In this document: positions 1 to 64,000 of the stretch, piece after piece
Position numbering within the stretch: position 1 is the first letter of the stretch
Layout: every line of letters starts with the position of its first letter
Sequence record: PP445229.1
Source: Escherichia phage EC.W2-6
Length of the DNA: 64,000 nt
Reading direction: 5' to 3' (one strand)
Program-made: the position numbers and the translations under genes
The notes under the pieces: model-generated
Database searches by the model: none
What the model was told of the DNA's origin: nothing
The model's input: only the letters and a program-made list of their open reading frames with translations

Positions 1-197
1 TTGAGAAAAGACAGGCTCTTCGGAGACTTGAAGCCAAGTATTTAATGCTACGGTGCAAAATCAATCGACATGAACGTTTCGTTGAAGCTGCACAATCTAA
101 AAACTTTGAATCATCAGTGGAGATGTTCAAGACCCAACTTTCTTTTTATAGGAAAGAACAGGAACAAGTGTGGGATGAAATTCGTTCGTTCTACTAA
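1..197 (+). CDS. hypothetical protein, 5'-truncated at window edge
   Basis: Frame-3 open reading frame running from the window edge to TAA at 195-197; preferred over the listed 70..258 ORF. Confidence 0.3.
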   Translation, partial: EKRQALRRLEAKYLMLRCKINRHERFVEAAQSKNFESSVEMFKTQLSFYRKEQEQVWDEIRSFY

Positions 198-223
198 GCT
201 CAAGGATTCCAAGGAGGAAGAGC

Positions 224-2014
224 ATGTCAAAGATCATTTTGGGAGACACAGGTTGTAAGGAATGTATCTCTCATGGTCGTGATAAAACCCACAACCACAT
301 GATTCTCTTCCGTAACGAAGAGACTGGTGAGGAGTGGGGAAGTTGTAACCGTTGTGGGAATTACGAAGTGTTCGAAAAGGGCACTACACCTACTCCAAAC
401 GAGAAGAAAGAGTTATCCCCTGAAGAGTTGAGAGAAGTCTTAGATGATTGCTTAGAGCTTCCTCAGGGTGAACTTACTCGCCGTTTAATCCCAAAAGCTG
501 TATCAGAGCGTTTTGAGTGTCGTATTGGCCTCAGTCAAACTGATGGTCAGACACCAGACAGTTACTTCTTTCCTCGTGAACGTGATGGAAACATTGTCGG
601 ATATGAGGTTAAGCTGCTAGATAGTAAGAAGTTCTATTACGTCGGCAGTGTGAAAGAAGCAGATTTGTTCGGTATGGCACAAGCTCAACGTGGAGATGTG
701 TACAACAAGAAGCTGTTCATTTTTGAAGACCCGCTATCCTGTATGTCAGGTTTCCATGTCCTTACAGCTTTTACAAATGCAACAAACATTAAACCAGCAT
801 GTGTTTCTTTACCGTTCGGTGCAGGTTCAATCTCTTCTGTGTTGTCTCGTAACCGAGACTTCGTAAATGGTTTTGAGGAGGTTGTGCTCTGCATGGACAA
901 CGATGATGCAGGTGAGATAGCTTTAACAAAAGGTCGTTCTTTATTCCCTCATGTTAAGTTTGCTCGTATTCCTAAAGGAACTTTCCCATACAACGGTGTG
1001 GAGAAAGAGATTAAGGATGCGAATGACATGCTTCTGTCTGGTCGTGGTCAAGAGTTATTCAACATTCTCAAGTACTCAGCAAAGCGGGAATCTCCTGCTG
1101 GAGCTGTAACAATCTTTGATTGTCTTGATGATGCTCTGAAGAAAGCGGAGTGGGGTATCCCATATCCGTGGAAGACTCTGAATGAGATGACCTTCGGTAT
1201 TCGATGGGGAGAGGTGGTAGCAATTGGTGGTGGAGTAGGGAGTGGTAAAACACTCATTGCTCACGAGCTGGTTGCCCATCTGTGCTTAGAGCATGGTTTT
1301 AATGGAGGTGGCTTCTTCTTGGAAGAGAAGGTAGGCATGTCTGTTAAGAACATTGCTGGTAAGTCAGCATCAATTCCTTTCCACCGACCTGATGTTGAAT
1401 ATGATGAGGAGGATTTGCGTAATGAAGCACTTCGTTATGCAGACAAATTCTTCTTGTATGACAACTTCGGACAGAACGAATGGGAAGACATTAAACAGTG
1501 TATCCGTTTCTGGGTAGTTGAAAACCAGTGTAAGTTTATCATCCTTGATAACATTACCGCTCTGGTATCTCATTTAACACCTTCAGAGATTAACACTGAA
1601 ATCAGTAAGATTGCTTCCGAGCTTGCTGGTATGTGTAAAGAGTTAGACTTTACCGCTTTCGTGCTATCTCACCTTAATGCTCCGGCAGGTGGTGCTCCTC
1701 ATGAAGAAGGTGGACAGGTACGTGAAGTGCAGTTCACTGGTTCTCGTTCCCTTATGCGTTGGTGTCAGTGTATCATTGGCTTTGAGCGCGACAAGCAAGC
1801 TGATGGCTTAGCTAAGAACCTCTCAGTCATTCGATTACTGAAAGAACGTAACTACGGTCAGACGGGTGTCTGCTATACTAAGTATATCAGTGAAACCGGT
1901 AGACTTGTAGAAAGGGAAGACTTTGAAGTTGATGAAGATAATCCATTCGTTTTAACTAACGGAGAGGATGCAGCTTCTCTCGTCAACCAAGCAGATGGAG
2001 CTTCACCGTGGTAA
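224..2014 (+). CDS. DNA primase/helicase (T7 gp4-like)
   Basis: N-terminal Cys4 zinc motif (CKEC...CNRCG), central TOPRIM-like region, Walker [10 protein letters not shown]; RBS AGGAGGA upstream. Confidence 0.9.
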
Positions 2015-2565
2015 AGAAAAAGAAGAAAGTGTTTGCATTCGATATCGAGAGTAATGCACTGTACGATGACATAACTAAAGTATGGTGTATTTACATCTTC
2101 AATGTTGAAACTGGTGAAAGGTGGGGCTATCGGCCTCACCAAATTGAAGACGGGATTCGTAAACTTACAGAAGCTGATGTGCTCGTTGGTCATAACATTA
2201 TTGACTTCGACTTACCTGCTCTGAAGAAGATGTATCCTTCTTTGATTAAATATCATTTTAACGTCTTTGACACTCTATGTCTTAGTCGATATCTTAAACC
2301 TGACCGTATTGGTGACAGTCCTGAGTATCCGAAAGGCGACCCTAGACATGGCCCAAGAGGTCATGGCTTGAAGCAGTGGGGTGAGTTCTTAGAGGAACTT
2401 AAAGGAGATTACGGTGAGCAAGAGGAAGCATGGGATGCTTTCACTGAAGATATGTTTGCTTATTGTGAACAGGACGTTAACTTAACCGTTAAGGTTTATA
2501 AATACTTGTGTGAACTCACAGGATTCGACCCTTACGACCCACCTTCATTATATTGGAAAATGTAA
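2008..2565 (+). CDS. 3'-5' exonuclease (DnaQ/PolA proofreading domain, stand-alone)
   Basis: DEDD motifs FDIESN (Exo I), HNIIDFD (Exo II), YCEQD (Exo III); start overlaps primase stop. Confidence 0.7.
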
Positions 2566-2566
2566 A

Positions 2567-3928
2567 ATGATTGTTATCCCGATTAACCAAATTGAAGATA
2601 AGGTTTCTCAACAACCTGATATCACTGTTGGTCGTCACTTCATTGAGCAATTGATTAATAACAACTTAATTCCAGACGGTATCTGTCCCATCATTACTGG
2701 TGGGGCTGTTCGAGATGCTGTGCTTAATAACACAGCTCCACATGACATTGATATCTTTATTGTCAGAGGACAAACACCAAGAACTCAAAACACATTCATC
2801 CCAACTGACCGTTGGCAAGCTCTTGGAAGAGAGATTGAAAGTAATGTGAAGGAATGGCTAGAGTCACAAGATATCGAGTATGCATCCCTTCTTGCTGAAG
2901 CTACGAACGAATCCTATGCTGGGGGTTCTCAATTAACATTCACTGATATTATTGAGTTTCAGTGGAATGGGGTTCGTATCCAATTCATGTTTAATTATCC
3001 TACTTCTATTGAAGAGGTATTGGATAATTTTCCTATGATGTGTCGTGGTGCGATGACTCTTGACAATTTATTCATGACTTCTCATGGGTATTTGGCTATG
3101 ACCGCCCCCTGTCCAGTGGTTGTTTCTAGTCGTGAAATCAGATACGTTCACAAGAAGTGGCCTAACTCGCAAGTATTGAGATTTTCCTCTCCAGCAGTTG
3201 CACATCAATACATGGCCCAAACTCGATATCTTCCCACACCCCAGCCGGTTAGTCATCTGGTTAATGGATTAGGTCAGGTTTCTCTTATTGAGGATACAAC
3301 AAGTGCTCAATATTGTGTTAACCGAGACATGAGTCGATTCTTTGGAATCCCTTATGAAGAGATTCAGTTAATGTCAAGCATTCATGGCTCTAGCCAGATT
3401 CGTGCATATTGGTCTGAAGGGTTGACAAACTTAACAACTAATACAGGAGGAGATCTCCTTGGTCGAGAAGATGAACCTAATCGGCACAATGCAATTGAAG
3501 GGGTGTTTGTAGCCCCTGCAATGCGCCGAGCACAAGAGTCACGAAGAGTAAGCCCTACTCGTAGAACATCTTTTGAAGAAGCTCTTGGTATTACAAGTGA
3601 TTCTATGGAGAGATGGATGGCTAGTCCTTCTCGTGGTCGTCCAAATGGTTTAACTGTTAGCGCACGTCAGTTCTCTGGTCAGGGTTTTGCTGTTGGTGAT
3701 ATCAACGCACCTGTTAGGGCTGTGTGGACTGATGAAGGTGTGGCCCAAGATGTGGCAGGTAGTCTTGATGTTCCTTCTCATGAGGAACTTGCTGAGACCA
3801 TCAGTCGAAATCTCGCTGACCGCTTTGTTGCTAACAACCCTGAAGTATTAGAACCTCAAACCCGCACAGTTCGGTTTGCCGATGAAGCGGGTCGTGGAAT
3901 CTCTTTTGACATGGAAACAAACAACTAA
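2567..3928 (+). CDS. nucleotidyltransferase, CCA-adding enzyme/poly(A) polymerase head-domain family
   Basis: GGAVRD...HDIDIFI matches the class II CCA/PAP head motif GGxVRD...DxD; ATG at 2567 adjacent to upstream stop. Confidence 0.55.
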   Translation: MIVIPINQIEDKVSQQPDITVGRHFIEQLINNNLIPDGICPIITGGAVRDAVLNNTAPHDIDIFIVRGQTPRTQNTFIPTDRWQALGREIESNVKEWLESQDIEYASLLAEATNESYAGGSQLTFTDIIEFQWNGVRIQFMFNYPTSIEEVLDNFPMMCRGAMTLDNLFMTSHGYLAMTAPCPVVVSSREIRYVHKKWPNSQVLRFSSPAVAHQYMAQTRYLPTPQPVSHLVNGLGQVSLIEDTTSAQYCVNRDMSRFFGIPYEEIQLMSSIHGSSQIRAYWSEGLTNLTTNTGGDLLGREDEPNRHNAIEGVFVAPAMRRAQESRRVSPTRRTSFEEALGITSDSMERWMASPSRGRPNGLTVSARQFSGQGFAVGDINAPVRAVWTDEGVAQDVAGSLDVPSHEELAETISRNLADRFVANNPEVLEPQTRTVRFADEAGRGISFDMETNN

Positions 3929-3937
3929 GGAATAAGA

Positions 3938-4471
3938 ATGAGTTTACTAGGAAGTGTTGAACTGCACGATGTAATTGACAATGGCTATCTGGATGCGGAG
4001 CATAAGTATGTTAACGCTGCTAGTGTGGATATCCGTATTGGTGATACTATCCTTGTTGAAGAACAGGCTGATGGCATCGTTGATATTGATGCGAAAGAGA
4101 ATCTTCAGTGGAAGGAAGTAAAGATTCCTGAAGAGGGTTTGGTTATCACTCCGGGTCAGTTCTTCTTGGCTCACTCTATGGAGGAGTTTAATCTTCCAGA
4201 TAACATCTCAAGTCTGTTTGTTCTGCGTTCATCTATGGCTCGTTGTGGTTTGAACCATCTCCACGCTGGGTGGGCAGACGCAGGGTTTAATAGCAGTAAG
4301 CTGACATTTGAATTCCATAACGTAACCAAGCATCATAGCTTACGAGTTCGTGCTGGTATGCGTGTTGGTCAGATGGTTATGTTTGAGCACTCTCATGCAG
4401 GGGAGCACTCCTATGCAGTGAAGGGTCGTTATAATAACTCTGAAGGTGTAGTTGCATCTAAAGGTGTGTAA
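3938..4471 (+). CDS. dcd: dCTP deaminase / dUTPase-family protein
   Basis: Motifs VDIRIGD, RSSMARCGL, GWADAGF and C-terminal KGRYNNSEGVVASK resemble Dcd. Confidence 0.8.
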   Translation: MSLLGSVELHDVIDNGYLDAEHKYVNAASVDIRIGDTILVEEQADGIVDIDAKENLQWKEVKIPEEGLVITPGQFFLAHSMEEFNLPDNISSLFVLRSSMARCGLNHLHAGWADAGFNSSKLTFEFHNVTKHHSLRVRAGMRVGQMVMFEHSHAGEHSYAVKGRYNNSEGVVASKGV

Positions 4472-4669
4472 ATGAAAAAGTGGATTGTTCGTGTACATGA
4501 TAACACGACTGGAGAGTTAGTAGCTGTAGATTTTGTTAAGACTCGAGAGCACGCACGTAGGGTCAAAAATCAATACAAATCTACTTTTAGACTTAATAAG
4601 GTTACACTAGGAAAAGCTATCGTGAATAGTGAAGGTGCTTTTTGTGTTAACAGTAAGGTTTATTATTAA
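4472..4669 (+). CDS. small protein, tandem paralog 1 of 3 (C-terminal KVYY)
   Basis: 65 aa; shares TR..AR..K core and C-terminal KV.YY with the next two ORFs. Confidence 0.45.
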   Translation: MKKWIVRVHDNTTGELVAVDFVKTREHARRVKNQYKSTFRLNKVTLGKAIVNSEGAFCVNSKVYY

Positions 4670-4878
4670 TGAGACCGATCACTATGAGACAATTTTGGTT
4701 AGCAAAGATTAAGTGGGCATCAGGTGGTATGACTATGACTGCACTACTCACTCGTCAACAGGCTCGAGATTTTAAAAAGTCTATGTTCAATGTAGACTTA
4801 ACTAAGAGCATCAGTATTCATAAGGCCAAGGAGTATTCTTCTGGTCGTGTTTATATCAGCGGAAAGGTACATTACTAA
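4669..4878 (+). CDS. small protein, tandem paralog 2 of 3
   Basis: 69 aa; TAATG stop-start overlap; ends GKVHY. Confidence 0.45.
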   Translation: MRPITMRQFWLAKIKWASGGMTMTALLTRQQARDFKKSMFNVDLTKSISIHKAKEYSSGRVYISGKVHY

Positions 4879-5087
4879 TGAAAAAGATGTGGGCTATTCA
4901 TGTTGTTTGGGATCTTGAGCAACACATGAGAAAAGATAACATCAAATTGTTTGACACTCGCAAAGAGGCTCGTATTGCTAAGAAACAGTTGAAGACTCTG
5001 GGCACAATAGTAAAAAGCGCTGACATACATCGCTGGTATGAAGACCCTAACACTGGTTCTTTTATGTCTAAAGTAATTTACTACTGA
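4878..5087 (+). CDS. small protein, tandem paralog 3 of 3
   Basis: 69 aa; TAATG overlap; ends KVIYY. Confidence 0.45.
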   Translation: MKKMWAIHVVWDLEQHMRKDNIKLFDTRKEARIAKKQLKTLGTIVKSADIHRWYEDPNTGSFMSKVIYY

Positions 5088-5111
5088 TTGGTAGTAGATA
5101 TGATAACTCTC

Positions 5112-5122
5112 AAATGTATATA
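5112..5122 (+). promoter_or_regulatory. candidate phage-specific promoter element (AATGTATA motif)
   Basis: AAATGTATATA about 40 nt upstream of ATG 5160. Confidence 0.3.
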
Positions 5123-5159
5123 GAGTACAATAAGAATTTGTATTTTACAGGAGAGAGTT

Positions 5160-5489
5160 ATGTTAGATTTGAGTAAAGTGGCCCCGCCCACTGAAGAGAT
5201 TACAAAATCCAAGGTGATGCAACAGTTTTATCATCGTGATATGCTTGGTCGCTTTATCAAGAATCGTGATGTTGTTGCTTGGTCTATTGGTAATCAGGGA
5301 TATCTGTTGAAGGTTCTTCAGGTTACAGGCTCAACTGCTAAGCGAGTTAAGGTGTATGACCCTGAAATGGGGCGTTCTAAGTCAGTAGACCCACAGAACT
5401 GCATCGTAATTACCCAGCAGGTAATGGATAATATTGCACGTAACGTTGCTAACTCAGTTGAACTTGATGGAGAAAACCCAAATGCATAA
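5160..5489 (+). CDS. hypothetical protein
   Basis: ORF with GGAGAGAG RBS; no recognisable motif. Confidence 0.4.
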   Translation: MLDLSKVAPPTEEITKSKVMQQFYHRDMLGRFIKNRDVVAWSIGNQGYLLKVLQVTGSTAKRVKVYDPEMGRSKSVDPQNCIVITQQVMDNIARNVANSVELDGENPNA

Positions 5490-6045
5490 GAATGTTTTTG
5501 ATTTACCTGAGATTGGTCGTGACAGTTATAGTATGTTAGACCGGTCTGATCTTTCAATCTCTCGCCTTGAAACAATGCAAGGCATGATTAGTGCAAACAG
5601 CCTAGAACACATCCTGAGCTGCTTACAAGCTAACATGGAACTATTGCATATCAAAGCTAAAAACTACCACTGGAACGTCTCTGGTGCAGGATTTCAGGGT
5701 GTCCATGGTATGTTTGATGAGCTGGAAGATTACGCACGACAGGTAGGAGATCGTATTGCTGAACGTATGCGTTACCACTGTGTTAAAGTGGATGCTACAG
5801 CAGCTAATTATCTTTCTCATGCTTGGTTCTCAGAGGGGAATGCTGATCTAGACATGGACGGTATGCTCTCTGATATGTGCATGACCTTGATGTGTATTAT
5901 TGAGAAGATGGATGAGTTTGATGGTGATTTAGCCTCCCACCCTGTCGATCAGAGTATGCTTCAAGAAATTAATGAAGGTCTTGGCAAGTATTGCTACTTC
6001 GTCAAGAGCAACATGTCCCATTCAAGTGGTGACGTGTCTTACTAA
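5482..6045 (+). CDS. Dps/ferritin-like protein
   Basis: KNYHWNVSGAGFQGVHGMFDE...DRIAER parallels the Dps ferroxidase region (HWN..G..F..VHE..D...AER); ATG at 5482 overlaps upstream stop. Confidence 0.55.
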   Translation: MHKNVFDLPEIGRDSYSMLDRSDLSISRLETMQGMISANSLEHILSCLQANMELLHIKAKNYHWNVSGAGFQGVHGMFDELEDYARQVGDRIAERMRYHCVKVDATAANYLSHAWFSEGNADLDMDGMLSDMCMTLMCIIEKMDEFDGDLASHPVDQSMLQEINEGLGKYCYFVKSNMSHSSGDVSY

Positions 6046-6105
6046 AACCTCCGCCCTGTCTCCTAACCCGAGGTGGGGCGAACTTATTTATAAGGATATA
6101 GATAT

Positions 6106-6285
6106 ATGTTATCAGCAATCGTATGGGGTATTTGGGCTATCTTTATTGGTGGTGGTATTTATTGGGCTTCTGGTAAGCTTATTGAAGAAACTCCTGATAA
6201 GAAAGGTGAAATTCAAACAGCATCAACCATCATGGTTATTGTAGCTGTTGTTATCCCGTTCCTACTTCACCTCCTGACTGCATAA
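6106..6285 (+). CDS. small membrane protein (two predicted TM helices)
   Basis: 59-aa ORF with AAGGA RBS, not in the supplied track; preferred over overlapping 5972..6244 frame. Confidence 0.35.
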   Translation: MLSAIVWGIWAIFIGGGIYWASGKLIEETPDKKGEIQTASTIMVIVAVVIPFLLHLLTA

Positions 6286-6293
6286 GGATTTAC

Positions 6294-6569
6294 ATGTCTA
6301 AAGTAATTAAGTTTTATAGCGATCAGTGTGCTCCATGTAAAGCAATGGCTCCTACCTTTGAGAAGGTTGTTAAGGAGTTTGATGTAGAAGTGGAAGAGAT
6401 TAACATCCTTGAAGGTGATGGTCGTGAACAAGCTGTTAAGTATGGTGTACGAAGTATCCCTGCTTTCGTTGTGCCTGACCGTAACAGTGGTGCGCACTAC
6501 AGCCTCTCCGGTATGCAGACTGAAGCAAACCTGAAAGCATTTTTGGACACAGCCCTGAGAAATAAGTAA
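6294..6569 (+). CDS. thioredoxin-like protein
   Basis: Active-site-like CAPCK (Trx WCGPCK) in a 91-aa protein. Confidence 0.7.
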   Translation: MSKVIKFYSDQCAPCKAMAPTFEKVVKEFDVEVEEINILEGDGREQAVKYGVRSIPAFVVPDRNSGAHYSLSGMQTEANLKAFLDTALRNK

Positions 6570-6584
6570 TAAGGATATTCACGG

Positions 6585-7241
6585 ATGAATGAACAACTAC
6601 AAGCAACATTAATCGAAGCTATGGGAAGTGATCGTAGCGTAGTAAACGCAGCTCGAGTTTCCTTTGGCGTAACCCGTGAAGGTGATTTAAATGAACGTGA
6701 TGAACGTCTCATCAACTTTCTCGCAAGAGAGAAGCATGTTACCCCATTCCGACACCCGCAAGTCAGTTTCCGATGCAAAGCACCTATCGCAATTGCGAGA
6801 CAGCTGGGCAAGCATCAGGTTGGATTCTCGTGGAACGAAATGTCCCGGCGGTATAAAGATGGAGCAGTTGAAGTCTTCATCCCTAAAGAGATTTTTGCGA
6901 GACCTTCGGACCTCCATGCAGGTTCAGGGATTCAACTCATCGACGGAGAGCGAGCTGAAGCATTAATGCTGATTAATGATGCATATGAAGCTTCTCTAGC
7001 AGCATATGACAAGTTGATTGAATTTATTGCACCAGAGCAGGCTCGATTTGTTCTTCCTCAGGGGATGATCACTGAGTGGGTGTGGACTGGTTCTTTGTAT
7101 GGCTGGTTTGAGTTGTGCCGTCAGCGACTCTCCTCTCACGCTCAATATGAAGTTCGAGTGTTTGCTAAATCTCTAGATGAAGAGATGGCTAAACTCTACC
7201 CAATCTCGTGGGCAGCTCTGAAGAAAACTTTGGAGAGTTAA
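6585..7241 (+). CDS. thyX: flavin-dependent thymidylate synthase-like (ThyX)
   Basis: AARVSFG N-terminus and ARQLGKH...SWNEMSRRY region resemble the ThyX signature (RHR...S.RY), with H replacing RHR. Confidence 0.6.
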   Translation: MNEQLQATLIEAMGSDRSVVNAARVSFGVTREGDLNERDERLINFLAREKHVTPFRHPQVSFRCKAPIAIARQLGKHQVGFSWNEMSRRYKDGAVEVFIPKEIFARPSDLHAGSGIQLIDGERAEALMLINDAYEASLAAYDKLIEFIAPEQARFVLPQGMITEWVWTGSLYGWFELCRQRLSSHAQYEVRVFAKSLDEEMAKLYPISWAALKKTLES

Positions 7242-7242
7242 A

Positions 7243-7491
7243 ATGGCTAGTAAAAGTATTTGGATTCTGAGTCGTGTTGAAGAGACAGACAGAGGGGAGT
7301 ACACAGAAGTGCTTTGCTCTTTCATTACATACCCCACAAAACAACAGCTTGAAGATGCTGGAGTAGAAATAAATCTTTCTCAATCTCTTTTTGATAAAAA
7401 GGTTTCCAAGTCAACAGCCCCATTCTTTGGTTATTACTACACACTTGATAGTTTGGAGCTACTGATGAATGATTCTTGTTTGGAGAATTAA
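7243..7491 (+). CDS. hypothetical protein
   Basis: ORF abutting thyX stop; no motif. Confidence 0.4.
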   Translation: MASKSIWILSRVEETDRGEYTEVLCSFITYPTKQQLEDAGVEINLSQSLFDKKVSKSTAPFFGYYYTLDSLELLMNDSCLEN

Positions 7492-7625
7492 TGTTGGAAG
7501 AAGATGACGATGTGTTCTGCACCAAGTGTGGGATGACAGTTGATGATGCATATGACCCAAGTGTAGAAATTTGTCCATGTTGCAGAGTATGTGAATATTG
7601 CTGTTCCCACAACTCAGAGGATTAG
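7491..7625 (+). CDS. small Cys-rich (zinc-ribbon-like) protein
   Basis: 44-aa ORF, CTKCG...CPCCRVCEYCC; TAATG overlap with upstream gene. Confidence 0.3.
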   Translation: MLEEDDDVFCTKCGMTVDDAYDPSVEICPCCRVCEYCCSHNSED

Positions 7626-7637
7626 CAGGAATTCCTT

Positions 7638-7871
7638 ATGAAGATAAAACATATTACAGATATTCAGGAGGCATTTAGAATGCTTCCTCGAAGAGAGAAA
7701 GATAAGATTAAGAAGCTTATTCAAGTCTATGGTCATACATCTGAAGGTGATGTAGATTATATGCCTGCCACTTTTAGAGAATGCGGAATTGCTCGTAATT
7801 TCACATTTGATCATAAAGTATTTCAGCAATTCGTTGACCACTGGAGAAAAGATGGAAAAGAAAGTCTGTAG
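7638..7871 (+). CDS. hypothetical protein
   Basis: ORF with RBS; no motif. Confidence 0.4.
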   Translation: MKIKHITDIQEAFRMLPRREKDKIKKLIQVYGHTSEGDVDYMPATFRECGIARNFTFDHKVFQQFVDHWRKDGKESL

Positions 7872-8037
7872 CTTCTGTAATAAAGAGAAGACTGTCGCCA
7901 ACTTTAAACCTAATCCTGTAACTGGTCTGACCCATGTCATGTGCCACTCTTGCAGGATATATCTTGAAACAAAACACACTATCAATAGATTGCATTATTA
8001 TCACCCAACAACATTCAAATTTAAGGTTGTGAAATGA
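7852..8037 (+). CDS. small zinc-finger protein
   Basis: CSFCN...CHSCR; internal ATG with GGAG RBS chosen over the listed 7789 start. Confidence 0.4.
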   Translation: MEKKVCSFCNKEKTVANFKPNPVTGLTHVMCHSCRIYLETKHTINRLHYYHPTTFKFKVVK

Positions 8038-8363
8038 TTGACAGTAATACATTTAGGACTTCAAATGGAAGTGAAATAAGTCCCGCTGAAGTAATCAATC
8101 GGCATAGAAGGCAATTGATCATCCATTCCTATTTGTATTACTGGTTGGATGACCCTATCTGGTCTGATGATAAATGGCAACAAGTTGCTAATGATCTAGT
8201 GGAGCTGCAAGCTCTGTATCCAGAGCCTACCGGAGTCTTTGACAGTGAGTTCAAAGATTGGGATGGTTCTACAGGGATGCACCTCCCACACAATGAGACT
8301 GTTGCTTGTATGGCGACAGCTGTTTACAGGATTCATAAAGATATGAACCATGAAGTGCTCTAG
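8034..8363 (+). CDS. protein resembling NAD-dependent DNA ligase N-terminal Ia domain (stand-alone)
   Basis: HSYLYYWLDDPIWSDDKWQQVANDLVELQALYPEP mirrors LigA Ia (HNYRYYVLDDPEISDAEYD...L.ELEA..PEL); no adenylation domain follows. Confidence 0.4.
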   Translation: MIDSNTFRTSNGSEISPAEVINRHRRQLIIHSYLYYWLDDPIWSDDKWQQVANDLVELQALYPEPTGVFDSEFKDWDGSTGMHLPHNETVACMATAVYRIHKDMNHEVL

Positions 8364-8535
8364 ATGTGAAGGAACAAACCTTCATTTAAGTAACAAGGTT
8401 ATCAGAGAGCTTGCCAAAGGCTCTCCAACCAAAGGGAAGAACAAACGATTTACTAACGTCAGGGTTTATACAGCAATCTGCAAAGACTGCTTAACTACTG
8501 AGTGTCATTACGAAGAAATTGGAGAGCGTAAATGA
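8350..8535 (+). CDS. small zinc-ribbon protein
   Basis: CSRCEG...CKDC; overlaps neighbours. Confidence 0.4.
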   Translation: MKCSRCEGTNLHLSNKVIRELAKGSPTKGKNKRFTNVRVYTAICKDCLTTECHYEEIGERK

Positions 8536-9269
8536 GTCGTCGTCAATCACGGAAAGAATCACGGAAAGACCTTCGTCGAGAAGCACTTGTTACTCGTAAG
8601 GGTAAGCGAGAGTATGAAGAGGTGGTTTTAGCAAAGCCTGTAGTCCCTCAGAACCAGTTTCAGTCTGAGCTACTCAATGCTATTAAGACTAAACAAGTTG
8701 TGTTCACAGACGCTCCTGCGGGCTGTGGTAAGACCTTTGTAATCACTTCCACGGTTATTGATGCACTGAAGAGTGGTAAGATTCAGAAGATCATCCTGAG
8801 TCGACCTTCAGTTGGCATGGGTAACTCTCTTGGGTTACTTCCGGGAGGAATGCGTGAGAAGTTTGAACCATACCTGATGCCTATCATTGATGTTATTACT
8901 CAGCGATACGGTAAGGGATTCTATGAATGCCAAATCGGAAATGGTAACATTGAATTTGTACCTCTGGAATATCTCCGTGGTCGCTCTTTCAACGATGCCA
9001 TTGTTATCGTAGATGAGTTCCAGAACACAACTAAGGATGAAGCCTTCTCCATCATGACTCGATTGGGAGAAACCTCTCAATTGTTCTGTATGGGTGATAC
9101 AAACCAGCATGATATGCGTGGTCGCGAGAGTGGTCTAACTTGGGCTACTAACTTTATTGATGAACACGATCTGTATGAGTTTGCTGAGATTGTAGATGGT
9201 GAATCAGATGATATTGTTCGTTCTGGTTTCTGTAAGGCGATTGTTAAAGCAATGGAAAAGAAAGCTTAA
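8532..9269 (+). CDS. phoH: PhoH-like ATPase
   Basis: Walker A DAPAGCGKTF and PhoH-like length/layout. Confidence 0.8.
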   Translation: MSRRQSRKESRKDLRREALVTRKGKREYEEVVLAKPVVPQNQFQSELLNAIKTKQVVFTDAPAGCGKTFVITSTVIDALKSGKIQKIILSRPSVGMGNSLGLLPGGMREKFEPYLMPIIDVITQRYGKGFYECQIGNGNIEFVPLEYLRGRSFNDAIVIVDEFQNTTKDEAFSIMTRLGETSQLFCMGDTNQHDMRGRESGLTWATNFIDEHDLYEFAEIVDGESDDIVRSGFCKAIVKAMEKKA

Positions 9270-9280
9270 ACAGTAACTTA

Positions 9281-9291
9281 TAATGTATACT
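9281..9291 (+). promoter_or_regulatory. candidate phage-specific promoter element (TAATGTATACT)
   Basis: Exact TAATGTATACT 35 nt upstream of ATG 9326, no sigma70 -35. Confidence 0.35.
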
Positions 9292-9325
9292 CCTTAGTGT
9301 ACACTGATATATTAAGGAGTTTTAA

Positions 9326-9643
9326 ATGGCAGATCATGTAGGAAAGAGAGATTATGCACAAGAAAGACGTACCGCAATTGCCCGTGGTGAGACAGGCGTT
9401 GGGAGCAAGAGCGGAGATGCTCAGCGCCACCGTGCACGTCGCATCGTTGAAAAGCGCGATGGAAAAGCTGCTGTCAGAGGTAAAGACGTTGGACACAAAC
9501 GAGCTGTCAAGTCTGGAGGCTCTAATGCGTCAAGCAACTTACGTGTTGAATCAGTCAGCTCAAACCGTTCAAACGGCGGCAAAAGTGGTGATCGAGCTGG
9601 AAAAGCAAACGGAGCTAGGAAGGGGGCGTTGAGTGGTTCTTGA
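9326..9643 (+). CDS. basic low-complexity protein (Gly/Ser/Arg/Lys-rich)
   Basis: AAGGAG RBS; codon pattern (cgt/ggt/gct/gtt) supports this frame over overlapping 9354..9632. Confidence 0.4.
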   Translation: MADHVGKRDYAQERRTAIARGETGVGSKSGDAQRHRARRIVEKRDGKAAVRGKDVGHKRAVKSGGSNASSNLRVESVSSNRSNGGKSGDRAGKANGARKGALSGS

Positions 9644-10124
9644 TGACACCTTATCTTACGATGCGGTCACAGGTAACCTATATTACACAAAATCTCCTAG
9701 CAAAGGAGTGATGTGGAACAAAAGCCACCCCGGAAAGATAGCTGGATGTATGATATCGAAAGGCTATATCGGTGTGTATTTCCAAGGAAGACGATGGAGA
9801 GCGCACCGACTTATAGCTACGCACTTTATACCAAACCCTAACAATTATCCAGAAGTCAACCACATCAATGGGATAAAAGACGATAATCGACTGGAGAATC
9901 TTGAATGGGTATCCGCTTCTGAAAACATACAACATTCCTTTGATACAGGGTTGAATAAAGGGCACACTCGTGACAATAACGGAATGACCAAATTATCCTC
10001 TGGAGATGTTGTAAAGATTAAACAGATGTATGTGAAGGGTTCTAGGGATTTTGGCTCTAGAGGTCTTGGTAAGTTGTTTGGCGTGAGCCATACAGCTATA
10101 CTCCATGCTTTAAAGGAGCTTTAA
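9633..10124 (+). CDS. HNH homing endonuclease
   Basis: AHRLIA...EVNHINGIKDDNRLENLEW...ENIQHS HNH-type motif. Confidence 0.7.
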   Translation: MVLDDTLSYDAVTGNLYYTKSPSKGVMWNKSHPGKIAGCMISKGYIGVYFQGRRWRAHRLIATHFIPNPNNYPEVNHINGIKDDNRLENLEWVSASENIQHSFDTGLNKGHTRDNNGMTKLSSGDVVKIKQMYVKGSRDFGSRGLGKLFGVSHTAILHALKEL

Positions 10125-10140
10125 GCTCATCGTAATATGA

Positions 10141-10168
10141 GGCTACCCAAATGGGTGGCCTTTTCTTT
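10141..10168 (+). terminator. intrinsic terminator
   Basis: GGCTACCC-AAAT-GGGTGGCC stem-loop followed by TTTTCTTT. Confidence 0.6.
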
Positions 10169-10203
10169 CATATAAACCAAAATAAACTTCTTAGGTAATA
10201 AAT

Positions 10204-10458
10204 ATGTCTATTGTAAAAATCGTAAATATTTTTGATGTAACCAGAGATGGCAAGATTGTTAAGTGGACTTTCACTAACCACCACAACAAATCAAACAAGA
10301 TCATCGAACGGATGATTGAGATTAACCCAAAAACAGCTCGCACTAACGTACTCCTTCGAGGAGCTGATGGAAAATTTATCTCTTATAAGAATAAGAACGT
10401 AGAAAAATCTTTCCGTGTTGCAGTAGAAAATCTCATCCCATTCCCTAAAGGAGTTTAA
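10204..10458 (+). CDS. hypothetical protein, tandem paralog A
   Basis: Shares KTARTNV(L/M)LR...GKFISY...PFP(K/R)G with next ORF. Confidence 0.45.
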   Translation: MSIVKIVNIFDVTRDGKIVKWTFTNHHNKSNKIIERMIEINPKTARTNVLLRGADGKFISYKNKNVEKSFRVAVENLIPFPKGV

Positions 10459-10459
10459 T

Positions 10460-10744
10460 ATGAATAAGTTAGCTATGGTTCAGATTCGAGACACATACCC
10501 TAACCGCCCGGAGCAGAAACCGCGTACTTGGTCTTATCTGTTGGCTGAAAGTAAGACTATTGACAAATACGCTGTAGGGATTGATGCTATTCCAAATAGT
10601 GTCACATTACTCCCTCACAAAACAGCCAGAACTAATGTAATGTTACGTGATAGCAAAGGTAAGTTTATCTCTTATCGTGATTCAAGAATCAATAATGAAA
10701 TTAAATCTGCTGTGGAATTTTTGATGCCATTCCCAAGAGGTTGA
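10460..10744 (+). CDS. hypothetical protein, tandem paralog B
   Basis: Paralog of 10204..10458. Confidence 0.45.
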   Translation: MNKLAMVQIRDTYPNRPEQKPRTWSYLLAESKTIDKYAVGIDAIPNSVTLLPHKTARTNVMLRDSKGKFISYRDSRINNEIKSAVEFLMPFPRG

Positions 10745-10747
10745 GTT

Positions 10748-10906
10748 ATGAAAGAGTATATTTACGTTGGTCAGCGGTGGTTCGGTGATGAATGGGAAGG
10801 TGGATACAGCGTTGTGAAAGCTTTTAAGTCTGAAGAAGATGCCAAGGCATGGGTCTTAAAAGATGACGTTGGCGAGAGAACTTACATTGAAGTAGAGGTG
10901 GAGTAG
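10748..10906 (+). CDS. small hypothetical protein
   Basis: 52-aa ORF, tightly packed between neighbours. Confidence 0.3.
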   Translation: MKEYIYVGQRWFGDEWEGGYSVVKAFKSEEDAKAWVLKDDVGERTYIEVEVE

Positions 10907-10907
10907 A

Positions 10908-11330
10908 ATGCCATTACCAGCTAGACACCAAAACCGTTTCTTAGTTCTTAAGTGGGATGATATCGAAATGAATCTCACTGAACATGAACTTGATTTGTTC
11001 CATGAACTACTGTCAGAGATTCGCTCTGGTATCCCTGAACGTCAGTATGTGGTTATCAGTGATAAGCACCCTCAAGAGTTTGAAGAAGCTTGGGGTATGA
11101 AGTTGGCTTACATTCAGAGAGCTATCCGAGAAAGAGAAGAAGTCGCTAACCAAAGGGTTGTGGCTCATTTAGTACGAGAGCAACCTCGTGAAGCTAGGGC
11201 TAACCATGCACCACCTCCACCTACTCCTCGGATAGTTGTTAACGGGGCGGTTAGGGCTTACAGTTATGAAGCTACCGCGTTAGATGTGATAGAAGATAAC
11301 CAAGCATTTACAGATTTACTTTACCAATAA
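10908..11330 (+). CDS. hypothetical protein
   Basis: ORF directly upstream of polymerase; no motif. Confidence 0.45.
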   Translation: MPLPARHQNRFLVLKWDDIEMNLTEHELDLFHELLSEIRSGIPERQYVVISDKHPQEFEEAWGMKLAYIQRAIREREEVANQRVVAHLVREQPREARANHAPPPPTPRIVVNGAVRAYSYEATALDVIEDNQAFTDLLYQ

Positions 11331-11346
11331 TTTAAAGGAGTATAAA

Positions 11347-13191
11347 GTGAGCAACCCGGACGCTCTTCCATTTTTGACAGAGATGACTGTCGCTGATATA
11401 ATCTCTAAGCAAGCAAAGCACGGAGTTAGTTTCAACCGAAGAAATGCTCGGTGGTATGTTCACCTCCTTAAAGAGATTATTGTTAATATTGACAGAGAGT
11501 TGATTCCTCTCTTACCTAAGATGAGATTAGATGGCTCTACTTATATGAAGCCGTTTAAGAAGTCTGGAGCTTTACAGAAGTGGCCTCAAGCTTATTGTGA
11601 TAGGGTTGGGCTGAAAAGAGAAGACATTGGTGGAGCATTCACCTGTGTCGAATATGTAGACTTTGATCCATCGAAAGATGCACGAGTTAAAGAAGCTCTT
11701 ATGGATGAGGGCTTTCTTCCTCCAGAGTTTAACGTATCTAAGAAGCCTTGGAATACTTTCGAAATTAAGAAAGATATGAGAAAGTATGGAACATACCAAG
11801 CATGGTATACTGCTTGGATGCGAGGTAATGCTAAACAGAAGCAGACAGCCGAGATGGTTGACGCTGATATTAGAAAGTTCTTAGAGAAGCATTTTCGGTT
11901 TAAAACTAAGAACTACATGAAGGCTTACGTATTTGGTTTGGGATTAAACCCTAATCGCCGTAATCCTGTAACGTTTGATGAGATTAAGAAAGCACTAGCC
12001 ACATCAAACAAGTGGCCTACAGCTCCTACAAACCTCGAGGAGACTCTTGAAGAAGGGTTAGGGGGTGAGCTAGGGAGTGTCGGAAGTTTGCTTAAGAGAC
12101 GCGTTGTGGCGGCTCACAGGCTAGGTCTTATCAGTGGACTCATAGCAAAGGAACGCGAAGATGGTAAACTTTCGGCAGAAGCTAACAGCTGCGCTACGCC
12201 GACTTTTCGATTCAAACATCGTATCGTGGTTAATATTCCCTCCCGTGGTCTGTTTGGTCACGAGTGTCGCAGTTTGTTTGAGTCTGACTATAACTCAGAC
12301 AGTGATCACTCTCGTCCTTTCGTTATTACTAACGTTGTTCCTGATGGTTGTTATATACGAAAAGGTACTAACGTAATTTACGAGAAAGGTAAGCCGGGGA
12401 AGAAAGACAAACCTGTAGGCGCTTACAAATATTACATACCCACTGGTAAAGAAGTATTCTTAGGGTATGATGGTTCTGGACTGGAACTTCGTATGCTCGC
12501 TCACTACCTCATTAAAGAGTGTAGGGATATGCTTGCTGAGGCAATTGAAGAGAACAACCCAGCTAAGAAAGCTCTGGCAGAACGTGGTTTAGCTTCTGCT
12601 ATTATGTATCGTGATATTCTCCTTGAAGGTGATATCCACTCCCACAACCAGAAACTTGCTGGTCTTCCTACTCGTGACAACGCTAAGACATTTATCTATG
12701 CATTCAACTACGGTGCTGGCGATGCTAAGCTTGGTTCAATTGTAGGTGGTGGGGCTGACGAAGGTTCAGTGATGCGAGCACGTTTCTTAGCAGAGAACCC
12801 ATGTATTGCAATCCTCATTGATCGTATGACAGAGAAAGCTGCTCAAGGATACTTGATTGGAGTTGATGGTCGTAAGATTACAATGAGACGGGATGCCACT
12901 GGTAAGGTTATGGTTCATAAAGCCCTTAACACACTCCTGCAATGTGCTGGTGCTGTTGTTATGAAATATGCTATGATGTTCCTTAACAAGTGGATTGAGA
13001 AAGATAAGGTTCGTTGTGCTAAGGTAATTGATATGCACGATGAAGGTCAATTCTCAGTAAACCGTAATGATGTACAGAAACTCAAAGAGCACACTGAGCT
13101 TTGTGTTAAGAAAGCTGGCGAGTATCTGAACATGGAATGTCCTCTGGCATCTGATTGTCAGATTGGACTTAACTGGATGCATACACACTAA
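11347..13191 (+). CDS. DNA polymerase, family A polymerase domain (T7 gp5-like)
   Basis: DGSGLELRMLAHY (motif A) and GDIHSHNQ...LPTRDNAKTFIYAFNYGAGDAKLG (motif B) closely match T7 gp5; GTG start with AAAGGAG RBS. Confidence 0.9.
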   Translation: MSNPDALPFLTEMTVADIISKQAKHGVSFNRRNARWYVHLLKEIIVNIDRELIPLLPKMRLDGSTYMKPFKKSGALQKWPQAYCDRVGLKREDIGGAFTCVEYVDFDPSKDARVKEALMDEGFLPPEFNVSKKPWNTFEIKKDMRKYGTYQAWYTAWMRGNAKQKQTAEMVDADIRKFLEKHFRFKTKNYMKAYVFGLGLNPNRRNPVTFDEIKKALATSNKWPTAPTNLEETLEEGLGGELGSVGSLLKRRVVAAHRLGLISGLIAKEREDGKLSAEANSCATPTFRFKHRIVVNIPSRGLFGHECRSLFESDYNSDSDHSRPFVITNVVPDGCYIRKGTNVIYEKGKPGKKDKPVGAYKYYIPTGKEVFLGYDGSGLELRMLAHYLIKECRDMLAEAIEENNPAKKALAERGLASAIMYRDILLEGDIHSHNQKLAGLPTRDNAKTFIYAFNYGAGDAKLGSIVGGGADEGSVMRARFLAENPCIAILIDRMTEKAAQGYLIGVDGRKITMRRDATGKVMVHKALNTLLQCAGAVVMKYAMMFLNKWIEKDKVRCAKVIDMHDEGQFSVNRNDVQKLKEHTELCVKKAGEYLNMECPLASDCQIGLNWMHTH

Positions 13192-13199
13192 GGTGAGTG

Positions 13200-13565
13200 A
13201 TGAAAGAAACCAATATCATCTACAGAACATTGAGATGTTTAGCTAAAGAGAGGGGGATGGAGGATTTCCTCCTCCAATATTATGAAATAACTAAGACTGG
13301 AATTTATCCAAAATGGTTTAGTGAAGATCACGGATTATGCTTCAACTTTCGCTGTTATAAGAGGTATTACTATTTCACAAAGCATTTAGATATTGACGAC
13401 ATGAAGAATATGTTTAATCAAGAAAAGTTTTTGGACCCAACATACCCATTCGGATGTTATCAATATTTTAGAGATAGGGAAAACGGGGCACATCATAAGA
13501 ATCCAAAACGACGGGCTTGGATTAAAGATACACTGAAAACTCTGTACAGTATTGAGGTTGAGTGA
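13200..13565 (+). CDS. hypothetical protein
   Basis: ORF with AAGGTG RBS. Confidence 0.4.
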   Translation: MKETNIIYRTLRCLAKERGMEDFLLQYYEITKTGIYPKWFSEDHGLCFNFRCYKRYYYFTKHLDIDDMKNMFNQEKFLDPTYPFGCYQYFRDRENGAHHKNPKRRAWIKDTLKTLYSIEVE

Positions 13566-13756
13566 TGAGTGTTCGTGGTTATTATGAATCTTGGGCCGTC
13601 TTCAGCGGTGGCTCCACTCTCGTAGCATTAAATGGTCAACTGTGTATCTTTGAGACAGAGAACTTAGCAATAACCAAAGCAGCAGAGCTAGTTCGAAAGT
13701 TTCCAAACAAGACATTCACAGTTAAAAGGATAGAAGTACCTGCATTGGTAGAGTGA
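13562..13756 (+). CDS. hypothetical protein
   Basis: ORF, ATGA overlap with upstream gene. Confidence 0.4.
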   Translation: MMSVRGYYESWAVFSGGSTLVALNGQLCIFETENLAITKAAELVRKFPNKTFTVKRIEVPALVE

Positions 13757-13820
13757 ATAAATAAGACGAATGAACTATTCTTATTGATTGGTTCGTAACA
13801 AGGAGATTGAAGTGGAAGAG

Positions 13821-13940
13821 ATGCCATCGGATTGGTGTTATCGTCAGAGCGCCATCTGTAATGAACAAGGTCGTCCTGATGAGGCTGAGTTCTATCTAGA
13901 GCTAGCCGAACTGTGGAAAGAACGAGAGGAGAAAGAGTGA
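13821..13940 (+). CDS. small hypothetical protein
   Basis: 39-aa ORF with AAGGAG RBS. Confidence 0.25.
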   Translation: MPSDWCYRQSAICNEQGRPDEAEFYLELAELWKEREEKE

Positions 13941-14107
13941 TGGAAGGTATTTACCGTAAACCGCCTCCAAAATATAACATCCTTTATACTGATGCAACAG
14001 GTGAGTTTAGAAGTGTGTTAGTTTACACGGATGAAGAACGAAACCAAATGGTTGCTGCTATTGAAGCCAATGGTGGTACAATCATGCGAATTTATAACAT
14101 AACATAA
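13940..14107 (+). CDS. small hypothetical protein
   Basis: 55 aa from internal ATG of listed 13913 ORF. Confidence 0.35.
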   Translation: MEGIYRKPPPKYNILYTDATGEFRSVLVYTDEERNQMVAAIEANGGTIMRIYNIT

Positions 14108-14116
14108 GGAATATCA

Positions 14117-14293
14117 ATGACTGCTTCTGAATTAAAAGAAACCCTATCCACTGAAGAAGGTAAAGCTTTCTTCTTATCTCAAGTACACTCTATGGGTAAA
14201 GATGCCCTTCGCCAAGCAGTCGTTGAGCTTACTGGTGTAGTGATTGACTTGAGTATTGAAAATGAAACACTTGAAGCTAAAGTGAACGGTTAA
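14117..14293 (+). CDS. small hypothetical protein
   Basis: 58-aa ORF with TAAGGA RBS, followed by terminator. Confidence 0.3.
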   Translation: MTASELKETLSTEEGKAFFLSQVHSMGKDALRQAVVELTGVVIDLSIENETLEAKVNG

Positions 14294-14298
14294 ATAAG

Positions 14299-14323
14299 AA
14301 GCTGCCTTCGGGCGGCTTTTCTT
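14299..14323 (+). terminator. intrinsic terminator
   Basis: AAGCTGCC-TTCG-GGCGGCTT then TTTCTT. Confidence 0.55.
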
Positions 14324-14339
14324 GTCTAAAGGATTTGAC

Positions 14340-14732
14340 ATGAATATTGGTTTAGATTATGATGACACTTACACAGCAGATAGACGTCTGTGGAGAGATG
14401 TGATAGGATTGATGAAAGGGTATGGACATGATGTAAGATTCGTGACTTTCCGTTTCTCAGAGCCTAATGGTTATGATAACGTGGATATCCTCTATGATGC
14501 AGAGACCCTGCAAATCCCTGTCATCTTTTGTAATGGTGTGCAGAAGGATGAGGTGTGTCGACAGTTAGGTTTCTTCGTCGATATCTGGATTGATGACTTC
14601 CCTGTTGGAATCCCCAAAAAGGACCACCTAGATGGTATGCTGAAGGGCGTAAGACTTAATGACCTTAGGGCAGCACCTCCTGTAGAAATAGCCGCTCCTG
14701 TGTACTCTGAAGAGCCTTTGGTGATTCGATGA
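14340..14732 (+). CDS. HAD-like phosphatase/nucleotidase (tentative)
   Basis: N-terminal IGLDYDDTYT (DxD motif I-like) and WIDDFP; AAAGGA RBS. Confidence 0.4.
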   Translation: MNIGLDYDDTYTADRRLWRDVIGLMKGYGHDVRFVTFRFSEPNGYDNVDILYDAETLQIPVIFCNGVQKDEVCRQLGFFVDIWIDDFPVGIPKKDHLDGMLKGVRLNDLRAAPPVEIAAPVYSEEPLVIR

Positions 14733-14896
14733 AGAAATATAGTGTATGGATTAACGAGGAAGAAGAAGGTTTTGATGAAGCTGGAGGGTGGGTGAATATC
14801 CTAAACACCGACGACATAGAAGAGGCCGAGAAGTGCGCCCTAAACTATAACTCTGGATATTATGAAAGAAATTGGGAATATGGGGAAGAAGAATGA
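14729..14896 (+). CDS. small acidic protein
   Basis: 55-aa ORF, ATGA overlap. Confidence 0.3.
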   Translation: MKKYSVWINEEEEGFDEAGGWVNILNTDDIEEAEKCALNYNSGYYERNWEYGEEE

Positions 14897-15114
14897 TTTG
14901 GGTTCACACTTATAGAATTGGAAAGAAAGGGCTTACTACTATTCATACCTCTGAAGACAGTGCTAAAGCATCTCAGGCTGTACTGAAAGGGAAGATCACA
15001 CCTTATGTAGTCGCTGAAGAAAAGAAGAGTCCTCCAGTTTTGGAATACTTAGGAACAGGTAAAGCTTATACAGCACTGGATGTTATTAACAACAAACAAG
15101 GAGATGTGGCATAA
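14893..15114 (+). CDS. hypothetical protein
   Basis: Internal ATG of listed 14872 ORF, ATGA overlap. Confidence 0.35.
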   Translation: MIWVHTYRIGKKGLTTIHTSEDSAKASQAVLKGKITPYVVAEEKKSPPVLEYLGTGKAYTALDVINNKQGDVA

Positions 15115-15116
15115 AA

Positions 15117-15332
15117 ATGGAATACATTGATAAATACTCAAGTGAAGACTCAACCAACGCTGAAGTTTTGTTCGTACTAAAAACAGACTGCCTCGAACAT
15201 GGTCAGCTCATTAACTTTATGGAGTTGGCAAAACTTAAAGAAGAGATTGATCAACTATACAGCGATGAGCAATCCAGATTACTTTCCCTGTCCCTGCTAG
15301 GTGACTTAACTTGTGATGGGTGTACTATCTAA
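15117..15332 (+). CDS. hypothetical protein
   Basis: ORF; no motif. Confidence 0.4.
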   Translation: MEYIDKYSSEDSTNAEVLFVLKTDCLEHGQLINFMELAKLKEEIDQLYSDEQSRLLSLSLLGDLTCDGCTI

Positions 15333-15341
15333 GAGGTCTTT

Positions 15342-15845
15342 ATGGCTGAAGTTTATTTTGCAGGGGATGGTCACTTAGGCCATCGCAACATCTGTAGTTT
15401 TCGTAAGCAATTTAAAACCATCGAAGAACACGACAAAGTAATCCTAGCTGCATTTGATCATGTAACTAAGCGTGATAAAATCTTCTTTACCGGTGATTGG
15501 GTGTTTGAAAAGTATGCCCTTGATATCATCGCTGAAGTAAGAGGAGAGAAGCATCTAGTCTTAGGAAACCATGACAGGTTAGAACTTCTCCCTGATATGA
15601 TGAAAGTCTTCCGTAGAATCTCTGGTGATTATAAATATAAAGAGTTTTGGGTAACTCATATTCCTATTCACACTGATGAGATGAGAGGAAAGTTTAACAT
15701 TTATGCTCATACACACAACCATGTAATTGATGATTGGAGATATTTCTGTACATCAATGGAGCAAATTGACTATAAAGCTGTTTCTCTGCAAGAGATTAGG
15801 AAGGTCTTTGATGAAAGAAGAAAAGAACAAGATCTCATTATTTAA
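15342..15845 (+). CDS. metallophosphoesterase (calcineurin-like)
   Basis: GDGHLGH, GDWV and GNHD motifs. Confidence 0.65.
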   Translation: MAEVYFAGDGHLGHRNICSFRKQFKTIEEHDKVILAAFDHVTKRDKIFFTGDWVFEKYALDIIAEVRGEKHLVLGNHDRLELLPDMMKVFRRISGDYKYKEFWVTHIPIHTDEMRGKFNIYAHTHNHVIDDWRYFCTSMEQIDYKAVSLQEIRKVFDERRKEQDLII

Positions 15846-16089
15846 AGAACCTGTAGTACATAAAGATTCTATCAGAGATCAATATAATGAGATGTTAAAG
15901 AAACAAGCTGATTCTAATCTTCGTTATCAGAGGATAGTAGAACAATCTAACTTTAAAGGTTTACTTGAATGGTAACTTATATCCTTTACTTTTTAGCTTT
16001 CTTAGGAATAGTCTTTTTATCTATTCTTATTGAATTTGGTTTAAGTAAGTTAGTTAATTATTTAGGTAATAAGTAATTAATATTCTTTT

Positions 16090-16155
16090 AAATAGAGAAT
16101 CAAAGTCCCTAGGAGTCCCTACAACCTAAATCAAGGATTCCTTAATTCTCTATTT
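16090..16155. repeat. inverted repeat (11-bp arms) in AT-rich intergenic region
   Basis: AAATAGAGAAT at 16090-16100 and its complement ATTCTCTATTT at 16145-16155. Confidence 0.5.
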
Positions 16156-16323
16156 TTATCTCGCAGGTGGCTCCTGCCCTTCGGTACTTGCAAGGGATTC
16201 TGTGAATTGCCCAATATACAAGCCTGCAATAACTTTATCAGCTATACAATATATACATTACTAGTGTGATATATCTACTACCAAAGATACTTATATTATA
16301 TAGTACTCTTATCGGTATAAGCG

Positions 16324-16334
16324 TAATGTATACT
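16324..16334 (+). promoter_or_regulatory. candidate phage-specific promoter element (TAATGTATACT)
   Basis: Exact TAATGTATACT 58 nt upstream of SSB gene. Confidence 0.35.
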
Positions 16335-16391
16335 ATACATAACCGCTCAAAGAGAGCAACAATCTTTCAAATTAAATAAGGAAATTAAAAT

Positions 16392-17138
16392 ATGTCTATG
16401 ATTCCAACTATCGCAACCGCTTCCCGTAAATCCAACTACGATGTAATCCCTGATGGTGAGTACGAAGCACGTATCGTTCGTGTAGTAGGTTTGGGTGTTC
16501 ACAATCGTGACCCTTGGATTGACCCGAAGACCAAAGCAGTGACTCCTAAGAATCCGGCTTTCCGTATGGATTTAGCTTTCGAGCTGATTGGTGTTGATGC
16601 TACTGGTAAAGATTCCGATGGTAAGGCATTAGAACCACGTCCAGCTTGCCAGTTCAAGAGCTATGATGTAAACCCACGAGCTAAGAACTCTGGTATTCTT
16701 GATCTTTGCAAGATGATTGACCCAAGTATTCAAGCACTGAAAGGTGATCTATCTTGGTTCAAGGATGTTCTGTTAGGTCAGCCTGTTAACATTCTGGTTA
16801 ACTCTTATACTAACAAAGCTGGTGAAGTTAAAAACTCCATCAAGACCATTTCTCCAATCCCAACCAAATATCGTGCAGCAGTTGGTGAAGCTCGTAGTCC
16901 TCTGGTATTCTTCGAACCATATGCTGAAACCGACGAGAACGTAGCATCCTACCAACTGATGTTCCCGTTCCAGCGCAACCTGCTTACTCAAGCTAATGAC
17001 GCTAAGAACATGCCTCTGGCTGGTCGTGAAATTACTCGTGCTTCTGAAACAGAGCAGAAAGAAGCTACTCCTTCAATCCCTACGATTGATAAAGAGCCTG
17101 CTTCTACTTACGAAGACGACAACGATAGCCCATTCTAA
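16392..17138 (+). CDS. single-stranded DNA-binding protein (T7 gp2.5-like)
   Basis: Acidic C-terminal tail ending in Phe (YEDDNDSPF), strong codon bias, own upstream region and terminator. Confidence 0.65.
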   Translation: MSMIPTIATASRKSNYDVIPDGEYEARIVRVVGLGVHNRDPWIDPKTKAVTPKNPAFRMDLAFELIGVDATGKDSDGKALEPRPACQFKSYDVNPRAKNSGILDLCKMIDPSIQALKGDLSWFKDVLLGQPVNILVNSYTNKAGEVKNSIKTISPIPTKYRAAVGEARSPLVFFEPYAETDENVASYQLMFPFQRNLLTQANDAKNMPLAGREITRASETEQKEATPSIPTIDKEPASTYEDDNDSPF

Positions 17139-17149
17139 TAACTCTCCTT

Positions 17150-17173
17150 GTTATAGCTTAGCCACCTCCGGGT
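17150..17173 (+). terminator. intrinsic terminator after SSB gene
   Basis: AGCCACC-TCCG-GGTGGCT then TTTTTT. Confidence 0.7.
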
Positions 17174-17195
17174 GGCTTTTTTCGTTGGAGACAAC

Positions 17196-17546
17196 ATGCA
17201 AAACACATTAAGTGATAACTTAGGGTTTATCGTTTTCTCAGCTCTTGTATTCTTTGGTGGTATGAAGTTTAACGAATATCAAACAGACAGCAGTAATCTG
17301 GACAAAGAGAAGCACCAGCAAGAGTTAGAGATTGAAAGAAGTAGAGCAGCTGATGAAGTTGCTCAGAGAGTTCTTACCGGTTTATCTAACTGGAAGAAGA
17401 ACACAGAAACCGTTTATAAAGAGATGCATTATGAGAAAACTAAACCAGTTTTTTATGATGTCTGCGCTAGTGATGACTATGTCCGCATGTTCAATGATCG
17501 ACAGCAGCAGGCAATCAATGCCCTTACCAACAAACCTAAAAGCTGA
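17196..17546 (+). CDS. candidate i-spanin (Rz-like)
   Basis: N-terminal TM helix then coiled-coil; overlaps next ORF in another frame. Confidence 0.45.
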   Translation: MQNTLSDNLGFIVFSALVFFGGMKFNEYQTDSSNLDKEKHQQELEIERSRAADEVAQRVLTGLSNWKKNTETVYKEMHYEKTKPVFYDVCASDDYVRMFNDRQQQAINALTNKPKS

Positions 17547-17690
17547 ATGCAGGGTTGACTTACCTTTTTTAGAGAGTGCTCAAGGAAAAGCACTAGCCAC
17601 TACGTTGGAGTGGTATCAGGACCAGTACACAGAATGTGCTGCCAATCACAATGGATTGTTAGAAGCTCTGAAAGAGCGTGGAATAGAATA

Positions 17691-17691
<1 letters not shown>
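17431..17691 (+). CDS. candidate o-spanin lipoprotein (Rz1-like)
   Basis: MRK...ALVMTMSAC lipobox-like signal; begins in +1 frame inside the preceding ORF. Confidence 0.4.
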
Positions 17692-19177
<1,486 letters not shown>

Positions 19178-19187
<10 letters not shown>

Positions 19188-20077
19188 ATGAAGAGGTAAA
19201 AGCTTTAAAGAAAGCTCTTGCAATTAAAATCAAACATTTAAATTTCGTCAGAGATGAGTTGGAGGAGCTATCCAACTTATCAGGATATGAGTTACAGAAT
19301 GAGCTTGTAGAGTTTCAAATCAATATTGATGGCGGTAAATACGTAGAAACAACTAGAGCGATTTTACCTAAAGTTACTGGTAACAAAACTTCTCCAGTAG
19401 ACTACTCACATGACCACACGGAGCAATTAGAAATGGAATCTCAAGGCAATCCAGCACTGACCAATATGGTGGGAGATTCCCATTATAAGCCTTTAGTAGT
19501 AATTCTTAATGGGCCTCCGGGTTGTGGTAAAGATACGATAGCCAATGCTTGGGTCAATGCCCATTCATACCATCACAATTATTCAACCAAATCCTTCAAG
19601 GAGCCAATGTACAAGGTAGCTGCTGCTGCACTAGGCATACCTCTAGAAAACTTTCTAGCACGCTATGAAGACCGTGAATGGAAAGAAAAACCTAGACCAG
19701 AATGGGGAGGGAAGTCTGTAAGAGATTTGATGATTTCTACAAGTGAAGACTTCTTAAAACCTATGTTTGGCAACAGCCATATGGGGGATCTTGCTGTAAA
19801 AAGCATCAAACAAGAAGGGTTAGGTCAGGATGATATTGTCATGTTTACTGACGGAGGTTTTGATGCAGAGGTACGAGAACTAGAAAAGAATTTCCATGTC
19901 CAAGTTGTACAAGTTCTTAGAGATGGTTGCTCTTTTGATGGAGACTCTCGCTCATATATTGAAGGCGAACAGAGAAAAACATATCTACTGTTTAATGACT
20001 CAACTATTGAATCAGCAGTATCAGATCTAGATTGGATTATTGCTCAAGCTCAGGATGATATTTATGGAAGAAGTTAA
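19178..20077 (+). CDS. deoxynucleoside monophosphate kinase (T4 gp1-like) with N-terminal coiled-coil extension
   Basis: P-loop NGPPGCGKDT and downstream blocks resembling T4 dNMP kinase. Confidence 0.6.
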
Positions 20078-20882
20078 GCTCCCTGAAGTTGCTATAGTGG
20101 ACGCTGACGTTCTTCGGTATGAAGTGGGCGCTCTTACTCAGGAGCATCCCTTTCTTGACACAGGACGTGTTCCAGTTGATTACAATTTCATGATTGAACG
20201 ACTTCAGTACAAGATCGATACAATCATAGCTCGCTCGGGTTGTAGTAAGGTTGTATTCTACTTCAGCGAAGGTGGTAACTTTCGTTTCGATGTTGCTAAG
20301 CAACAAGACTACAAGGCAAATAGACCTCCCGGAGAAAGACCTTTTCACTGGCAAAACGTTGGCGATTACATTAAAGCCAAGTACGAATATGTTGAGGTCT
20401 TTGGGAGAGAAGCTGATGATGCATTAGCTGAAAGGCAACGTAGGGATAAGAATACTATCATCTGTACTAGAGACAAGGATTTGTTGATAACTCCCGGATG
20501 GCATTATCGCTGGGCTTGTGGAGAAAGACAGAAAGAAGTACCTCCTCATTATGTATCTGACTTGGTATCATGGCAAAATTTCTTCTATCAAATGTTGATT
20601 GGGGATGGGACAGATAACATTCCCGGATGTGGTGAACGTAAAGAAGTTATGTGGGGCGGTAAGCTCCAGCTACGACGTCAAGGTGTCGGGAAGAAAGCAG
20701 CAGCTAGTCTGTTGGCTGGTGTTGCAGATAAGTGGACCATGTATCATATAGTACGAATGGAATATTATAAGAAGTTCGATACTGAAGATGAAGAGAAGAT
20801 GCTCGAGAATGCTCGGCTTCTCTTTGTTGGTCAGACTCCGGAAGACCTGTTCGACTGGACATGGTTAGATAAATCTTGGTAA
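20064..20882 (+). CDS. 5'-3' exonuclease / flap endonuclease (T7 gp6-like)
   Basis: VAIVDADVLRYE and IICTRDKDLLI resemble FEN motifs; start uncertain (20040-20064). Confidence 0.65.
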   Translation: MEEVKLPEVAIVDADVLRYEVGALTQEHPFLDTGRVPVDYNFMIERLQYKIDTIIARSGCSKVVFYFSEGGNFRFDVAKQQDYKANRPPGERPFHWQNVGDYIKAKYEYVEVFGREADDALAERQRRDKNTIICTRDKDLLITPGWHYRWACGERQKEVPPHYVSDLVSWQNFFYQMLIGDGTDNIPGCGERKEVMWGGKLQLRRQGVGKKAAASLLAGVADKWTMYHIVRMEYYKKFDTEDEEKMLENARLLFVGQTPEDLFDWTWLDKSW

Positions 20883-20895
20883 TAAGGATATTATA

Positions 20896-21075
20896 ATGGG
20901 TAAATTTGATTATCGTTCATATGATGAAAACTCCTCCAACCGTGAATCTCGTAAAGACCAAAAGATTAAACATCAACTGTTTGATCAGAGAACTGGTCGT
21001 ATTCCTCGTGAGGGTAAGGTGAGCCATCGTGTAAACAAACGAGTTTGGGAAGAAGCTGATTATGGCGAAGTCTGA
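20896..21075 (+). CDS. small basic hypothetical protein
   Basis: 59-aa ORF with AAGGA RBS; overlaps start of next gene. Confidence 0.25.
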   Translation: MGKFDYRSYDENSSNRESRKDQKIKHQLFDQRTGRIPREGKVSHRVNKRVWEEADYGEV

Positions 21076-21463
21076 GAAGACTCGCTGTAGTGGAATGTGG
21101 ACTGAAGCTCGTTACAACTCTTTCATCAAGTCAGGGATTCGTTCTCTGACTAGAAAGTGGAAGCCCATGTTCGATGCACTAGCAGACGCCAAGACAGAGC
21201 AGAAGATTAATCCAAAGACAGGAAGACTGGCAATGCACTTTAAATGTGCCATGTGTGGTTCTGACCACCCTGTAAAGGATATGGCTATTGACCACATAGA
21301 GCCTATAGTTCCCTTAGATCATGAAGCAACTTGGGATGAAATCATCTCTCGTGCTCTGTGTGAGAAAGAAGGTTTTCAGGTTCTATGTAAAGACCCTTGT
21401 CATAAGATTAAAACAAAAGAAGAGAATGATGCAAGAAAACAATTCAAAAAAGGAAATGAGTGA
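21062..21463 (+). CDS. HNH endonuclease
   Basis: CAMCGSDHP...DHIEPIV...LCKDPCHKIK HNH pattern. Confidence 0.65.
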   Translation: MAKSEKTRCSGMWTEARYNSFIKSGIRSLTRKWKPMFDALADAKTEQKINPKTGRLAMHFKCAMCGSDHPVKDMAIDHIEPIVPLDHEATWDEIISRALCEKEGFQVLCKDPCHKIKTKEENDARKQFKKGNE

Positions 21464-21683
21464 TGATCAAAAATCTACGCAACAAGTGCTTCGCTTTCGC
21501 TATCGCAATTGGAGAGGCGAGGTTGCTGACCGGTCCGTTATTCCACTCCGAACCTCCGTTGCTAGCTCCCGTTTTCATAACGGTGGCAAACCTTGTTGGA
21601 TTATGACAGCGATAGATGTAGAGAAAGATGAGATTCGAGAGTTCAAACTCTCTGACATTATTCAGTATTACGATTTAATCTAG
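21456..21683 (+). CDS. hypothetical protein
   Basis: Internal ATG of listed 21321 ORF overlapping HNH stop. Confidence 0.4.
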   Translation: MSDDQKSTQQVLRFRYRNWRGEVADRSVIPLRTSVASSRFHNGGKPCWIMTAIDVEKDEIREFKLSDIIQYYDLI

Positions 21684-22008
21684 GAACTGACATTATCACA
21701 CAAGCAGATAAAAATAAACTCTTCGACTTAATCCACGACCTATTAGAAGCTCAGAGCTTTATTGACAATGCCGATACTTGGGAGATGGAAGCAGCTGGAA
21801 AAGCTTTTGATGAAAGTGAAGAGAAACTTACTAATTTTATAAACACAATCTAGGAGGGTATATGAATGAAGAAGTTGTTATCCTTGGAAGTAAATCAGAT
21901 TGGTTCTATGGAGGCATCTCAGGATGCTTTGAAGATGAACATCCAGACTTCTGAAGAAAATTGGGATGTATGACGAATTTGATGGTTTTTAAAACTTAGA
22001 AACAAATA

Positions 22009-22041
22009 AAGCCCCTTCCTTTCGGTTGGGGCTTTTCTTTT
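22009..22041. terminator. bidirectional terminator between convergent blocks
   Basis: AAGCCCC...GGGGCTT hairpin flanked by A/T runs on both sides, at the junction of + and - blocks. Confidence 0.6.
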
Positions 22042-22042
22042 A

Positions 22043-25000
22043 TCACTCCTTAGGTCGAACTCTTACACGGAGTCTCGATTGACGCTTACTGCGTTCAAGC
22101 TTCTCTGACAATGAGCCACGTTTAATCTTAGGCTTCCCTTCGTCATTAAACTTCTCCAAGAACTGCAAGTACTCAGTACGATTTGTTGTCTTGTAAGAAG
22201 GAATCTTGATATCAGGGTTCTCTTCAATCACACGTCTCATCTTCGCTACATCATCCCTACCAAGCAACTTACTCTTAGCCTGTTCAGCTGTAGAACCAAA
22301 GATCTTCTCCAGTGCTCTGGATTTGTTACCACCTGCGGAAGAAGCACCAAGTTTAGCAATGGCAGAGTAATCATCAGCACTAAACCAAGCTACTGGATTA
22401 TCACCATACTTCTTCTTGTTTTCAGCAGCAGTCTGCAATGCACGTACAAAGCGACGGTTGTTACCAGCCTTATCTGCACCATGAACCCTGTCTAAAACTT
22501 CAGCCACACTAGCTAATTCATCCAAGCTCTTCCCGCTTAAGAAAGCTTTCTCTACTTTATCAGCAAAGACCTCTTCCTGTTGTTTAATGCTTTCCAAGAT
22601 ATCAGAATTTGCTTGAGATTTTTCATCATCAGGTAGAGCAGAACGAATCTTCTCCATCTCCAATTCTTCCTCTTGCAGTTTCTTAATATCAGAGTCAACC
22701 TTCTGAGCCTCCTCAATAGCCTTCCTAGTATCCGCATCCAAGTTATCAAGCTTACCTTCAGTATCTCCAGTAACCTTAACAATCTCTTTCTCGATAGGAG
22801 TCATTGATTCGTACTTCTTAGCAAACTTCTCAACATCAGCTTCGATACGAGAACGAGCATTCTGATGTTCAGTAGGAGTCATAGGTTTCTCAAGAAGTGC
22901 ATAACGGTTGTCCATATAGGAACCAGCAAACGCTTCAGCATCCTCTCTAGATATGCCCTTATCTTCCATAGTACGCATCAGGCGGCGATGAATGTCATCA
23001 CGTTGACGTTGTACTGCCATAAGATCATTCTCACGCTCTTGGGCCGCTTTAAGCTCTTCACTGCGCTTAACTCTCTTGTCCACATCAAACTTACGGTTCA
23101 TCTCTTCCGCTTGCTCGTACATCTTGTTCCACTTGGCCTGACGAGCATCTTCCTCTGCATCAGTTAAACGACGCTGACGATCAAGGTAATCTGACTCGGC
23201 GTTGTGGATACGTTCAATGTAACTACGGAACTTCTCTGGAGGAACTGGAGAGTTCTTGTCATGGTGAGCAGCCAACTGTTTCAATGTACGAGATTCCTGA
23301 GCCTCACGAACAGGTTTAGGTAAACCTTCCATCATCTTCTCAATCTCACTCTTCTGAGCTGCAATAGCCTCTAAAGTTTTACGTTCATTCTCAACAGCAG
23401 CCTTAGCATCTGAACGAGCCTGAGCCTTTTTCCTGAGGGTAGCAAGACGTTCTTCACGAGCCTGTAAGTGCTTAGCAGCAGCTTCGTACTGAGAGTTCTT
23501 GTTAGCTTTGTTGAAGGCATTCACTTCTCTGTTGTAGGTGTTAATAAACCCATCCCAAATATCCTTCATCTGACCAACTTCCAAAGCCTCTTCCCTACCA
23601 GCCTTCTCTGAAGATTTAAACTTCCCATCTACAAAGTCATTCATCAGCTTACGCATAGCATCTTTCTGAGCAGGACGTAAAGGTTCTGAATCAATCAAAG
23701 CATCAATCTCAGACTGAAGCTCTTTCTTCTGATCAACCAGTTTAGGAGCATCTTTCTTATCGAAAGCTTTGTTCTCTTCTAGAGCTTGTTGGTACAGTCT
23801 ATCAAACTCATCCTCACGCTGCTTCTGATACAACCTTTCAGCACGACGTTTCAGACTATCCAAGTTAGTTACGTTCCCACCTAAACCTTTCTCTTCAGCA
23901 CGTAATGCCTTAGTAGCAATGTCTTCTGGCAGACCACGTTCTTTAACCCATTCAGCAAAATTAGTTCGTACAGTGTTGTTCTTAGCAGTAGCAATACCTT
24001 GCTGAGAGGCCAGCTGGTTACGAGCCATTTCTTCATGACGTTCAGTGTTGATAGCATTATCTTCCTGACGAATACGACGCATCAGTTCCTTAGGATCGCC
24101 TTTATAAGCCAAGAAGTTTTCAGCAGTAGCTTTAGCTTTAGCAGCCTTAGAGTACAGAGAACGAGCAAAGCGTTCTGCACGATCTTTAGTAGCCTGACGA
24201 GCAGCACTAGACATAGCAGCTAAACGTTCTACACCACTTGCCGGTTTAACGTCCTGTACAGCTTCCTTAGGAGCTTTAGGAGCACGAGCAGGTAACGGCT
24301 CAGCTTTGACTGTTGGTTCCTCTACGGTTGGTTCTGGAGCCTGTGCGGCCTCTTCTTGAGCACGTTGCTGTTCCATTGCACGACGCTCCTCTAGAGGGTT
24401 ACGAGCAGGGAGAGGTTCAGCCTGTGGAGCTTGTTCGACCGGAGCTTCTTGAGCTGCTGCTGCCTCTTCTTCAGCTCGACGCTGTTCAGCCTGACGGATA
24501 GCGCGTCTTTGCGCAACTAAATCACGAGCTGTGAGAGGGGTTTCTTGAGGAGTAGAAGAAGGAAGATTTTCTTCCGTCACAGTACTAGAAGAAGGCTCCC
24601 GAACCGGTTCGGTTTCCACGTCATTTTGCGTCTTAAATTTAATGTCATCAACAACTGGTTCTTCTTCCATCTTAGCACGAGCTTCATCAGCAGTAGATTT
24701 AGCACGAGCAACTTCCAAATCACCACGAGCCAGAGAGCGGATAGCTTCACTATTAGACTCTTGTTGCTTAACACGTTGAGAACGGGCACGCTGAGAAGAG
24801 AAGCGATTCAGAGCATATTTAGCAGCACCGAGAGTGTTCATCACCAGACTAGGAGAAGAAGCCTCACGGAATCCATCATCAGTCAAGGAAGTCCAACCAC
24901 GATCTTGGTTGCTCATGAATTTAGCTGTATTGTTCAGAGTATAAGCATCTTGAATAGGATTAAAACCTTCAGGCATACCTTTCAGTTTCTTCAACCCACC

Positions 25001-26464
25001 AATAGCTTTCTTCATCTCTGGAGAAACATTATCAGCCATCTTCTGTAGTTCAGCAGCTTTCTCTACAAAGTTATTAAAGTCTTCGCCATCACGAGCTTTG
25101 AATCGATTTGCTTCATTGTAGAAAGTCTTGTAAGCATCAATGAAATCACGGTCGGCTTGTGTACGGTTCTTAATATCAATCGGACTACCAGTAAAATCAC
25201 CAGAAGCTCGGAGAGAGGTTAATTCACGATCTAGATTATCTAGAACATCTGTAAGAGCTTTCGTGTTGTCTTTGGTGTAGTCAGCCATTGCATCCTTCAT
25301 AGCAACAGCCTGCTTCTGGTTGTGCTCGTTATCAGCGAATGCTTTACCACGAGTCTTAGCAGGAGAAGCTAAAGGGTTGAGGCCCGGAATGTTGGAATGT
25401 TCTTTCTGAATGGAAGCAGCTTTCTCAGCACGAGCTTGGTCAGTATTAAGAATACGCTGAGCAGCAGGAGAGTCTACAGCAACAGCATCTGTAATACGGA
25501 ATCCATTCTCATCCAGAAGGTTCAGAGCAGAAGCAGCGTTAGCAGTTTCAGCTTTAGAGTAAGCTTCTTTCAGTTCATCAATATTCTTAGCACTACGAAT
25601 TAGTTCATCATCAGCAGCAATATCAGTCTTCGCATACTCTGGAGTGTTCTTGAAGACAGTAGAATCCGGACGGTTAATCAAACCATGAACCCCACCAACT
25701 GCACCACCGAATGCAGCACCCATAGCACCTTCTTCGATAGCACCTTCTAATACATTAGCAAAGGTTGTATCATCTCCATGCTTGTTCTGAGCTTCAGCAG
25801 CACCTACAAGAGCGCCACCTTTAGCACCAGCCACTGCGTTAGTAGCAACGTTCTGACCAATACGTCCAAGTGTGGACTCAGCTGTACCAACAGCGCCCGG
25901 AAGGATTCTCTGAGCCGCATAGTTAGCACCACCAACTAAGGCTGCATCTAGAATAGATTTATCTTCCCCCTCTTCAGGGGTTTGGTCTGCATATGCACGA
26001 CCTGTCTCACGACCTGCGATGATAGCAGCAGCAGCCAATGGGTTAGCAACAGTCATACCAATATCACCAGCAACGCCAGCATACTGACCTACAGTTTTAC
26101 CAATCCCATCCTCAATCTTATCCATACGTTCTTTCAGAAGATTCTGAGAGTTCTCTTGGATACGCTTACCATAACTAGTTTGTGCTCCAGCTAGATTCTC
26201 ACCAATCTCAACTAAACCACCAATACCTTTAGCAGCACTAGCTGCAATATTTGCACCACCAGATTGAAGAGCATTTGACACACCTTGAGCAAACTCACCT
26301 ATAGCACCACGTTCTTCTTGTTGTGGTTGTGCTACTGGCTGTTCCTCAGGAATAGAGCCACCTGCTGCCTTATATTGTTCTCTCATTTGAGCTTGTTGCT
26401 CCGGAGAGGCATTCAGATACGCAGGAGCTTTGGAAGCTTCTTCCCACGGTTTAATGTTAGCCAT
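22043..26464 (-). CDS. large internal virion/ejection protein (1473 aa)
   Basis: Gly/Ala-rich N-terminus, long coiled-coil, AEPLPAR repeats; AAGGAGA RBS before ATG at 26464; last gene of late operon. Confidence 0.6.
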   Translation of the reverse strand: MANIKPWEEASKAPAYLNASPEQQAQMREQYKAAGGSIPEEQPVAQPQQEERGAIGEFAQGVSNALQSGGANIAASAAKGIGGLVEIGENLAGAQTSYGKRIQENSQNLLKERMDKIEDGIGKTVGQYAGVAGDIGMTVANPLAAAAIIAGRETGRAYADQTPEEGEDKSILDAALVGGANYAAQRILPGAVGTAESTLGRIGQNVATNAVAGAKGGALVGAAEAQNKHGDDTTFANVLEGAIEEGAMGAAFGGAVGGVHGLINRPDSTVFKNTPEYAKTDIAADDELIRSAKNIDELKEAYSKAETANAASALNLLDENGFRITDAVAVDSPAAQRILNTDQARAEKAASIQKEHSNIPGLNPLASPAKTRGKAFADNEHNQKQAVAMKDAMADYTKDNTKALTDVLDNLDRELTSLRASGDFTGSPIDIKNRTQADRDFIDAYKTFYNEANRFKARDGEDFNNFVEKAAELQKMADNVSPEMKKAIGGLKKLKGMPEGFNPIQDAYTLNNTAKFMSNQDRGWTSLTDDGFREASSPSLVMNTLGAAKYALNRFSSQRARSQRVKQQESNSEAIRSLARGDLEVARAKSTADEARAKMEEEPVVDDIKFKTQNDVETEPVREPSSSTVTEENLPSSTPQETPLTARDLVAQRRAIRQAEQRRAEEEAAAAQEAPVEQAPQAEPLPARNPLEERRAMEQQRAQEEAAQAPEPTVEEPTVKAEPLPARAPKAPKEAVQDVKPASGVERLAAMSSAARQATKDRAERFARSLYSKAAKAKATAENFLAYKGDPKELMRRIRQEDNAINTERHEEMARNQLASQQGIATAKNNTVRTNFAEWVKERGLPEDIATKALRAEEKGLGGNVTNLDSLKRRAERLYQKQREDEFDRLYQQALEENKAFDKKDAPKLVDQKKELQSEIDALIDSEPLRPAQKDAMRKLMNDFVDGKFKSSEKAGREEALEVGQMKDIWDGFINTYNREVNAFNKANKNSQYEAAAKHLQAREERLATLRKKAQARSDAKAAVENERKTLEAIAAQKSEIEKMMEGLPKPVREAQESRTLKQLAAHHDKNSPVPPEKFRSYIERIHNAESDYLDRQRRLTDAEEDARQAKWNKMYEQAEEMNRKFDVDKRVKRSEELKAAQERENDLMAVQRQRDDIHRRLMRTMEDKGISREDAEAFAGSYMDNRYALLEKPMTPTEHQNARSRIEADVEKFAKKYESMTPIEKEIVKVTGDTEGKLDNLDADTRKAIEEAQKVDSDIKKLQEEELEMEKIRSALPDDEKSQANSDILESIKQQEEVFADKVEKAFLSGKSLDELASVAEVLDRVHGADKAGNNRRFVRALQTAAENKKKYGDNPVAWFSADDYSAIAKLGASSAGGNKSRALEKIFGSTAEQAKSKLLGRDDVAKMRRVIEENPDIKIPSYKTTNRTEYLQFLEKFNDEGKPKIKRGSLSEKLERSKRQSRLRVRVRPKE

Positions 26465-26531
26465 AACGTCTCCTTTTATAAATAAAAATGTCCTACCCCC
26501 TATATACATTATAGAAGGCAGGACTTAGGTC

Positions 26532-28187
26532 TTATTGAGTAAACCAGCTAGTGTCTTCGACAGCTGATAAAGCACCATTGAGCTTAGGATTGGTTGCTGC
26601 ACCACCAACTGCTTCTTCTGCTTGTTCAGAGAAAACACCTAGAGGGTCATAGAAACCACCAGAAGGGATTGCACGGTTAACCAATGCAGTAGCTCTCTTC
26701 TTATCCATACCAGAACCGATGTAAGCTTCAATCGTAGCTCTCTTAGCATCAGCAACACCTTTCATTGCAGAGGTGTGACCAACGTTAGCTTGCTTACGAG
26801 CATAAGCAAGAGCAGAATCAGTAGGACGCCATCCAGATTTCAGTGCAAACTTGTTGCCAACACGAACGAAGATTGATGGGTCTTCTGCAAAGTGCCCCAA
26901 GTCTTCTTCGGTAAGAGAACGAGTAGCACCGATTTCAGCCCTTGCGGAGTTCATGATAGCCTGCATGTAAGCAGAACGAGCTGTCTGATAGTCTTTATCC
27001 TTAACAGCCTTATCAGCCAAATCCAAGTCTTTGTTAGACTGGTTAAACAGGCCACCTTTCTCTGCCCACTGCTTAGCAACCGTACCTTCAGCTGTATTCT
27101 GAGCAAGACGAACTTCTTTCGGGTTAAAGTTAAAACTCTGAGCAGCTTGTTCAGCACGTTCAGCCTTAACCTTATCACGATAACCAATCAACTCTTTCTG
27201 ACGTTCAAAGTTCATGTTAGCTCTTTCTTCAGCGGCACGACGAGTTTCATCAGCACGCTCACGCATAGTTTGCTCTTGAATCTGTTGACGTCTATCCCAT
27301 TCAGCATTTTGTCGTTCTTCACGAGCAGCATACAACGCTTCTTTCTGAGCAGGGTCTACAGCTCTCATCTTCAGTAGAGATGGGTCTCCGTTAGCAATAG
27401 CAGCTGCAATCGAGTCTTGAGAGAAGCCTTGTTCAATCAGAGCATCACGGTTAGCTTCCAGTTGCTTCTTAGTCTCATCTTGATTAGCCATTCCCTGACC
27501 AATCTGGAAAGCTTCAATAGGAGACTTACCTGACATAATGGAAAGACCTACACCCATCAAACCTGTGTAGAAACTAGAGTTCTGATAGAATGGTTCTTTC
27601 TGTAGCTTGTTCCAAGCTTCCGAAGGGTCTTTAGCTTTCGCAACTTGCAAGATATCATTGTTAACACGTTCCTGATCTTTAGCACGAGTAGCAGCAGCCA
27701 TTCCATCACCAGTATCTTGTCCTTGAGCAAGAGTATTAATCACACCTTGTGCCTGTTCCACCTGAGAAGGAGTAAACTCCATAGGACCAGCTTCTAACGG
27801 TTTAGTAGGAGGTGTTACCGGAAGAGGGTCACTAGGCATAAGCCCAGCATCCTGTAAACCTTGATCAGTGGATAGGTTAGGGTTAGACGCTACAGGGGCC
27901 GGTGCTCCAATATCAATACCTTGAAGACTTGTAGGAGTTCCTTGATTCTGCTGTTCCATAAGACGTTGCTGGAATCCCGGATTAACCATAGCAGTCTGAT
28001 CTTCTTCTGCCTGAGAGACAAGACCCGCAAGAGATGAAGGTACAGCAGGACGTTGATACATAGAAATATCTGCTGTCTGAGTTGGTCTAGCCATATAAGG
28101 AGAGGCCGAAGCCGCTCCCGGATTAACACCATAGAAAGTATTTCTCGGGTCACGACTTCTGACCTGAGCGTAAGTTGTCTGTTGCAT
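26532..28187 (-). CDS. virion structural protein (551 aa)
   Basis: Late-operon ORF with AGGAGA RBS; coiled-coil central region. Confidence 0.5.
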   Translation of the reverse strand: MQQTTYAQVRSRDPRNTFYGVNPGAASASPYMARPTQTADISMYQRPAVPSSLAGLVSQAEEDQTAMVNPGFQQRLMEQQNQGTPTSLQGIDIGAPAPVASNPNLSTDQGLQDAGLMPSDPLPVTPPTKPLEAGPMEFTPSQVEQAQGVINTLAQGQDTGDGMAAATRAKDQERVNNDILQVAKAKDPSEAWNKLQKEPFYQNSSFYTGLMGVGLSIMSGKSPIEAFQIGQGMANQDETKKQLEANRDALIEQGFSQDSIAAAIANGDPSLLKMRAVDPAQKEALYAAREERQNAEWDRRQQIQEQTMRERADETRRAAEERANMNFERQKELIGYRDKVKAERAEQAAQSFNFNPKEVRLAQNTAEGTVAKQWAEKGGLFNQSNKDLDLADKAVKDKDYQTARSAYMQAIMNSARAEIGATRSLTEEDLGHFAEDPSIFVRVGNKFALKSGWRPTDSALAYARKQANVGHTSAMKGVADAKRATIEAYIGSGMDKKRATALVNRAIPSGGFYDPLGVFSEQAEEAVGGAATNPKLNGALSAVEDTSWFTQ

Positions 28188-28200
28188 ATTTATCTCCTAA

Positions 28201-29169
28201 TTAAGTACTAGCCAACCCACCGATTACACCCCCAGCTAATGCACCCCAAGGCCCAAAGGAAGAGCCAGCTGCTGCACCACTCATAGCTCCACCAAGGAAA
28301 CCACCTTTGCCACCAGATGTTTTAGTAGTTGTAGTTTGTCCGAGAGCACCGTTAAGTACACCTGCTGCACCGAGTTGGTTATTGATATCTTGCCATCCCC
28401 AATTAGCTGCGTTCTGAGCATTCTGGTAGGCATTATCATATTCATTCTGTTGTTGCTGTTGTTGCTGCAACCCTGCATTCCATTGATTCATTATTTGCTG
28501 TTGAGACAAATTAGCACCCTGCTGACCTAGGTTAGAAAGGTTAGAACCAATATTAGAAAGACCAGAGAGAGCAGCTGCCTGATTCTGTCTATTACCAGAG
28601 AGGATGCTTTCAGCTTGGCTAATAGCCGAGTTATAGGCACTATTGGTAATATCTGTTGCTTGGCCTTGCATCTGATTCAGAGCATCACCTTGGGCAAAAG
28701 ACTTAGCCATACGAGCACCTGAACCTTGTTGACCAGCAAACTGTTGAGCTAACTGAGGAAGAGCATTACGTGCCAAGTTCTGTTGAACCTGTTCATTATT
28801 AGCTGTAATGGCTGCTTGCACAGCGTCATCATCATACAGTTGACCAGCGAGAGCACCAATCTGCTCTCCAGTAATCCCACCTTGTCCAGAGAGGCTCTGA
28901 TAACCTTTATAGGCATTATCTAGATAACCCAAGCCTTGACCTGCTGCATCCATATACTGCTGTGAGAGAGTACCTAGAGCGCCAGATTGTGCTAGGTTGT
29001 TAAGTGCCTCTGTCTGATTGTTATTAAACCCTACATTGTCACGATAAACATAATCCCCTGAACTAGTATTACCAATCTGTTGGTTAAGCTGGTCAATATA
29101 CTGTTGAATGTATTCAGGGCGAATCATTTGGGAAGTAGTTTTACTACCCCCGCCTCCGAAAAGTCCCAT
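28201..29169 (-). CDS. Gln/Asn-rich virion protein with C-terminal Gly-zipper segment (paralog A)
   Basis: Starts MGLFGGGGSKTTSQ, Q/N-rich, ends GGAMSGAAAGSSFGPWGALAGGVIGGLAST; AAGGAG RBS. Confidence 0.5.
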   Translation of the reverse strand: MGLFGGGGSKTTSQMIRPEYIQQYIDQLNQQIGNTSSGDYVYRDNVGFNNNQTEALNNLAQSGALGTLSQQYMDAAGQGLGYLDNAYKGYQSLSGQGGITGEQIGALAGQLYDDDAVQAAITANNEQVQQNLARNALPQLAQQFAGQQGSGARMAKSFAQGDALNQMQGQATDITNSAYNSAISQAESILSGNRQNQAAALSGLSNIGSNLSNLGQQGANLSQQQIMNQWNAGLQQQQQQQNEYDNAYQNAQNAANWGWQDINNQLGAAGVLNGALGQTTTTKTSGGKGGFLGGAMSGAAAGSSFGPWGALAGGVIGGLAST

Positions 29170-29181
29170 ATCAAATCTCCT

Positions 29182-30234
29182 TTAGTTTGCTCCAAATGCC
29201 CCTAAGACACCACCTAAGATATTACTACCTGCTGTGGATAACCAGTTAGACTGACCTTTCTGTTGAGAAAGATTAGAACCACCAATCATAGGACCAGCCA
29301 TTCCAGATTGCCCACCTGAGTTGTTATAGGAACTCCAAGCATTCTGAGTCTGTTGATTAGGAGAGAAAGCACCCATACGACCTGCAATACCTAATCCAGT
29401 GATACCAGCACCTAGGAGCTGTTGTCCAGTATTAACCCCCGGAGCAGCATTCTTAATCGTGTACCCAGCCATTGGGCTTACACTATTTAATACATTAAGT
29501 TGGTTGTTAAGCTGATTCCACCTATACTGTTGAGAGCCAATAGCGTTCTGCCAATTAATATCAGCTTGAGCTTGGGCTTGTTGCTGTTGTAGATTACCAG
29601 CCATGAGTTGATTCTGGATAGCTTGTTGAGTTGCCTGAACACCTTGAGCACCAAGATTGAGATTCTGTCCAGCCAATCCTGACTGAGCACCAAGTAAGCC
29701 CCTCTGGAAGTTTTGGTCTTGTTGAAGAGCACTGATTCCCATATTCTTGCCACTGATAGTACGAGCTAAGTTTGTATTAGCACTGTTCAGAGCAGCACCT
29801 TGAGCAGCAGCTCTACGGAGAGAGCCTGAATCAGAACCATTTCCGAGGGATACATTGGAAGCTGCCTTACTAGTCGCTTGAGCAAGAGCTGAGTTATTCA
29901 ATCCTTTACTAAAGTTATTAACACCATCAGCAGTTAGACCACCACCATTGACAATATTCTGATACTGCTGTGCAAGAGAGTTTAATTGGTCCAACCCTTG
30001 CTGTGTACGAGGCGTGTACATATCAGCCAATTGCTTCTGAGTAGTAGAAGCTGCTAAGTTGTTCAGAGCACCCTGTTGGTTGCCATTAAACCCAGCCAGT
30101 TGTTGGGAGATGAATCCCGGATCGTTGTTCTGCATATTCTGAGCATTAGCAACAATCTGCTTCAGCAGGGCATCAACCTGAGAGGAAGGGGCCACTGTGG
30201 TTTTGCTAGAAGCTGATTTTCCAAATAAAGACAT
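29182..30234 (-). CDS. Gln/Asn-rich virion protein with C-terminal Gly-zipper segment (paralog B)
   Basis: Starts MSLFGKSASSKTT, Q/N-rich, ends AGSNILGGVLGAFGAN; AAGGAGG RBS. Confidence 0.5.
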   Translation of the reverse strand: MSLFGKSASSKTTVAPSSQVDALLKQIVANAQNMQNNDPGFISQQLAGFNGNQQGALNNLAASTTQKQLADMYTPRTQQGLDQLNSLAQQYQNIVNGGGLTADGVNNFSKGLNNSALAQATSKAASNVSLGNGSDSGSLRRAAAQGAALNSANTNLARTISGKNMGISALQQDQNFQRGLLGAQSGLAGQNLNLGAQGVQATQQAIQNQLMAGNLQQQQAQAQADINWQNAIGSQQYRWNQLNNQLNVLNSVSPMAGYTIKNAAPGVNTGQQLLGAGITGLGIAGRMGAFSPNQQTQNAWSSYNNSGGQSGMAGPMIGGSNLSQQKGQSNWLSTAGSNILGGVLGAFGAN

Positions 30235-30253
30235 AAGTCCTCCTTAAAGATTA

Positions 30254-31036
30254 TTACTTTACACCAATGCTAGCCAGACGTCTGAGCACTGCTTGTGTTT
30301 GTGGACTGTACTGAGAACCTGCTGCATGTGGTGCACTTGCCCTCTGAACTGTTTGAGAAGTGGGAGGTTTACCAGCAAGCATAGCAGCTACCCCTAATAC
30401 TGCATTACCAAAGTTCTGTTGAGGTTTCTGATTTTCGCCTTCCTGCACTTCATCAGAGTAAAACTCTACTGGATTTCCACCTAAAGCACCTGTCTTAGAA
30501 GCAGCAATCTCTGCCTGAGTTGGAGCTTGTGCGGCCTTCTCTCTATCTAACAAGTCAGGACTAAACTGATTGACTGGTTGAACAGCTTGCAAAGCTCCAA
30601 CAGGGTTAGCAATCTGAGAAGCTGCATCACCATAGAAAGGAAGAAAGTGTTTATTGTTCATGGAGTCAAGAGCTTGTGGAGTAAACCCCTTTTTACCAGC
30701 GAACATTTGCTTAGCTCCACCGATACCTTCTGAATAACCAACCATTGCTTTCTTAACATCACCATTAAAAGCTTTTAAGTTATCTCTTATGTAACGAGCG
30801 CCCATATCAATATTCTTTGCTGGGTCAAGTCTATCTTCTAGTTTGTAACCGTAATCTTTAGCCAACCCTTTACTGATCTGCATTAAACCTACAGGACCAG
30901 TTCCAGAGGCCACTGTAGGACGACCACTGGACTCTCTTTGGATGACAGCATGAATCAAAGCAGCAGGAATCCCATACTTCTTTGAAGCTTGCTGTACCAT
31001 TGGGTCTAGTTCTTCGATACCCATTCTGATTGCCAT
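30254..31036 (-). CDS. lytic transglycosylase (SLT domain) virion protein
   Basis: RESSGRP...GLMQIS SLT motif. Confidence 0.75.
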   Translation of the reverse strand: MAIRMGIEELDPMVQQASKKYGIPAALIHAVIQRESSGRPTVASGTGPVGLMQISKGLAKDYGYKLEDRLDPAKNIDMGARYIRDNLKAFNGDVKKAMVGYSEGIGGAKQMFAGKKGFTPQALDSMNNKHFLPFYGDAASQIANPVGALQAVQPVNQFSPDLLDREKAAQAPTQAEIAASKTGALGGNPVEFYSDEVQEGENQKPQQNFGNAVLGVAAMLAGKPPTSQTVQRASAPHAAGSQYSPQTQAVLRRLASIGVK

Positions 31037-31045
31037 AATATCTCC

Positions 31046-32080
31046 TTATTGTATACTCCTGAATATCTTTCTAGCATCTAATATTGGAATACTTAACCCG
31101 AGGGCACCACCCCCTCCTAAATCATATTGACTACTCCAAGAGTAAATCATCCTTCCGAAACCTGTACCGAAAGAAGAGCCATTCATCATGTGAGATCTTG
31201 TGTGTTGAAAATACCAACCACTAGCCTTGCCTCTTATTGCTCCTGCTCCGTAAGATAGTGGTATCATTGGATAGGCCAGAGATGTGTTACCGCCACTCAT
31301 AGGCATAAATCCCTCAACACTAAAAGGGGTTCTATATGTAGAAAATACACACTGAGACCCATTTGGAGAGAAGATATTTAAACCACCATTGTGGGTTGGT
31401 ACTCCAGAACCATCACAGAAGACGGCAATTCTAACACCACCAATGTATCCTGTTTGGTTTGTGTTACCATTATCATGAGACCTGTTCTGGTACACATAAA
31501 CAACCCTATTGGATGGATTGTATAGCAGCCCTGCTCCACCGTTACTCCAATTCGCGTAGACAGTTGCTCGGCTCATATCAAAACCACCAATATCTGGTAT
31601 TTGAAGAGAACCATTTATGTCACCCTCCCAAGCCCAAATACATTGACCAACAACCCCAGAATCGGATATTGAGAAATAGTCAGCAGAGTTGGAGAATGTG
31701 ATTCCATAATTCCTGTTAGCTCTAGGCCATATTTGATACACATTAAAAGCCATATCAAATACCCAACCGTTTACATTATAGTCCATAGTAACTCTGAAGG
31801 TTGAGTTATTAATAACAGATATATCCGTTATCCAATACACATCAGACGTTACGTTAGGAGGTATGTATCTCTCCCAAACAACAGACCCTGTTGGAACTAC
31901 AACTATCTGACCACTACCATCCCAACCACTTATAGGCAAGTCACAGGTATTTCCACTAAAAGAGAAATTCCCACTGACTCTATTTCTGAGTTGAGGGAAT
32001 GTGCTACCACTATCGATGTAAATATCAGCAGGTGCCGCTGGACCCGGACCAACCGGGCGTGTCCATATTCCATATGCCAT
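31046..32080 (-). CDS. virion/tail-associated protein
   Basis: Late-operon ORF with GGGAG RBS; Gly/Asn/Ser-rich. Confidence 0.5.
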   Translation of the reverse strand: MAYGIWTRPVGPGPAAPADIYIDSGSTFPQLRNRVSGNFSFSGNTCDLPISGWDGSGQIVVVPTGSVVWERYIPPNVTSDVYWITDISVINNSTFRVTMDYNVNGWVFDMAFNVYQIWPRANRNYGITFSNSADYFSISDSGVVGQCIWAWEGDINGSLQIPDIGGFDMSRATVYANWSNGGAGLLYNPSNRVVYVYQNRSHDNGNTNQTGYIGGVRIAVFCDGSGVPTHNGGLNIFSPNGSQCVFSTYRTPFSVEGFMPMSGGNTSLAYPMIPLSYGAGAIRGKASGWYFQHTRSHMMNGSSFGTGFGRMIYSWSSQYDLGGGGALGLSIPILDARKIFRSIQ

Positions 32081-32081
32081 G

Positions 32082-33050
32082 TTACCAACTCCCTATTCTT
32101 ATGCGAAGAGTTCCACTCCCATCATAAAAATCTATTCTATTACCATTCATCCACAACTGAGAACCACCTGTACCACCCATAACAAAATCACCACCAACAG
32201 TAAGTCTCCAGTTAGAACCCCACATAGAACCAGCAGTGATTTTATCCGCTGATAAGTTCTGAATCTGAGCATTGGAGATAGATACGTTATCAATCTGTGC
32301 CCATTGGATCCTAGCGTTGGCAATCTGAGCAGTTGTGATGTTGACGTTCTTTATGTCAGCGAATTCCATCCTAGCTCGCCCACCCTCAAATACGAAGGGG
32401 GTATTCCCAGAGCTGCCATCACCAACAATAAATTTGTTAGCTGTTACTTGGAATTGACTGTTTGTTCCGTTGTTAGTTAACTTGACCCCAGCATATCTTC
32501 CGTTGACTGTAGAGTTAACACCCCACGTAGCTTCATACTCAGAGAGTTTCATATACTGAGAAAGGCTTCCGTTGATATTTTGCAGTTCTGTCTGAACAAG
32601 AGCAATCTCTTGACCTTGATCGTTAACAATACCTTCTACTGTCTGAATTTTAGTTGTGTTACCTTCGATGCTGGTCTTAAAACCAGATACAGTGCTTTCT
32701 AGCTTCACAGGGGGTTGAACAGAATTATCCCAAATGTCCTCAGTGGACAGGTTCCCCATCTGGGTTTGGATATCTGCAATAGCTGTTTCTATCTCTGTAG
32801 TAATTCTATTCTCAAGCTCATCAAATTGTAGATTCATTGCATTAAGAGCTTTAATACGAACATCAATCTCTTCGTGAATTTCATCTATAGCTTGGAACAT
32901 TTGGTTAGTAGCTGTGCTAACTTTTTGTAATTCATCATACACGGCTACGTTATATGTTTCTGTGTCCTGTACATTATTGAGAAACCCAACGTTGTACGGG
33001 AGTGTGGTGTTGTTGCGACCAGTGTTCTTACGAAAACCACCTGCACCCAT
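32082..33050 (-). CDS. tail-fibre-like protein
   Basis: Coiled-coil N-half then beta-rich repeats (ISNAQIQNLSADKI); start at internal ATG 33050 with GGAGGA RBS. Confidence 0.5.
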   Translation of the reverse strand: MGAGGFRKNTGRNNTTLPYNVGFLNNVQDTETYNVAVYDELQKVSTATNQMFQAIDEIHEEIDVRIKALNAMNLQFDELENRITTEIETAIADIQTQMGNLSTEDIWDNSVQPPVKLESTVSGFKTSIEGNTTKIQTVEGIVNDQGQEIALVQTELQNINGSLSQYMKLSEYEATWGVNSTVNGRYAGVKLTNNGTNSQFQVTANKFIVGDGSSGNTPFVFEGGRARMEFADIKNVNITTAQIANARIQWAQIDNVSISNAQIQNLSADKITAGSMWGSNWRLTVGGDFVMGGTGGSQLWMNGNRIDFYDGSGTLRIRIGSW

Positions 33051-33093
33051 AAGTTCCTCCAAAACAATAAAAGGGGCACGAAGCCCCTTGTTG

Positions 33094-36000
33094 TTATCTC
33101 CGCCCGCCAACAGCAAACTCTATCGTTAAACCATTGATAGCAGCATTACTATTAACATCATTATCTATAACATTATAGAAAAGGTATGGATGGTTCAGTC
33201 TCACCGAGACATGCCTGTCAACACCGATCGTATATGTCTTAGATGTGTGTGGGTGTCCATATTCATTTGAGAATTGACTACCACCAGCTTCAAATATGTA
33301 AGTACCTGAACCAGTTGTCTGAGGTCGGAACCTGTTAATATGCTTCTGATTCCACTCATTCGTCACATTATCAAAATCTATACCAGTCCTCTCCAACCTC
33401 ATTTCCAGAGGCTTCTCTATAACAACATCATTTAGCCTGTCATAGAAGTAATCAAGAGCACCTACATCCACTTGATAGAATCCCTTCAAGAATGAACCTA
33501 CTATCGTAACCCTCTGTCTAAAGTTTGTTGCATCCTTTCTCCAAACGAGTTCTTTAATAGATGGGTCATCCCAAGTGATTTCTTGGAAGTCAGACCAGAT
33601 TGGACCTCTTTCTAAAACAGGAGGATCAACCAGACCAATACACTGAGCATATGGGATAGTACGGAATGACCAAGTATCAAACTCGTAGTTCCATACAGCA
33701 GCTTTAGTACAAGCGAAGCTTTCTTTTGGCTCTCCCGGACCTACGTACAGAACCCAAACTTCTTTCTTATCCTGATGCAAATGCACTCGAGTTGCTAGAG
33801 GGTTAACCAGACATACCTCGTTAATCAGCATATTCTTAACACGGTTAGATGCAATTGACTTCTTAGTTGCACCGTTGTGTAAGATTACATCGTTCTGAGT
33901 AACTACGAAGTGACTACCTTCTACTTCAACCACACACTCAGGAGCAAGGATACCAGAGTCGTTAAAGAGCTTCTTGAACATTAGAGGTTGGTACGTGTTA
34001 TTAGTCGGAGAACCAATATACGTTTCAAACTCTGTATAAACGAACAAGTAATCTTTAAGAGGTAGGATATCAATCAAGCTACCATTAGAATCTGCTAAGT
34101 CAATGTAACCAGCATACCCATTCTCTAGAGCCTGAGTCTGCCCTACGATGTTAGAAGCTAAGTCCGAAGACACAACTCGATCATAGGCAAAGTCATCCCA
34201 CAGTGTAGGAGCCTTGTTCTCATTGGCAAAGTTAGACCAACGAAGACGAAGCGGGTAGTTAGTGGTAACACCAGAAGCATTAGCCTCTCTCATATTCAGA
34301 GCAAAAAGACGGTTGTTAAAAGATCTTACTCTCTCACATTTCCAGTTAAACTTCTTGACTGAAGGGTTTCCATCACTATCCACCACTGTTTGCTCACCCC
34401 ACCCCGGAAGGTCTACAAAGTATTCTGATTCGAATTCTTTTACCTGAGGAGTTTCATAGTGAGTTGTAGCAACTGCACAGTTAGAGATAACAGCGTGATA
34501 CCAAGGGTAGTCATCAAAAGCATCGTAATCCTTCTGAGTCATCTGACTGACAGTACATGTTACGTTAATCTCTCCTTTACGAAGAGCAACCAGTTTGATA
34601 GATTTACCAGTGACTGAAGTTGTAGAAACATAACCAGTTTTATCAACAGACCACTGATAAGAGTACTCACCTTCTGGAGAAGCTGTGGCTGTAATGACAA
34701 CCTCTTCACCAACATCAAGAGAAGCGCTGACAATATCTAAGGTTACAGATGACAAAGGGGTTGCCAGTAAAGAAGCTCTTGCAAAACCTTCAATGTCATT
34801 CACGTTAGAGTAGTCATAGAAGTTATTACCTTCGTACATCCCTGACGTATCAATACCGGATGTAGGCTCAGCAAAATAAACCGTCTCTTCACTTTCAGGA
34901 GGAGTTACTACTTCTTCCTCTTGAGTTTCTACTGACTCTGACACAGGAGCAGCAAATGCCATAGAACTTGTTCTCATTGTTCTTCCAGCTAAATCTACAC
35001 GTACAGTACAGACAGCAACCCTGTTGCCTTCTTCAGTGGTAGCTGTAATCTCAGTAAAGCCAGCAAGTAAAGCGTTGATCGTCCCTTGTGTGCTAGTCCC
35101 TGATACTGTTGCAATATTTGGATTAGAAGAGGTCCAAGTAATATTTTGATTAGGGGCGTTAGCAGGAGAAAGGGTAGCAGTTAAGATATACTGAGAACCT
35201 CTACTCACAATAACATCTGACTGGCTTAAAGAGATACTATCAATCTGAGGGATGGAAACAACCTCACAAGAAGCAGTCTTAGTTCCGTTATCAGCAGTGA
35301 TTGTTACATTACCTTCTCCATTCGCTGTAATGACAGCAGTTAAAGAATTGGCGTTAGGGGTTACGGATACAATAGAAGCGTTATTGCTGGACCAAGTTAC
35401 AGGAGTCTTGCCAGTAACAGCCGTGAGAGTAGTAGTCCCTCCTTTACGAATTGTAACAGTGTCTTGACTCAAGAAGATGCCTGAATCACCGTCGATGATA
35501 TTAACAGCAATCTGAGCCACTACGGATTCGTTGGCAGTAGAGATAGTTACTACAAGATTACCTTCTTTCTCAAAAGATGTTAGAGTAGCAAGTTTAGAGT
35601 CACTAGGGTCTACCGTAATACTTCCATAGGATGAGTTACTAACCTCCCAAATAAGATCAGTATTGTTAGCATCAGCAGGGAGAAGAGAAACCTCTAGATT
35701 CTTGGTCTGATTGAAGTTCATTGAGATAGTTGATTCTTTAGGAACGATCTGAGAAACAACTGGATAAATCTTAATTGAGGCAGAAGCCTTCTTAGTGACT
35801 GTAGCAACCTTACGGCTAATATCAGTCAAGCTTTCATCTGTCAGTTTATATAACTTCTTATCCGTACCTACAACAAGAAAGCTATTACCTGCGCTATAAT
35901 AATCGAAAGGCATAGAAACGAAAGACAGAGGGGTTAAATCCTTATCTTCATCTACATAAGAAAGAGGGGCATTGCCCCCCGTCTTAAATACTCTCTGCTC

Positions 36001-36111
36001 AACAAATCGAGCATTTATAGCATTAGTGAAAGCATTAGGAGCTAAGTCTGTCGGAGCCTGATCAGCGATAATGCCTACAGCACCTAGTGACTTTATTGGA
36101 TACAGCGCCAT
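33094..36111 (-). CDS. large structural protein with Ig-like (Big_2-type) repeats
   Basis: 1005 aa with several Thr/Ser/Val-rich Ig-like repeat units; AAGGAGGA RBS. Confidence 0.6.
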   Translation of the reverse strand: MALYPIKSLGAVGIIADQAPTDLAPNAFTNAINARFVEQRVFKTGGNAPLSYVDEDKDLTPLSFVSMPFDYYSAGNSFLVVGTDKKLYKLTDESLTDISRKVATVTKKASASIKIYPVVSQIVPKESTISMNFNQTKNLEVSLLPADANNTDLIWEVSNSSYGSITVDPSDSKLATLTSFEKEGNLVVTISTANESVVAQIAVNIIDGDSGIFLSQDTVTIRKGGTTTLTAVTGKTPVTWSSNNASIVSVTPNANSLTAVITANGEGNVTITADNGTKTASCEVVSIPQIDSISLSQSDVIVSRGSQYILTATLSPANAPNQNITWTSSNPNIATVSGTSTQGTINALLAGFTEITATTEEGNRVAVCTVRVDLAGRTMRTSSMAFAAPVSESVETQEEEVVTPPESEETVYFAEPTSGIDTSGMYEGNNFYDYSNVNDIEGFARASLLATPLSSVTLDIVSASLDVGEEVVITATASPEGEYSYQWSVDKTGYVSTTSVTGKSIKLVALRKGEINVTCTVSQMTQKDYDAFDDYPWYHAVISNCAVATTHYETPQVKEFESEYFVDLPGWGEQTVVDSDGNPSVKKFNWKCERVRSFNNRLFALNMREANASGVTTNYPLRLRWSNFANENKAPTLWDDFAYDRVVSSDLASNIVGQTQALENGYAGYIDLADSNGSLIDILPLKDYLFVYTEFETYIGSPTNNTYQPLMFKKLFNDSGILAPECVVEVEGSHFVVTQNDVILHNGATKKSIASNRVKNMLINEVCLVNPLATRVHLHQDKKEVWVLYVGPGEPKESFACTKAAVWNYEFDTWSFRTIPYAQCIGLVDPPVLERGPIWSDFQEITWDDPSIKELVWRKDATNFRQRVTIVGSFLKGFYQVDVGALDYFYDRLNDVVIEKPLEMRLERTGIDFDNVTNEWNQKHINRFRPQTTGSGTYIFEAGGSQFSNEYGHPHTSKTYTIGVDRHVSVRLNHPYLFYNVIDNDVNSNAAINGLTIEFAVGGRR

Positions 36112-36120
36112 AATTCCTCC

Positions 36121-36924
36121 TTAGCTAATACGTCTCCAAATGTGAGCTGCTCTGAATGGTGGCAAAGTGTTAATAGGTTGACGAGAGATATCATCACGAC
36201 CAAGACTTACACTACCAGAGATTGTATGAGTGTGAGTATCATTATCAGTTCTCTGACTGTATCCACCACCCGGACTATACCAGTTTGGCGAGCTGTTATG
36301 ACCACTAGCATCTCCACGACCAAATACCATGTTGTGACTGTGAGTATTACTGGATAGAGAGAAGCTGGAGCCATTAACTGTCATCAAAGGTACGTTCTCA
36401 GTTCGAATAGTATTGAAGACACGACCACCAGTACCACCTGCTTGGAACTCAACTCTCTGAGCATTAGGGACAGAACCATCAGGGTTTACTACACCAGTAC
36501 CCATGATAACACCAGTCACTTTAGCCCAAGAGCCAAACCCTAAGGAGATGGAATCACCGGGGTTAATATCTTCTTCAGTGATGTAGTAAGAACCAATTCG
36601 ATAGAGCTTATTCTCCATCCAGTTCTTCATGAACGCTTCCATCTGGCCTTTAGTAACAACATCCTTGTCACCAGTTCCCGGAGTAACGTTCTTGATCATA
36701 AGACCACCAACATCCATTGAATCACCAGTAAACTTGAGCTTCTCTGACATAATCTTAAAGGTGTCAGAATCTATATCAACTGGTTCTGTAACATTGGGGA
36801 ATGTGTTCTGTAACGTTTGTTTAATGAGGCGGATTTGAGCCGCCCCTTCGTAGATGTAATCCCTGTCTCTAGGATAGAGCGGGTTTAAGTCGGTAATAAC
36901 TACCGCATTAGTTTCGATAGCCAA
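36121..36924 (-). CDS. virion protein (apparent TTG start)
   Basis: Reading frame begins with TTG preceded by GGAGGTG RBS; no ATG at this position. Confidence 0.45.
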   Translation of the reverse strand: MAIETNAVVITDLNPLYPRDRDYIYEGAAQIRLIKQTLQNTFPNVTEPVDIDSDTFKIMSEKLKFTGDSMDVGGLMIKNVTPGTGDKDVVTKGQMEAFMKNWMENKLYRIGSYYITEEDINPGDSISLGFGSWAKVTGVIMGTGVVNPDGSVPNAQRVEFQAGGTGGRVFNTIRTENVPLMTVNGSSFSLSSNTHSHNMVFGRGDASGHNSSPNWYSPGGGYSQRTDNDTHTHTISGSVSLGRDDISRQPINTLPPFRAAHIWRRIS

Positions 36925-36936
36925 AAGGCACCTCCA

Positions 36937-37428
36937 TTAATATTTACCTTCGGTGTAAAGATTAGCTTCTGCAACTCTTCTATTATGAAGACCCTGACTT
37001 CTCTGCTTCTCTCCCTTGACCGTTATTTTATCCCAACGAAGAAATTCGGAATAAACATCCCCCTTAACATCTCCATTGATTACCTTCCTTAACTTAGATG
37101 TGCTCAAAGCCCCACTGCCAACATTGAAGTTGAAAGAAGTGAGTGCATCAAACTCATGAACTAGTAAAGGAACCTTTATGTTCTTCTGAGTAGCACGAAC
37201 AGAGTCTTGTGTGTCTCTATCTAGCAGAGCTAGACAATCCTCTATAGAATACGTTAATCCTTGTCTAACCGGATAACCATTCATATCGCGCGTAGCCCCT
37301 ACACATATAGTCCAGATACCTGCGGAATCTTTATAAGCCTTGGTTCTCATACCCTCATGCTTCATGATGAATTCCATTCCAGCTGGGCTTAAGTTTAATT
37401 GTACAGGTGGCAATGCGGCGTTATCCAT
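36937..37428 (-). CDS. endolysin, GH24 (T4 lysozyme-like)
   Basis: MKHEGMRTKAYKDSAGIWTICVGAT matches the lysozyme E...D...T catalytic block. Confidence 0.8.
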   Translation of the reverse strand: MDNAALPPVQLNLSPAGMEFIMKHEGMRTKAYKDSAGIWTICVGATRDMNGYPVRQGLTYSIEDCLALLDRDTQDSVRATQKNIKVPLLVHEFDALTSFNFNVGSGALSTSKLRKVINGDVKGDVYSEFLRWDKITVKGEKQRSQGLHNRRVAEANLYTEGKY

Positions 37429-37457
37429 TTCTAACCTCCTTTTGTAGTCCCTTTAAA

Positions 37458-37676
37458 TTAAGGTAGTATCTTTCTCAGAGCGTTAGATTCAGCATCAGGG
37501 CAAATAACAACTAAGTTATTTTGAATTGTTCTCTGCTTGCATTGAGAGCTAAGCTTCTCTACTGGAGCAGGGACAGTTACTAATGGATGAACTGCGCCTA
37601 CAGGAACTGCGGTGGATACCACAACACCTGCGCCTAAACATATTAAACCATATGCAGCTTGTTTCATCATTTTCAT
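37458..37676 (-). CDS. small membrane/secreted protein (possible holin or lysis accessory)
   Basis: N-terminal hydrophobic segment AAYGLICLGAGVVVSTAV; adjacent to endolysin. Confidence 0.4.
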   Translation of the reverse strand: MKMMKQAAYGLICLGAGVVVSTAVPVGAVHPLVTVPAPVEKLSSQCKQRTIQNNLVVICPDAESNALRKILP

Positions 37677-37688
37677 TTGAGTGTCTCC

Positions 37689-37697
37689 TATATATTA
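37689..37697 (-). promoter_or_regulatory. candidate late promoter element (TAATATATA, minus strand)
   Basis: One mismatch to TAATGTATA; between terminator 37747-37766 and gene start 37676. Confidence 0.25.
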
Positions 37698-37746
37698 ACC
37701 TCTTGGGATATAGTAGTTTCATTACTTATTCACCAGTTTTACTCCT

Positions 37747-37766
37747 AAAAGCCCCCGAAGGGGCTT
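37747..37766 (-). terminator. intrinsic terminator after tail fibre gene
   Basis: GCCCC-CGAA-GGGGC hairpin; T-run on minus strand. Confidence 0.6.
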
Positions 37767-37769
37767 ATC

Positions 37770-39938
37770 TCACTTCTCTGCTAACTTCGCTTCTAGAACT
37801 TCAATACGCTTCAGCAGATCTTGAACAACCTGCATGGTATCTAAAAGCATTGGAGTTGCATCCAACTCTTTCTGTTCCTGCTCTACCCCATCGTTGTCAT
37901 GGAATTTACGAGTTTTAACATAAAGAGGTTCAACTTTCTCTGCCTGCTGTGCAATGATACCACGACGAGTTCTTCCTTGATTATCATTGTTGTACACAAA
38001 CGATTTGAAATCCAAACCTTTTATCGCACGAATTGCTTCATCAGGAGAGATATCTTGGATGTTATGTTTCAACTTTTCATCAGATACAGGATTCATAGCA
38101 AGAGTATAAGTTCCGGTTGAACTTGGCTGCCAAGTGTAGTAGTAAATCTCGTTCCTGTTTGGTCGGAGAGTTAAACGACAACCATATTTGTTGTCTTCAT
38201 CTCCCGAAACATGCCAACAGGAATCAGCAAAAGATCCAGCATCATTGTGAATCATCCCTACATGGGTAGTAGTTTTGTATCCACCTTGGGATGCTTGGGA
38301 AGCACTCAGTATAGAGTTAAAAGAGTAGTTAGCACCAACCCCTTGGTTGTCTATAGAAAACGTCCCTCTGCGACTTCCTGTTTCACTCCAAGACATCAAT
38401 GTTCTAGACCGAGCAACATATCTATCAGAGTTCAGGGTTCCAGAATCGTCAAAAGCTAATTGCTTGGTAACTCCTTTGGTTTTATTATAAACATTGATAA
38501 TCCCATAATAAGCTCCGTCGATATAAGCATCAGTTTGGAGCGTAGTAGAGGCTTCTACTTCTGAACCTATTTTATATTCAGAAACAACTGAACCGCTAGT
38601 TACCCTAGTTCCACCAGCAGGACGGTTTGCATCACTGTTAATAACTGACCAAGAGGTGTTAGCAGCAGTAAAACCTCCATGAGCACGAATAGTCCAAACA
38701 CCTACAAAGTTACGGGTCAGAATCTCCTCAGTGGAGCGACCATAAATAGGACTGGAACGCGATGCGTCAAAGTTTGTGGATATGTATTTACCTCCAGCCC
38801 CCACTGGAGCCACATCGTCTGTAGAGGTGATTGATTGAATTGCCCCGTTAGTCGCCACCTGCCCCGGAGCGGAGGCTAGTGTTACCATTGTGTGAGGGGA
38901 CGCATATGTGATATTCGGTGCAGCAGAATCAAACACTTGGCCATTTGCAGCAGAATTACCACCATCACCACGGCCATATAAAGCTCTCAGTGACCCCTCT
39001 TGGATACCATTTCGGTCAGGAACACGGAAAGTTGTTGTACCATTTCCGGTAGAATACCTACCCCTCTGATAGATATTAGACAACCAAAGAGAGTCTTCAA
39101 TTGGGGATAGCAGTTGTGCATAAGCCCATAAATCTGGGTAGTCAGCACGATTCAAAAGCTGCCCATCCGACACAACCTCAAAAGCTGGGATGAAAGCTCG
39201 ACTGTCACGTAAATGGAAATCACCAATACCAAAGTTAGAGATACCGCTCATCGTAGGACCACCAGAGCCACCACCACTGTTTCGAAGCTGTCTCAAAGTA
39301 ACCGCATCATAATCACCAACTGCATCAGGGACAGTTACTGGTTGAGTGAAAGTAACTTTCTGTGTGAGCTGTTTGATATCAGAGTTAATCCCTGTACGAG
39401 TAACACCTACCGTACGACCTTTAGAGTCTTTAACATAAGAACCAATTGCAGCAAAAGGCAAATCCTCAATCTCAGGACGGTAACGTTTAGAATAAACTGG
39501 ATACTTAGTTTCTACCCCAGAGTCATTCTGGTCAACAACCTGAAGACGACCAGCAGAATGAATCTCTACACCTTGAACTGAAGAGGCATAACTACCAATC
39601 TTGATTGAGTTATCAGTAGTAACTTTCATCATATCAACTGATTCTACACCATTAGCTCCAGTAGAACGGAATGGGGTATCATTAACAACCCAAGGGTCTT
39701 CTCGGAACAGCGCACCAGACATAATAGGTTGAATCGAATCCAGCACAAAATCTTTAGATGCACCCTCTGTTTTAGTTTGATAGGTAGCAGCTGCGTCGGT
39801 TTTCTGTAAATATTTTCCGGTGAGGTTAATAGCTCCAGTCTGTCCATCTACAGTAGAAACCCCAACAACAGCCGCGTCTCTGGTTACAACCACATGAGGC
39901 ATCATTATACCAGATTTGGGCATTAATTCTCTAGACAT
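37770..39938 (-). CDS. tail fibre/tailspike with C-terminal S74 intramolecular chaperone domain
   Basis: C-terminal SDEKLKHNIQDI...GLDFKSFVY matches the self-cleaving chaperone (S74) motif. Confidence 0.8.
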   Translation of the reverse strand: MSRELMPKSGIMMPHVVVTRDAAVVGVSTVDGQTGAINLTGKYLQKTDAAATYQTKTEGASKDFVLDSIQPIMSGALFREDPWVVNDTPFRSTGANGVESVDMMKVTTDNSIKIGSYASSVQGVEIHSAGRLQVVDQNDSGVETKYPVYSKRYRPEIEDLPFAAIGSYVKDSKGRTVGVTRTGINSDIKQLTQKVTFTQPVTVPDAVGDYDAVTLRQLRNSGGGSGGPTMSGISNFGIGDFHLRDSRAFIPAFEVVSDGQLLNRADYPDLWAYAQLLSPIEDSLWLSNIYQRGRYSTGNGTTTFRVPDRNGIQEGSLRALYGRGDGGNSAANGQVFDSAAPNITYASPHTMVTLASAPGQVATNGAIQSITSTDDVAPVGAGGKYISTNFDASRSSPIYGRSTEEILTRNFVGVWTIRAHGGFTAANTSWSVINSDANRPAGGTRVTSGSVVSEYKIGSEVEASTTLQTDAYIDGAYYGIINVYNKTKGVTKQLAFDDSGTLNSDRYVARSRTLMSWSETGSRRGTFSIDNQGVGANYSFNSILSASQASQGGYKTTTHVGMIHNDAGSFADSCWHVSGDEDNKYGCRLTLRPNRNEIYYYTWQPSSTGTYTLAMNPVSDEKLKHNIQDISPDEAIRAIKGLDFKSFVYNNDNQGRTRRGIIAQQAEKVEPLYVKTRKFHDNDGVEQEQKELDATPMLLDTMQVVQDLLKRIEVLEAKLAEK

Positions 39939-39978
39939 TTAAATCTCCTTAAAGCCCCCCGAAGGGAGCATTGTTAAA

Positions 39979-42537
39979 TTACTCAGAAGGCATTTCAACA
40001 CGAACTGAAATAAAAGCATCACTCGGGATATCAATAGGATCACCGTCAGAAAAACCTTCTATCTCATTTCTAGAAAAAACCGGAGAGGTTGGATGGGTTC
40101 TGTGATAGGTTTTAACTAAAATAGAACCATCTTCTTTAATCTCATAGTCCAGCCAAACCCTAGGTTGTTTGTTGCGGTCAGTAGGGATTTCAAAGCCGCC
40201 GTCAATGCCTCCCCATTTTGCATCTGCGTTTAAGCCAAGGCAACCGGTAATCAAGTACTCACCAACACCTTGCCGAATGACATTAACCCCCTCAGATTCC
40301 TCGTTCGTCTCATATCGACCGTCGGAGTAAATATGAACTACCGGAGATGCCGCTTTGATAAATCCGTTTACATCAACAGTGGTGTTTTTGTTTGTAAGAC
40401 AATGGACATATTTTATTGTTCCGTCTGCAATCTTTATTGCGTAAGATATGCGACCGTATTGTGAGGCTTCGCCACCAGACCCTGCATATGACACACCGTG
40501 GGCAATCCAGAAGTTAGTATCCTCTGGCTGCATATACCAGTAGCAGTTAAACAAGTCTAAAGTAAACAGGCCGTTCCCGGAGGCATGTTGGACACGATCC
40601 CCAGTACCACCTACGCCTGAATTTGCTGGGGTGTTACTTAGCGCTCCAATATTGAACCTTGCACCAGCAGCATCTCCAGCCCCTGTCCCACCATTAGCAA
40701 TAGGTACATTATCCAGAGTAGAAACACTTCCCAACCCTAGATTAGAACGAGCACTAGCAGCATTTTTAGCTCCAGTGCCTCCTCTTTCAACACCTAGAGC
40801 CAAATCGCCAACTCTTCCAGGCGAGGTACTGTAACATCCCCACCCATTATTATCCACAAAGAGGTAGGTTTCTTTGTTAGGAGATAGTAATCTACTCTCC
40901 CCAGAGGCTTGATCAACTCTATCTATAGATAAATTGGAACGAGCAGCATCAACAGTAGTTGCCCCTGTACCACCATTAGCTATAGGAATTGTGTTGAGTG
41001 TAGCTATGGAGCTTAGACCTAGATTAGAACGAGCACTAGCAGCGTCTTTAGCTCCAGTGCCTCCTTGTGTGACAGACAGTGCTGTAGTGAGTCCCGTGAG
41101 GGATGTTATATCAGAGTTTGTACCAGAAGCGGCAGCACCTAAAATTGATCTGGAGATGTTCACATTACCAGTAATCTCATCAGGAGCTTGGTTATTTACA
41201 GTAACAACATAAGGTTTCTGAGCCTGTACAGACCCATTGTACTGAGAGTCTTTATCAGAATCTGGTGCTCTTATTGCCTCCCCTCCAGTCCAATCAGGAA
41301 GTCGAATGTTGATAAAATTAGTAGAATCTGCATCGGTAATACCATCTGCCAATTTACCCCAAGAGAAGTATTGTTTAGCCCCTGCTTGCCATTCAGTTTC
41401 AGAAACAACAGGAAGTTGTCCACTGACAAGGGATGGGCCTAAATCTGAAGCAGACTCTTTAGACACTAGACGACCATCGGCTGGAAGAACGCCCGGATAG
41501 GAGATATTCTTTGTTGGGTCATAAGGGAACATTACCATCTCACCAAGATATAGAGAAGGGTTTCCTGTTGGAATGGTAATGTCAATATTACCACTGGAGT
41601 CTGGAGAACGGGAATTAACAGTAAGAATTCTACCTTCAGTTTTAACAGGAGTTAATGTTTTGTTAGCAGCAACAGTATAAAATTCATACTTAGTAGCTTC
41701 CCAAACTAAGACCTTCTCACCAACTTGGCGATACTGAGCGTCAGCATCAGCTTCTGCTTTAGATTGATATGTCTTGGTGGTTTTATCAAACTTGTCATTA
41801 ATCTCTTGACGACTGTACTGAGCAACGTTCAGAACATTTCCTAAACCTACCGTCTCTTTGTTAAGCGTTAGAGCAACCTCTCCATCAAGAGCTGGACCGC
41901 CGTTAATAGAGACAGAACGGACAGATGGGATTAAGTTAGCAATGTTATCTAGAGTAGTTTTGTGGACGGTGTTGTCATCTTTGTCAACATAGAAACCTAA
42001 ATCACCTAGCTCTGGAACACCTGTAGGTGCTGTATCCAAATCCTTAACAGAACCATCTTTTCCGGGATCACCTTCTGGAATACCTAAAGAGATTACACCA
42101 GTGTTAGGATTAAAAGAGCCAGTAGCTGGAGTTCCCGGAGGGAGAGTTGTTACATCAACAGACATTCCTAACAGAACATCAAGCTGATTCTGGACTTCAA
42201 TAAGTTTTTGGTTAATGAGAGCAACGGCATTATTAGCATCCGATACTGCTGCGTTGGTTTGGGCAATCAGAGTCATCAAACGAGCATCTTGATCCTTAAA
42301 ATCCTGCTTAAGATCTTCAATATCCTGCTTCATCAGAACACCCTGTTGATATAGACGCTCTACTTCAGCGATTAAATCATCAATTGTACCAAACTTAGAT
42401 TCTGCTAGCAGTGCCCAATATTTGGAGTCAGCTGCATATTCTGCTGCTTGCTTGTAAGCTCCGATAGAGCCTTCAGTAGCACCAAACTGCCCAACGTTAT
42501 TCACTGCATCAGGTGCTTGGTTATTATAAACGATCAT
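39979..42537 (-). CDS. tail fibre protein with internal repeats
   Basis: Two copies of GGTGAK.AASARSNLGL...IANGGTGA repeat; coiled-coil N-terminal region. Confidence 0.7.
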   Translation of the reverse strand: MIVYNNQAPDAVNNVGQFGATEGSIGAYKQAAEYAADSKYWALLAESKFGTIDDLIAEVERLYQQGVLMKQDIEDLKQDFKDQDARLMTLIAQTNAAVSDANNAVALINQKLIEVQNQLDVLLGMSVDVTTLPPGTPATGSFNPNTGVISLGIPEGDPGKDGSVKDLDTAPTGVPELGDLGFYVDKDDNTVHKTTLDNIANLIPSVRSVSINGGPALDGEVALTLNKETVGLGNVLNVAQYSRQEINDKFDKTTKTYQSKAEADADAQYRQVGEKVLVWEATKYEFYTVAANKTLTPVKTEGRILTVNSRSPDSSGNIDITIPTGNPSLYLGEMVMFPYDPTKNISYPGVLPADGRLVSKESASDLGPSLVSGQLPVVSETEWQAGAKQYFSWGKLADGITDADSTNFINIRLPDWTGGEAIRAPDSDKDSQYNGSVQAQKPYVVTVNNQAPDEITGNVNISRSILGAAASGTNSDITSLTGLTTALSVTQGGTGAKDAASARSNLGLSSIATLNTIPIANGGTGATTVDAARSNLSIDRVDQASGESRLLSPNKETYLFVDNNGWGCYSTSPGRVGDLALGVERGGTGAKNAASARSNLGLGSVSTLDNVPIANGGTGAGDAAGARFNIGALSNTPANSGVGGTGDRVQHASGNGLFTLDLFNCYWYMQPEDTNFWIAHGVSYAGSGGEASQYGRISYAIKIADGTIKYVHCLTNKNTTVDVNGFIKAASPVVHIYSDGRYETNEESEGVNVIRQGVGEYLITGCLGLNADAKWGGIDGGFEIPTDRNKQPRVWLDYEIKEDGSILVKTYHRTHPTSPVFSRNEIEGFSDGDPIDIPSDAFISVRVEMPSE

Positions 42538-42546
42538 ATTATCTCC

Positions 42547-43299
42547 TTATACACGAGAAGTACGAATACCATAAATATCAGGCAAGCTGCTCTGAAGCCG
42601 AGTCATGTTATTCGGAATTGCGATAGGTGAACCTGAGTACTCTTGTTTCTTATTCTGCTCTACCATTTCATCAAGGATAGCTTTTCCTAATGCTGACCAT
42701 TTCTGAACACCGTTATCATCTTGAACAAAGAGACAAGCATGACGTAGGGTGAAGTACAGAAGAAGTTCTGGTGCGATAGTAAGAATAGCACTGGTATCTG
42801 TATCTTCGTGGAATTCCGGTGGGTCTGCATAATAGCTAAGAATCACTGAGTTTTCTGCTGGAATTAAAGGGCTTCCATCATCAGGATAAACAGGAGTATC
42901 TGCTTCAATACTAGGGTAGAAAATGAAACGACTCCCGAAACGAGCAAAGTTAACAGGTTGGTTATTCCAGTGAGATGGATTAATTGTTCCATGCTGTCTA
43001 CGATAGCTAATCTCCTCAGGAGAGGTTACTTGGAAGATTGTACCATCTTTGGCTCTCATCATCCATTGAGCTTCTAAGTAATCAGGAGGAATATAAGCTA
43101 CTCCATCTTTGATATCTAAATACACTTCTTTTTCCAGAGGAGGAATACGTAAGTTACGATAAATCTCTTTCTCTGCAAAGTTAATAAAGTTTGGAATTTG
43201 ATTAACAAATTCATCGTCGTCCCTATCTGCCCAGAGGGCCACGGCCTTCTTTAGCCACCCATAGGTATTGATGGGGTATTGAACATCTGGCATTGCCAT
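42547..43299 (-). CDS. virion structural protein (possible adaptor/fibre-associated)
   Basis: Position between capsid and fibre genes; no motif. Confidence 0.45.
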   Translation of the reverse strand: MAMPDVQYPINTYGWLKKAVALWADRDDDEFVNQIPNFINFAEKEIYRNLRIPPLEKEVYLDIKDGVAYIPPDYLEAQWMMRAKDGTIFQVTSPEEISYRRQHGTINPSHWNNQPVNFARFGSRFIFYPSIEADTPVYPDDGSPLIPAENSVILSYYADPPEFHEDTDTSAILTIAPELLLYFTLRHACLFVQDDNGVQKWSALGKAILDEMVEQNKKQEYSGSPIAIPNNMTRLQSSLPDIYGIRTSRV

Positions 43300-43332
43300 A
43301 GGTTGTCCTCCTTGTTATATGTAGACAAAGAA

Positions 43333-43341
43333 TATACATTA
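43333..43341 (-). promoter_or_regulatory. candidate phage-specific late promoter element (TAATGTATA, minus strand)
   Basis: Reverse complement reads TAATGTATA, between terminator 43371-43393 and gene start 43299. Confidence 0.35.
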
Positions 43342-43370
43342 CACACTAGCTTGTATAGGTCTTAAAACGA

Positions 43371-43393
43371 AAAAACCCCGCCCGAAGGCAGGG
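43371..43393 (-). terminator. intrinsic terminator after capsid/decoration genes
   Basis: Minus strand CCCTGCC-TTCG-GGCGGGG followed by TTTTTT. Confidence 0.65.
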
Positions 43394-43400
43394 TCTGATT

Positions 43401-43913
43401 TTAAGCAGGTGTTACACCAGTAAAAGTGCATGTTGCATTGATGGACGGGTCAGCTGTCAAACTTGCTTGAACAGTAACTTCGCCACTTGCAGCAGCATCT
43501 AAGGTTAACGCACCAGCGGCGCTTACTGTACCGGCTTCTGTAGGAGTTACAACAAACGTGTAATCCGCAGCAGCAGAGTTAGTTACAGTAAACATGGTAG
43601 TGAAATTAGTGGAAGAACCACCAGTTTTACCCGTAATTGGACCCTTAGCTACAATAGTAGGAGCAGGAGCAACAATTTCAGAAATGGTTGCTGTACCAGA
43701 AACACCTTCTAAAGTTGCAGTAATGGATACATCAGTGGATTGAGACGCACTCGGAGCAGTATACAAACCAGACTGAGTGATAGAACCACCTCCTGTCACT
43801 GACCAAGTAAAGCCAGTTGTTTCGGTAGAACCATCACTTTTCTCCGCGCTTGCAGTGAACTGCCGAGTAGCCCCTGTCTCTAGACTTGCTAAAGACGCAG
43901 GGCTAACAGTCAC
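43401..43913 (-). CDS. Ig-like domain protein (possible capsid decoration)
   Basis: Thr/Ala/Ser-rich beta-strand repeats immediately downstream of capsid gene. Confidence 0.5.
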   Translation of the reverse strand: MTVSPASLASLETGATRQFTASAEKSDGSTETTGFTWSVTGGGSITQSGLYTAPSASQSTDVSITATLEGVSGTATISEIVAPAPTIVAKGPITGKTGGSSTNFTTMFTVTNSAAADYTFVVTPTEAGTVSAAGALTLDAAASGEVTVQASLTADPSINATCTFTGVTPA

Positions 43914-43924
43914 ACTGTCTACTG

Positions 43925-44983
43925 TTACGCCGCCACCTTTCCCGCAGCAGTGAACAGAACGCCGGAAGCATACGGGTTGCGGTGACGCAGACCAACTTCC
44001 ATTTCAATCATCCACTTCTCGTAAGAACCGTCTTTAGCCAGTTCAGTACGTTTCGGAGCACGCAGAACCATCTGAGTCCAGTCAGCGCTACGGAAGAAGT
44101 AAACTGCATCGGTAGGCATCCAACGGTTAACGATGATTTTGTAGCTCTGGCCCAGCGGGTCAGTGATGCTGTTAACTTCGTAGATGAACTGCTTGGTGTT
44201 CTCAAAGATACGCTTACGTGAACCCTGAGTATTTTCTTGCAGACCAGCAAAGATCTTAGCATGAGCCGGGTTAATCATGATGATATCTGCTTCAGAACCA
44301 GCGGTATACAGTTGCAGAGTCATATCAAAGATATCAGCTTCGTCGAAACCAATGTTAGTGGTCGGGTTAGAAGCATTCTGTGCAACTTTAACAGTTACTG
44401 CACCAGTGTCCGGGTCAGCAGGACCATTCTTGGTCTTGTCAACAACGCCACCAGCCAGACCACCGTGAGCACACAGGAACTGGAATGCACCAGTCTTACG
44501 AGCTGCATGGGTGTCATTCAGACCAACAACAGCAGGATCAGTTGCAGAGTTAGTCAGATACTGGTCAGCCAGAACGTCGGTACGAGCCTGACCGGACAGA
44601 AGGATTTTCTCGAGGTCACGCTTGATCTCTTTACCTTTCTTCTCCAGCTGATACATCAGTTCACGACCACGACCGTAGTTAGCGGTGGTGTTAGCAGTAT
44701 CAGAAACACGAACAACCTTACGCAGAATCTGAGTAACGTTAGATTTGATAACAGTCGGTTTCATTTCACCGTCTTCAGCACGAGAGCCTTCGACGTGTGC
44801 GTTATTACCGTCAACGCTTGCCAGTGCATCGGTCTGCCAGCTAAAGATAGTCTGGTTGATAGACTCTTTACCGGTCATAGATACGAACGGGGTATCCTGA
44901 GGGGACAGAACAGAAATCCAGTTAGCAAAAGAAAGTTTTTTACCATTCTGGTCATACGATACAAATAAAGTTGGATTAGCCAT
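43925..44983 (-). CDS. major capsid protein
   Basis: 352 aa, strong high-expression codon bias, located between scaffold and decoration genes. Confidence 0.65.
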   Translation of the reverse strand: MANPTLFVSYDQNGKKLSFANWISVLSPQDTPFVSMTGKESINQTIFSWQTDALASVDGNNAHVEGSRAEDGEMKPTVIKSNVTQILRKVVRVSDTANTTANYGRGRELMYQLEKKGKEIKRDLEKILLSGQARTDVLADQYLTNSATDPAVVGLNDTHAARKTGAFQFLCAHGGLAGGVVDKTKNGPADPDTGAVTVKVAQNASNPTTNIGFDEADIFDMTLQLYTAGSEADIIMINPAHAKIFAGLQENTQGSRKRIFENTKQFIYEVNSITDPLGQSYKIIVNRWMPTDAVYFFRSADWTQMVLRAPKRTELAKDGSYEKWMIEMEVGLRHRNPYASGVLFTAAGKVAA

Positions 44984-45024
44984 GTTATGTTAGCTCCTAT
45001 ACTATTAATAATTTAATTTGTCGA

Positions 45025-46101
45025 TTAATCTACGAGGAATTTGAATGCGTCTTCGTGACTAACGCGACCCTCTGCGAATGCCTTGGCAACCTTAGCGTTG
45101 TCGGGCTTATTGGAAGTGCGAGACTTTGCAGCATCAGACTTCACAACCTTGCGTGGAGCACCGGGACGTTTAATCTTAGCCATCACCTGTTGCTTACCTT
45201 TATCAAATTGGTATGCTTTGTGGAGAGCTAGGAAAATAGACGGACGGTTTTCCTTCAATACTTCTTCTTCAGTAGCACCTAAGTCAATTGCGTATTGCAT
45301 TAAGTTTTGATATAAGTTTTCATCCCAATTTGGAATCTCACGTTTCAGAATATTAACACATTCAATACTCTTGGCTTGGAAAGCTTCCTGCTCTTTAGCT
45401 GCTGCTTCCTGCTTAATACGGACCTGAGCCTGTTCAAGCTGTTGACGGCGAGCTGTGTACTTCTCTAGGAAACGTTTGTTTTCAACATATGCTTGAGGAT
45501 CTTCTACTGCAAGCTTGTCCCAATCAAAACCGTTATAATCTTCAATTACTCGGTCTGCTTCTAAAGACGCTAGTTCTAATACATCCTTCAAACCTACTAC
45601 ACGTTCCTCGAATGCTTCCATATGACGCTGAAGAGTTGATTCTCGTTCTGTCATATCAGCACCAGTAAGATAGCCATTAGAAAGTTCTTCAATAGTCATC
45701 TCACGTCCATCAGGAAGGGTGATAACGGTTTCGTAGTCTACATCAAAGACTTCACCTTCACCGTCAGCAGAATCATCTTCATACTCTGCATCGCTTGAAT
45801 CTTCTTCCTCTTGTTCTTCTGCTTCAGAGGATTCGTCTTCATCTTCTTCGACTTCGCCTTCCTCTTCACGATCTTCCCAACCATCTTCATCTTCGAACTT
45901 AAGCTCATCGCTTTCACCGAGAAGGTCGGTATCAAAGTCGAAATCGTCACCGTCTTTTTCCGGGAACTCATCGTCAATGTCCACTTCTGGTTCTTGTTCA
46001 GATTCTAATCGACCGAGTTCTTCTTTGAAAGAACCTTTCAGGTCATCCAGTTGGAGGAAAGATTTAAAATCGTTCGGGTCAATATAATTATCTTGTGGCA
46101 T
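45025..46101 (-). CDS. scaffolding protein
   Basis: Highly acidic Glu/Asp-rich N-half, helical C-half; between portal and capsid. Confidence 0.55.
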   Translation of the reverse strand: MPQDNYIDPNDFKSFLQLDDLKGSFKEELGRLESEQEPEVDIDDEFPEKDGDDFDFDTDLLGESDELKFEDEDGWEDREEEGEVEEDEDESSEAEEQEEEDSSDAEYEDDSADGEGEVFDVDYETVITLPDGREMTIEELSNGYLTGADMTERESTLQRHMEAFEERVVGLKDVLELASLEADRVIEDYNGFDWDKLAVEDPQAYVENKRFLEKYTARRQQLEQAQVRIKQEAAAKEQEAFQAKSIECVNILKREIPNWDENLYQNLMQYAIDLGATEEEVLKENRPSIFLALHKAYQFDKGKQQVMAKIKRPGAPRKVVKSDAAKSRTSNKPDNAKVAKAFAEGRVSHEDAFKFLVD

Positions 46102-46337
46102 TATGAAACATCTCCTGCACTATTGATAGCAGCTTTTATGACCTCTTTTAAGCTACCAACCATTTTATACTTTTGATAACAATCTTCGCGTTTCTTATTC
46201 TCATGAGGTTCTGTTTGAACTATCTCTGTCATGAGTCTTTCTTTCAATGCCTCTAATGCTGCGTCAAGACTGCCGTTAAGGTTGAGAGCCGCCAAAGCGG
46301 CGGCGTGCTCTTTATTAAATTGATGTCTAATGTTCAT
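46101..46337 (-). CDS. hypothetical protein
   Basis: 78-aa ORF overlapping neighbours. Confidence 0.4.
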   Translation of the reverse strand: MNIRHQFNKEHAAALAALNLNGSLDAALEALKERLMTEIVQTEPHENKKREDCYQKYKMVGSLKEVIKAAINSAGDVS

Positions 46338-46346
46338 TCGACGTCC

Positions 46347-48590
46347 TTAGTTTTTACTTCCAAGACGTTTGCCTGGAATCCGTGAATCTTTGAGAGAAGC
46401 TTGTTGCTCTTTCTTAGTTACATTAGCTTCTTTCTTTTGGAGTTCCAAAGTTTTATCCTGAACACGAGCTTGCTGAACAATCTTCTCTTGGTCTACCTGA
46501 TGCTCCATAACCATCTGCAATTCTTTCAGTACAGACTCATACTGACGGACCTGCTGTTGCATAAGAGCTAACTTGTGCTTAGCTTGTTCCAGAGTAGCAT
46601 TGTTATCCTCTTTACGGTTTTCCAGAGTCATAGCATCTGCTGCATTTTCTTGCTTGAACTGCAACTCTTCCTGACGCAGACTTAATTCATCCGCAGCTTT
46701 CTGCTGTTCGAATGTAGTACGTTCACGTTGGTCGAATGCATCAGCAATCATCTTCTGAGAAGAAGCCTGTACGTTCTCAACCTGTGCTTTAGTCATCTCG
46801 AGTTGGAGGATTTCCATTGGAGACGGCTCAGGAGGCTGATACTGTTCCAGAGGCAGTAAGTATTTATGAGTGTCCTTAATACCCATCAACTCAAAGATCT
46901 GTGCAGTCATGTAACGGTCTTGCTCCAAACCGAAGAGAGGTGCTAACTGTGCATCTGCTGCAATCAGCTGTTTCAAGCTAATCAGTTTCTGTGCACGTTC
47001 TGCTTTCTCATTAGGAGAGATAGCTACAACAACTTGAAGATTGTGACGAGCTGGCAATTGTTTCGGATTTACCTGAACCATACCACGAGGGGTTTGTACC
47101 TCAATAGGAACTTCACCATTTTCTCTGATAAGGCTGTAAATACCACGCATCAATTCAACCATACCATTGTGAGCAATGTTACGACATACCATACGGAGAC
47201 GGTTCTGTGCAGCATTCATCATCAAGCCTACAGTTGCATAAGCGTTATCATTCTTAAACACATCAGGGTTGATACCCATGCCTAGTTTGGTTACACCTGT
47301 ACGTGTCTCTTTAAGCTCCTCAGACATGCCTAGGAGGCCGTCAATACCTTGAGGTAGGTTATGGTATGGGAACAGGTCAATAGCGTCCTGACGTTCCATT
47401 TCAACCACTCCACCGGGACGGTTATCAAGCAGAGAGCGACGGTCGTATGCACCAACAAGAGCTTTGTATCGACCATAGTTAGCATTGTTGACGTTATCAA
47501 TATAACCACGAACTAACGCGGTACGTAAATCTTGAATATCTTTCGTAATGTCATAGACCGATTGACCATAGAAGGAACCCGGAATCGGATATGGGCAGAA
47601 GGTTACAAACGGAATGTGAGTTACTTCTTCAGTGTGAAGGATATGCTCACCAGCTTGGATAACCTGATAGAGTTTAGACTCTTTATTCTTATCTAGAACA
47701 CCAGTACGAATGTAGTGCTCGTAAACCCAAACCATAGAAGCGATATCTTCGGTATCTGTACCAATATCAGCATCAATATCTTGACGCCAGTCAGTACGAG
47801 ACCAAGCAACTGTAGATTGAGTAGTATCCATCGTGTCTGTCCAGTCGTTGAATGCTTCAATCTCATCTTTAGGGAAGCCCATAGCAACCAGATCTTCTTT
47901 AGAACGACGTACACGATGACAGAAGTATTGTGCATCTGCAAAAGAGGTAGCATGTTCATCAACAAAGATTTGCTCTGAAGGAACATATTCAACTTTCACA
48001 CGTTTAACAGTTTGTTCGTAAGTAACTTTAACATCGACTGTACCGTCTTCATTTTCTTCAGTGAAGACTTCCAGATTCTTGAGTCCACCAGCTTCTAATC
48101 CCTGAACATATGCAGCCAATGCTTCCGGTGGTACACCTTCAGCTTCTTCAGTTTGAGTAGAAGTTTGTTCATCCCAATAATACTTGATAAAAGAGTTACG
48201 AGTAACTAGACATTCTTGTGCAGCAGAAGAGATAATATTGTATCCCGGATTATCACGCAGAAGAATTTGGTTAACTAATTTAGTTGCTACATCAGCAGCA
48301 TCAGAATCCTGTTGGTTGTCAGCTACGAAAGTAACTGCTTCATCACCAGAACAGAATACGTTAATAATATCTTGCAATGTACCGTTAACAGATTCCCAAA
48401 CAGTACGATCTACCCAACTAGAGCTGCCAGCAGTTACTGGTGCAGGTAAGTTACCATAGAAATATTCCCAAGCTTCACGAGCATAGCCCTTAACAGCCAT
48501 GTCCACGTAACCTTGAGCGTAATTAAAACGACGTTGAAGGTCAACACGTAACTCGTCCAACACCTCTTCACTATATTTTTGCTTAGCCAT
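46347..48590 (-). CDS. portal protein
   Basis: 747 aa, directly downstream of large terminase, C-terminal coiled-coil with basic tail. Confidence 0.65.
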   Translation of the reverse strand: MAKQKYSEEVLDELRVDLQRRFNYAQGYVDMAVKGYAREAWEYFYGNLPAPVTAGSSSWVDRTVWESVNGTLQDIINVFCSGDEAVTFVADNQQDSDAADVATKLVNQILLRDNPGYNIISSAAQECLVTRNSFIKYYWDEQTSTQTEEAEGVPPEALAAYVQGLEAGGLKNLEVFTEENEDGTVDVKVTYEQTVKRVKVEYVPSEQIFVDEHATSFADAQYFCHRVRRSKEDLVAMGFPKDEIEAFNDWTDTMDTTQSTVAWSRTDWRQDIDADIGTDTEDIASMVWVYEHYIRTGVLDKNKESKLYQVIQAGEHILHTEEVTHIPFVTFCPYPIPGSFYGQSVYDITKDIQDLRTALVRGYIDNVNNANYGRYKALVGAYDRRSLLDNRPGGVVEMERQDAIDLFPYHNLPQGIDGLLGMSEELKETRTGVTKLGMGINPDVFKNDNAYATVGLMMNAAQNRLRMVCRNIAHNGMVELMRGIYSLIRENGEVPIEVQTPRGMVQVNPKQLPARHNLQVVVAISPNEKAERAQKLISLKQLIAADAQLAPLFGLEQDRYMTAQIFELMGIKDTHKYLLPLEQYQPPEPSPMEILQLEMTKAQVENVQASSQKMIADAFDQRERTTFEQQKAADELSLRQEELQFKQENAADAMTLENRKEDNNATLEQAKHKLALMQQQVRQYESVLKELQMVMEHQVDQEKIVQQARVQDKTLELQKKEANVTKKEQQASLKDSRIPGKRLGSKN

Positions 48591-48613
48591 CTATTCTCTC
48601 CCTCGGTTGATAG

Positions 48614-48644
48614 CTTAAATAAAAGAAGGGAGGACAAACCTCCC
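48614..48644 (-). terminator. possible attenuator hairpin between terL and portal
   Basis: GGGAGG-TTTGT-CCTCCC followed by T-rich run on minus strand. Confidence 0.3.
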
Positions 48645-48651
48645 CCTTACT

Positions 48652-50193
48652 TTAGTAACTCTGATTCCATCTGCTTACGTTTGCCTCATACAGAGAAGCA
48701 CTTCCGTAGCTAACGTCATGCTTAGAGCGACCACGATGTGTAACAGAGCACGCTGAATAGCGCATTGCATCCATTAAGTCATCATGTTCTTTAATAATCT
48801 TACCAACCTTACGGTGATATCTAGCTTTCTCTTCGAATAGCTTAGCATTAGCGGCTGTGTTAAAGATTTTAAAGCGTCCACTCATCATTCTTTCTCGGAT
48901 ATCTGTGATTCCCGGTTCTACAAAGAAGTTCTTTTTACCATCCATTCCAATTTTGTTGTAGAAGGTCTCACTCTGTACGTTAACTCCTGCATTCTTATAG
49001 AATTGAGCAACAGATGAGCCACTACCTTTCTCAATATTGTCCGCATCGTGCGGTAGGATGACAGGAATCCACTGACCACGACCATTAATAGCTGGAGCAT
49101 GATACACTGGAGTAAAGCCACCTTCTTTATATGAGTCGTAAACATAGATAGTATCCGTGTTTGCATCGTAAGCTGTCCAAACAGCAGCAGTTGGGTGATC
49201 AATACCAATATCAATTGCACAGACACGTTTCCACGTATCAGGAATTTCGAATGGTTCACATTTAATTGTGTCATCCGATACATCATAAATCAAACCACTT
49301 CCTAACAATGGCATACCTTTCGAACGCATCTCTAACTGCCACGCTGGAATACCTTCAGTCATATCTTTTATATCTTGGTCAGTGATATGTCCACCTAGGT
49401 CTGCATGAGCATCCCACCAAGAAGCGTTCTGGAAATATAGAGAACCTGTGTTCTCATCCCCTTCGCCTTTCATAAATTTATCTACCAGTTCAGTTAAACC
49501 GTTCTCTGGTGTAGCTGTAATTGTAACTAGACCTTTAGTTGTGAGTGTACGTGTGACGCACTGTGCGAATATAGCCATAGACTCGTATGGATCTTCTTCG
49601 TCTAACCAAATGTAGTCAACTGTTGCACCCATCAATGTGTGTTCACCCTGTTGGGTTGAACGGAATTCTAATGTACTTAAACCGTCAAACTCCCCTCTCT
49701 CATTTTGATGTTTGATTTGTACGATTTGAAGTTTGTTACCATCTCGTTCTATCGTGTCAATGACGATAGCATCACGAGGAATGACACCTGTCCCCAATAA
49801 GTTTGTATCCTTTCCGATAGGTGTACCAAACAATTCCTTTTGCAATACTTTCCTTGTGGAATCCCCTGTAATACCAACTGCCCATGCTAAGATAGGTCTT
49901 TTAAATTTATATCCTGTCCACCAAGTTGGGTAGCGACCTGTGACATGACAAGCAAACTCGTATGCCTCGCTATAAGATTTACCAACACGGTTCGCTGCAC
50001 ACAAGAATCTAAAGCGATGCTTCAATCCTGCTGCATAAAATTTCTTTTGGAAGTCATACGCCTTGAAAGACAAAATCTTATTATACTTCCTCCATTGGTC
50101 ACGCTCTTTCAACATATTCAATAGTGCTTTCTTTTCCTCTACACTAAGATTGTTACCAGTTAGAGCTTCATAAATTTGTTTATCTAATGACAT
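48652..50193 (-). CDS. terminase large subunit
   Basis: Walker A-like AANRVGKS, Walker B IWLDEE, C-terminal nuclease-like region. Confidence 0.85.
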   Translation of the reverse strand: MSLDKQIYEALTGNNLSVEEKKALLNMLKERDQWRKYNKILSFKAYDFQKKFYAAGLKHRFRFLCAANRVGKSYSEAYEFACHVTGRYPTWWTGYKFKRPILAWAVGITGDSTRKVLQKELFGTPIGKDTNLLGTGVIPRDAIVIDTIERDGNKLQIVQIKHQNERGEFDGLSTLEFRSTQQGEHTLMGATVDYIWLDEEDPYESMAIFAQCVTRTLTTKGLVTITATPENGLTELVDKFMKGEGDENTGSLYFQNASWWDAHADLGGHITDQDIKDMTEGIPAWQLEMRSKGMPLLGSGLIYDVSDDTIKCEPFEIPDTWKRVCAIDIGIDHPTAAVWTAYDANTDTIYVYDSYKEGGFTPVYHAPAINGRGQWIPVILPHDADNIEKGSGSSVAQFYKNAGVNVQSETFYNKIGMDGKKNFFVEPGITDIRERMMSGRFKIFNTAANAKLFEEKARYHRKVGKIIKEHDDLMDAMRYSACSVTHRGRSKHDVSYGSASLYEANVSRWNQSY

Positions 50194-50262
50194 ACTTCCT
50201 CCAGTTTAAAAATAGAAAAGGGAAAGTCCCTTCGTCAAAGAACCTCCCCTTCTTTCCTTTAC

Positions 50263-50736
50263 TTAACTCTCGTCCGCTTCCTCCCCCTTTTCAGCGTCCT
50301 CAGAGTTGTCTTCTTCTGGAGGCATAACGTCGATACCAAGTGCTCCAGTCAAGAAGTCCTTGATTTGTGCATTCAATGATTCTTCGTTGATTACATTCTC
50401 TTCCTCAATCTTAACTTCAACAGAGGCCGCCTTAGGATATACCAGATCTGCAACTTTTGATGCAGCCTTGAATCTAAGATCAGGTGGAATATTAGGATCT
50501 TCGTAAATTTGAATTAACACTTCATCAGGAGACAAATGACTTGCAGCAACACGGTCCAACATTAATTGTGTCAGTTTACCTCTACTACCTCTGGGTCGTC
50601 CGAATTTATTTCCCTTTTGAAACTTCCCATTGCTTGGGTTCATACCACGGCCTTCAAGTTCTTCCGTTACTCCGGGTAATCTTCCTGTAATCTCAGCTAC
50701 CTGTGCAGGCGTGAGTTCTCCGTTTTCTCCAAACAT
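50263..50736 (-). CDS. terminase small subunit (putative)
   Basis: 157 aa immediately upstream of large terminase; acidic C-terminus. Confidence 0.45.
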   Translation of the reverse strand: MFGENGELTPAQVAEITGRLPGVTEELEGRGMNPSNGKFQKGNKFGRPRGSRGKLTQLMLDRVAASHLSPDEVLIQIYEDPNIPPDLRFKAASKVADLVYPKAASVEVKIEEENVINEESLNAQIKDFLTGALGIDVMPPEEDNSEDAEKGEEADES

Positions 50737-50792
50737 TTTATACTCCTTCTACATTATCAACAACACAAAAAGCCTCCCAACGGAGGCAAATA

Positions 50793-51425
50793 TTACTTAC
50801 AATCACCAACGGACAGGTTAAACATCTTACCTAGAGCAATCGTCTCACCTTCCCACGGAAGTTCTGCACCCTTCTCTTCCTCTAAAAGAATAGAGCCGTC
50901 GACCAAAAATTTTTCGTAGTCTCGCAGTGCGTCGTCTACTAGCTCACTCTTGTGAATCCATGTAATTGTTTCTGTACCATCCTCTTCGATTCTAACATCA
51001 CGATGCCATTCATCTTTGGAGGTAATATAATCATGGAGCATTTCGTATTCAGCTTCTTCAATCATCTCAATCATTGCACGAGCATAGTCAGGGAGGTGAT
51101 CATGTTTAGTAGATTCGTATTCAACTACTTCCAGAGTAGAAGGCTTAGCCCGTGCAACTTCTTCAAGTACTTTTGAGCGATCTTTGTAGTAGTTCTCATA
51201 TTTATCACCAATAGTACCGACTTGAAGTCCACGGTATTGTTCTACTAAACTCATCATATCTTTCTTCTCCGTAATAGTTGGTTTAAGAATACTTCCACTA
51301 TATAAATCTTGTACAGCCAATCCTGAAACATTTCCCATAGTTTCTAAATGCTGTAAGCTACAACCAGATCGACATAGCTGTGAATTGTAATCGTTAAGGT
51401 CCATCGCTTGGATTAAATTATTCAT
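50793..51425 (-). CDS. hypothetical protein
   Basis: Start at internal ATG 51425 with AGGGAGA RBS. Confidence 0.45.
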   Translation of the reverse strand: MNNLIQAMDLNDYNSQLCRSGCSLQHLETMGNVSGLAVQDLYSGSILKPTITEKKDMMSLVEQYRGLQVGTIGDKYENYYKDRSKVLEEVARAKPSTLEVVEYESTKHDHLPDYARAMIEMIEEAEYEMLHDYITSKDEWHRDVRIEEDGTETITWIHKSELVDDALRDYEKFLVDGSILLEEEKGAELPWEGETIALGKMFNLSVGDCK

Positions 51426-51672
51426 TTGTATCTCCCTTGCTGTAATCTTTGTATGTTTCTTTTCTGTAAGTGCGGAATGCTCTGAAGAAGAGCCAACCAA
51501 AACTACTTACATCAATTGTAATATCGAAATCTGTTTCATCATCTAAATCAACAAGACGGCCTAAGCAAGTAGCTTCCATCCCTTCTTCAGAGTCACTGTT
51601 GACCACGAAAGCGTATGTCTCCGTTCTGAACCGAGGCACCATCTCTGATAAAAAGTCTAGTACTAAATTCAT
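51418..51672 (-). CDS. hypothetical protein (first gene of late operon)
   Basis: GAGGAGA RBS; acidic 84-aa product. Confidence 0.4.
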   Translation of the reverse strand: MNLVLDFLSEMVPRFRTETYAFVVNSDSEEGMEATCLGRLVDLDDETDFDITIDVSSFGWLFFRAFRTYRKETYKDYSKGDTNE

Positions 51673-51696
51673 AATTCTTCTCCTCTGAATAAGAGT

Positions 51697-51978
51697 ATAA
51701 AGGGCACATCATAAGACCTACCCGTAAAGGCCACCTCACATTAACACCCGTGAGAATACCTGTATTCATTTTCGTAGTCTTCTTCAGAGAAGCTACCGTA
51801 TTCATCTTCTGTCATACATCCCTCTGATAAAGTTAAGACATAAAGGGGACGTCATCTTTGATGACTACTTCACATTAAGGCACCCCCATAAAGGCCATGT
51901 CACGTTAAGGCCTATCCATCCATGTGCTGTGTTTAAGCTTACCACATTTACTACATCTCCAAGTGGACTTATAAAGGG
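51697..51978. repeat. three degenerate ~135-bp direct repeats (ATAAAGGG / CACATTAA units)
   Basis: ATAAAGGG at 51697, 51840, 51971, each followed by related CCCGTAA / CACATTAA segments. Confidence 0.5.
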
Positions 51979-52264
51979 TGTGAACTCTTTCATCCCCGTA
52001 AGCTTTGCGTATCCGATAGTACTCATGATCACATTTGAATTGCTTAATGATTAACTTAATTTTCCACATAAGTTCTCTTTCAACCTTATATATAAGAGTT
52101 TAAAATACAGATTTATAAAAAATAAAGATGTATATATCTGTTTAAAATTCTGATTTGACCGAGTGGGGCTAGCCGCTCGCCGCGCGTTTCCTAAAAGGGG
52201 GGAGTCCTCATTTAAAAAAGGGTTATTGGCAATGCCTTTACACCTCCTTCCACGTTCCAACCTT

Positions 52265-52327
52265 TCCCCGTGCCTACTCCCCGTTATTCTTTCCCCGTGT
52301 ATACCATCCTATTCATTAGCTACCCGT
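52265..52327. repeat. short direct repeats (T/C)CCCGT array
   Basis: TCCCCGT at 52265, 52278, 52292 and TACCCGT at 52321. Confidence 0.5.
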
Positions 52328-52636
52328 TTATTTAGTACCCCTTTAGAGAGTGAGAGAAAGGCTATACTCTGATAAGGCACAATCATAACAGGTCTAATAA
52401 TACCGTATTGTTACCGTTCAGCTCCCCATAGTTTGAATGTAAATAGTTTCAATAGTAATGATTATGAGTGCAATAATGATGTATGTATTAATTAAGTGGA
52501 TGATTGTAATTCTTTTAATAATTGCTTTTATTCTTTTCTTTTTCAGCGTGCCTTTGTGAGCGTAGCGAACGTCTTTGATGTTTGAGTTATACAATTATTT
52601 AAGTGGTATATTATTACCGCACTATCTTGCTATGTT

Positions 52637-52720
52637 TCCCCGTGGTCTACCCTGCGGTTGTATGCTCCCCGTGTCCTGGTCTGTTGGTCTGCTACCCGTA
52701 GCACCAGCGTAACACCCGTA
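52637..52720. repeat. short direct repeats CCCCGTG / ACCCGTA array
   Basis: TTCCCCGTG 52637, CTCCCCGTG 52665, TACCCGTA 52693, CACCCGTA 52713. Confidence 0.5.
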
Positions 52721-52836
52721 GGATTAGTGTTATAAAGTAACAATAGCTAGTAAGCTGATTCTCTGAGTATGGAAGGTTTAGTAAATTAAATTCCTTTAGT
52801 TTTCAGTGAGTTATAAGAAAGTTAGAAAATAAATGG

Positions 52837-52864
52837 TTGACAGGTTTTTCCTTTATTATATAGT
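52837..52864 (+). promoter_or_regulatory. sigma70-type early promoter
   Basis: TTGACA, 16-nt spacer, TATAGT; spacer TTTTCCTTTAT shared with promoter at 55090. Confidence 0.5.
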
Positions 52865-52908
52865 TGCGATTGTAATTTGTAGTTTTCATCAACCATAAGG
52901 AATATCAA

Positions 52909-53781
52909 ATGTCTAAAGTAGCAATTAACCACTTGAACAAAGCAAACGAAAGCCTTTCCTCTTTAGGCTTAACCGTTGGTAGTCCTGATGCGTGGATGGA
53001 AAACGAAAGCGCACGTAAAGGATTCAAAAACTCTGTAATGCTGGCTTGCTTGATCATTAATTCTACTGCGAACGCCTTACAGTGTGAAGATGAAAGCACG
53101 TTCAAAGAGAATGGCTTTACCGATATACAGGACGCTATCAACTGTTACATTCAGGCAAATTTGGATAGCTGGAATCAGAAAGATTGGCCTGAGTCATGCC
53201 GTGATGTGAAAGCTGAATTATCCCGCTTGTCTGTCATGGTTGAAGCATGGAACAAGAAAAACAAGAAACAACCAATCAAGCCTACTGTTGCAAGTAAGAT
53301 TATGAAGTCTGTTAATCTGGCAAGTTATGCACTGGTTGCAGCTATCGGTGTTAGTGCACTGGTCACGTCTCTTTCTGATAAGGCTATCGCTAGTCCTGCT
53401 CCTGCAACTGATGCGGCTAGTGTCTTCTCTAGTTCCATCAATAAGGGTTGGATGATTTGCAACGGTGCGGATAGTGACGGCAATAATATCGTGCTAAAGA
53501 TGAAATTTAGCAACGTAACAAATGATGGAGTTCTCTTTCAATCTAAAACGTTAGATAATCAGCCTAACAGTGATCTAGTTCTCAAGCGTACTGATAACGA
53601 TGCGGATATGGTGACATTTGGCACTGTACAACGTTATGAAGACGTTAAAGCTGTAACCAACCTAGTGAGCTATGGCCCGATCAATGAGTCGATGATCGCC
53701 ACCACGGTTTACAATAACGCTGATAATGCTGTTTATACTGTTCACGTTAATTTAGCCAACTGCATTAAGGCTAGTAAGTAA
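52909..53781 (+). CDS. early protein, unknown function
   Basis: First ORF downstream of a sigma70-like promoter; central hydrophobic helix. Confidence 0.5.
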   Translation: MSKVAINHLNKANESLSSLGLTVGSPDAWMENESARKGFKNSVMLACLIINSTANALQCEDESTFKENGFTDIQDAINCYIQANLDSWNQKDWPESCRDVKAELSRLSVMVEAWNKKNKKQPIKPTVASKIMKSVNLASYALVAAIGVSALVTSLSDKAIASPAPATDAASVFSSSINKGWMICNGADSDGNNIVLKMKFSNVTNDGVLFQSKTLDNQPNSDLVLKRTDNDADMVTFGTVQRYEDVKAVTNLVSYGPINESMIATTVYNNADNAVYTVHVNLANCIKASK

Positions 53782-53805
53782 ATAACCTATTTTGGGAGTG
53801 TAAAA

Positions 53806-54069
53806 ATGGCTATCAAAGAAATTAAGTTATCTAATGGCTTTTCTTGTTTTGTTGGTGGAAGCTCTATCCTGTTTAATACACTTGATGGTCAGATAACGTT
53901 ACCTGTTATCACTTTTTGCAGGATGGAATATCAGCCTCTTAAAGATTGGCTAGCCTTTGCTGATTTTGAAATTACCCGTGAAGACTTCAAATCAATCTAT
54001 ATTGACGGTGATTTATCACTGGCTAACCTGCTCAATCATGGACTAATTAAGGGTGATATTAATGGGTAA
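53806..54069 (+). CDS. early hypothetical protein
   Basis: ORF with GGGAG RBS. Confidence 0.45.
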   Translation: MAIKEIKLSNGFSCFVGGSSILFNTLDGQITLPVITFCRMEYQPLKDWLAFADFEITREDFKSIYIDGDLSLANLLNHGLIKGDING

Positions 54070-54316
54070 TGAAACAATCGCACTGATTGACACGCACAAT
54101 TACGGTGGCGTTACGCTCTCCTTTGATGAGTCAATCGACTACACTTATTTGTCCTTTCTAACTAAGGGTGAAATAAAAACTATTAGCTTTCCTGCGGTCT
54201 ATTTAGTACAGGATTATCTCACTATTGGGAAGTATTTAGCCCAACGCGGGATTCTTCTGTCGCTGGAAGAAGTGGAACAGGTTAGCGTAGCATTTTTTGG
54301 CGAGGATAGCAACTAG
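54062..54316 (+). CDS. early hypothetical protein
   Basis: ATG at 54062 preferred over GTG 54053. Confidence 0.4.
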   Translation: MGNETIALIDTHNYGGVTLSFDESIDYTYLSFLTKGEIKTISFPAVYLVQDYLTIGKYLAQRGILLSLEEVEQVSVAFFGEDSN

Positions 54317-54420
54317 TGATTCATGATTATTTTTGGCGTTGCTTGTTCGTTGTTACAGTGGCGTTATTCGTCGCTGATATGCTTTATTCTTATATTCTCT
54401 AACTATAGGTGATTATTATC

Positions 54421-54786
54421 ATGGGTATTATCAAATTTGTAGTAAAAGTATTCGTGGGCTTCTTCCTTGTCGTTCTCCTGCTGGGTGTGCTCCTATCGGC
54501 TATGGGTAGCGTTAAGGCTGCAACATTCTCCCCTGCTACGGTGGAAGGTTTACAGTGCACCTATTTGATAGAAAATTATGATACCGGTAAAAAGTCACCT
54601 AAAGTTATTATTTTGCATGTAAATGATTTCGATCATGTGCAATCAGATAGTAAAACTATTCTACTGGTAAATGAAACTACTGGTAAACAAATCACGGTCG
54701 ATCACTTGATGCGCTCATCGTTAACGCTCTTTGATGAGTCCATGAATGAAATGGCATCCGGTAATGGTCAATGTGTAAATCCATAG
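54421..54786 (+). CDS. early secreted/membrane protein
   Basis: N-terminal signal/TM (FVVKVFVGFFLVVLLLGVLLSA); followed by terminator. Confidence 0.45.
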   Translation: MGIIKFVVKVFVGFFLVVLLLGVLLSAMGSVKAATFSPATVEGLQCTYLIENYDTGKKSPKVIILHVNDFDHVQSDSKTILLVNETTGKQITVDHLMRSSLTLFDESMNEMASGNGQCVNP

Positions 54787-54863
54787 GCTTAATCTTTCTC
54801 CTGTATTGTGCCGTAGTCATGCCTATGGTCATAATTTATCTGATGCTTTAAATCCTTCCTGTA

Positions 54864-54890
54864 AGCCTCCTAGTGAGGCTTTTCTCTTTT
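54864..54890 (+). terminator. intrinsic terminator
   Basis: AAGCCTC-CTAGT-GAGGCTT then TTCTCTTTT. Confidence 0.6.
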
Positions 54891-55089
54891 ATGAGGTGAT
54901 TGTATGCCTTACTCCCTTTTAGCTCGTTGTGGTGCGTTACAGGCCGCTTATTATTGCTTTACAAGCCGTTTTCTATGATGTATCACGCGCCCCCGCTCTT
55001 TTACCTCCTGATTTCTTCCGGTGTCCTACCGACAATAAAATAAATTCCTTTATAAAACAGTGAGATGAAAAATAATTTGAAAAAAGGGT

Positions 55090-55117
55090 ATTGACATGAT
55101 TTTCCTTTATAGTAATA
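55090..55117 (+). promoter_or_regulatory. sigma70-type early promoter
   Basis: TTGACA, 16-nt spacer, TAATAT. Confidence 0.55.
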
Positions 55118-55296
55118 TGAATCCCGTAGTAAGCAGTAAGTAACAACAAGTAGTAAAAACTCCTCGATAGGTGATTAGCATCACGGTAAAAGGCTTCAAC
55201 GGGGAGCGGTAGGAATACCGACAGTAAGACGCACAATGAAGGTGCTACGCTCTTTAAAAATCAGGCTAGAAAGTGAAAATATTCTTAAAAAGAGTA

Positions 55297-55325
55297 TTGA
55301 CACCGAAAACAGCCTGATTCATAAT
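55297..55325 (+). promoter_or_regulatory. sigma70-type early promoter
   Basis: TTGACA, 17-nt spacer, CATAAT; near-duplicate of promoter at 55599. Confidence 0.55.
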
Positions 55326-55443
55326 AAGCACTCAGTCAGCGATGACTTAAAAAATCCCGCTCTTTAAAAACTTATCATCTTGCCTTTTCGCATAGATTCA
55401 CGCGAGATAAGGGAAAAGAATAAAAGAAGATGATAAAAAAGAG

Positions 55444-55472
55444 ATTGACAAGCTAACACGATGTGTTAAGCT
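55444..55472 (+). promoter_or_regulatory. possible sigma70-type promoter (weak -10)
   Basis: TTGACA with poor -10 (AAGCTG) at 17 nt. Confidence 0.25.
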
Positions 55473-55598
55473 GTAAATGCTACACCGCTCTTTAACAATA
55501 TGAATCATAAGTTAAGCATCACCGCTTAATCTTCAATCAAATAAAGCTGATTGATATATCCTCCCAATAGCGGGAACGACGAAAAAGATTAAAAAGTG

Positions 55599-55627
55599 GT
55601 TGACAGCGAAAACAACATGATTCATAA
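55599..55627 (+). promoter_or_regulatory. sigma70-type early promoter
   Basis: TTGACA, 17-nt spacer, CATAAT. Confidence 0.55.
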
Positions 55628-56549
55628 TGAGCACTCACTAAGCAAATCACCGCTTCAGTGAAAAGCGTAACAACGGCTAACAGTTGCATAGTGTGAGAAA
55701 GCACACTGATAGATTTACCGCTCTTTAATAATTTAAACATTCTCCTATATCGGTTGAATATGTTAGATGATAATAACCATCGGATAACATACCAGATAAA
55801 ACGGTGTAAGATTCTCTAAACTATCAGAGAAAACAATCTTATAATCCCTTGCTGGAAACGTCACCACTGATAAACGGATTCATTGAGTGTACGCAAAGAT
55901 TTAAGCTAATCGCCCACGGTTAAGGGTAGCGGCGGTCATCGCTAACAAGGCGCTACAGTGAAAGAAGTTAATCAGGGTAGGCAAGCCCGAAGAATTAACG
56001 CTCAATTGAGAGCGGCGGGGAGTGGTTAAAAAGTGGCAAATTGCTATTTAACAATAAGGTTTAGTGTGAACGTTTACGATGTGAATGATTTGAGGCCACT
56101 ATTGATGGCGTACATAGTCAGTTTATGTAGTAAACTTGCCGAAAGATATAAAACGTCAGAACATTAGACGGTCAATGACTCTTTCACAATAGCATCCCGT
56201 TGTGGGCGATGGCTAGTGATTGAGAGTTGATACAAAAGGATAGGCGAGAGCGAAAGCAAAGTAGACGATATTGCCGACGGTTACAATAAACGTAACTAAT
56301 TAGAGTCGGACGCACTGCCTTATTGTGATGATTGATCATCGCTATCAGGTCGGCTTCGTTTATAGCGACTAATTAAAGATACCAGATGAAACATCACGGA
56401 TAAGGGGGCGGCAAGGTTAACTCCTGATAAGACCGCCCCGCTTACCTATAACTACTTAACAACGAGTGGTTATAGTTAAGTTAATAGTGACTTAAACAAG
56501 CTCATAGAGAGCGGGGCAATAGCGCCCTTACAAGTGAAAGGTGAATATC

Positions 56550-57449
56550 ATGGCTAAAATCTTTACTCTGGTTAACGAATCCGGTTTTAATGCTCTGGCT
56601 AACAACATTCGCAGTAATAACGCGGCGATCAAACAAGATGTTTCTAACTTCCTGTTAGGGCACTTACAGCACTTCCGCAGTAATGGTAAGAAGCTGGACG
56701 TATTGCAGTCGGCGGTTGACTTTCTGTTAACTGAACGTTTCCGTGATATGGATGTTATTGCCACTGCAATTACTTTCTTAACTCCTATCAAGTTTAACAC
56801 CGATGCGGCAAATGGTCGTAAAAAGTGGATTAATCTGGAAGGTGAGGCGAAAGCTAAAGAAGACGCGAAAGAAGCGCAAATTAAAACCAAAATGGAACAA
56901 AACCGCGCTCGCTGGTCAAATGCTTTCGAGAATTTTGCTTTAGGCCGTGAAATTGAAGTTGATAATCCTAACTTTTACAAGGGTTGCAATGACAACGTGG
57001 CGGCACACCTGCAAATCCCGGCGAAAAACAAGGAAGATTTTAATCAGGATATTTACGCTTTAGTTGAACGCTTGAATGCAATCCGTATTGAAGCCAAATT
57101 ATTGGCTGATGAGCGCAATGGTGCTACCAGCGATAACACTATCGCCTTAAGTGAAGAAGTGGGCAAAGTTAAGAAGTCATTCGACTCGCTCATCAAGAAA
57201 GTCACGGCCTCAACGGTAGCGATCTCTGATAACTACCTGATGAACGCATCAAGCAAGGAATTAGAATCACTCGATTCATACGCTGATGAAATGGAAAAGA
57301 CTGTTGCAGCTATGCAGGAGAAGTTAGAAAGTCTGCGCGGTCGTATCTCTTCAACGGTTGCTACCCGTACCGAACAAGCTGCGAAAGCAGAAGAGGAAGA
57401 AGTATTGCGTAAAGCGGCTGAAATTATGGCGGCACGTCAAGCGGCATAA
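56550..57449 (+). CDS. early protein, unknown function (300 aa, helical)
   Basis: AAAGGTG RBS; first ORF after tandem promoter array and long leader; terminator follows. Confidence 0.55.
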   Translation: MAKIFTLVNESGFNALANNIRSNNAAIKQDVSNFLLGHLQHFRSNGKKLDVLQSAVDFLLTERFRDMDVIATAITFLTPIKFNTDAANGRKKWINLEGEAKAKEDAKEAQIKTKMEQNRARWSNAFENFALGREIEVDNPNFYKGCNDNVAAHLQIPAKNKEDFNQDIYALVERLNAIRIEAKLLADERNGATSDNTIALSEEVGKVKKSFDSLIKKVTASTVAISDNYLMNASSKELESLDSYADEMEKTVAAMQEKLESLRGRISSTVATRTEQAAKAEEEEVLRKAAEIMAARQAA

Positions 57450-57472
57450 GTAAGACAATTTAAATAAACATA

Positions 57473-57506
57473 AGGTGCTATCTTAACGGGTAGCGCCTTT
57501 TCTTTT
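57473..57506 (+). terminator. intrinsic terminator
   Basis: AGGTGCTA...TAGCGCCT stem then TTTCTTTTAT. Confidence 0.5.
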
Positions 57507-57560
57507 ATCAGTGCATTGATTCAGTGCATTAATCAAAGAATTTAATCAAAGGTGATGATC

Positions 57561-57779
57561 ATGTTAATTACGCATACCACGATTTATAGGAATCTTGTCA
57601 ACGGTCAACATTACCGCCTATCTAAAAAATATGGCGTTGAATGTAAATGTATTATTACCGGTGAATGGTATCCGTCACCAATGAAGATTGAAACATTGGA
57701 ACGTGAAGCGATCAGCTATATTATCACGCAAGAAACAACGTTAGGCCGTATCTTAAGAAAGTTGGGATTGAGAAAATGA
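57561..57779 (+). CDS. early hypothetical protein
   Basis: ATG at 57561 with AAAGG RBS. Confidence 0.4.
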   Translation: MLITHTTIYRNLVNGQHYRLSKKYGVECKCIITGEWYPSPMKIETLEREAISYIITQETTLGRILRKLGLRK

Positions 57780-58000
57780 TATTCAGTAATAATTTTGGCA
57801 AGTGTCCTATTTGTGAGAAACATCGCAGCACGGGAAACCATCGCAAATGTAGTAAGATATTACAGCGCCAACGTGATAACAACCATTGGGATACTGTACA
57901 CGCTAATCAGCGTAAAGAAGAAGTTAAAGAAATGGCTGTTAAAGCATCCTTTGCCCAATCCACCCGTATTGAACACATCCAAAGGTATCAAGCATTATGA
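57776..58000 (+). CDS. early small Cys/His-containing basic protein
   Basis: CPICEKH...HRKC; ATGA overlap. Confidence 0.4.
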   Translation: MIFSNNFGKCPICEKHRSTGNHRKCSKILQRQRDNNHWDTVHANQRKEEVKEMAVKASFAQSTRIEHIQRYQAL

Positions 58001-58206
58001 TCACTAATATTTCAGAGTTTAAGAAAGCGCCTTCTCGTCTGTTAGGTCGTCGTGTTGTGTATCTTTATAGCAATAAAGGTAAAGCTACAACTGGACGAAT
58101 TACAACAGTAAGTAGTGTTACTAAAGGTTTGCTCAAGTTATGTGTAGCTATGGACGATGGTACAATCCTGCTACGCAGTTGGAAGTCATTTAGTTTACTC
58201 GATTAA
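57997..58206 (+). CDS. early hypothetical protein
   Basis: ORF, ATGA overlap. Confidence 0.4.
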   Translation: MITNISEFKKAPSRLLGRRVVYLYSNKGKATTGRITTVSSVTKGLLKLCVAMDDGTILLRSWKSFSLLD

Positions 58207-58275
58207 GTTATTTGTTCAAGCCTGTCACCTTGATGGGCTTGCCCGATATAATTTATCACTAAAAGGAATAAGGTT

Positions 58276-58719
58276 GTGGCTAAATCTAAAATCAGCATGA
58301 AGGGCGGGCGTTGTTTTTCTATATCTGAACTGGAGAAAGAGAATCCAAAGGCAACCAATCACGTCAGCAAGCGTAGTTTAAAACGTCGTGCTGCAAAGGC
58401 TGAAGCTGAATCCCATATCCCTTCTAGTGTGGCAAAACGTGTAGGCCATCGTGTCCATCGTGCTGATGCGTTATTGTTAGCCGATCATAAACGTTCTTTG
58501 TTAAAGAGCGGGGGAGCAAAAACAGAAGAGGAGAAGAAGTTAGAAATCTTCTGTAATGGTCGCACCCGTGGTAAACAGAAGTTTAAGGGTAGCACGAAAG
58601 ACCCGCAGGCTTTTCCTAAGACAAGCCAGTGCGCACCTGATGTTTTCTACGCAGACAGTAAACACAAGTGGGGCGTTGAAAAATACATTGATCCCATCAA
58701 AGAGGCGAGGGTAAAATGA
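58276..58719 (+). CDS. early basic protein (GTG start)
   Basis: AAAAGGAATAAGG RBS then GTG; Lys/Arg-rich. Confidence 0.45.
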   Translation: MAKSKISMKGGRCFSISELEKENPKATNHVSKRSLKRRAAKAEAESHIPSSVAKRVGHRVHRADALLLADHKRSLLKSGGAKTEEEKKLEIFCNGRTRGKQKFKGSTKDPQAFPKTSQCAPDVFYADSKHKWGVEKYIDPIKEARVK

Positions 58720-58889
58720 TTTATTCAGAGATTCTAAATAAAGTCAGAGAGATGCGGCAAGGTGATGCAGTAGTTGATGTTCTGGTCCATCTGGTAGCAT
58801 CCTTGCAAGAAGAAAACGAATTGGTTAAACAAGAAAACAAGGCATTAAGGAAGGCAATAAGTAACCTCTCCAATAGCCTCTCTTTTTAG
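58716..58889 (+). CDS. small coiled-coil protein
   Basis: 57-aa ORF, ATGA overlap; two terminators downstream. Confidence 0.3.
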   Translation: MIYSEILNKVREMRQGDAVVDVLVHLVASLQEENELVKQENKALRKAISNLSNSLSF

Positions 58890-58945
58890 TACTATGACGC
58901 TCTTTCTGTCGCGTCGTGCCCTCTCCCCATTTGAAGCTTCCGCAT

Positions 58946-58968
58946 AGCCGCCTTTGAGCGGCTTTTTG
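58946..58968 (+). terminator. intrinsic terminator
   Basis: AGCCGC-CTTTGA-GCGGCT then TTTTTG. Confidence 0.55.
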
Positions 58969-59030
58969 CGTTGCTGTAAGTGCATTTGCGAGTGTATTTA
59001 TAGCAACGGTCATGTGTTGCTTTCAGGTTT

Positions 59031-59056
59031 GCCCCGGCTACGGCTGGGGCTTTTTT
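59031..59056 (+). terminator. intrinsic terminator
   Basis: GCCCCGGC-TACG-GCTGGGGC then TTTTTT. Confidence 0.7.
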
Positions 59057-59105
59057 ATGCCCGTAAAACAGGAGGTATCAAGTTCTGATAACAACGGCAC
59101 AGCTA

Positions 59106-59495
59106 ATGTTGACATTGACTATTTATTATGAGGCAGGGAATCAGCCAACCGCATGTAAGGCTTTAGTTGCGGATACCGTGATAAATAGAATGGCCCAACG
59201 AAAACTGACCGCTGAACAGGTGATAAGACAAAAGAACCAGTTTGAGTGGATTCCGGTACTATTAAAACAGGAGAAACCTTATAAACGTTATGTAAAGCTG
59301 ATTCGTGATAAAAATCCGATGACTAAGCAAGCCATTGGAGAAAGCGAGCGGCTGGCTAAACGTGCCCTTAAGAAGAATTATGTTCCGCTGTACAGTGGGA
59401 CTTACTTTCAGAGTAAGAGCGAAGGGGTGCCAAAATGGTATGCCAATCCTATGTATTGTGGTGATTTAGTATTTGATAATAGCTCTAGGGAATAA
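59106..59495 (+). CDS. SleB/CwlJ-like cell-wall hydrolase domain protein (tentative)
   Basis: YYEAGNQP...KALVADTVINR and ...KWYANPMY resemble Hydrolase_2 family blocks. Confidence 0.45.
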   Translation: MLTLTIYYEAGNQPTACKALVADTVINRMAQRKLTAEQVIRQKNQFEWIPVLLKQEKPYKRYVKLIRDKNPMTKQAIGESERLAKRALKKNYVPLYSGTYFQSKSEGVPKWYANPMYCGDLVFDNSSRE

Positions 59496-59694
59496 TCACT
59501 AGTGCCAGATTTGACAAACTAAATTCCTTTATAAACCAACCACTTAGTAAATTTATTGAAAAAGATGGTAGTATTCTGGGACTATGGGTAATGCTCTGTA
59601 TATAGACCCTTTGAAAATTTCTTAGAAAATAAGTTTACTAAATATAACTTACTTAAATAATATTACTTTTAATCTCTGATAAAGGGTAAATAAT

Positions 59695-59991
59695 ATGACT
59701 TTAGAAGTATATAAATTCCTTTTTGTAAGCTGTTTAACTATCAGCGTTCTAGGATTTATTGTTCTAAGAAACAAAGCAGCAAGCTGGGAAAGAATGTATA
59801 AATCCCTAGTCCGAGTGGATGAGATGTATAATGAGAAGGTTAAAGTAACACTCAACGATCTTATTATGCAAGTTGAGGACAGAAACAAGCGTCTTCAGAA
59901 CCTCAATCACGAAGTGTTACGCCTTGCTCGTGCTAATGAAGACTTGCGAATAGCTATTGCTAAGCAGCAGGAGATTAACAGTGATAATTGA
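59695..59991 (+). CDS. membrane-anchored coiled-coil protein
   Basis: N-terminal TM (FLFVSCLTISVLGFIVL) then heptad-rich region. Confidence 0.4.
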   Translation: MTLEVYKFLFVSCLTISVLGFIVLRNKAASWERMYKSLVRVDEMYNEKVKVTLNDLIMQVEDRNKRLQNLNHEVLRLARANEDLRIAIAKQQEINSDN

Positions 59992-59992
59992 T

Positions 59993-60217
59993 ATGAACAA
60001 CGCCCCAAAGGTTTTAACTCTTGGGGATTTAGAATCAGGTGATGTATTCCAGTTCCCTCTGGATGGGGAGAATTACTATATGTTATCTAGTCAGAAGTTT
60101 GGGACAACAGACAAGAGAAGTTATATCAATCTTTCCTGTGGCGTTATTGCAACGGATGAAGGTAATACAGTCATCAAGAAGGTCAGCAATGCTCGGCTTA
60201 CCAATAAGGTGGATTAA
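59993..60217 (+). CDS. small protein, GD(V/L)F paralog family member 1
   Basis: LTLGDLESGDVFQF; internal ATG fits family N-terminal length. Confidence 0.45.
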   Translation: MNNAPKVLTLGDLESGDVFQFPLDGENYYMLSSQKFGTTDKRSYINLSCGVIATDEGNTVIKKVSNARLTNKVD

Positions 60218-60219
60218 CA

Positions 60220-60456
60220 GTGAAAGTTAATATTAAATCCGATCGTACAATGCTTCGCTTAAACAACATGAAGCCGGGCGTTCTATTTGAGCGTAAAGAA
60301 TCCCTTTACATTAGAACCGACACATTGTACGCAGACAATTATGTCAACTGTGTTGATGTGGTAACTGGAAAGCTCATTCCTTTTAAACGGGATGAAGTCT
60401 GCCAAGTACGCAGCGATCTCCACATAACTAACATAGAGGCTAAAGATGAAGATTGA
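60220..60456 (+). CDS. small protein, paralog family member 2 (divergent)
   Basis: MKPGVLFERKESLYIRTDTLYADNYVNCVDVVTGKL. Confidence 0.45.
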   Translation: MKVNIKSDRTMLRLNNMKPGVLFERKESLYIRTDTLYADNYVNCVDVVTGKLIPFKRDEVCQVRSDLHITNIEAKDED

Positions 60457-60703
60457 TTTGAAGGTAAATGAACCATCTTTGTGTGTTGGTGATCTCAAAC
60501 TTGGAGATGTATTCCAAATCAGGGAAACACGAGCAGATTTCTACATGGTTGTTCAGCTATTTACCTCACAGATTGAAGAGACCAAGCCTTCTGATGGGGG
60601 TTGTGTCGTCCTTAGTCTGACAAATAAGCAAGTCCTTAAGCTTAGCTCGAAAAGCAAGGTTGTTCTTCTTCATGATGTTGTTATTACTAACAAGGGCAAG
60701 TAG
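60446..60703 (+). CDS. small protein, paralog family member 3
   Basis: LCVGDLKLGDVFQI. Confidence 0.45.
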   Translation: MKIDLKVNEPSLCVGDLKLGDVFQIRETRADFYMVVQLFTSQIEETKPSDGGCVVLSLTNKQVLKLSSKSKVVLLHDVVITNKGK

Positions 60704-60922
60704 ATGGAAATTAAAGTAGTTGATTATCCTAAATATGCAAATGCAGAAGATGTTAAAGGTGGTGATGTTTTCTCTTACGACAGACGTTTCTGGCTGATGT
60801 TAGAAGATAAAACTCCCGATGGTTTATGTAAGGCCGCCAATCTGAACAGCGGTTCTGTTGAAGTCTTCGGTCTATCAACCACTGTTATGCCACGCCCTGA
60901 TCTGTGTTTATCCCAAAAGTAA
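60704..60922 (+). CDS. small protein, paralog family member 4
   Basis: GGDVFSYDRRFWLMLEDKTPDGLCKAANLNSGSVEVFG. Confidence 0.45.
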   Translation: MEIKVVDYPKYANAEDVKGGDVFSYDRRFWLMLEDKTPDGLCKAANLNSGSVEVFGLSTTVMPRPDLCLSQK

Positions 60923-61280
60923 CATCGACTTATAGCCCTTGTGTTTATCAGAGGGCTATGTGAGGGTGTTCCTCATTAACTTATTAATTCAGGCATATGC
61001 CACACCGCTAGGGAGAGCTTGCTCGAACATCCGGTGTTAGACTAAAACCTGTTCAATTTCGGTAGACTTTCCACTACGTAGGGGTACGTATTGGTTTGGG
61101 ATTCAGGAGATCTCCTAGGGGTAGGAGGTCTTCACCAGTTGGGATAAGAGATAGCTCTAGAACCTGAACTCTTAGGCAGAGAGGGTCGGCAATGAGTACG
61201 AGGTCAGAATTAGCCTCCTGACTAGGGCTATCCCTTATATCAACTGGCAATAATGCCTCCACTAATAAAGAGAGAACGTT

Positions 61281-61421
61281 ATGAAGAAGTCAACCAAGAG
61301 TATGAACCGTCCTGAGCGTATGGATGCAGTAGCAAATGGTGCACTGAAGATCGAGTCTGCCATGCTGCGTCTGATGGGTAACATCCGTAAGCGTCAAGGT
61401 GGTTGGGTTTACAATAACTGA
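61281..61421 (+). CDS. small basic protein (46 aa)
   Basis: ORF with strongly biased codons after a 350-nt structured non-coding stretch; terminator-like hairpin follows. Confidence 0.3.
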   Translation: MKKSTKSMNRPERMDAVANGALKIESAMLRLMGNIRKRQGGWVYNN

Positions 61422-61634
61422 TTTAATAAAAGGCTGCCTAGAAATAGGTGGCCTTTGTTGTTTTAATTAAGGGTCAACTCTTACTTAAACTAACAACGGG
61501 TGTATGGTATTGACAGGCATCGGCACGGAACTTGTTACCAACAAGGTTGGCGAATCAAGACCTCTGTGAAGCTCCGAAGAAATCAAGGCAGGTTCGACTC
61601 CTGCTCCCCGACCAAATCAGCAAGAGGTGCTTAT

Positions 61635-61988
61635 ATGAGAAGCATGGTTAAAGATTGGGTAACTAAATCAGGTCTTCGTGCTGTGATTATGCACATGAAC
61701 GACTCCCACTTTTGTGGATATGTAGAGCTACCAGACAGCTTAAAACATAAAAACTTCACCGGATATAACGGGAATGAAGAAGTTTGTTATGTAAGTGTTC
61801 ATGGTGGTGTCACATGGCAAGATACCCTTGAAGAGATGGATGGTTTAGATACAATCGGATTTGATTGTGCCCATGCAGGTGATAAGACACGGTTCAACCC
61901 TAACGGGGTTCCAAGAACAGAAACGTTCTGCATCAACGAATGCGAACAAATGGCTGAACAACTAAGAGATCTCGAATCAAATGTCTAA
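61635..61988 (+). CDS. hypothetical protein
   Basis: Internal ATG with GAGGTG RBS preferred over listed 61500 start. Confidence 0.4.
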   Translation: MRSMVKDWVTKSGLRAVIMHMNDSHFCGYVELPDSLKHKNFTGYNGNEEVCYVSVHGGVTWQDTLEEMDGLDTIGFDCAHAGDKTRFNPNGVPRTETFCINECEQMAEQLRDLESNV

Positions 61989-62157
61989 GCAAACAATCAA
62001 ACATACGCAAGCTGGTTACTCTTATATCAACTCTCCTTGTTGTGGTGCTCGTGTGAATCTGGTTAAGGAAGAGGTTCGTATCGTTCAGCGTGGCGCTACT
62101 GTTGTTCGTTCATGCTGTGTCTGTGGTAATGACATTTTTATCAAAGGTAAAGTATGA
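61981..62157 (+). CDS. small zinc-ribbon protein
   Basis: 58 aa, CCGAR...CCVCG; overlaps both neighbours. Confidence 0.3.
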   Translation: MSKQTIKHTQAGYSYINSPCCGARVNLVKEEVRIVQRGATVVRSCCVCGNDIFIKGKV

Positions 62158-62405
62158 AAAACTTCCAAGCTGCACCAATAACTAAAGTGATCGAAGTTGA
62201 CGGTGTAATGATGACTGTTCCTCTGAACACTCGTTACATTGCAATTGACAAGATGGGCTATGTATGGGCTTGGAAGATCAAGCCTAGTTATAACGCACTG
62301 TTTGATGAGTTTGTTTGTACTGGTACTTACAGTCCTACATTCTTGGGTTTATTTGGAGAGTTTGATGGTAAGCATAAAATCATCACTCTCCCTGCTTGTG
62401 CTTGA
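62154..62405 (+). CDS. hypothetical protein
   Basis: ORF, ATGA overlap. Confidence 0.4.
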   Translation: MKNFQAAPITKVIEVDGVMMTVPLNTRYIAIDKMGYVWAWKIKPSYNALFDEFVCTGTYSPTFLGLFGEFDGKHKIITLPACA

Positions 62406-62412
62406 GGTTATT

Positions 62413-62577
62413 ATGTTCAAGTGGTTTAAACGTTTCTTCCATCTCCATGATTGGGAGACAATAAAAGAAATTCGTTTACACATATATAATGAGATTGGTC
62501 AAATAGAAGACACAGGTACTCGTTATATACTTCGATGTAAAACATGTGGTCATATCACCAAGCGAGATATGATCTAA
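62413..62577 (+). CDS. small zinc-binding-like protein
   Basis: 54 aa with GAGGT RBS; C-terminal CKTCGH. Confidence 0.35.
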   Translation: MFKWFKRFFHLHDWETIKEIRLHIYNEIGQIEDTGTRYILRCKTCGHITKRDMI

Positions 62578-62585
62578 ATAATTCT

Positions 62586-62661
62586 GCGCTCTTAGCTCAA
62601 TGGATAGAGCAGTAGCCTTCTAAGCTATTGGTTACAGGTTCGAGTCCTGTAGGGCGCACCA
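62586..62661 (+). tRNA. tRNA-Arg (anticodon UCU), CCA encoded
   Basis: Cloverleaf by hand: 7-bp acceptor GCGCTCT/AGGGCGC, D-arm GCTC/GAGC, anticodon stem GTAGC/GCTAT with loop CTTCTAA, T-arm ACAGG-TTCGAGT-CCTGT, then ACCA. Confidence 0.85.
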
Positions 62662-62801
62662 CATTTAGGGCTAGTATGGGTGCGGCACCAGAGTTAGTGT
62701 ATCCCTGTTGAGGCAAGTGCTTTTATAACAGTGGGAATTACTTTCTTAGTGAGCTTCTGGTTCGATTCCAGATAGTCCACCAAATCTAATAGGAGGTAAT
62801 T

Positions 62802-63101
62802 ATGAGTTGGGGTGGTGTAATATCCTTAATCTGTATCTTCCTTGTCTGTATAGCCCTTACAGGCTGCGTACAGAGTCGTCCTGATGGATGGTGTGCAGTA
62901 GCAGTGGAAGGTGTTTGTGTTTCTCGCTGGCATAAAGGTAAGAAGGTTCCTTCTGGTGAAATTGATATGCGCTGGAACGGAGCAACCTGCTCTAATGCTA
63001 ACCCTTCTATCAACGAAGAGAAATCTACACCGGATAATGTTGTGATTGATACAGCGTTGTGGTGTGGTGGCTCTGTAACAACAACCGGTAAGGAGTGGTA
63101 A
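62802..63101 (+). CDS. lipoprotein (Cys-rich)
   Basis: Signal peptide with lipobox IALTGC; TAGGAGGT RBS. Confidence 0.5.
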   Translation: MSWGGVISLICIFLVCIALTGCVQSRPDGWCAVAVEGVCVSRWHKGKKVPSGEIDMRWNGATCSNANPSINEEKSTPDNVVIDTALWCGGSVTTTGKEW

Positions 63102-63102
63102 T

Positions 63103-63351
63103 ATGACAGCTCATTATTGGAATACAAAGAAGCTTCTTGAGGAGATGGCTGGGGGTAGTAGAGTACAGCTAATCTCTATGCTTCGAATGGATGCTCGCTC
63201 TTTACGCTTTCAAGTGAAGATTGGTAACTTCAGCGATGGTCTTTATTATACCTTGAAGGAAAGAATTAAGAAAACTCACTTCATCATGTACGGAATCAAA
63301 CCGAGAACGTACGTTAACTACATGTATTGGGATACATGCTACGATAGTTGA
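63103..63351 (+). CDS. hypothetical protein
   Basis: ORF abutting previous stop. Confidence 0.4.
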   Translation: MTAHYWNTKKLLEEMAGGSRVQLISMLRMDARSLRFQVKIGNFSDGLYYTLKERIKKTHFIMYGIKPRTYVNYMYWDTCYDS

Positions 63352-63358
63352 GGCTATT

Positions 63359-63580
63359 ATGAAATTAGATTCTAAACAATCACTTAAAACTGTTGAACTA
63401 TCCACCCTTCCAAATGGAAGTATTTTTGGTCATGATAAACACTTCTGGATTAAAACAGACTACTTGAACGATGGGTATATCACCTGTGTCAATCTTTGGA
63501 ATGGCTCAGTGGATGGCTACCGCCCTAGTGCAAAAGTAGTCCCTCAGCCTGATGCAAAAGCTATAGGTTTGGTCTACTAA
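63359..63580 (+). CDS. small protein, paralog family member 5
   Basis: HDKHFWIKTDYLNDGYITCVNLWNGSVDGY parallels 60704..60922. Confidence 0.45.
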   Translation: MKLDSKQSLKTVELSTLPNGSIFGHDKHFWIKTDYLNDGYITCVNLWNGSVDGYRPSAKVVPQPDAKAIGLVY

Positions 63581-63589
63581 GGAGTTCAT

Positions 63590-63763
63590 ATGAGCTGTTA
63601 TGGTGGAGGTGAAGTTTATGATGACGATGATATGGAATCTAATGGGGAATGCCCTGATTGCGGGTGTGAGACGTTTGATGGTGTATCAGTATATCCTGCC
63701 TGTAGTTACTCACCAGTGATCTGTAAAACATGTGGTGATCAGCCATGTGACCAATCTTGTTAA
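63590..63763 (+). CDS. small Cys-rich acidic protein
   Basis: 57 aa with four CxxC-like pairs; AAGGAG RBS. Confidence 0.3.
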   Translation: MSCYGGGEVYDDDDMESNGECPDCGCETFDGVSVYPACSYSPVICKTCGDQPCDQSC

Positions 63764-63772
63764 GAGGTTAAT

Positions 63773-64000
63773 ATGGACGGAGAAATGGTTTCATATATAG
63801 CCATGACCTACTTGGTAGGTTGGTGGGTTGCAGTGTTGGTGGTGAAGTGGTGCTTCAAGAGAGGGAAGTTTAAAACTTTCCTACATACTCCTTGGGGGAA
63901 CCCTGACGAAACTGCAATGTGGGTTGTGATCTTCTTCTGGCCTGTTATCTTATTATTCTTTATCATCTTCCCAATCCTACTACTATTTGACACTGTATTA
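63773..64000 (+). CDS. membrane protein, 3'-truncated at window edge
   Basis: GAGGT RBS; two hydrophobic helices; open to window end. Confidence 0.4.
   Translation, partial: MDGEMVSYIAMTYLVGWWVAVLVVKWCFKRGKFKTFLHTPWGNPDETAMWVVIFFWPVILLFFIIFPILLLFDTVL

What the first reader, a model, noticed from the sequence alone, without database searches (positions are those of the whole stretch)
17196..17691. Candidate spanin pair in overlapping frames, 19 kb from the endolysin
An ORF with an N-terminal TM helix plus coiled-coil overlaps, in another frame, a small ORF with a lipoprotein-like signal (MRK...TMSAC) and three periplasmic Cys. This is the classic i-spanin/o-spanin architecture. It sits in the replication block on the opposite strand from the GH24 endolysin (36937).
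Basis: partly seen in the sequence, partly recalled or inferred. Interest (0 to 1): 0.4.

Follow-up and report, generated by a model that had tools for sequence, protein, structure and literature searches.

The report
Known overlapped spanin pair of phiEco32-like phage
The two overlapping genes are a real but already catalogued phage "spanin" pair, proteins that break the bacterial outer membrane at the end of infection, so the finding is correct and ordinary.

Summary
The window is a phiEco32-like Kuravirus genome, 100% identical over the tested 2.5 kb to Escherichia phage EC.W8-1. ORF 17196-17546 (+, 116 aa) has an N-terminal hydrophobic anchor and matches PHROG 1152 "Rz-like spanin" (E 5.6e-37). 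ORF 17431-17691 (+1 frame, 86 aa, 116-nt overlap) begins with a lipoprotein signal, MRKLNQFFMMSALVMTMSA|C, with Ser at +2. Both frames are conserved. Substitutions fall on third codon positions of the i-frame up to 17546 and of the o-frame after it. The lipobox Cys is kept in seven phage genera. In relatives where a homing endonuclease split the overlap, the o-spanin acquired a new signal peptide and lipobox. In Sashavirus, Gorganvirus and a metagenomic relative, the homologous pair follows the endolysin gene directly. Kongari et al. 2018 list phiEco32 as an overlapped two-component spanin with the same gene lengths and the same 116-nt overlap. Two details need correcting. A coiled coil is not demonstrated, and only two of the three o-spanin Cys are free in the periplasm. 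Distance from the holin/endolysin has a precedent in T4. No member of this family has been tested experimentally in the papers I read.

The parts
17196..17546 (+). i-spanin gene (116 aa), homologue of phiEco32 gp39. It has an N-terminal membrane anchor and a mostly helical periplasmic domain with an invariant Cys90.
   Evidence: ORF and translation. PHROG 1152 Rz-like spanin, E 5.6e-37. Invariant C90 and other columns in 20 homologues. Kongari 2018 JH2 i-spanin family.
17220..17264 (+). Hydrophobic transmembrane segment of the i-spanin (residues 9-23, LGFIVFSALVFFGGM).
   Evidence: Kyte-Doolittle scan. AlphaFold2 helix 3-78 at low confidence. A hydrophobic N-terminus is present in all relatives.
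17431..17691 (+). o-spanin gene (86 aa precursor, 67 aa mature), in the +1 frame, overlapping the i-spanin gene by 116 nt. It is the homologue of phiEco32 gp38 with the start extended upstream.
   Evidence: PHROG 2425, E 1e-25. Kongari 2018 supplement: phiEco32 o-spanin 86 aa, mature 67 aa, overlap 116. Third-position substitution pattern in 17547-17691.
17431..17490 (+). Lipoprotein signal peptide MRKLNQFFMMSALVMTMSA|C. The lipobox M-S-A-C lies at 17479-17490, and Ser at +2 predicts outer-membrane sorting.
   Evidence: Pattern match. A lipobox Cys is present in the 10 relatives aligned, which span 7 genera, and in the 3 further loci L014-L016 read. A new signal peptide plus lipobox appears where the overlap was destroyed, in SU7 and L014.
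17419..17423 (+). Shine-Dalgarno-like AAGAG, 7 nt upstream of the o-spanin ATG.
   Evidence: Sequence. The same element is marked for the NJ01 o-spanin in the Kongari 2018 supplement.
17187..17190 (+). Shine-Dalgarno GGAG, 5 nt upstream of the i-spanin ATG.
   Evidence: Sequence.
17160..17187 (+). Intrinsic-terminator-like hairpin plus T run between the gene 40 homologue and the i-spanin gene. If it functions, it could attenuate transcription entering the spanin genes.
   Evidence: Consensus scan only; function not shown.
16324..16332 (+). Exact match to the phage sigma factor (gp36) promoter consensus TAATGTATA, upstream of the gene 40 homologue. It is the nearest candidate promoter for the spanin genes.
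   Evidence: Pattern search. Consensus taken from PMC8948821. Its use for the spanin genes is inferred.
37458..37676 (-). Holin-family gene (72 aa, one hydrophobic segment), a functional partner in lysis.
   Evidence: PHROG 11161 holin, E 2.8e-50. Translation.
36937..37428 (-). Endolysin of the T4-lysozyme/GH24 type (163 aa), a functional partner in lysis.
   Evidence: PF00959, E 3.7e-32. PHROG 7 endolysin.

Best explanation
These are the two genes of an overlapped two-component spanin, the homologues of phiEco32 gp39 and an upstream-extended gp38.

**Steps inferred from the sequence**
- The i-spanin inserts into the inner membrane through its N-terminal hydrophobic segment. Its roughly 90-residue, mostly helical domain lies in the periplasm.
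- The o-spanin is translated from its own ATG (17431) in the +1 frame.
- It is exported, lipid-modified on Cys20 and cleaved by signal peptidase II.
- Because Ser, not Asp, follows the Cys, the Lol system sorts it to the outer membrane.

**Steps inferred from what is established for lambda Rz/Rz1 and T4 PseT.3/PseT.2**
- The two proteins bind through their C-terminal parts and bridge the periplasm.
- Disulfide bonds probably hold them as covalent multimers (i-spanin C90; o-spanin C40 and C69).
- The complexes are held in check by the peptidoglycan mesh.
- When the holin (37458-37676) releases the endolysin (36937-37428) and the wall is degraded, the complexes fuse or disrupt the outer membrane and release the progeny.

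**Timing.** The spanin genes lie in the middle-gene cluster, next to the phage sigma factor gene. The complexes are harmless until the wall is gone, so placement far from the holin and endolysin, and earlier transcription, would be tolerated.
For: **Shown here**
- ORFs, membrane anchor, lipobox and Ser at +2.
- Full-length match to PHROG 1152 'Rz-like spanin', E 5.6e-37, and to PHROG 2425, E 1e-25.
- The architecture (+1 frame, overlap of 107-164 nt) and the lipobox Cys are conserved in Kuravirus, Nieuwekanaalvirus, Gorganvirus, Sashavirus, Kolesnikvirus and Mooglevirus.
- 304 of 305 tblastn hits cover at least 80% of the 86-aa protein.
- Substitutions fall on i-frame position 3 in 17196-17430 (29 of 37). 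They fall on o-frame position 3 in 17547-17691 (31 of 45).
- Natural experiment: in SU7 and contig L014 an HNH-AP2 endonuclease gene separates the two genes. Both stay intact, and the o-spanin has a different signal peptide that again ends in a lipobox.
- Context: homologues follow the endolysin gene directly in Sasha, PM-CJR and L016, with a small membrane protein gene alongside it in Sasha.
- C90 of the i-spanin and C69 of the o-spanin are invariant.

**From the literature**
- phiEco32 is listed as an overlapped spanin pair of 116 aa and 86 aa with a 116-nt overlap (PMC6139136 text and supplements).
- T4 spanin genes are also far from its holin and endolysin, and they complement lambda Rz/Rz1.
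- The gp36 sigma factor gene, two genes downstream of the spanin pair, is a middle gene.
Against: - I found no experimental test of this family. There is no complementation, no lipid labelling and no knockout, so function rests on homology, anatomy and context.
- There is no match to the Pfam families of lambda Rz or Rz1, to any NCBIfam model or to any solved structure.
- The N-terminus of the i-spanin has no positive charge. It carries a net -1, which the Kongari supplement flags for the near-identical NJ01 protein. The N-in/C-out topology is therefore not predicted by the positive-inside rule.
- A coiled coil is not predicted.
- The AlphaFold2 models are of low confidence (pLDDT 61 and 53).
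- In the overlap itself most substitutions are non-synonymous in the o-frame, although conservative. Purifying selection on the signal peptide is therefore shown by its properties, not by its sequence.
- A terminator-like hairpin lies just upstream. The temporal class of genes 38 and 39 specifically was not read from primary data.
Confidence: 0.9

Rival explanations
1. The second gene is only the short 57-aa ORF starting at Met30 (17518), as most GenBank records and gene callers annotate it. On this reading it is a small soluble cytoplasmic protein. The upstream lipoprotein-like signal is then an untranslated accident of the i-spanin reading frame.
For: - The annotated CDS is 17518-17691 in EC.W8-1, phiEco32, ShigP1, EK5 and SU10.
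- 4 of the 6 protein clusters found are the 57-aa form.
- Substitutions in the overlap follow the i-frame.
- The lipobox pattern alone occurs by chance about once per 64 kb.
Against: - The ATG, the basic n-region, the hydrophobic core and the lipobox Cys are present in every relative examined, down to 28-37% identity, although the underlying DNA differs.
- When the overlap is destroyed by an HNH insertion, a new signal peptide with a lipobox replaces the old one.
- There is no Shine-Dalgarno sequence before 17518, whereas AAGAG precedes 17431.
- Met30 is absent in distant homologues.
Confidence: 0.03
2. The pair is an envelope protein pair with a task other than lysis. One example would be superinfection exclusion or receptor masking by an outer-membrane lipoprotein, as with T5 Llp. 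That would explain its place among middle genes, away from the holin and endolysin.
For: - The pair lies 19 kb from the lysis genes, on the other strand, next to the sigma factor, macro-domain and nucleotide-metabolism genes.
- The family has not been tested experimentally.
- The o-spanin PHROG is labelled 'unknown function'.
Against: - The homologous pairs lie inside canonical lysis cassettes in Sasha, PM-CJR and L016.
- The i-spanin matches the Rz-like spanin PHROG.
- No other spanin candidate lies next to the holin and endolysin in this window.
- An unlinked spanin location has a precedent in T4.
- There is no PADLOC match.
Confidence: 0.05
3. The overlap is a chance open frame with no function, so the feature is not real.
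For: Short alternative-frame ORFs are common, and the lipobox regular expression is not significant on its own.
Against: Frame-specific third-position variation in 17547-17691. Conservation across seven genera. A full-length PHROG match.
Confidence: 0.01

Closest known systems
phiEco32 gp39/gp38 spanin pair, as catalogued by Kongari et al. 2018 (i-spanin family 'JH2'; o-spanin group NJ01/ECBP2/KBNP1711/PhiEco32)
   Same: - The same genes: the 2.5-kb region is 98% identical in DNA.
- The same lengths (116 aa and 86 aa) and the same 116-nt overlap.
- The same frame relation and the same position beside the macro-domain and sigma factor genes.
- The o-spanin of family member NJ01 carries the same signal-peptide end, TMSA|C.
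   Different: - A few substitutions only: about 93% amino-acid identity in the o-spanin, for example M9I and T16S.
- The GenBank phiEco32 record still annotates gp38 from the internal Met (57 aa).
Felix O1-like (Ounavirinae), Sashavirus and Gorganvirus overlapped spanins
   Same: - i-spanins of Felix O1-like phages are in the same Kongari family (JH2).
- The o-spanins are detectably homologous (28-37% identity by tblastn).
- They share the +1 overlapped architecture, the conserved i-spanin Cys and the conserved C-terminal o-spanin Cys.
   Different: - In Sasha and PM-CJR the pair lies in a canonical lysis cassette. Here it is 19 kb from the holin and endolysin.
- C40 of the o-spanin is missing in the Ounavirinae members.
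Lambda Rz/Rz1
   Same: The same functional class and inferred mechanism: an inner-membrane anchored helical protein plus an outer-membrane lipoprotein encoded in the +1 frame, with periplasmic Cys residues.
   Different: - No detectable sequence homology; there are no Pfam Rz or Rz1 hits.
- The genes are overlapped, not embedded.
- The mature o-spanin is 67 aa with predicted helices and only 3 Pro. Rz1 is 40 aa, proline-rich and unstructured.
- No coiled coil is predicted.
- The pair is not part of the lysis cassette.
T4 PseT.3/PseT.2
   Same: - The spanin genes are unlinked to the holin and endolysin genes.
- The o-spanin has two periplasmic Cys and a predicted C-terminal helix.
- The proteins are of similar size, 117 aa and 83 aa.
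   Different: - T4 has a separated architecture.
- The T4 i-spanin has no Cys.
- I did not test for sequence homology.
- T4 function was shown by complementation. Here it has not been.
T5 versus Shivani spanins (overlapped to separated transition by a homing endonuclease, Kongari 2018)
   Same: Relatives of this locus (SU7, contig L014) show the same event. An HNH endonuclease gene sits between the i- and o-spanin genes, with a replaced i-spanin tail and a new o-spanin signal peptide.
   Different: It is a different spanin family and phage group. The window itself carries the uninterrupted overlapped form.

Membership tests
Two-component spanin (functional class; criteria of Summer 2007 / Kongari 2018) | The i-spanin is a small protein with a single N-terminal transmembrane domain and a periplasmic C-terminal domain. 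| tested here: met
   A hydrophobic segment spans residues 9-23, followed by 88-90 polar residues. The N-in/C-out topology itself is not predicted by flanking charge and was not testable.
Two-component spanin (functional class; criteria of Summer 2007 / Kongari 2018) | The o-spanin is a small protein with a signal peptidase II signal and a lipobox Cys. | tested here: met
   MRKLNQFFMMSALVMTMSA|C matches the lipobox pattern. It is conserved in all relatives examined. Actual lipid modification is not testable here.
Two-component spanin (functional class; criteria of Summer 2007 / Kongari 2018) | Outer-membrane sorting: no Asp at position +2 of the mature lipoprotein. | tested here: met
   Ser at +2. 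Ser or Thr at +2 in all homologues.
Two-component spanin (functional class; criteria of Summer 2007 / Kongari 2018) | The o-spanin gene is embedded in, overlaps or directly follows the i-spanin gene. | tested here: met
   A 116-nt overlap in the +1 frame. The same frame relation holds in six genera.
Two-component spanin (functional class; criteria of Summer 2007 / Kongari 2018) | Periplasmic Cys residues available for intermolecular disulfide bonds (present in 507 of 528 pairs). | tested here: met
   i-spanin C90; o-spanin C40 and C69. C90 and C69 are invariant. Disulfide formation was not testable.
Two-component spanin (functional class; criteria of Summer 2007 / Kongari 2018) | Required for outer-membrane disruption; complements lambda Rz/Rz1 amber mutants. 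| not testable with these tools
   No experiment on this family appears in the papers I read.
Two-component spanin (functional class; criteria of Summer 2007 / Kongari 2018) | Location in the lysis cassette with the holin and endolysin (usual, but not defining). | tested here: not met
   The pair is 19.2 kb from the endolysin and on the opposite strand. T4 is an accepted exception. Homologues in Sasha, PM-CJR and L016 are in cassettes.
PHROG 1152 Rz-like spanin / Kongari 'JH2' i-spanin family | Significant full-length sequence match. | tested here: met
   E 5.6e-37, residues 3-116 against profile positions 6-127 of 127. phiEco32 is listed in the JH2 family.
PHROG 2425 / Kongari o-spanin group (NJ01, ECBP2, KBNP1711, PhiEco32) | Significant full-length sequence match. 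| tested here: met
   E 1e-25, residues 6-84 against profile positions 3-82 of 86. About 93% identical to the phiEco32 o-spanin.
Lambda Rz (Pfam Phage_lysis) and Rz1 (Pfam Rz1 lipoprotein) families | Match to the Pfam model above the gathering score. | tested here: not met
   No spanin family appears among the Pfam hits even at E up to 1. The pair is an analogue, not a detectable homologue.
i-spanin with two coiled-coil domains (lambda Rz type) | A predicted coiled coil in the periplasmic domain. | tested here: inconclusive
   Pepcoil found 0 segments for phiEco32. The heptad test gave p about 0.05 for residues 50-77. AlphaFold2 predicted helices 3-78 and 93-111 at pLDDT 61.

The most novel reading that the evidence does not exclude
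The spanin pair lies in the middle-gene cluster, downstream of a gp36-type promoter and a terminator-like hairpin, rather than with the late holin and endolysin genes. It might therefore be made well before lysis and serve a second purpose in the envelope. Examples would be blocking superinfection or altering the outer membrane during infection, in addition to or instead of the final lysis step. My evidence does not exclude this, because neither the timing nor the function of these two genes has been measured.
Probability: 0.04. Interest if true: 0.45.

Novelty: already known. Interest (0 to 1): 0.1.

Why it matters
It matters little for discovery, because the pair is already in the published spanin census and is annotated in several GenBank records.

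It has practical value for annotation. Most database entries for this phage group, including the record identical to this window, either call both genes hypothetical or start the o-spanin at an internal Met. That start removes the signal peptide and lipobox that define the protein.

The family, which is shared with Felix O1-like phages, also lacks any experimental test. These phages are candidates for therapy, so a simple complementation assay would close that gap.

Tried and rejected
- **Profile libraries.** Pfam, NCBIfam and PADLOC scans of both proteins gave nothing meaningful. The weak NCBIfam hits, BsmA and Mfa1, touch only the lipoprotein signal.
- **Solved structures.** Profile searches of PDB sequences found no relative.
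- **AlphaFold2.** Both proteins gave low-confidence models (pLDDT 61 and 53). I did not run fold searches, because such models give meaningless matches.
- **Lipobox pattern scan of the whole window.** The pattern alone is not significant: 2 hits against about 0.9 in shuffles. The second hit, 38211-38459 (+), is antisense to a tail fibre gene, lacks a hydrophobic core, and was dismissed.
- **Synonymous and non-synonymous counts inside the 116-nt overlap.** These do not favour the o-frame. I relied instead on conservation of the signal's properties and on the HNH natural experiment.
- **Large protein database search with the o-spanin.** It returned mostly the truncated 57-aa gene calls, so the alignment was shallow.
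- **HNH element in SU10.** I suspected it split the spanin pair, but it lies upstream of the i-spanin gene.
- **Promoter scan.** The sigma-70 scan found nothing convincing in front of the spanin genes.
- **Endolysin type.** A 2026 paper describes a signal-bearing (SAR) endolysin in a related phage. The N-terminus of this window's endolysin is not hydrophobic, so I did not adopt that reading.

Full report
**What the window is.** A megablast of 16300-18800 found 98 phage records. Two were 100% identical (Escherichia phages EC.W14-3 and EC.W8-1) and phiEco32 was 98% identical. The window's coordinates correspond to PQ030848.1 positions 3001-67000. That record belongs to the genus Kuravirus, subfamily Gordonclarkvirinae.

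The plus strand up to about 22 kb carries replication, nucleotide-metabolism and transcription genes. The minus strand from about 22 kb carries structural genes, within which a holin-family gene and an endolysin are embedded.

- ORF 1 runs from ATG 17196 to 17546 and encodes 116 aa.
  - GGAG lies 5 nt upstream of its ATG.
  - Its hydrophobic segment is LGFIVFSALVFFGGM (residues 9-23).
  - The rest of the protein is polar and charged, with a single Cys at position 90.
- ORF 2 runs from ATG 17431 to 17691 and encodes 86 aa.
  - It is in the +1 frame and shares 116 nt with ORF 1.
  - AAGAG lies 7 nt upstream of its ATG.
  - It begins MRKLNQFFMMSALVMTMSA|CSM, which matches a PROSITE-like lipobox pattern, and Ser follows the Cys.

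- The small protein has three Cys in all (20, 40, 69). Cys20 is the one that would be lipid-modified, so two remain free in the periplasm.
- The coiled coil is not demonstrated.
  - The published census found no Pepcoil segment in the phiEco32 i-spanin.
  - My crude heptad test was marginal, p about 0.05 for residues 50-77.
  - AlphaFold2 predicted long helices (3-78 and 93-111) only at low confidence, mean pLDDT 61.

- The endolysin at 36937-37428 (minus strand) matches Pfam Phage_lysozyme, E 3.7e-32.
- The gene next to it, 37458-37676, matches a holin PHROG, E 2.8e-50.
- The endolysin lies 19.2 kb from the pair.

**Is it more than chance?** The lipobox pattern alone is not. A six-frame scan gave 2 matches in the window, against 0.9 on average in shuffled sequence. 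The weight comes from four other lines of evidence.

1. *Family matches.* ORF 1 matches PHROG 1152 'Rz-like spanin' over its full length (E 5.6e-37). ORF 2 matches PHROG 2425 over its full length (E 1e-25).
2. *Codon-position pattern.* I compared six Kuravirus and Nieuwekanaalvirus genomes.
   - In 17196-17430, 29 of 37 variable sites fall on third positions of the ORF 1 frame.
   - In 17547-17691, 31 of 45 fall on third positions of the ORF 2 frame.
   - The signature of translation therefore changes frame at the ORF 1 stop.
3. *Conservation of the overlap's properties.* Inside the overlap, substitutions follow the ORF 1 frame and are mostly non-synonymous in ORF 2. They are nonetheless conservative, for example M to I and T to S. 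The properties of the signal are kept everywhere I looked.
   - tblastn aligned at least 80% of the 86 aa in 304 of 305 phage records.
   - The basic N-terminus, hydrophobic core and lipobox Cys are present in Kuravirus, Nieuwekanaalvirus, Suseptimavirus, Gorganvirus, Sashavirus, Kolesnikvirus and Mooglevirus.
   - In the six of those genera where the two genes overlap, the o-gene is always in the +1 frame relative to an i-spanin homologue.
4. *A natural experiment.*
   - In phage SU7 and in a metagenomic Kuravirus contig (L014), an HNH-AP2 homing endonuclease gene sits between the two genes.
   - The i-spanin keeps its body but has a new C-terminal tail.
   - The o-spanin has a different signal peptide that again ends in a lipobox: ...LASSLMAC in SU7 and ...LLAFSLSAC in L014.
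   - L014 still carries a decayed relic of the old start, MRKLNQFFIMSALAMTMSLY... followed by a stop.
   - Selection therefore maintains a lipoprotein signal on this protein, whatever the DNA encoding it.

**What it is.** Homologous pairs lie in ordinary lysis cassettes.

| Phage or contig | Gene order |
|---|---|
| Salmonella phage Sasha | endolysin, two-TMD membrane protein, Rz-like spanin, o-spanin (annotated with SPII cleavage at 19-20) |
| Proteus phage PM-CJR | peptidoglycan hydrolase, then the pair |
| Contig L016 | small ORF, Phage_lysozyme, then the pair |

The spanin census of Kongari et al. 2018 (PMC6139136) already lists phiEco32 among overlapped two-component spanins.

- Its i-spanin is placed in the 'JH2' family together with Felix O1-like phages.
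- Its o-spanin is placed in a group of four: NJ01, ECBP2, KBNP1711 and PhiEco32.
- The supplement gives phiEco32 i-spanin 35417-35768 and o-spanin 35272-35533.
- It also gives a 116-nt overlap, lengths of 116 aa and 86 aa, and a mature o-spanin of 67 aa. These are the same figures as here.
- For the near-identical NJ01 o-spanin, the supplement gives the signal-peptide end as TMSA|C.
- Several recent GenBank records (ShigP1, EK5, VTCCBPA_211, PE006) and two papers on Kuravirus phages also name the genes as spanins.

**How it most likely works.** From the sequence I infer the following.

- The i-spanin is anchored in the inner membrane.
- The o-spanin is exported, lipid-modified at Cys20 and cleaved. 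Because of Ser at +2, it is sorted to the outer membrane.

From what is established for lambda Rz/Rz1 and T4 PseT.3/PseT.2 (summarised in PMC6139136), I infer the following.

- The two proteins join through their C-terminal parts across the periplasm.
- They are stabilised by disulfide bonds. C90 in the i-spanin and C69 in the o-spanin are invariant; C40 is present in most homologues.
- They act only after the endolysin has removed the peptidoglycan, and then disrupt the outer membrane.

The most conserved stretches are EKTKPVFYNVCASDDY in the i-spanin and LEWYQDQYTECAANHNGL in the o-spanin. They are my candidates for the contact surface, which is inference only.

The o-spanin differs from lambda Rz1. 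It is longer, has three prolines rather than ten, and is predicted, at low confidence, to have a disordered tether (residues 21-43) followed by helices.

**The unusual location.**

- The pair lies in the cluster that also holds the phage sigma factor gene, a middle gene of phiEco32.
- An exact copy of the gp36 promoter consensus TAATGTATA lies at 16324-16332, upstream of the preceding gene.
- A terminator-like hairpin lies at 17160-17177, between that gene and the i-spanin.
- I did not find primary data on the timing of genes 38 and 39 themselves.
- Separation from the holin and endolysin is not a contradiction. T4's spanin genes are likewise unlinked and are functional. Spanin complexes are inert while the wall is intact.

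**Rivals.**

- *The 57-aa annotation starting at 17518.* This is contradicted by the conservation of the upstream signal, by the replacement signal in SU7 and L014, and by the absence of a ribosome-binding site at 17518.
- *A non-lytic envelope role such as superinfection exclusion.* This cannot be excluded without experiments. It is made unlikely by the cassette context of homologues and by the absence of any other spanin candidate near the holin and endolysin.
- *A chance ORF.* This is excluded by the frame-specific substitution pattern.

**Comparison and membership.**

- The pair meets every sequence-testable criterion of a two-component spanin.
- It belongs to the phiEco32/Felix O1 i-spanin family and to the phiEco32-type o-spanin family.
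- It is not a detectable homologue of lambda Rz or Rz1; there are no Pfam hits.
- It has no solved relative.
- Function has not been tested for any member in the papers I could read.

**Verdict.** Interest is low. The useful by-products are an annotation correction for the o-spanin start and a further example of a homing endonuclease converting an overlapped spanin pair into a separated one. That kind of event was already described for T5 and Shivani.

Noticed in passing
window 17518-17691; also L001, L002, L003, L004, L005, L006, L013: Most GenBank records of this phage group start the o-spanin at an internal Met (57 aa), and so do most metagenome gene calls. KBNP1711 and EP335 start it later still (41 aa). 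These starts remove the signal peptide and lipobox. The record identical to the window calls both genes hypothetical.
   Followed up: yes
L012 1531-1917 (SU7, minus strand) and L014 1869-2327: An HNH-AP2 homing endonuclease gene is inserted between the i- and o-spanin genes, turning the overlapped pair into a separated one. The i-spanin has a new tail and the o-spanin a new signal peptide with a lipobox. L014 retains a decayed relic of the old o-spanin start in the +1 frame. At least two different i-spanin tail variants exist among relatives.
   Followed up: partly
L013 1049-1462 (SU10): A different HNH endonuclease gene lies between the gene 40 homologue and the i-spanin gene in SU10, CHD5UKE1 and others. 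It takes the place occupied in this window by the short spacer that contains the terminator-like hairpin.
   Followed up: no
window 15976-16391: A 416-nt non-coding gap holds exact copies of the phage sigma factor promoter consensus TAATGTATA on both strands: 16324-16332 (+) and 16252-16260 (-). The minus-strand copy would drive transcription antisense to the upstream plus-strand genes. Other exact copies lie at 9281 (+), 26503 (-) and 43333 (-).
   Followed up: no
window 37458-37676 (-) and 36937-37428 (-): The holin-family protein (72 aa) has only one hydrophobic segment. The endolysin N-terminus is not hydrophobic, so a signal-anchor-release type endolysin, as claimed for a related phage in a 2026 paper, is not evident here. 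The lysis genes are embedded between tail fibre and baseplate genes.
   Followed up: partly
window 17689-17693: The o-spanin stop codon TAA shares its last base with the ATG of the downstream macro-domain (Appr-1-p processing) gene, 17691-18131. This suggests translational coupling of a lysis gene to an ADP-ribose-related enzyme gene.
   Followed up: no
window 62586-62661 (+): A single tRNA-Arg (anticodon TCT) gene, found by both ARAGORN and Rfam.
   Followed up: no
window 17196-17222: The i-spanin N-terminus (MQNTLSDN) has no positive charge and a net charge of -1, which is unusual for an N-in membrane anchor. The Kongari supplement flags the same for NJ01. More distant homologues have a Lys or Arg there.
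   Followed up: partly

What the first reader, a model, noticed from the sequence alone, without database searches (positions are those of the whole stretch)
22043..26464. 1473-aa coiled-coil internal protein with Gly/Ala-rich N-terminus and AEPLPAR repeats
This is the largest gene in the window and the last of the late operon. The N-terminal 300 aa are rich in small residues (membrane-active glycine-zipper style), followed by over 1000 aa of predicted coiled-coil with a duplicated AEPLPAR(N/A)P unit. It probably spans the envelope during DNA ejection, but no enzymatic domain is recognisable.
Basis: partly seen in the sequence, partly recalled or inferred. Interest (0 to 1): 0.35.

Follow-up and report, generated by a model that had tools for sequence, protein, structure and literature searches.

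The report
Giant ejection protein of a Kuravirus
This 1473-residue gene is the known giant internal "ejection" protein of phiEco32/SU10-type coliphages, which leaves the phage head with the DNA, so the finding is real but mostly already described, and how the protein works is still unknown.

Summary
The ORF is real: window 22043-26464, minus strand, 1473 aa, with a strong RBS. It is the largest gene in the window and the last gene of the late operon.

The window is a Kuravirus. The protein is 98.6% identical to SU10 gp24 and 98.8% to phiEco32 gp26. Published proteomics and cryo-EM on SU10 show that gp20-24 are in the virion and missing after genome release. The "internal/ejection protein" reading therefore already has experimental support.

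- **Not one coiled coil.** The protein is all-alpha, about 50 helices of at most 84 residues. Heptad signal is marginal and prolines break the helical region into stretches of at most about 120 residues.
- **AEPLPAR is part of a larger repeat.** The two copies belong to a roughly 2.5-copy, ~40-residue tandem repeat. It sits in a hypervariable Pro/Glu-rich linker that carries a short basic motif in variable copy number across the family.

No enzyme domain, Pfam family or solved fold was found. There is no detectable homology to T7 gp16, LUZ24 gp50, or P22 gp16/gp20.

New here: the family is homologous to the giant last-late-gene virion protein of Grimontviridae. In phage 7-11 that gene is split into three ORFs.

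Most likely role: the inner-membrane-proximal part of the ejectosome. This is inferred, not shown.

The parts
22043..26464 (-). CDS of the giant ejection protein (1473 aa, 162.9 kDa, pI 5.7; stop at 22043-22045). Orthologue of SU10 gp24 and phiEco32 gp26.
   Evidence: PHROG 14629 matched end to end
26470..26475 (-). Ribosome-binding site AAGGAG, 5 nt upstream of the ATG at 26464
   Evidence: read directly
26303..26464 (-). Residues 1-54: conserved N-terminal peptide (W7, Y16, AGGxIP), then a short Pro/Gln-rich stretch
   Evidence: alignments A2 and A4
25670..26302 (-). Residues 55-265: Gly/Ala-rich helical module. Family-invariant residues include G130, D134, G155, Q161, A174, G178, A184, P189, A210, G213, G217, G221, A250, G253. 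The weakly hydrophobic segment 131-149 is conserved across the family.
24665..25669 (-). Residues 266-600: conserved all-alpha middle domain, the best-predicted part (pLDDT 80-94 for about 270-520). It contains the invariant G500-F501-x-P503 motif.
   Evidence: aligned with Grimontviridae giants at 99.65% probability
24245..24664 (-). Residues 601-740: hypervariable Pro/Glu-rich linker (13% Pro, net charge -12). In relatives its length ranges from 30 to 436 residues.
24425..24547 (-). Repeat unit 1 (residues 640-680), core PLTARDLVAQRRA
24308..24424 (-). Repeat unit 2 (residues 681-719), core AEPLPARNPLEERRA; the first AEPLPAR
24254..24307 (-). Repeat unit 3, partial (residues 720-737), core AEPLPARAPKAPKE; the second AEPLPAR. 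It aligns with the last PDQxLxRxPKAPEK unit of distant relatives.
22565..24244 (-). Residues 741-1300: highly charged all-alpha region with 20 of the model's 26 helices, the longest at 963-1046. It includes an insertion of about 110 residues (roughly 975-1085) found only in the Kuravirus-like branch.
22145..22564 (-). Residues 1301-1440: the most conserved region between genera (88-90% identity). Motifs: AEKAF, YxDNPxxW(F/L)SxxD, GxxK.
   Evidence: matches the 7-11 408-aa ORF (88%) and Grimontviridae giants (75.6%)
22046..22144 (-). Residues 1441-1473: basic C-terminal tail (13 K/R in 33 residues; ...KRQSRLRVRVRPKE). A basic (R/K)V(R/K)(V/I)(R/K) end is conserved in the close family but absent from Grimontviridae giants.
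22000..22035 (-). Stem-loop AAAGCCCC...GGGGCUUU followed by a U run, starting 8 nt after the stop codon. It is flanked by an A run, so it could act in both directions. Likely the end of the late operon.
   Evidence: -17.7 kcal/mol, z -2.4; SU10 has an annotated terminator at the same place. My strict pattern scan missed it.
26532..31036 (-). The rest of the ejection-protein module, directly upstream: SLT transglycosylase (30254-31036, SU10 gp20), two paralogous 'DNA ejection proteins' (29182-30234 and 28201-29169, gp21 and gp22), and a 551-aa protein (26532-28187, gp23).
   Evidence: PMC9509320

Best explanation
**What it is.** This is the Kuravirus giant ejection protein, the orthologue of SU10 gp24 and phiEco32 gp26. 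It is packaged inside the prolate head and expelled through the tail at infection together with gp20-23. That much is shown for the orthologue.

**How it is built.** It has two conserved all-alpha modules: an N-module (residues 1-600) and a C-module (residues 741-1473). A disordered, hypervariable Pro/Glu-rich tether joins them and carries a short repeated basic motif.

**Most likely role (inferred).** It probably forms the innermost part of the trans-envelope DNA conduit, proximal to the inner membrane. In position, though not in sequence, it corresponds to T7 gp16, Pa223 gp53 and P22 gp16. The proposed division of labour is:
- gp20 cuts peptidoglycan.
- gp21/22 and gp23 build the outer and periplasmic parts.
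- The conserved Gly/Ala-rich, weakly hydrophobic helices of the gp24 N-module refold into or onto the cytoplasmic membrane.
- The charged C-module with its basic tail lies on the DNA or cytoplasmic side.

**Confidence by step.** Identity about 0.95. Ejected virion protein about 0.9. Inner-membrane conduit role about 0.4.
For: **Identity**
- The gene is 100% identical in nucleotide sequence to Escherichia phages EC.W14-3 and EC.W8-1.
- The protein is 98.6-98.8% identical to SU10 gp24 and phiEco32 gp26.
- It matches PHROG 14629 end to end.

**Ejection, from published experiments on the orthologue**
- SU10 gp24, 163 kDa, was seen in virions with 73% coverage and 116 peptides (PMC4281155).
- gp20-24 are present in virions and absent from genome-release intermediates (PMC9509320).

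**Position**
- The order needle, DUF6453, SLT, two ~330-aa paralogues, a ~560-aa protein, then the giant, followed by convergent early genes, is kept in relatives only 25-30% identical.
- The giant is likewise the last late gene, preceded by a 550-570-aa protein and an annotated DNA injection protein, in Grimontviridae.
- The same gene order, ejection genes directly after the needle with the largest last, is seen in P22. LUZ24 has the corresponding small, ~500-aa and ~1050-aa genes in that order, and the Pa223 preprint describes this arrangement.

**Architecture**
- Both modules are all-alpha.
- The Gly/Ala pattern is invariant, and the hydrophobic segment 131-149 is conserved, scoring 1.3-1.65 on the Kyte-Doolittle scale in every member tested.
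- The linker varies from 30 to 436 residues, which fits a tether better than a ruler.
- In phage 7-11 the gene is split at the module borders into 650-, 488- and 408-aa ORFs. This suggests the modules can work as separate polypeptides.
Against: - No segment reaches classical transmembrane hydrophobicity in the window's protein, and no Gly-zipper or membrane family matches.
- There is no detectable homology to T7 gp16 (0.6%), LUZ24 gp50 (20%), P22 gp16 (0.8%) or P22 gp20 (1%). The analogy therefore rests on gene order and size alone.
- The models have low pTM (0.45 and 0.31), so the tertiary arrangement is unreliable.
- The SU10 cryo-EM work resolved no density for this protein and did not localise it after ejection.
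- The basic tail is not conserved in Grimontviridae.
Confidence: 0.55

Rival explanations
1. The protein is an ejected cargo or effector rather than a channel component. Like N4 vRNAP, P1 DarB-type polyvalent proteins or T4 internal proteins, it would enter the cytoplasm with the leading DNA end. There it would protect the DNA, or dock to a host factor through its repeated linker motif and basic tail.
For: - No transmembrane-grade segment is present in the window's protein.
- The central region is a hot spot for change. Motif copy number runs from 0 to about 7, and extra globular inserts occur in P0142 and P0144.
- In phage 7-11 the middle ORF carries a domain shared with PHROG 15406, a 2789-position giant 'DNA methyltransferase' family.
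- Weak BFVD matches include several 'large polyvalent protein associated domain' proteins.
- The C-terminal tail is basic.
Against: - The window's own protein has no recognisable effector or enzymatic domain.
- The BFVD polyvalent-protein matches are not significant (E of 0.35 or more).
- Gene order places it where the channel-forming largest subunit sits in P22 and LUZ24, and the T7 region fetched shows the same order.
- The two conserved modules, not the variable centre, carry the selection.
Confidence: 0.25
2. The protein is mainly an internal head component. It would organise or counter-balance the packaged DNA, or help set the length of the prolate C3 capsid, and it would leave the head only passively.
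For: - Among cultured phages, sequence searches found the family only in the phiEco32-like and 7-11-like phages (Gordonclarkvirinae and Grimontviridae). The Privateer paper describes these as prolate C3 podophages. The one further candidate, a Foldseek structural match, is Vibrio phage Vp_R1, which has the same morphology.
- The protein is very large, helical, and yielded the most peptides of any protein in the SU10 virion table.
Against: - The protein's length varies from 1086 to 1754 residues, and the linker from 30 to 436.
- In 7-11, which has an unusually elongated head, the gene is split into three ORFs. That is hard to reconcile with a ruler.
- Co-occurrence with C3 morphology is explained equally well by shared ancestry of the whole structural module.
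- It sits in the ejection-protein block next to the SLT enzyme.
Confidence: 0.1
3. The protein is a tape-measure protein of a long-tailed phage.
For: Its size, helical content and Gly/Ala-rich segments superficially resemble tape measures. A few tape-measure entries appear among the non-significant BFVD matches.
Against: - There is no tail tube, tail chaperone or baseplate gene in the late block.
- SU10 is a short-tailed phage whose structure has been solved by cryo-EM (PMC9509320).
- The protein is lost on genome release together with the SLT enzyme.
Confidence: 0.01

Closest known systems
SU10 gp24 / phiEco32 gp26 (PHROG 14629), Gordonclarkvirinae
   Same: Same protein: 98.6-98.8% identical, same length, same position. 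For SU10 it is experimentally a virion protein that is lost on genome release.
   Different: Nothing of substance. Public records call it hypothetical, or misname it by composition as 'TolA', 'erythrocyte binding protein', 'liver stage antigen' or 'nuclear pore complex'.
Giant last-late-gene virion protein of Grimontviridae (PHROG 32895: Privateer gp23, Cronobacter A24, Aeromonas BUCT695; split in Salmonella phage 7-11)
   Same: - Homologous N-module: hhalign 99.65%, E 5e-25, 503 columns.
- C-terminal YPxNPxxWxSxxD region: 75-88% probability.
- Same position and a Pro/Glu-rich central linker with a repeated basic motif.
- Privateer's protein is verified in virions by mass spectrometry.
   Different: - About 20% identity; not found by BLAST or HMMER with a single sequence.
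- No basic C-terminal tail.
- Split into three ORFs in 7-11, whose middle ORF has an extra domain shared with PHROG 15406.
T7 gp16 (internal virion protein D) and its positional equivalents Pa223 gp53 / LUZ24 gp50
   Same: The largest ejection protein, encoded last after a small and a medium ejection protein, packaged in the head and ejected. The Pa223 preprint describes gp16 as spanning the inner membrane after ejection (gene orders).
P22 gp16 / gp20 ejection proteins
   Same: The order tail needle, ejection proteins, end of late operon, with the largest last. They are invisible by cryo-EM inside the head (Pa223 preprint).
   Different: Much smaller (609 and 471 aa) and no detectable homology.
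TonB / TolA periplasm-spanning spacers
   Same: Composition only: a Pro/Glu(Lys)-rich segment and Ala/Glu/Lys-rich helices. This explains the 'TolA protein' label on phage ES17. The resemblance to TonB and TolA is from my own knowledge.
   Different: No homology to any Pfam or NCBIfam family. The linker length is not conserved (30-436 residues), so it is not a fixed-length spacer.

Membership tests
SU10 gp24 / phiEco32 gp26 family (PHROG 14629) | Full-length colinear sequence match | tested here: met
   PHROG 14629 matched 1-1473 of 1473 positions, 3269 bits. 98.6-98.8% identity to SU10 and phiEco32.
SU10 gp24 / phiEco32 gp26 family (PHROG 14629) | Last gene of the late operon, after SLT, two paralogues and a ~550-aa protein | tested here: met
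   also kept in distant relatives
SU10 gp24 / phiEco32 gp26 family (PHROG 14629) | Present in virions and lost on genome release | not testable with these tools
   Published for SU10 only (PMC4281155; PMC9509320)
T7 gp16-type internal virion protein D / inner-membrane ejectosome subunit | Sequence or profile homology to gp16 or its Bruynoghevirus counterpart | tested here: not met
   hhalign probability 0.6% against T7 gp16 and 20% against LUZ24 gp50
T7 gp16-type internal virion protein D / inner-membrane ejectosome subunit | N-terminal lytic transglycosylase domain in the same chain | tested here: not met
   No SLT or any other Pfam domain in the protein. SLT is the separate 260-aa gene at 30254-31036.
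T7 gp16-type internal virion protein D / inner-membrane ejectosome subunit | Largest ejection protein, encoded last in the ejection-gene block | tested here: met
T7 gp16-type internal virion protein D / inner-membrane ejectosome subunit | Inserts in the cytoplasmic membrane after ejection | not testable with these tools
   Only weak hydrophobicity (maximum 1.49). No experiment exists.
Grimontviridae giant virion protein (PHROG 32895) | Profile-profile homology over the N-module | tested here: met
   99.65%, E 5.4e-25, 503 columns
Grimontviridae giant virion protein (PHROG 32895) | Direct match to the PHROG 32895 model | tested here: not met
   None of 8 family members matched any PHROG other than 14629 at E of 0.001 or better. 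The relation is at superfamily level only.
Canonical long coiled coil | Sustained heptad periodicity over hundreds of residues without helix breakers | tested here: not met
   The best-register heptad score exceeds shuffles only marginally, in bins 901-1100 and 1201-1300. Prolines occur at least every ~120 residues. AlphaFold2 gives about 26 separate helices in 740-1473. The heptad test was home-made, not COILS or Marcoil.
Glycine-zipper membrane motifs (Pfam Gly-zipper families) | Match to a Gly-zipper family, or transmembrane-grade hydrophobic helices carrying GxxxG | tested here: not met
   No Pfam match at E of 0.01 or better or 0.1 across 8 members. Maximum Kyte-Doolittle score over 19 residues is 1.49. 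Small-xxx-small patterns are present and conserved.
Tape-measure protein | Encoded between tail-chaperone and distal-tail genes of a long-tailed phage that has a tail tube | tested here: not met
   No tube, chaperone or baseplate genes; the gene set is that of a podovirus
Polyvalent (DarB-like) delivered proteins | Enzymatic or LPD effector domains strung along a giant virion protein | tested here: not met
   None in the window's protein. Only the 7-11 middle ORF shares a domain with PHROG 15406.

The most novel reading that the evidence does not exclude
The hypervariable central linker is a functional array rather than a passive tether. Its short motif appears as ELVAQRRA or PLPARxP in Kuravirus, DQxLVRxPRRP in distant relatives, and AAMSRKPRRP or DLASKPERK in Grimontviridae. 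The motif is kept across a superfamily only about 20% identical, while copy number (0 to about 7) and spacers change freely. It could be a multivalent docking site for a host factor, for peptidoglycan or for DNA. The same region would be the slot where relatives insert extra domains, making the protein a polyvalent-like delivery scaffold as well as a channel part.
Probability: 0.15. Interest if true: 0.55.

Novelty: already known. Interest (0 to 1): 0.25.

Why it matters
How short-tailed phages carry DNA across two membranes is understood structurally only for T7-like, P22-like and N4-like phages. For Kuraviruses, several of which are being isolated for therapeutic or biocontrol use, the tail rearrangement is solved, but the five ejection proteins have not been seen.

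The largest of them has no detectable relative among the T7, LUZ24 and P22 ejection proteins compared here. It therefore represents an independent, or unrecognisably diverged, solution.

The domain map, the link to the Grimontviridae giants, and the natural three-way split in phage 7-11 give concrete construct boundaries for expression, cryo-ET labelling and genetics. As a genome-scan finding it remains ordinary: a correctly spotted, already catalogued virion protein.

Tried and rejected
**Searches that found nothing**
- Pfam, NCBIfam and PHROG annotation gave nothing beyond the protein's own family of unknown function.
- PDB sequence and profile searches gave only chance-level hits.
- Profile comparisons with T7 gp16, LUZ24 gp50 and P22 gp16/gp20 were negative.
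- Comparison with the neighbouring gp23 homologue showed no relation.
- TRF on the DNA found no tandem repeat in the linker, so the repeat is visible only at protein level. Self-BLAST returned only the identity hit, so I used windowed Smith-Waterman alignment against shuffles instead.
- The pattern scan for terminators missed the hairpin after the stop codon. Folding found it.

**Searches of limited value**
- The first homology search was saturated by near-identical Kuravirus proteins.
- A profile search with the C-terminal domain returned one fragment and not even the family itself. I treat it as uninformative, not as evidence of absence.
- Savalia et al. 2008 on phiEco32 proteomics could not be read because it is not held.

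**Ideas considered and dropped**
- A weak internal duplication, 872-940 against 1097-1162 (z about 3.5-3.9), was not pursued.
- A stable single alpha-helix reading of the long charged helices seems unlikely from composition: D+E+K+R+Q is at most 50% per 100 residues.

Full report
**1. The observation**

ORF listing gives one long ORF at 22043..26509 on the minus strand. The ATG at 26464 is preceded by AAGGAG with a 5-nt spacer. The N-terminus from that start (MANIKPWEE...) is conserved in relatives down to about 25% identity. The 1473-aa reading is therefore correct.

It is the largest ORF in the window; the next is 1005 aa. It is also the last gene of the minus-strand block. A GC-rich hairpin with a U run lies at 22000-22035, starting 8 nt after the stop. 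SU10 has an annotated terminator at the same place, and the genes beyond it are convergent.

Composition supports a Gly/Ala-rich N-terminus: residues 55-265 are 18% Gly and 19% Ala. AEPLPAR occurs at residues 682 and 721.

**2. What the window is**

The gene is 100% identical in nucleotide sequence to Escherichia phages EC.W14-3 and EC.W8-1. It is found in 98 phage records, all Escherichia or Shigella phages; those with a taxonomy line that I checked are Gordonclarkvirinae. The protein is 98.8% identical to phiEco32 gp26 and 98.6% to SU10 gp24.

The surrounding late genes are terminase, portal, scaffold, capsid, Ig decoration, adaptor, two long fibres, holin/endolysin, tail protein, nozzle, needle, DUF6453, SLT, two paralogous 'DNA ejection proteins' and a 551-aa protein. 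There is no tail tube and no tape measure.

**3. What is already published**

SU10 virion proteomics found gp24 at 163 kDa with 73% coverage and 116 peptides, the most of any protein (PMC4281155). My calculated mass is 162.9 kDa, so the protein appears unprocessed.

The SU10 cryo-EM paper states that gp20-24 are present in virions and absent from genome-release intermediates, and therefore calls them ejection proteins. No density could be assigned to them (PMC9509320). Its supplementary table lists ORF 24, 1473 residues, as in the virion and detected by MS.

**4. Anatomy**

*Finding relatives.* A HMMER scan of 1.84 billion representatives with residues 1-620 found only 13 proteins. Seven of them are full-length relatives of 1086-1754 aa at 29-68% identity. 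None of these is in a cultured phage other than the 98 coliphages. A profile search added more relatives from uncultured 80-90-kb contigs. Those contigs keep the same gene order.

*Regions defined by the alignments:*
- Residues 1-54: a conserved N-terminal peptide.
- Residues 55-265: a Gly/Ala-rich module with many invariant small residues, plus D134, Q161 and P189.
- Residues 266-600: a middle domain containing the invariant GFxP motif.
- Residues 601-740: a hypervariable Pro/Glu-rich linker.
- Residues 741-1300: a charged helical region. The Kuravirus-like branch has an insertion of about 110 residues here.
- Residues 1301-1440: the region most conserved between genera, at 88-90% identity.
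- Residues 1441-1473: a basic tail.

*Predicted structure.* AlphaFold2 with a 16-sequence alignment predicts both halves as purely alpha-helical.
- Residues 1-620: pLDDT 66.8, pTM 0.45, 24 helices.
- Residues 740-1473: pLDDT 73.8, pTM 0.31, 26 helices, the longest 84 residues.

*Coiled-coil test.* A home-made heptad test against block shuffles gives only marginal signal, and prolines occur at least every ~120 residues. 'Helix-rich and charged' is right. 'A coiled coil of more than 1000 residues' is not.

*Hydrophobicity.* The most hydrophobic segment, 131-149, scores 1.49 on the Kyte-Doolittle scale. It is conserved at 1.3-1.65 in all relatives tested. This is borderline, not a classical transmembrane helix.

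**5. The AEPLPAR repeat**

Windowed Smith-Waterman alignment against shuffles shows a tandem of units 640-680, 681-719 and a partial 720-737 (z = 6-7). It is invisible at DNA level.

Across the family the linker ranges from 30 to 436 residues, with 10-25% Pro. It carries a short motif in variable copy number:
- In the window: TARDLVAQRRA, PLPARNPLEERRA and PLPARAPKAPKE.
- In SU7: two full TAR(D/E)LVAQRRA copies.
- In Bas94 (37 residues shorter) and LAMP (same shorter match): one unit fewer.
- In P0121 and P0122: three or more copies.
- In distant relatives: three to five copies of (P/V)DQxLVRxPRRP.
- Intermediate forms such as TAAELARAPRRP link the two types.

Grimontviridae giants have the same arrangement, with AAMSRKPRRP three times in BUCT695 and DLASKPERK three times in Privateer.

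The two AEPLPAR copies are therefore degenerate members of a conserved motif array. Its function is unexplained.

**6. Wider relatives**

Foldseek against BFVD found the family itself and, at E = 2e-4, a giant protein of Vibrio phage Vp_R1, another C3 podophage.

Following that lead, phage 7-11 shows no giant gene at this position. It has ORFs of 650, 488 and 408 aa instead. Privateer, Cronobacter A24 and Aeromonas BUCT695 have giants of 1529, 1306 and 1385 aa as the last late gene. Privateer's is verified in virions by mass spectrometry.

Profile-profile comparison gave these results:
- The two families align at 99.65% probability (E 5.4e-25, 503 columns, gp24 residues 94-670).
- The C-terminal region matches the 7-11 408-aa ORF at 88%.
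- The C-terminal region matches the Grimontviridae giants at 75.6%.

The three 7-11 ORFs map colinearly onto PHROG 32895. So 7-11 carries a split version of the gene, cut roughly at the module borders.

The 7-11 middle ORF also shares a domain with PHROG 15406, a giant 'DNA methyltransferase' family. No such domain exists in the window's protein.

**7. Comparison with known ejection proteins**

The Pa223 preprint sets out the general scheme of outer-membrane channel, periplasmic tunnel and inner-membrane complex, with the largest protein encoded last. Gene order here fits that scheme.

The protein therefore plausibly works like a gp16-type subunit, but it cannot be filed as a member of that family.

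**8. Verdict**

- **Shown, by literature on the orthologue:** it is a virion protein that leaves the head at genome release.
- **Shown here:** the start site, the domain map, the repeat structure, the family limits, the superfamily link to Grimontviridae, the split in 7-11, and the absence of enzymatic domains and of detectable homology to T7, LUZ24 and P22 ejection proteins.
- **Inferred:** it forms the inner-membrane-proximal part of the DNA conduit. The Gly/Ala-rich N-module would be the membrane-active part, the linker a flexible tether, and the C-module with its basic tail would lie on the DNA or cytoplasmic side.
- **Main rival:** it is a delivered cargo or scaffold protein rather than a channel part.

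The finding is a correct spot of an already catalogued protein of unknown mechanism. Interest is low to moderate.

Noticed in passing
L013 (Salmonella phage 7-11, HM997019) 24208-29208: The giant gene is split into three ORFs of 650, 488 and 408 aa, with a 41-aa ORF and short gaps between them. They map colinearly onto PHROG 32895 (positions 14-688, 776-1256, 1307-1723). It is unclear whether the split is real or comes from frameshifts or sequencing errors.
   Followed up: partly
L013 26397-27863 (7-11 middle ORF, residues 76-289): A domain that looks globular is shared with PHROG 15406, a 2789-position 'DNA methyltransferase' giant family (E 4.5e-26). It has no Pfam match and no counterpart in the window's protein.
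   Followed up: no
window 28201-29169 and 29182-30234 (-): The two 'DNA ejection proteins' (SU10 gp22 and gp21) are paralogues: 30% identical, E 9e-12. Both are Gly/Gln/Asn-rich and both match PHROG 4287.
   Followed up: partly
L010 6916-7302 (uncultured relative, Logan SRR23468710): A 128-aa Endonuclease_7 (PF02945) gene sits between the two paralogous ejection-protein genes. The window and L008 lack it. It is probably a homing endonuclease insertion.
   Followed up: no
window 21062-21463 (+): An ORF annotated as HNH endonuclease in relatives (Bas91_0024, SU10 gp027) lies near the convergent junction. A 120-aa ORF overlaps it at 21321-21683.
   Followed up: no
linkers of P0142 and P0144: Two family members carry inserts of about 80-110 residues that are neither repetitive nor Pro/Glu-rich inside the linker. 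This suggests the linker is an insertion hot spot.
   Followed up: no
window 22565-24244 (-), residues 872-940 against 1097-1162: There is a weak internal similarity between two helical segments (z 3.4-3.9 against shuffles). It may be an old duplication within the C-module.
   Followed up: no
(tool behaviour): The word-indexed profile search with the C-terminal domain alignment returned a single 116-aa fragment and none of the known family members. The fragment is labelled Herbiconiux daphne, sits on a 723-bp contig, and is a P0131-like C-terminus. The result should not be read as absence.
   Followed up: partly
public records: Orthologues carry composition-driven misannotations: 'TolA protein' (ES17), 'erythrocyte binding protein 1' (172-1), 'putative liver stage antigen' (ECBP2), 'type 3 domain protein precursor' (MLP3) and 'Nuclear Pore Complex' (SU10 supplementary table).
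   Followed up: yes

What the first reader, a model, noticed from the sequence alone, without database searches (positions are those of the whole stretch)
28201..30234. Paralogous Gln/Asn-rich virion proteins with C-terminal glycine-zipper segments
Two adjacent late proteins (322 and 350 aa) share N-termini (M.LFG...SKTT), long Q/N/G-rich low-complexity cores and Gly-zipper hydrophobic C-termini. Such composition is unusual for virion proteins and suggests membrane-inserting ejection or channel components.
Basis: seen in the sequence. Interest (0 to 1): 0.45.

Follow-up and report, generated by a model that had tools for sequence, protein, structure and literature searches.

The report
Paired phage DNA-ejection (pilot) proteins
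These two neighbouring genes encode the already-described internal "ejection" proteins gp21 and gp22 of SU10/phiEco32-type coliphages, which leave the capsid at infection and probably help build the DNA channel through the cell envelope, so the finding is real but largely known.

Summary
Two tightly packed minus-strand genes with strong ribosome-binding sites (28201-29169, 322 aa; 29182-30234, 350 aa) encode true paralogues. Each has an MxLFG...TT N-terminus, a Q/N/G/A/S-rich, charge-poor core predicted to be helical, and conserved C-terminal glycine-zipper segments.

The window is a Kuravirus. The proteins are 100% and 97% identical to SU10 gp22 and gp21. Published work found both in virions by mass spectrometry and found them lost, with gp20, gp23 and gp24, when the genome is released. 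The "ejection component" reading is therefore already established experimentally. Membrane insertion remains an inference.

New here:
- gp22 is homologous to LUZ24 gp53, the orthologue of Pa223 gp56, which a preprint proposes as an outer-membrane channel. gp21 is a more divergent duplicate.
- P22 gp7 shares the composition, architecture and C-terminal "PWGA" glycine hairpin, but homology is only suggestive.
- The ~300-aa module is widespread. It is often the N-terminus of 800-2000-aa internal proteins, followed directly by a self-cleaving Peptidase_S74 chaperone domain. The Kuravirus proteins end where that cleavage would occur.

No structure could be predicted with confidence. Verdict: already known, modest interest.

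The parts
28201..29169 (-). CDS, 322 aa. Orthologue of SU10 gp22 / phiEco32 'putative DNA injection protein'. This is the conservative paralogue of the ejection-protein module.
   Evidence: ORF. PHROG 4287, E 3.5e-109. 100% identical to SU10_022. hhalign to LUZ24 gp53, E 2.3e-8.
29182..30234 (-). CDS, 350 aa. Orthologue of SU10 gp21. This is the divergent paralogue of the same module.
   Evidence: ORF. PHROG 4287, E 5.5e-117. 97% identical to SU10_021. Profile-profile match to the gp22 family, 99.9%, E 4.5e-32.
29177..29182 (-). Shine-Dalgarno AAGGAG for the 322-aa gene, overlapping the TAA stop of the upstream gene.
   Evidence: Sequence read.
30239..30245 (-). Shine-Dalgarno AAGGAGG for the 350-aa gene.
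   Evidence: Sequence read.
29134..29169 (-). Conserved N-terminal motif of gp22 (MGLFGGGGSKTT, residues 1-12).
   Evidence: Alignment A1. The motif recurs in distant homologues.
30196..30234 (-). Conserved N-terminal motif of gp21 (MSLFGKSASSKTT, residues 1-13).
   Evidence: Alignment A2.
28345..29115 (-). gp22 Q/N-rich core predicted helical (residues 19-275).
   Evidence: DSSP of the AF2 model, which has low confidence (pLDDT 35.5). Positional conservation. Helical periodicity in some segments.
29479..30183 (-). gp21 Q/N-rich core predicted helical (residues 18-252).
   Evidence: DSSP of the AF2 model (pLDDT 40.7). Conservation. Periodicity.
28204..28338 (-). gp22 Thr-rich linker plus glycine-zipper hairpin (residues 278-322: TTTTKTSGGKGGFLGGAMSGAAAGSSFGPWGALAGGVIGGLAST).
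   Evidence: Motif and hydropathy scan. Near-invariant in family A1. Sub-threshold Pfam matches to the glycine-zipper 2TM families.
29362..29421 (-). gp21 first glycine-zipper hydrophobic segment (residues 272-291, QLLGAGITGLGIAGRMGAFS).
   Evidence: Highest hydropathy in the protein, 1.16. Conserved in A2.
29185..29244 (-). gp21 second, C-terminal glycine-zipper segment (residues 331-350, WLSTAGSNILGGVLGAFGAN).
30254..31036 (-). Context: gp20, a 260-aa lytic transglycosylase that is co-ejected.
   Evidence: Pfam SLT, E 1.2e-23. SU10 gp20.
26532..28187 (-). Context: gp23, a 551-aa ejection protein in the position of P22 gp20, T7 gp15 and Pa223 gp54.
   Evidence: PHROG 12130. SU10 gp23. Shares a hydrophobic motif with the distal part of fused homologues.
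22043..26464 (-). Context: gp24, a 1473-aa ejection protein in the position of T7 gp16. The probable true start is Met16 of the mechanical ORF.
   Evidence: The PHROG 14629 match starts at residue 16. The SU10 gp24 CDS is 4422 nt.

Best explanation
The two genes encode the small ejection (pilot) proteins gp22 and gp21 of a Kuravirus. They are made late and packaged inside the capsid together with gp20 (transglycosylase), gp23 and gp24. They are expelled through the portal-nozzle channel once the tail needle is released.

Shown, by others, on proteins 97-100% identical: presence in virions and loss on genome release.

Inferred: outside the capsid the charge-poor, Q/N-rich helical cores refold and oligomerise into the virion-proximal part of the trans-envelope DNA conduit. 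The C-terminal glycine-zipper helices pack into a ring that inserts into the outer membrane at the tip of the nozzle. This is the role proposed for Pa223 gp56 and, in other lineages, for P22 gp7 and T7 gp14.

The two paralogues have been kept side by side throughout the Kuravirus-type lineage. They are therefore non-redundant, most simply as a hetero-oligomer or as two stacked rings.

In many relatives the same module is followed directly by a Peptidase_S74 domain. From established knowledge of endosialidase and T5 fibre maturation, this is a trimerising, self-cleaving chaperone domain. That placement suggests a stoichiometry that is a multiple of three. It also suggests that a free C-terminus right after the glycine zipper, as in gp21 and gp22, is the mature functional state.
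For: - Identity and synteny with SU10 gp20-24.
- Virion mass spectrometry and loss from genome-release intermediates (PMC4281155; PMC9509320).
- PHROG 4287 'DNA ejection protein' for both proteins.
- gp22 family against LUZ24 gp53: hhalign score 62.5, E 2.3e-8 over 216 columns, against score 24 for the reversed control. phmmer of LUZ24 gp53 hits gp22-family members, and an HMM of the gp22 family (alignment A1) hits only gp53 among LUZ24 ORFs.
- LUZ24 has the same gene order, 313 aa / 505 aa / 1055 aa. The Pa223 preprint names the corresponding gp56 a gp14-like outer-membrane channel with C-terminal transmembrane helices.
- The glycine zippers are the most hydrophobic and among the most conserved parts. 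They give sub-threshold matches to the 'Glycine zipper 2TM' Pfam families, as does the P22 gp7 C-terminus.
- P22 gp7 has the same composition and a near-identical 'S-S-x-x-P-W-G-A-x-x-G-G-x-I-G' hairpin.
- The five-gene module, with both paralogues adjacent, is conserved in a relative at 44% identity. The two families co-occur on contigs of matching length at every divergence level.
- S74 lies directly after the module in P0144, P0145 and P0154, in Cronobacter phage A24, and in 31 of the 150 best homologues by motif.
Against: - There is no direct evidence here or in the literature for membrane insertion, for which membrane, or for stoichiometry.
- The glycine-zipper segments are only moderately hydrophobic (19-residue hydropathy 0.9-1.2) and short (about 15 residues per arm).
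- AlphaFold2 monomer models are unreliable (pLDDT 35.5 and 40.7), so no fold comparison was possible.
- There is no similarity to T7 gp14.
- The link to P22 gp7 is only 59-63% hhalign probability over 53 columns. HMMER finds nothing and Pfam P22_gp7 does not match.
- gp21 on its own matches neither LUZ24 gp53 nor gp7.
- The outer-membrane assignment of Pa223 gp56 is itself bioinformatic.
- S74 domains are otherwise typical of fibres and spikes, so a needle- or plug-like role is conceivable.
Confidence: 0.6

Rival explanations
1. gp21 and gp22 are ejected, but they form the soluble periplasm-spanning tube that lengthens the nozzle. On this reading the Q/N-lined helical bundle resembles in principle the phiX174 H tube or the Sf6 gp12 tube. 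The glycine zippers would serve helix-helix packing within the oligomer rather than lipid insertion.
For: The long predicted helices make up about 80% of each protein. Hydrophobicity of the C-termini is weak. Glycine zippers are helix-packing motifs in general (established knowledge). The SU10 authors propose that the ejection proteins extend the nozzle across the periplasm.
Against: gp23 (551 aa) occupies the syntenic position and size class of the known tunnel proteins (P22 gp20 at 471 aa, Pa223 gp54 at 505 aa). The homologue Pa223 gp56 is predicted to be membrane-embedded. There is no sequence similarity to phiX174 H.
Confidence: 0.2
2. One or both paralogues insert into the inner (cytoplasmic) membrane and form the distal pore of the conduit. 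The two copies would then be specialised for the two membranes.
For: There are two conserved, non-redundant paralogues with different C-terminal designs: a single compact hairpin in gp22, and two zipper segments separated by a ~40-residue Q/N/S/G linker in gp21. SU10's own 28-nm nozzle and needle may already deal with the outer membrane.
Against: In characterised podophages the inner-membrane end is formed by the largest ejection protein (T7 gp16, P22 gp16). gp24 is available for that role. There are no data on localisation.
Confidence: 0.12
3. They are trimeric, fibre-like internal plug or needle-associated proteins. On this reading they are released with the tail needle gp18 and gate the channel, and are not part of the conduit.
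For: Homologues carry Peptidase_S74 domains, which otherwise mature trimeric fibres and spikes. One homologue is annotated 'putative tailspike' in phage phiM5. The needle gp18 and gp20-24 disappear together on genome release.
Against: The SU10 tail and needle were modelled without them, and no resolved density was assigned to them. Fused homologues continue into a cell-wall hydrolase and a gp23-like motif, which is ejection-protein cargo. The genomic position is with the internal proteins.
Confidence: 0.05
4. The Q/N-rich cores are unconstrained low-complexity or disordered filler, and the resemblance between the two proteins is compositional.
For: Extreme composition and very low AlphaFold confidence.
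Against: The alignments over ~300 columns are nearly gap-free and have dozens of invariant residues at 40-50% identity. Profile-profile E is 4.5e-32 against 0.009 for the reversed control. 97 cluster representatives match at E <= 1e-10 in an exhaustive search.
Confidence: 0.02

Closest known systems
Escherichia phage SU10 gp21 and gp22 (and phiEco32 'putative DNA injection protein'), Kuravirus ejection proteins
   Same: Sequence identity of 97% and 100%, with the same gene order gp20-gp24. Shown by mass spectrometry to be in virions and absent from genome-release intermediates.
   Different: Nothing of substance; this window is the same kind of phage. Their structure, copy number, membrane target and the reason for two copies are not described in those papers.
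Bruynoghevirus Pa223 gp56 / LUZ24 gp53 (313 aa), proposed 'gp14-like' outer-membrane channel ejection protein (preprint 10.1101/2025.06.11.659172)
   Same: gp22 is a detectable homologue (hhalign E 2.3e-8 over 216 columns). The size is the same, as is the G-rich/KTTS N-terminal motif, the Q/N-rich core, the TTSSGGG linker and the C-terminal glycine zipper. The synteny is also the same: small protein, then ~505 aa, then ~1055 aa.
   Different: Bruynogheviruses have one copy plus a 126-aa Gly-rich protein, where Kuravirus has two full-length paralogues. gp21 alone does not match gp53. The channel role of gp56 is itself a prediction.
Salmonella phage P22 gp7 (Pfam PF25688 P22_gp7; 'IVP-B' class)
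   Same: It is an ejection protein, about 12 copies per virion (abstract of PMC8402733). Composition matches: Q+N+G+A+S 58%, charged 10.5%. It has a GGKGG motif near the N-terminus, and its C-terminal glycine hairpin 'SSTPWGAAIGGGIGLLGSLF' compares with gp22 'SSFGPWGALAGGVIGGLAST'. There is a co-linear weak profile match at 59-63% probability.
   Different: It is about 100 residues shorter. There is no Pfam or HMMER match, so membership is unproven. The N-terminal 20 residues of P22 gp7 are removed by host OpdA (record note), and nothing comparable is known here.
T7 gp14 (internal virion protein B, outer-membrane pore of the ejectosome)
   Same: It is the functional analogue: the smallest ejection protein, encoded before the tunnel and inner-membrane proteins, helical, and pore-forming in the outer membrane.
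   Different: No detectable sequence similarity. It is 196 aa with 4-5 predicted transmembrane helices spread along the protein, less Q/N-rich and more charged. In T7 the transglycosylase is part of gp16, whereas here it is the separate gp20.
Peptidase_S74 (intramolecular chaperone, self-cleaving) C-terminal domains of endosialidase and T5-type fibres
   Same: Many homologues of the gp21/gp22 module carry this domain immediately after the glycine zipper.
   Different: gp21 and gp22 themselves lack it. Here the domain is attached to an internal ejection module, not to an external fibre. Self-cleavage in these proteins is untested.

Membership tests
PHROG 4287 'DNA ejection protein' | Significant full-length match to the family HMM | tested here: met
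   322-aa protein: E 3.5e-109, residues 1-310. 350-aa protein: E 5.5e-117, residues 1-350.
Kuravirus SU10 gp21/gp22 orthologues | Near-identical sequence and the same position between the SLT protein gp20 and gp23 | tested here: met
   100% and 97% identity. Gene order as in SU10_020-024.
Podophage ejection (pilot / internal virion) proteins, operational definition | Present in the mature virion | not testable with these tools
   Literature only: mass spectrometry of SU10 particles detected gp21 (53% coverage) and gp22 (49%). The supplementary table lists both as detected.
Podophage ejection (pilot / internal virion) proteins, operational definition | Released from the particle on genome ejection | not testable with these tools
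   Literature only: genome-release intermediates lack gp20-24.
Bruynoghevirus gp56(Pa223)/gp53(LUZ24) family | Sequence homology | tested here: met
   gp22 family against LUZ24 gp53: 95% probability, E 2.3e-8, 216 columns; reversed control score 24. phmmer hits to family members. gp21 family alone: no match, so it is linked only through gp22.
Bruynoghevirus gp56(Pa223)/gp53(LUZ24) family | Synteny: small membrane-type protein upstream of ~500-aa and ~1000-aa+ ejection proteins | tested here: met
   LUZ24 gp53 (313 aa) - gp52 - gp51 (505 aa) - gp50 (1055 aa), against gp21/gp22 - gp23 (551 aa) - gp24 (1473 aa) here.
P22 gp7 family (Pfam PF25688) | Match to the Pfam model or to a family profile | tested here: inconclusive
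   No Pfam hit for the whole proteins or the C-termini. HMMER with a gp7 profile finds nothing at E < 0.4. hhalign gives 59-63% probability, E 7e-5 over 53 columns, above the reversed controls at E 0.02-0.08.
P22 gp7 family (Pfam PF25688) | C-terminal glycine-rich hydrophobic hairpin with a central PWG turn; Q/N/G/A-rich, charge-poor body | tested here: met
   By inspection; composition. This is a resemblance and does not prove homology.
T7 gp14 (IVP-B) | Sequence similarity to gp14 | tested here: not met
   hhalign probability 0.1%. The test used a single gp14 sequence and so has limited sensitivity.
T7 gp14 (IVP-B) | Four to five predicted transmembrane helices along a ~200-aa protein; outer-membrane localisation after ejection | tested here: not met
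   Only the C-terminal 35-80 residues are hydrophobic, with hydropathy <= 1.16. Localisation is not testable.
Glycine-zipper membrane domains (Pfam Rick_17kDa_Anti '2TM', Gly-zipper_YMGG, Gly-zipper_Omp) | Repeated GxxxG/GxxxGxxxG in a hydrophobic hairpin, with a score above the Pfam cut-off | tested here: inconclusive
   Motifs are present. Pfam scores are sub-threshold: 16.1 bits against 24.2, E 0.011 for gp22; none for gp21. Relatives P0136 and P0124 reach 21.5 and 15.7 bits.
Peptidase_S74 self-cleaving chaperone-domain proteins | Presence of the S74 domain with the SD(E/R)R.K motif | tested here: not met
   Absent from gp21 and gp22. Present directly after the homologous module in relatives.
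phiX174 H pilot protein | Sequence similarity | tested here: not met
   hhalign probability 0.5%. The only analogy is a Gly-zipper plus a Q/N-rich helical protein.

The most novel reading that the evidence does not exclude
gp21 and gp22 may represent a large family of podophage pilot proteins that has no Pfam model (712 cluster representatives at E <= 1e-3). On this reading the family is the SU10/LUZ24-lineage counterpart, and a very remote homologue, of P22 gp7.

Its mature form would be an oligomer of 3n subunits: a Q/N-lined helical conduit with a glycine-zipper membrane ring. It would be produced either from free-standing genes, as here, or by Peptidase_S74 self-cleavage from 800-2000-aa ejection polyproteins that also carry the wall hydrolase and a gp23-like part. 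In Kuraviruses a duplicated pair would form a hetero-oligomer.

An S74 chaperone domain maturing an internal ejection protein, rather than an external fibre, was not found described in the searchable literature.
Probability: 0.3. Interest if true: 0.55.

Novelty: already known. Interest (0 to 1): 0.3.

Why it matters
Ejection proteins are the least understood parts of short-tailed phages, and Kuraviruses are used as therapeutic coliphages.

The basic identity of these two proteins is already published, so the finding itself adds little.

The by-products could help specialists. They are the link of gp22 to the Bruynoghevirus channel candidate, the possible link to P22 gp7, and the discovery that the same module is often the self-cleaved N-terminus of giant ejection polyproteins. 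Together they define module boundaries for expression constructs, suggest stoichiometries to try in multimer modelling, and give annotation pipelines a way to recognise the 'small pilot protein' in thousands of uncultured podophages.

Tried and rejected
- Pfam, NCBIfam and PDB sequence searches gave nothing for either protein. The only NCBIfam line was a chance-level FlgB hit (E 0.025, 15 bits against a cut-off of 169).
- AlphaFold2 with family alignments gave pLDDT 35.5 and 40.7. I therefore did not run fold search, since matches to such models are meaningless. Only the helix/coil pattern was used, with caution.
- hhalign to T7 gp14 and phiX174 H found no similarity. The idea of homology to the phiX174 H tube was dropped and kept only as a loose analogy.
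- The P22 gp7 link was tested several ways. It stayed suggestive, so I did not file gp21/gp22 as gp7-family members.
- A broad HMM of the distal part of the fused homologues found nothing in the window, and phmmer of gp20, gp23 and gp24 against the homologues found nothing. Only a short hydrophobic motif links gp23 to them. The regex that selected those segments was written after I had seen gp23, so this link is weak.
- Helical-periodicity analysis was only marginally significant for most segments.
- The phiEco32 paper (PMC2587145) and the 2026 P22 in-situ preprint could not be opened. Only the start of the P22 abstract was seen.
- Plus-strand ORFs overlapping the region are 41-64 aa and have no support. 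They were rejected as genes.
Full report
**1. What is in the sequence.**

The region holds two minus-strand ORFs exactly as described: 28201-29169 (322 aa) and 29182-30234 (350 aa).
- Each starts at an ATG preceded by a strong Shine-Dalgarno site (AAGGAG and AAGGAGG).
- The genes are 12-19 nt from their neighbours, which is typical of a phage structural operon.
- No plus-strand ORF in the region exceeds 64 aa.

The two proteins are extreme in composition.
- Q is 14-15%, N 10-12%, G 13-15% and A 13%.
- Q+N+G+A+S is 62%, against 34% in the window's other long ORFs.
- Charged residues are 7-9%, against 24%.
- [GAS]xxxGxxx[GAS] motifs pile up in the last ~40 residues of the 322-aa protein and in two segments (272-291, 331-350) of the 350-aa protein. 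These are also the most hydrophobic stretches, though only moderately so (19-residue hydropathy 0.9-1.2).

**2. The paralogy is real.**

Biased composition can fake similarity, so this was tested in four ways.
- BLASTP with compositional adjustment gives E = 9e-12 at 30% identity, co-linear over ~300 residues.
- Both proteins match one PHROG (4287, 'DNA ejection protein') end to end.
- Alignments of each family (A1, A2) are almost gap-free down to 40% identity, with dozens of invariant positions.
- Profile-profile comparison of the two families gives 99.9% probability and E = 4.5e-32 over 271 columns. The same comparison with one family reversed gives score 27, E 0.009.

The core is therefore compositionally biased but positionally constrained, and is not unconstrained low complexity.

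**3. What phage this is, and what is already known.**

The 6.1 kb around the genes is 99-100% identical to several Escherichia phages of the genus Kuravirus, which includes SU10 and phiEco32.
- The 322-aa protein is 100% identical to SU10 gp22 ('putative DNA injection protein').
- The 350-aa protein is 97% identical to SU10 gp21.
- The neighbours are gp20 (SLT transglycosylase), gp23 and gp24.

Two published studies bear directly on these proteins.
- Mirzaei et al. (PMC4281155) detected gp20-24 by LC-MS/MS in SU10 particles. Sequence coverage was 53.4% for gp21 and 49.1% for gp22.
- Siborova et al. (PMC9509320) confirmed them in purified virions. They showed that in-vitro genome-release intermediates lack gp20-24 and the needle gp18, and concluded that gp20-24 are ejection proteins.
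- No cryo-EM density could be assigned to gp20-24.

Its own refutation tests fail.

**4. Relatives and what they add.**

*(a) Conservation of the pair.* Word-indexed searches found about 50 clusters for each protein, down to ~40% identity. The two families co-occur on contigs of the same length at every level of divergence. In one relative at 44% identity the module is SLT(291)-333-322-490-1108, next to SU10-type capsid and portal genes. The duplication is therefore old and both copies are kept.

*(b) Single-copy relatives with an S74 domain.* The more distant prolate podophages (Grimontviridae: Cronobacter A24, Aeromonas BUCT695, Proteus P59) have a single 400-410-aa homologue; the local HMM copy-count check covered A24 only. 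In these proteins the module is followed by a Peptidase_S74 domain. The Pfam score is 22.2 bits for A24, at the cut-off, and weaker for the other two.

*(c) LUZ24 gp53 and Pa223 gp56.* LUZ24 gp53 (313 aa) is a homologue of gp22.
- hhalign gives E 2.3e-8 over 216 columns, against score 24 for the reversed control.
- phmmer of LUZ24 gp53 hits gp22-family members.
- It is the only LUZ24 ORF hit by an HMM of the gp22 family.
- It has the same layout: a G-rich/KKQKTTS N-terminal motif, a Q/N-rich core, a TTSSGGGGGGG linker and a glycine zipper.
- It has the same synteny: 313 aa, then 505 aa, then 1055 aa.

By gene order and size, its Pa223 orthologue is gp56. The Cingolani group's preprint proposes gp56 as the 'gp14-like' outer-membrane channel, with predicted C-terminal transmembrane helices and an AF3 channel at nine copies. 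gp21 alone matches neither LUZ24 gp53 nor P22 gp7. gp22 is thus the conservative copy and gp21 the divergent duplicate.

*(d) The wider family.* An exhaustive HMM search with both families found 712 cluster representatives at E <= 1e-3 and 97 at E <= 1e-10. Many are 800-2000-aa proteins whose first ~300 residues match the whole profile.

By a motif-based classification of the best 150:

| Architecture | Count |
|---|---|
| Free-standing module | 47 |
| S74-type SD(E/R)R.K motif within 60 residues after the glycine zipper | 31 |
| [K/R][D/G]GGR[I/V] motif at that point | 28 |
| Other extensions | 37 |
| Fragments | 7 |

- Pfam confirms Peptidase_S74 at residues ~296-353 of P0144, P0145 and P0154. 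It also finds a SleB-type cell-wall hydrolase further along P0144.
- P0154 sits at the end of the tail module of a podophage with an SU10-type adaptor.
- 24 of 68 long homologues carry a hydrophobic motif (AAGLGMMAG.SP..G.NIG.GG) that also occurs in gp23 at residues 208-235. A motif HMM built without gp23 picks gp23 as the only significant ORF in the window: E about 1e-6, next best 0.4. The segments were selected with a regex written after I had seen gp23, so this link is suggestive only.

Taken together, the long proteins look like fusions of what Kuravirus encodes as separate genes: the gp21/22 module, a wall hydrolase and a gp23-like part.

**5. P22 gp7, T7 gp14 and phiX174 H.**

P22 gp7 is strikingly similar in kind.
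- Q+N+G+A+S is 58% and charged residues 10.5%.
- Its most hydrophobic stretch is a C-terminal glycine hairpin.
- Its end, 'SSTPWGAAIGGGIGLLGSLF', mirrors gp22 'SSFGPWGALAGGVIGGLAST'.

Statistically the link is weak.
- hhalign of the gp22 family against a gp7 family alignment gives 59-63% probability, E about 7e-5 over 53 columns. That is above the reversed controls (E 0.02-0.08) but not conclusive.
- HMMER and Pfam P22_gp7 find nothing.
- The C-termini of both gp22 and gp7 give sub-threshold matches to the same Pfam glycine-zipper families.

T7 gp14 and phiX174 H show no similarity.

**6. Structure.**

AlphaFold2 on the family alignments gave unusable confidence: pLDDT 35.5 and 40.7, pTM about 0.2.
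- All models draw long helices through residues ~18-275 (gp22) and ~18-252 (gp21), with coil for the C-termini.
- Column-averaged hydropathy shows 3.5-3.7-residue periodicity that beats shuffles clearly in two gp22 segments and only marginally in most others.
- Low monomer confidence is what one would expect of proteins that fold only as oligomers after ejection. That is an interpretation, not evidence.

**7. Most likely mechanism.**

*Shown, in the literature:* gp21 and gp22 are packaged and then expelled at genome release.

*Inferred:*
- They leave through the portal-nozzle channel after the needle goes.
- The charge-poor helical cores refold into an oligomeric tube that continues the nozzle.
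- The glycine-zipper helices form the membrane-embedded ring, most likely in the outer membrane. This follows from homology to the Pa223 gp56 candidate and from analogy with the roles proposed for P22 gp7 (the virion-proximal part of the conduit, extending from gp10) and for T7 gp14 (the outer-membrane pore).
- gp20 cuts peptidoglycan. gp23 takes the periplasmic-tunnel role and gp24 the inner-membrane role, judged by position and size.
- The S74 domains in relatives mark the module boundary just after the zipper. Because such domains trimerise (established knowledge for endosialidase and T5 fibres), they suggest a 3n stoichiometry.
- The retained duplicate suggests a hetero-oligomer or two rings.

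The composition may reflect the need to travel unfolded or extended through a narrow channel and then self-assemble without energy input. That is speculation.

*Confidence:* about 0.9 that these are ejection proteins, and about 0.5 for the outer-membrane channel role.

**8. Rivals.**
- A soluble periplasmic tube, with the zippers used for helix packing (about 0.2).
- An inner-membrane role for one or both copies (about 0.12).
- A trimeric plug or needle-associated protein (about 0.05).
- Mere low-complexity filler (refuted by section 2).

**9. Novelty and score.**

The genes, their virion location and their release are published for proteins 97-100% identical, so the finding is 'already known'. 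The points below go beyond what I found in the searchable literature, but they are incremental and computational:
- the gp22-LUZ24 gp53 link;
- the suggestive gp7 link;
- the asymmetry of the two paralogues;
- the S74 and polyprotein context.

Interest: 0.3.

Noticed in passing
window 26464-26524 (- strand): The mechanical ORF for the 1488-aa protein starts 15 codons too early. The PHROG match begins at residue 16, and SU10 gp24 is 1473 aa, which puts the start at 26464. The extra codons overlap a strong terminator-like hairpin (15-bp stem plus T-run, 26524-26490) between gp23 and gp24. It may be an attenuator or an mRNA-end element inside the ejection-gene block.
   Followed up: partly
homologues P0147, P0148, P0155, P0158, P0162 and others; also internally in P0144 near residue 505: In 28 of the 150 best homologues the glycine zipper is followed not by S74 but by a recurrent [K/R][D/G]GGR[I/V]..Y[A/D].GG motif. 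The motif can recur within the same polyprotein. Its function is unknown; it could be a linker, a cleavage site or a docking site. It is not present in gp20, gp23 or gp24 of this window.
   Followed up: partly
window 27486-27569 (gp23 residues 207-234), and the distal parts of P0144, P0145, P0148 and others: gp23 shares a hydrophobic motif (GL..M.G.SP....IG.G) with 24 of 68 long fused homologues. This suggests those polyproteins contain a gp23-like part. The motif HMM gives E about 1e-6 for gp23, with 0.4 for the next ORF, but segment selection was not independent of gp23.
   Followed up: partly
window 37773-39938 (- strand, 722-aa ORF): My ad-hoc S74 HMM hits the C-terminal end (residues 618-677) of this large ORF, presumably a tail fibre with its own intramolecular chaperone domain. 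It was not checked against Pfam.
   Followed up: no
window 32082-33116 (- strand): The listed TTG-start ORF of 344 aa is probably 322 aa (start near 33050), as in SU10 gp18. The PHROG match begins at residue 23. SU10 gp18 is the tail needle that is lost together with gp20-24 at genome release.
   Followed up: partly
proteins P0043, P0044, P0039; locus L008: gp22 homologues at ~44% identity are recorded on contigs of 317 kb and 390 kb attributed to Enterobacter cloacae and E. coli genome assemblies. This is odd for relatives of strictly lytic Kuraviruses. It could reflect a prophage, a carrier state or a mis-assembly. The only place I read was a 59.9-kb phage-like contig.
   Followed up: partly
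L002:11878-12258 (LUZ24 gp52, 126 aa): The small protein between LUZ24 gp53 and gp51 is also Gly/Ala-rich with zipper-like segments and ends in ...SKLFGG, reminiscent of the MGLFGG N-terminus of the Kuravirus proteins. No profile match was found.
   Followed up: partly
window, whole: GC skew changes sign at about 22 kb and about 52 kb. The first change coincides with the start of the minus-strand structural/ejection block; the gene strand around 52 kb was not examined.
   Followed up: no
SU10 supplementary table (PMC9509320): The table lists gp23 as 515 aa, whereas the SU10 CDS and this window give 551 aa. It also labels gp24 'Nuclear Pore Complex', evidently a spurious annotation transfer.
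   Followed up: no
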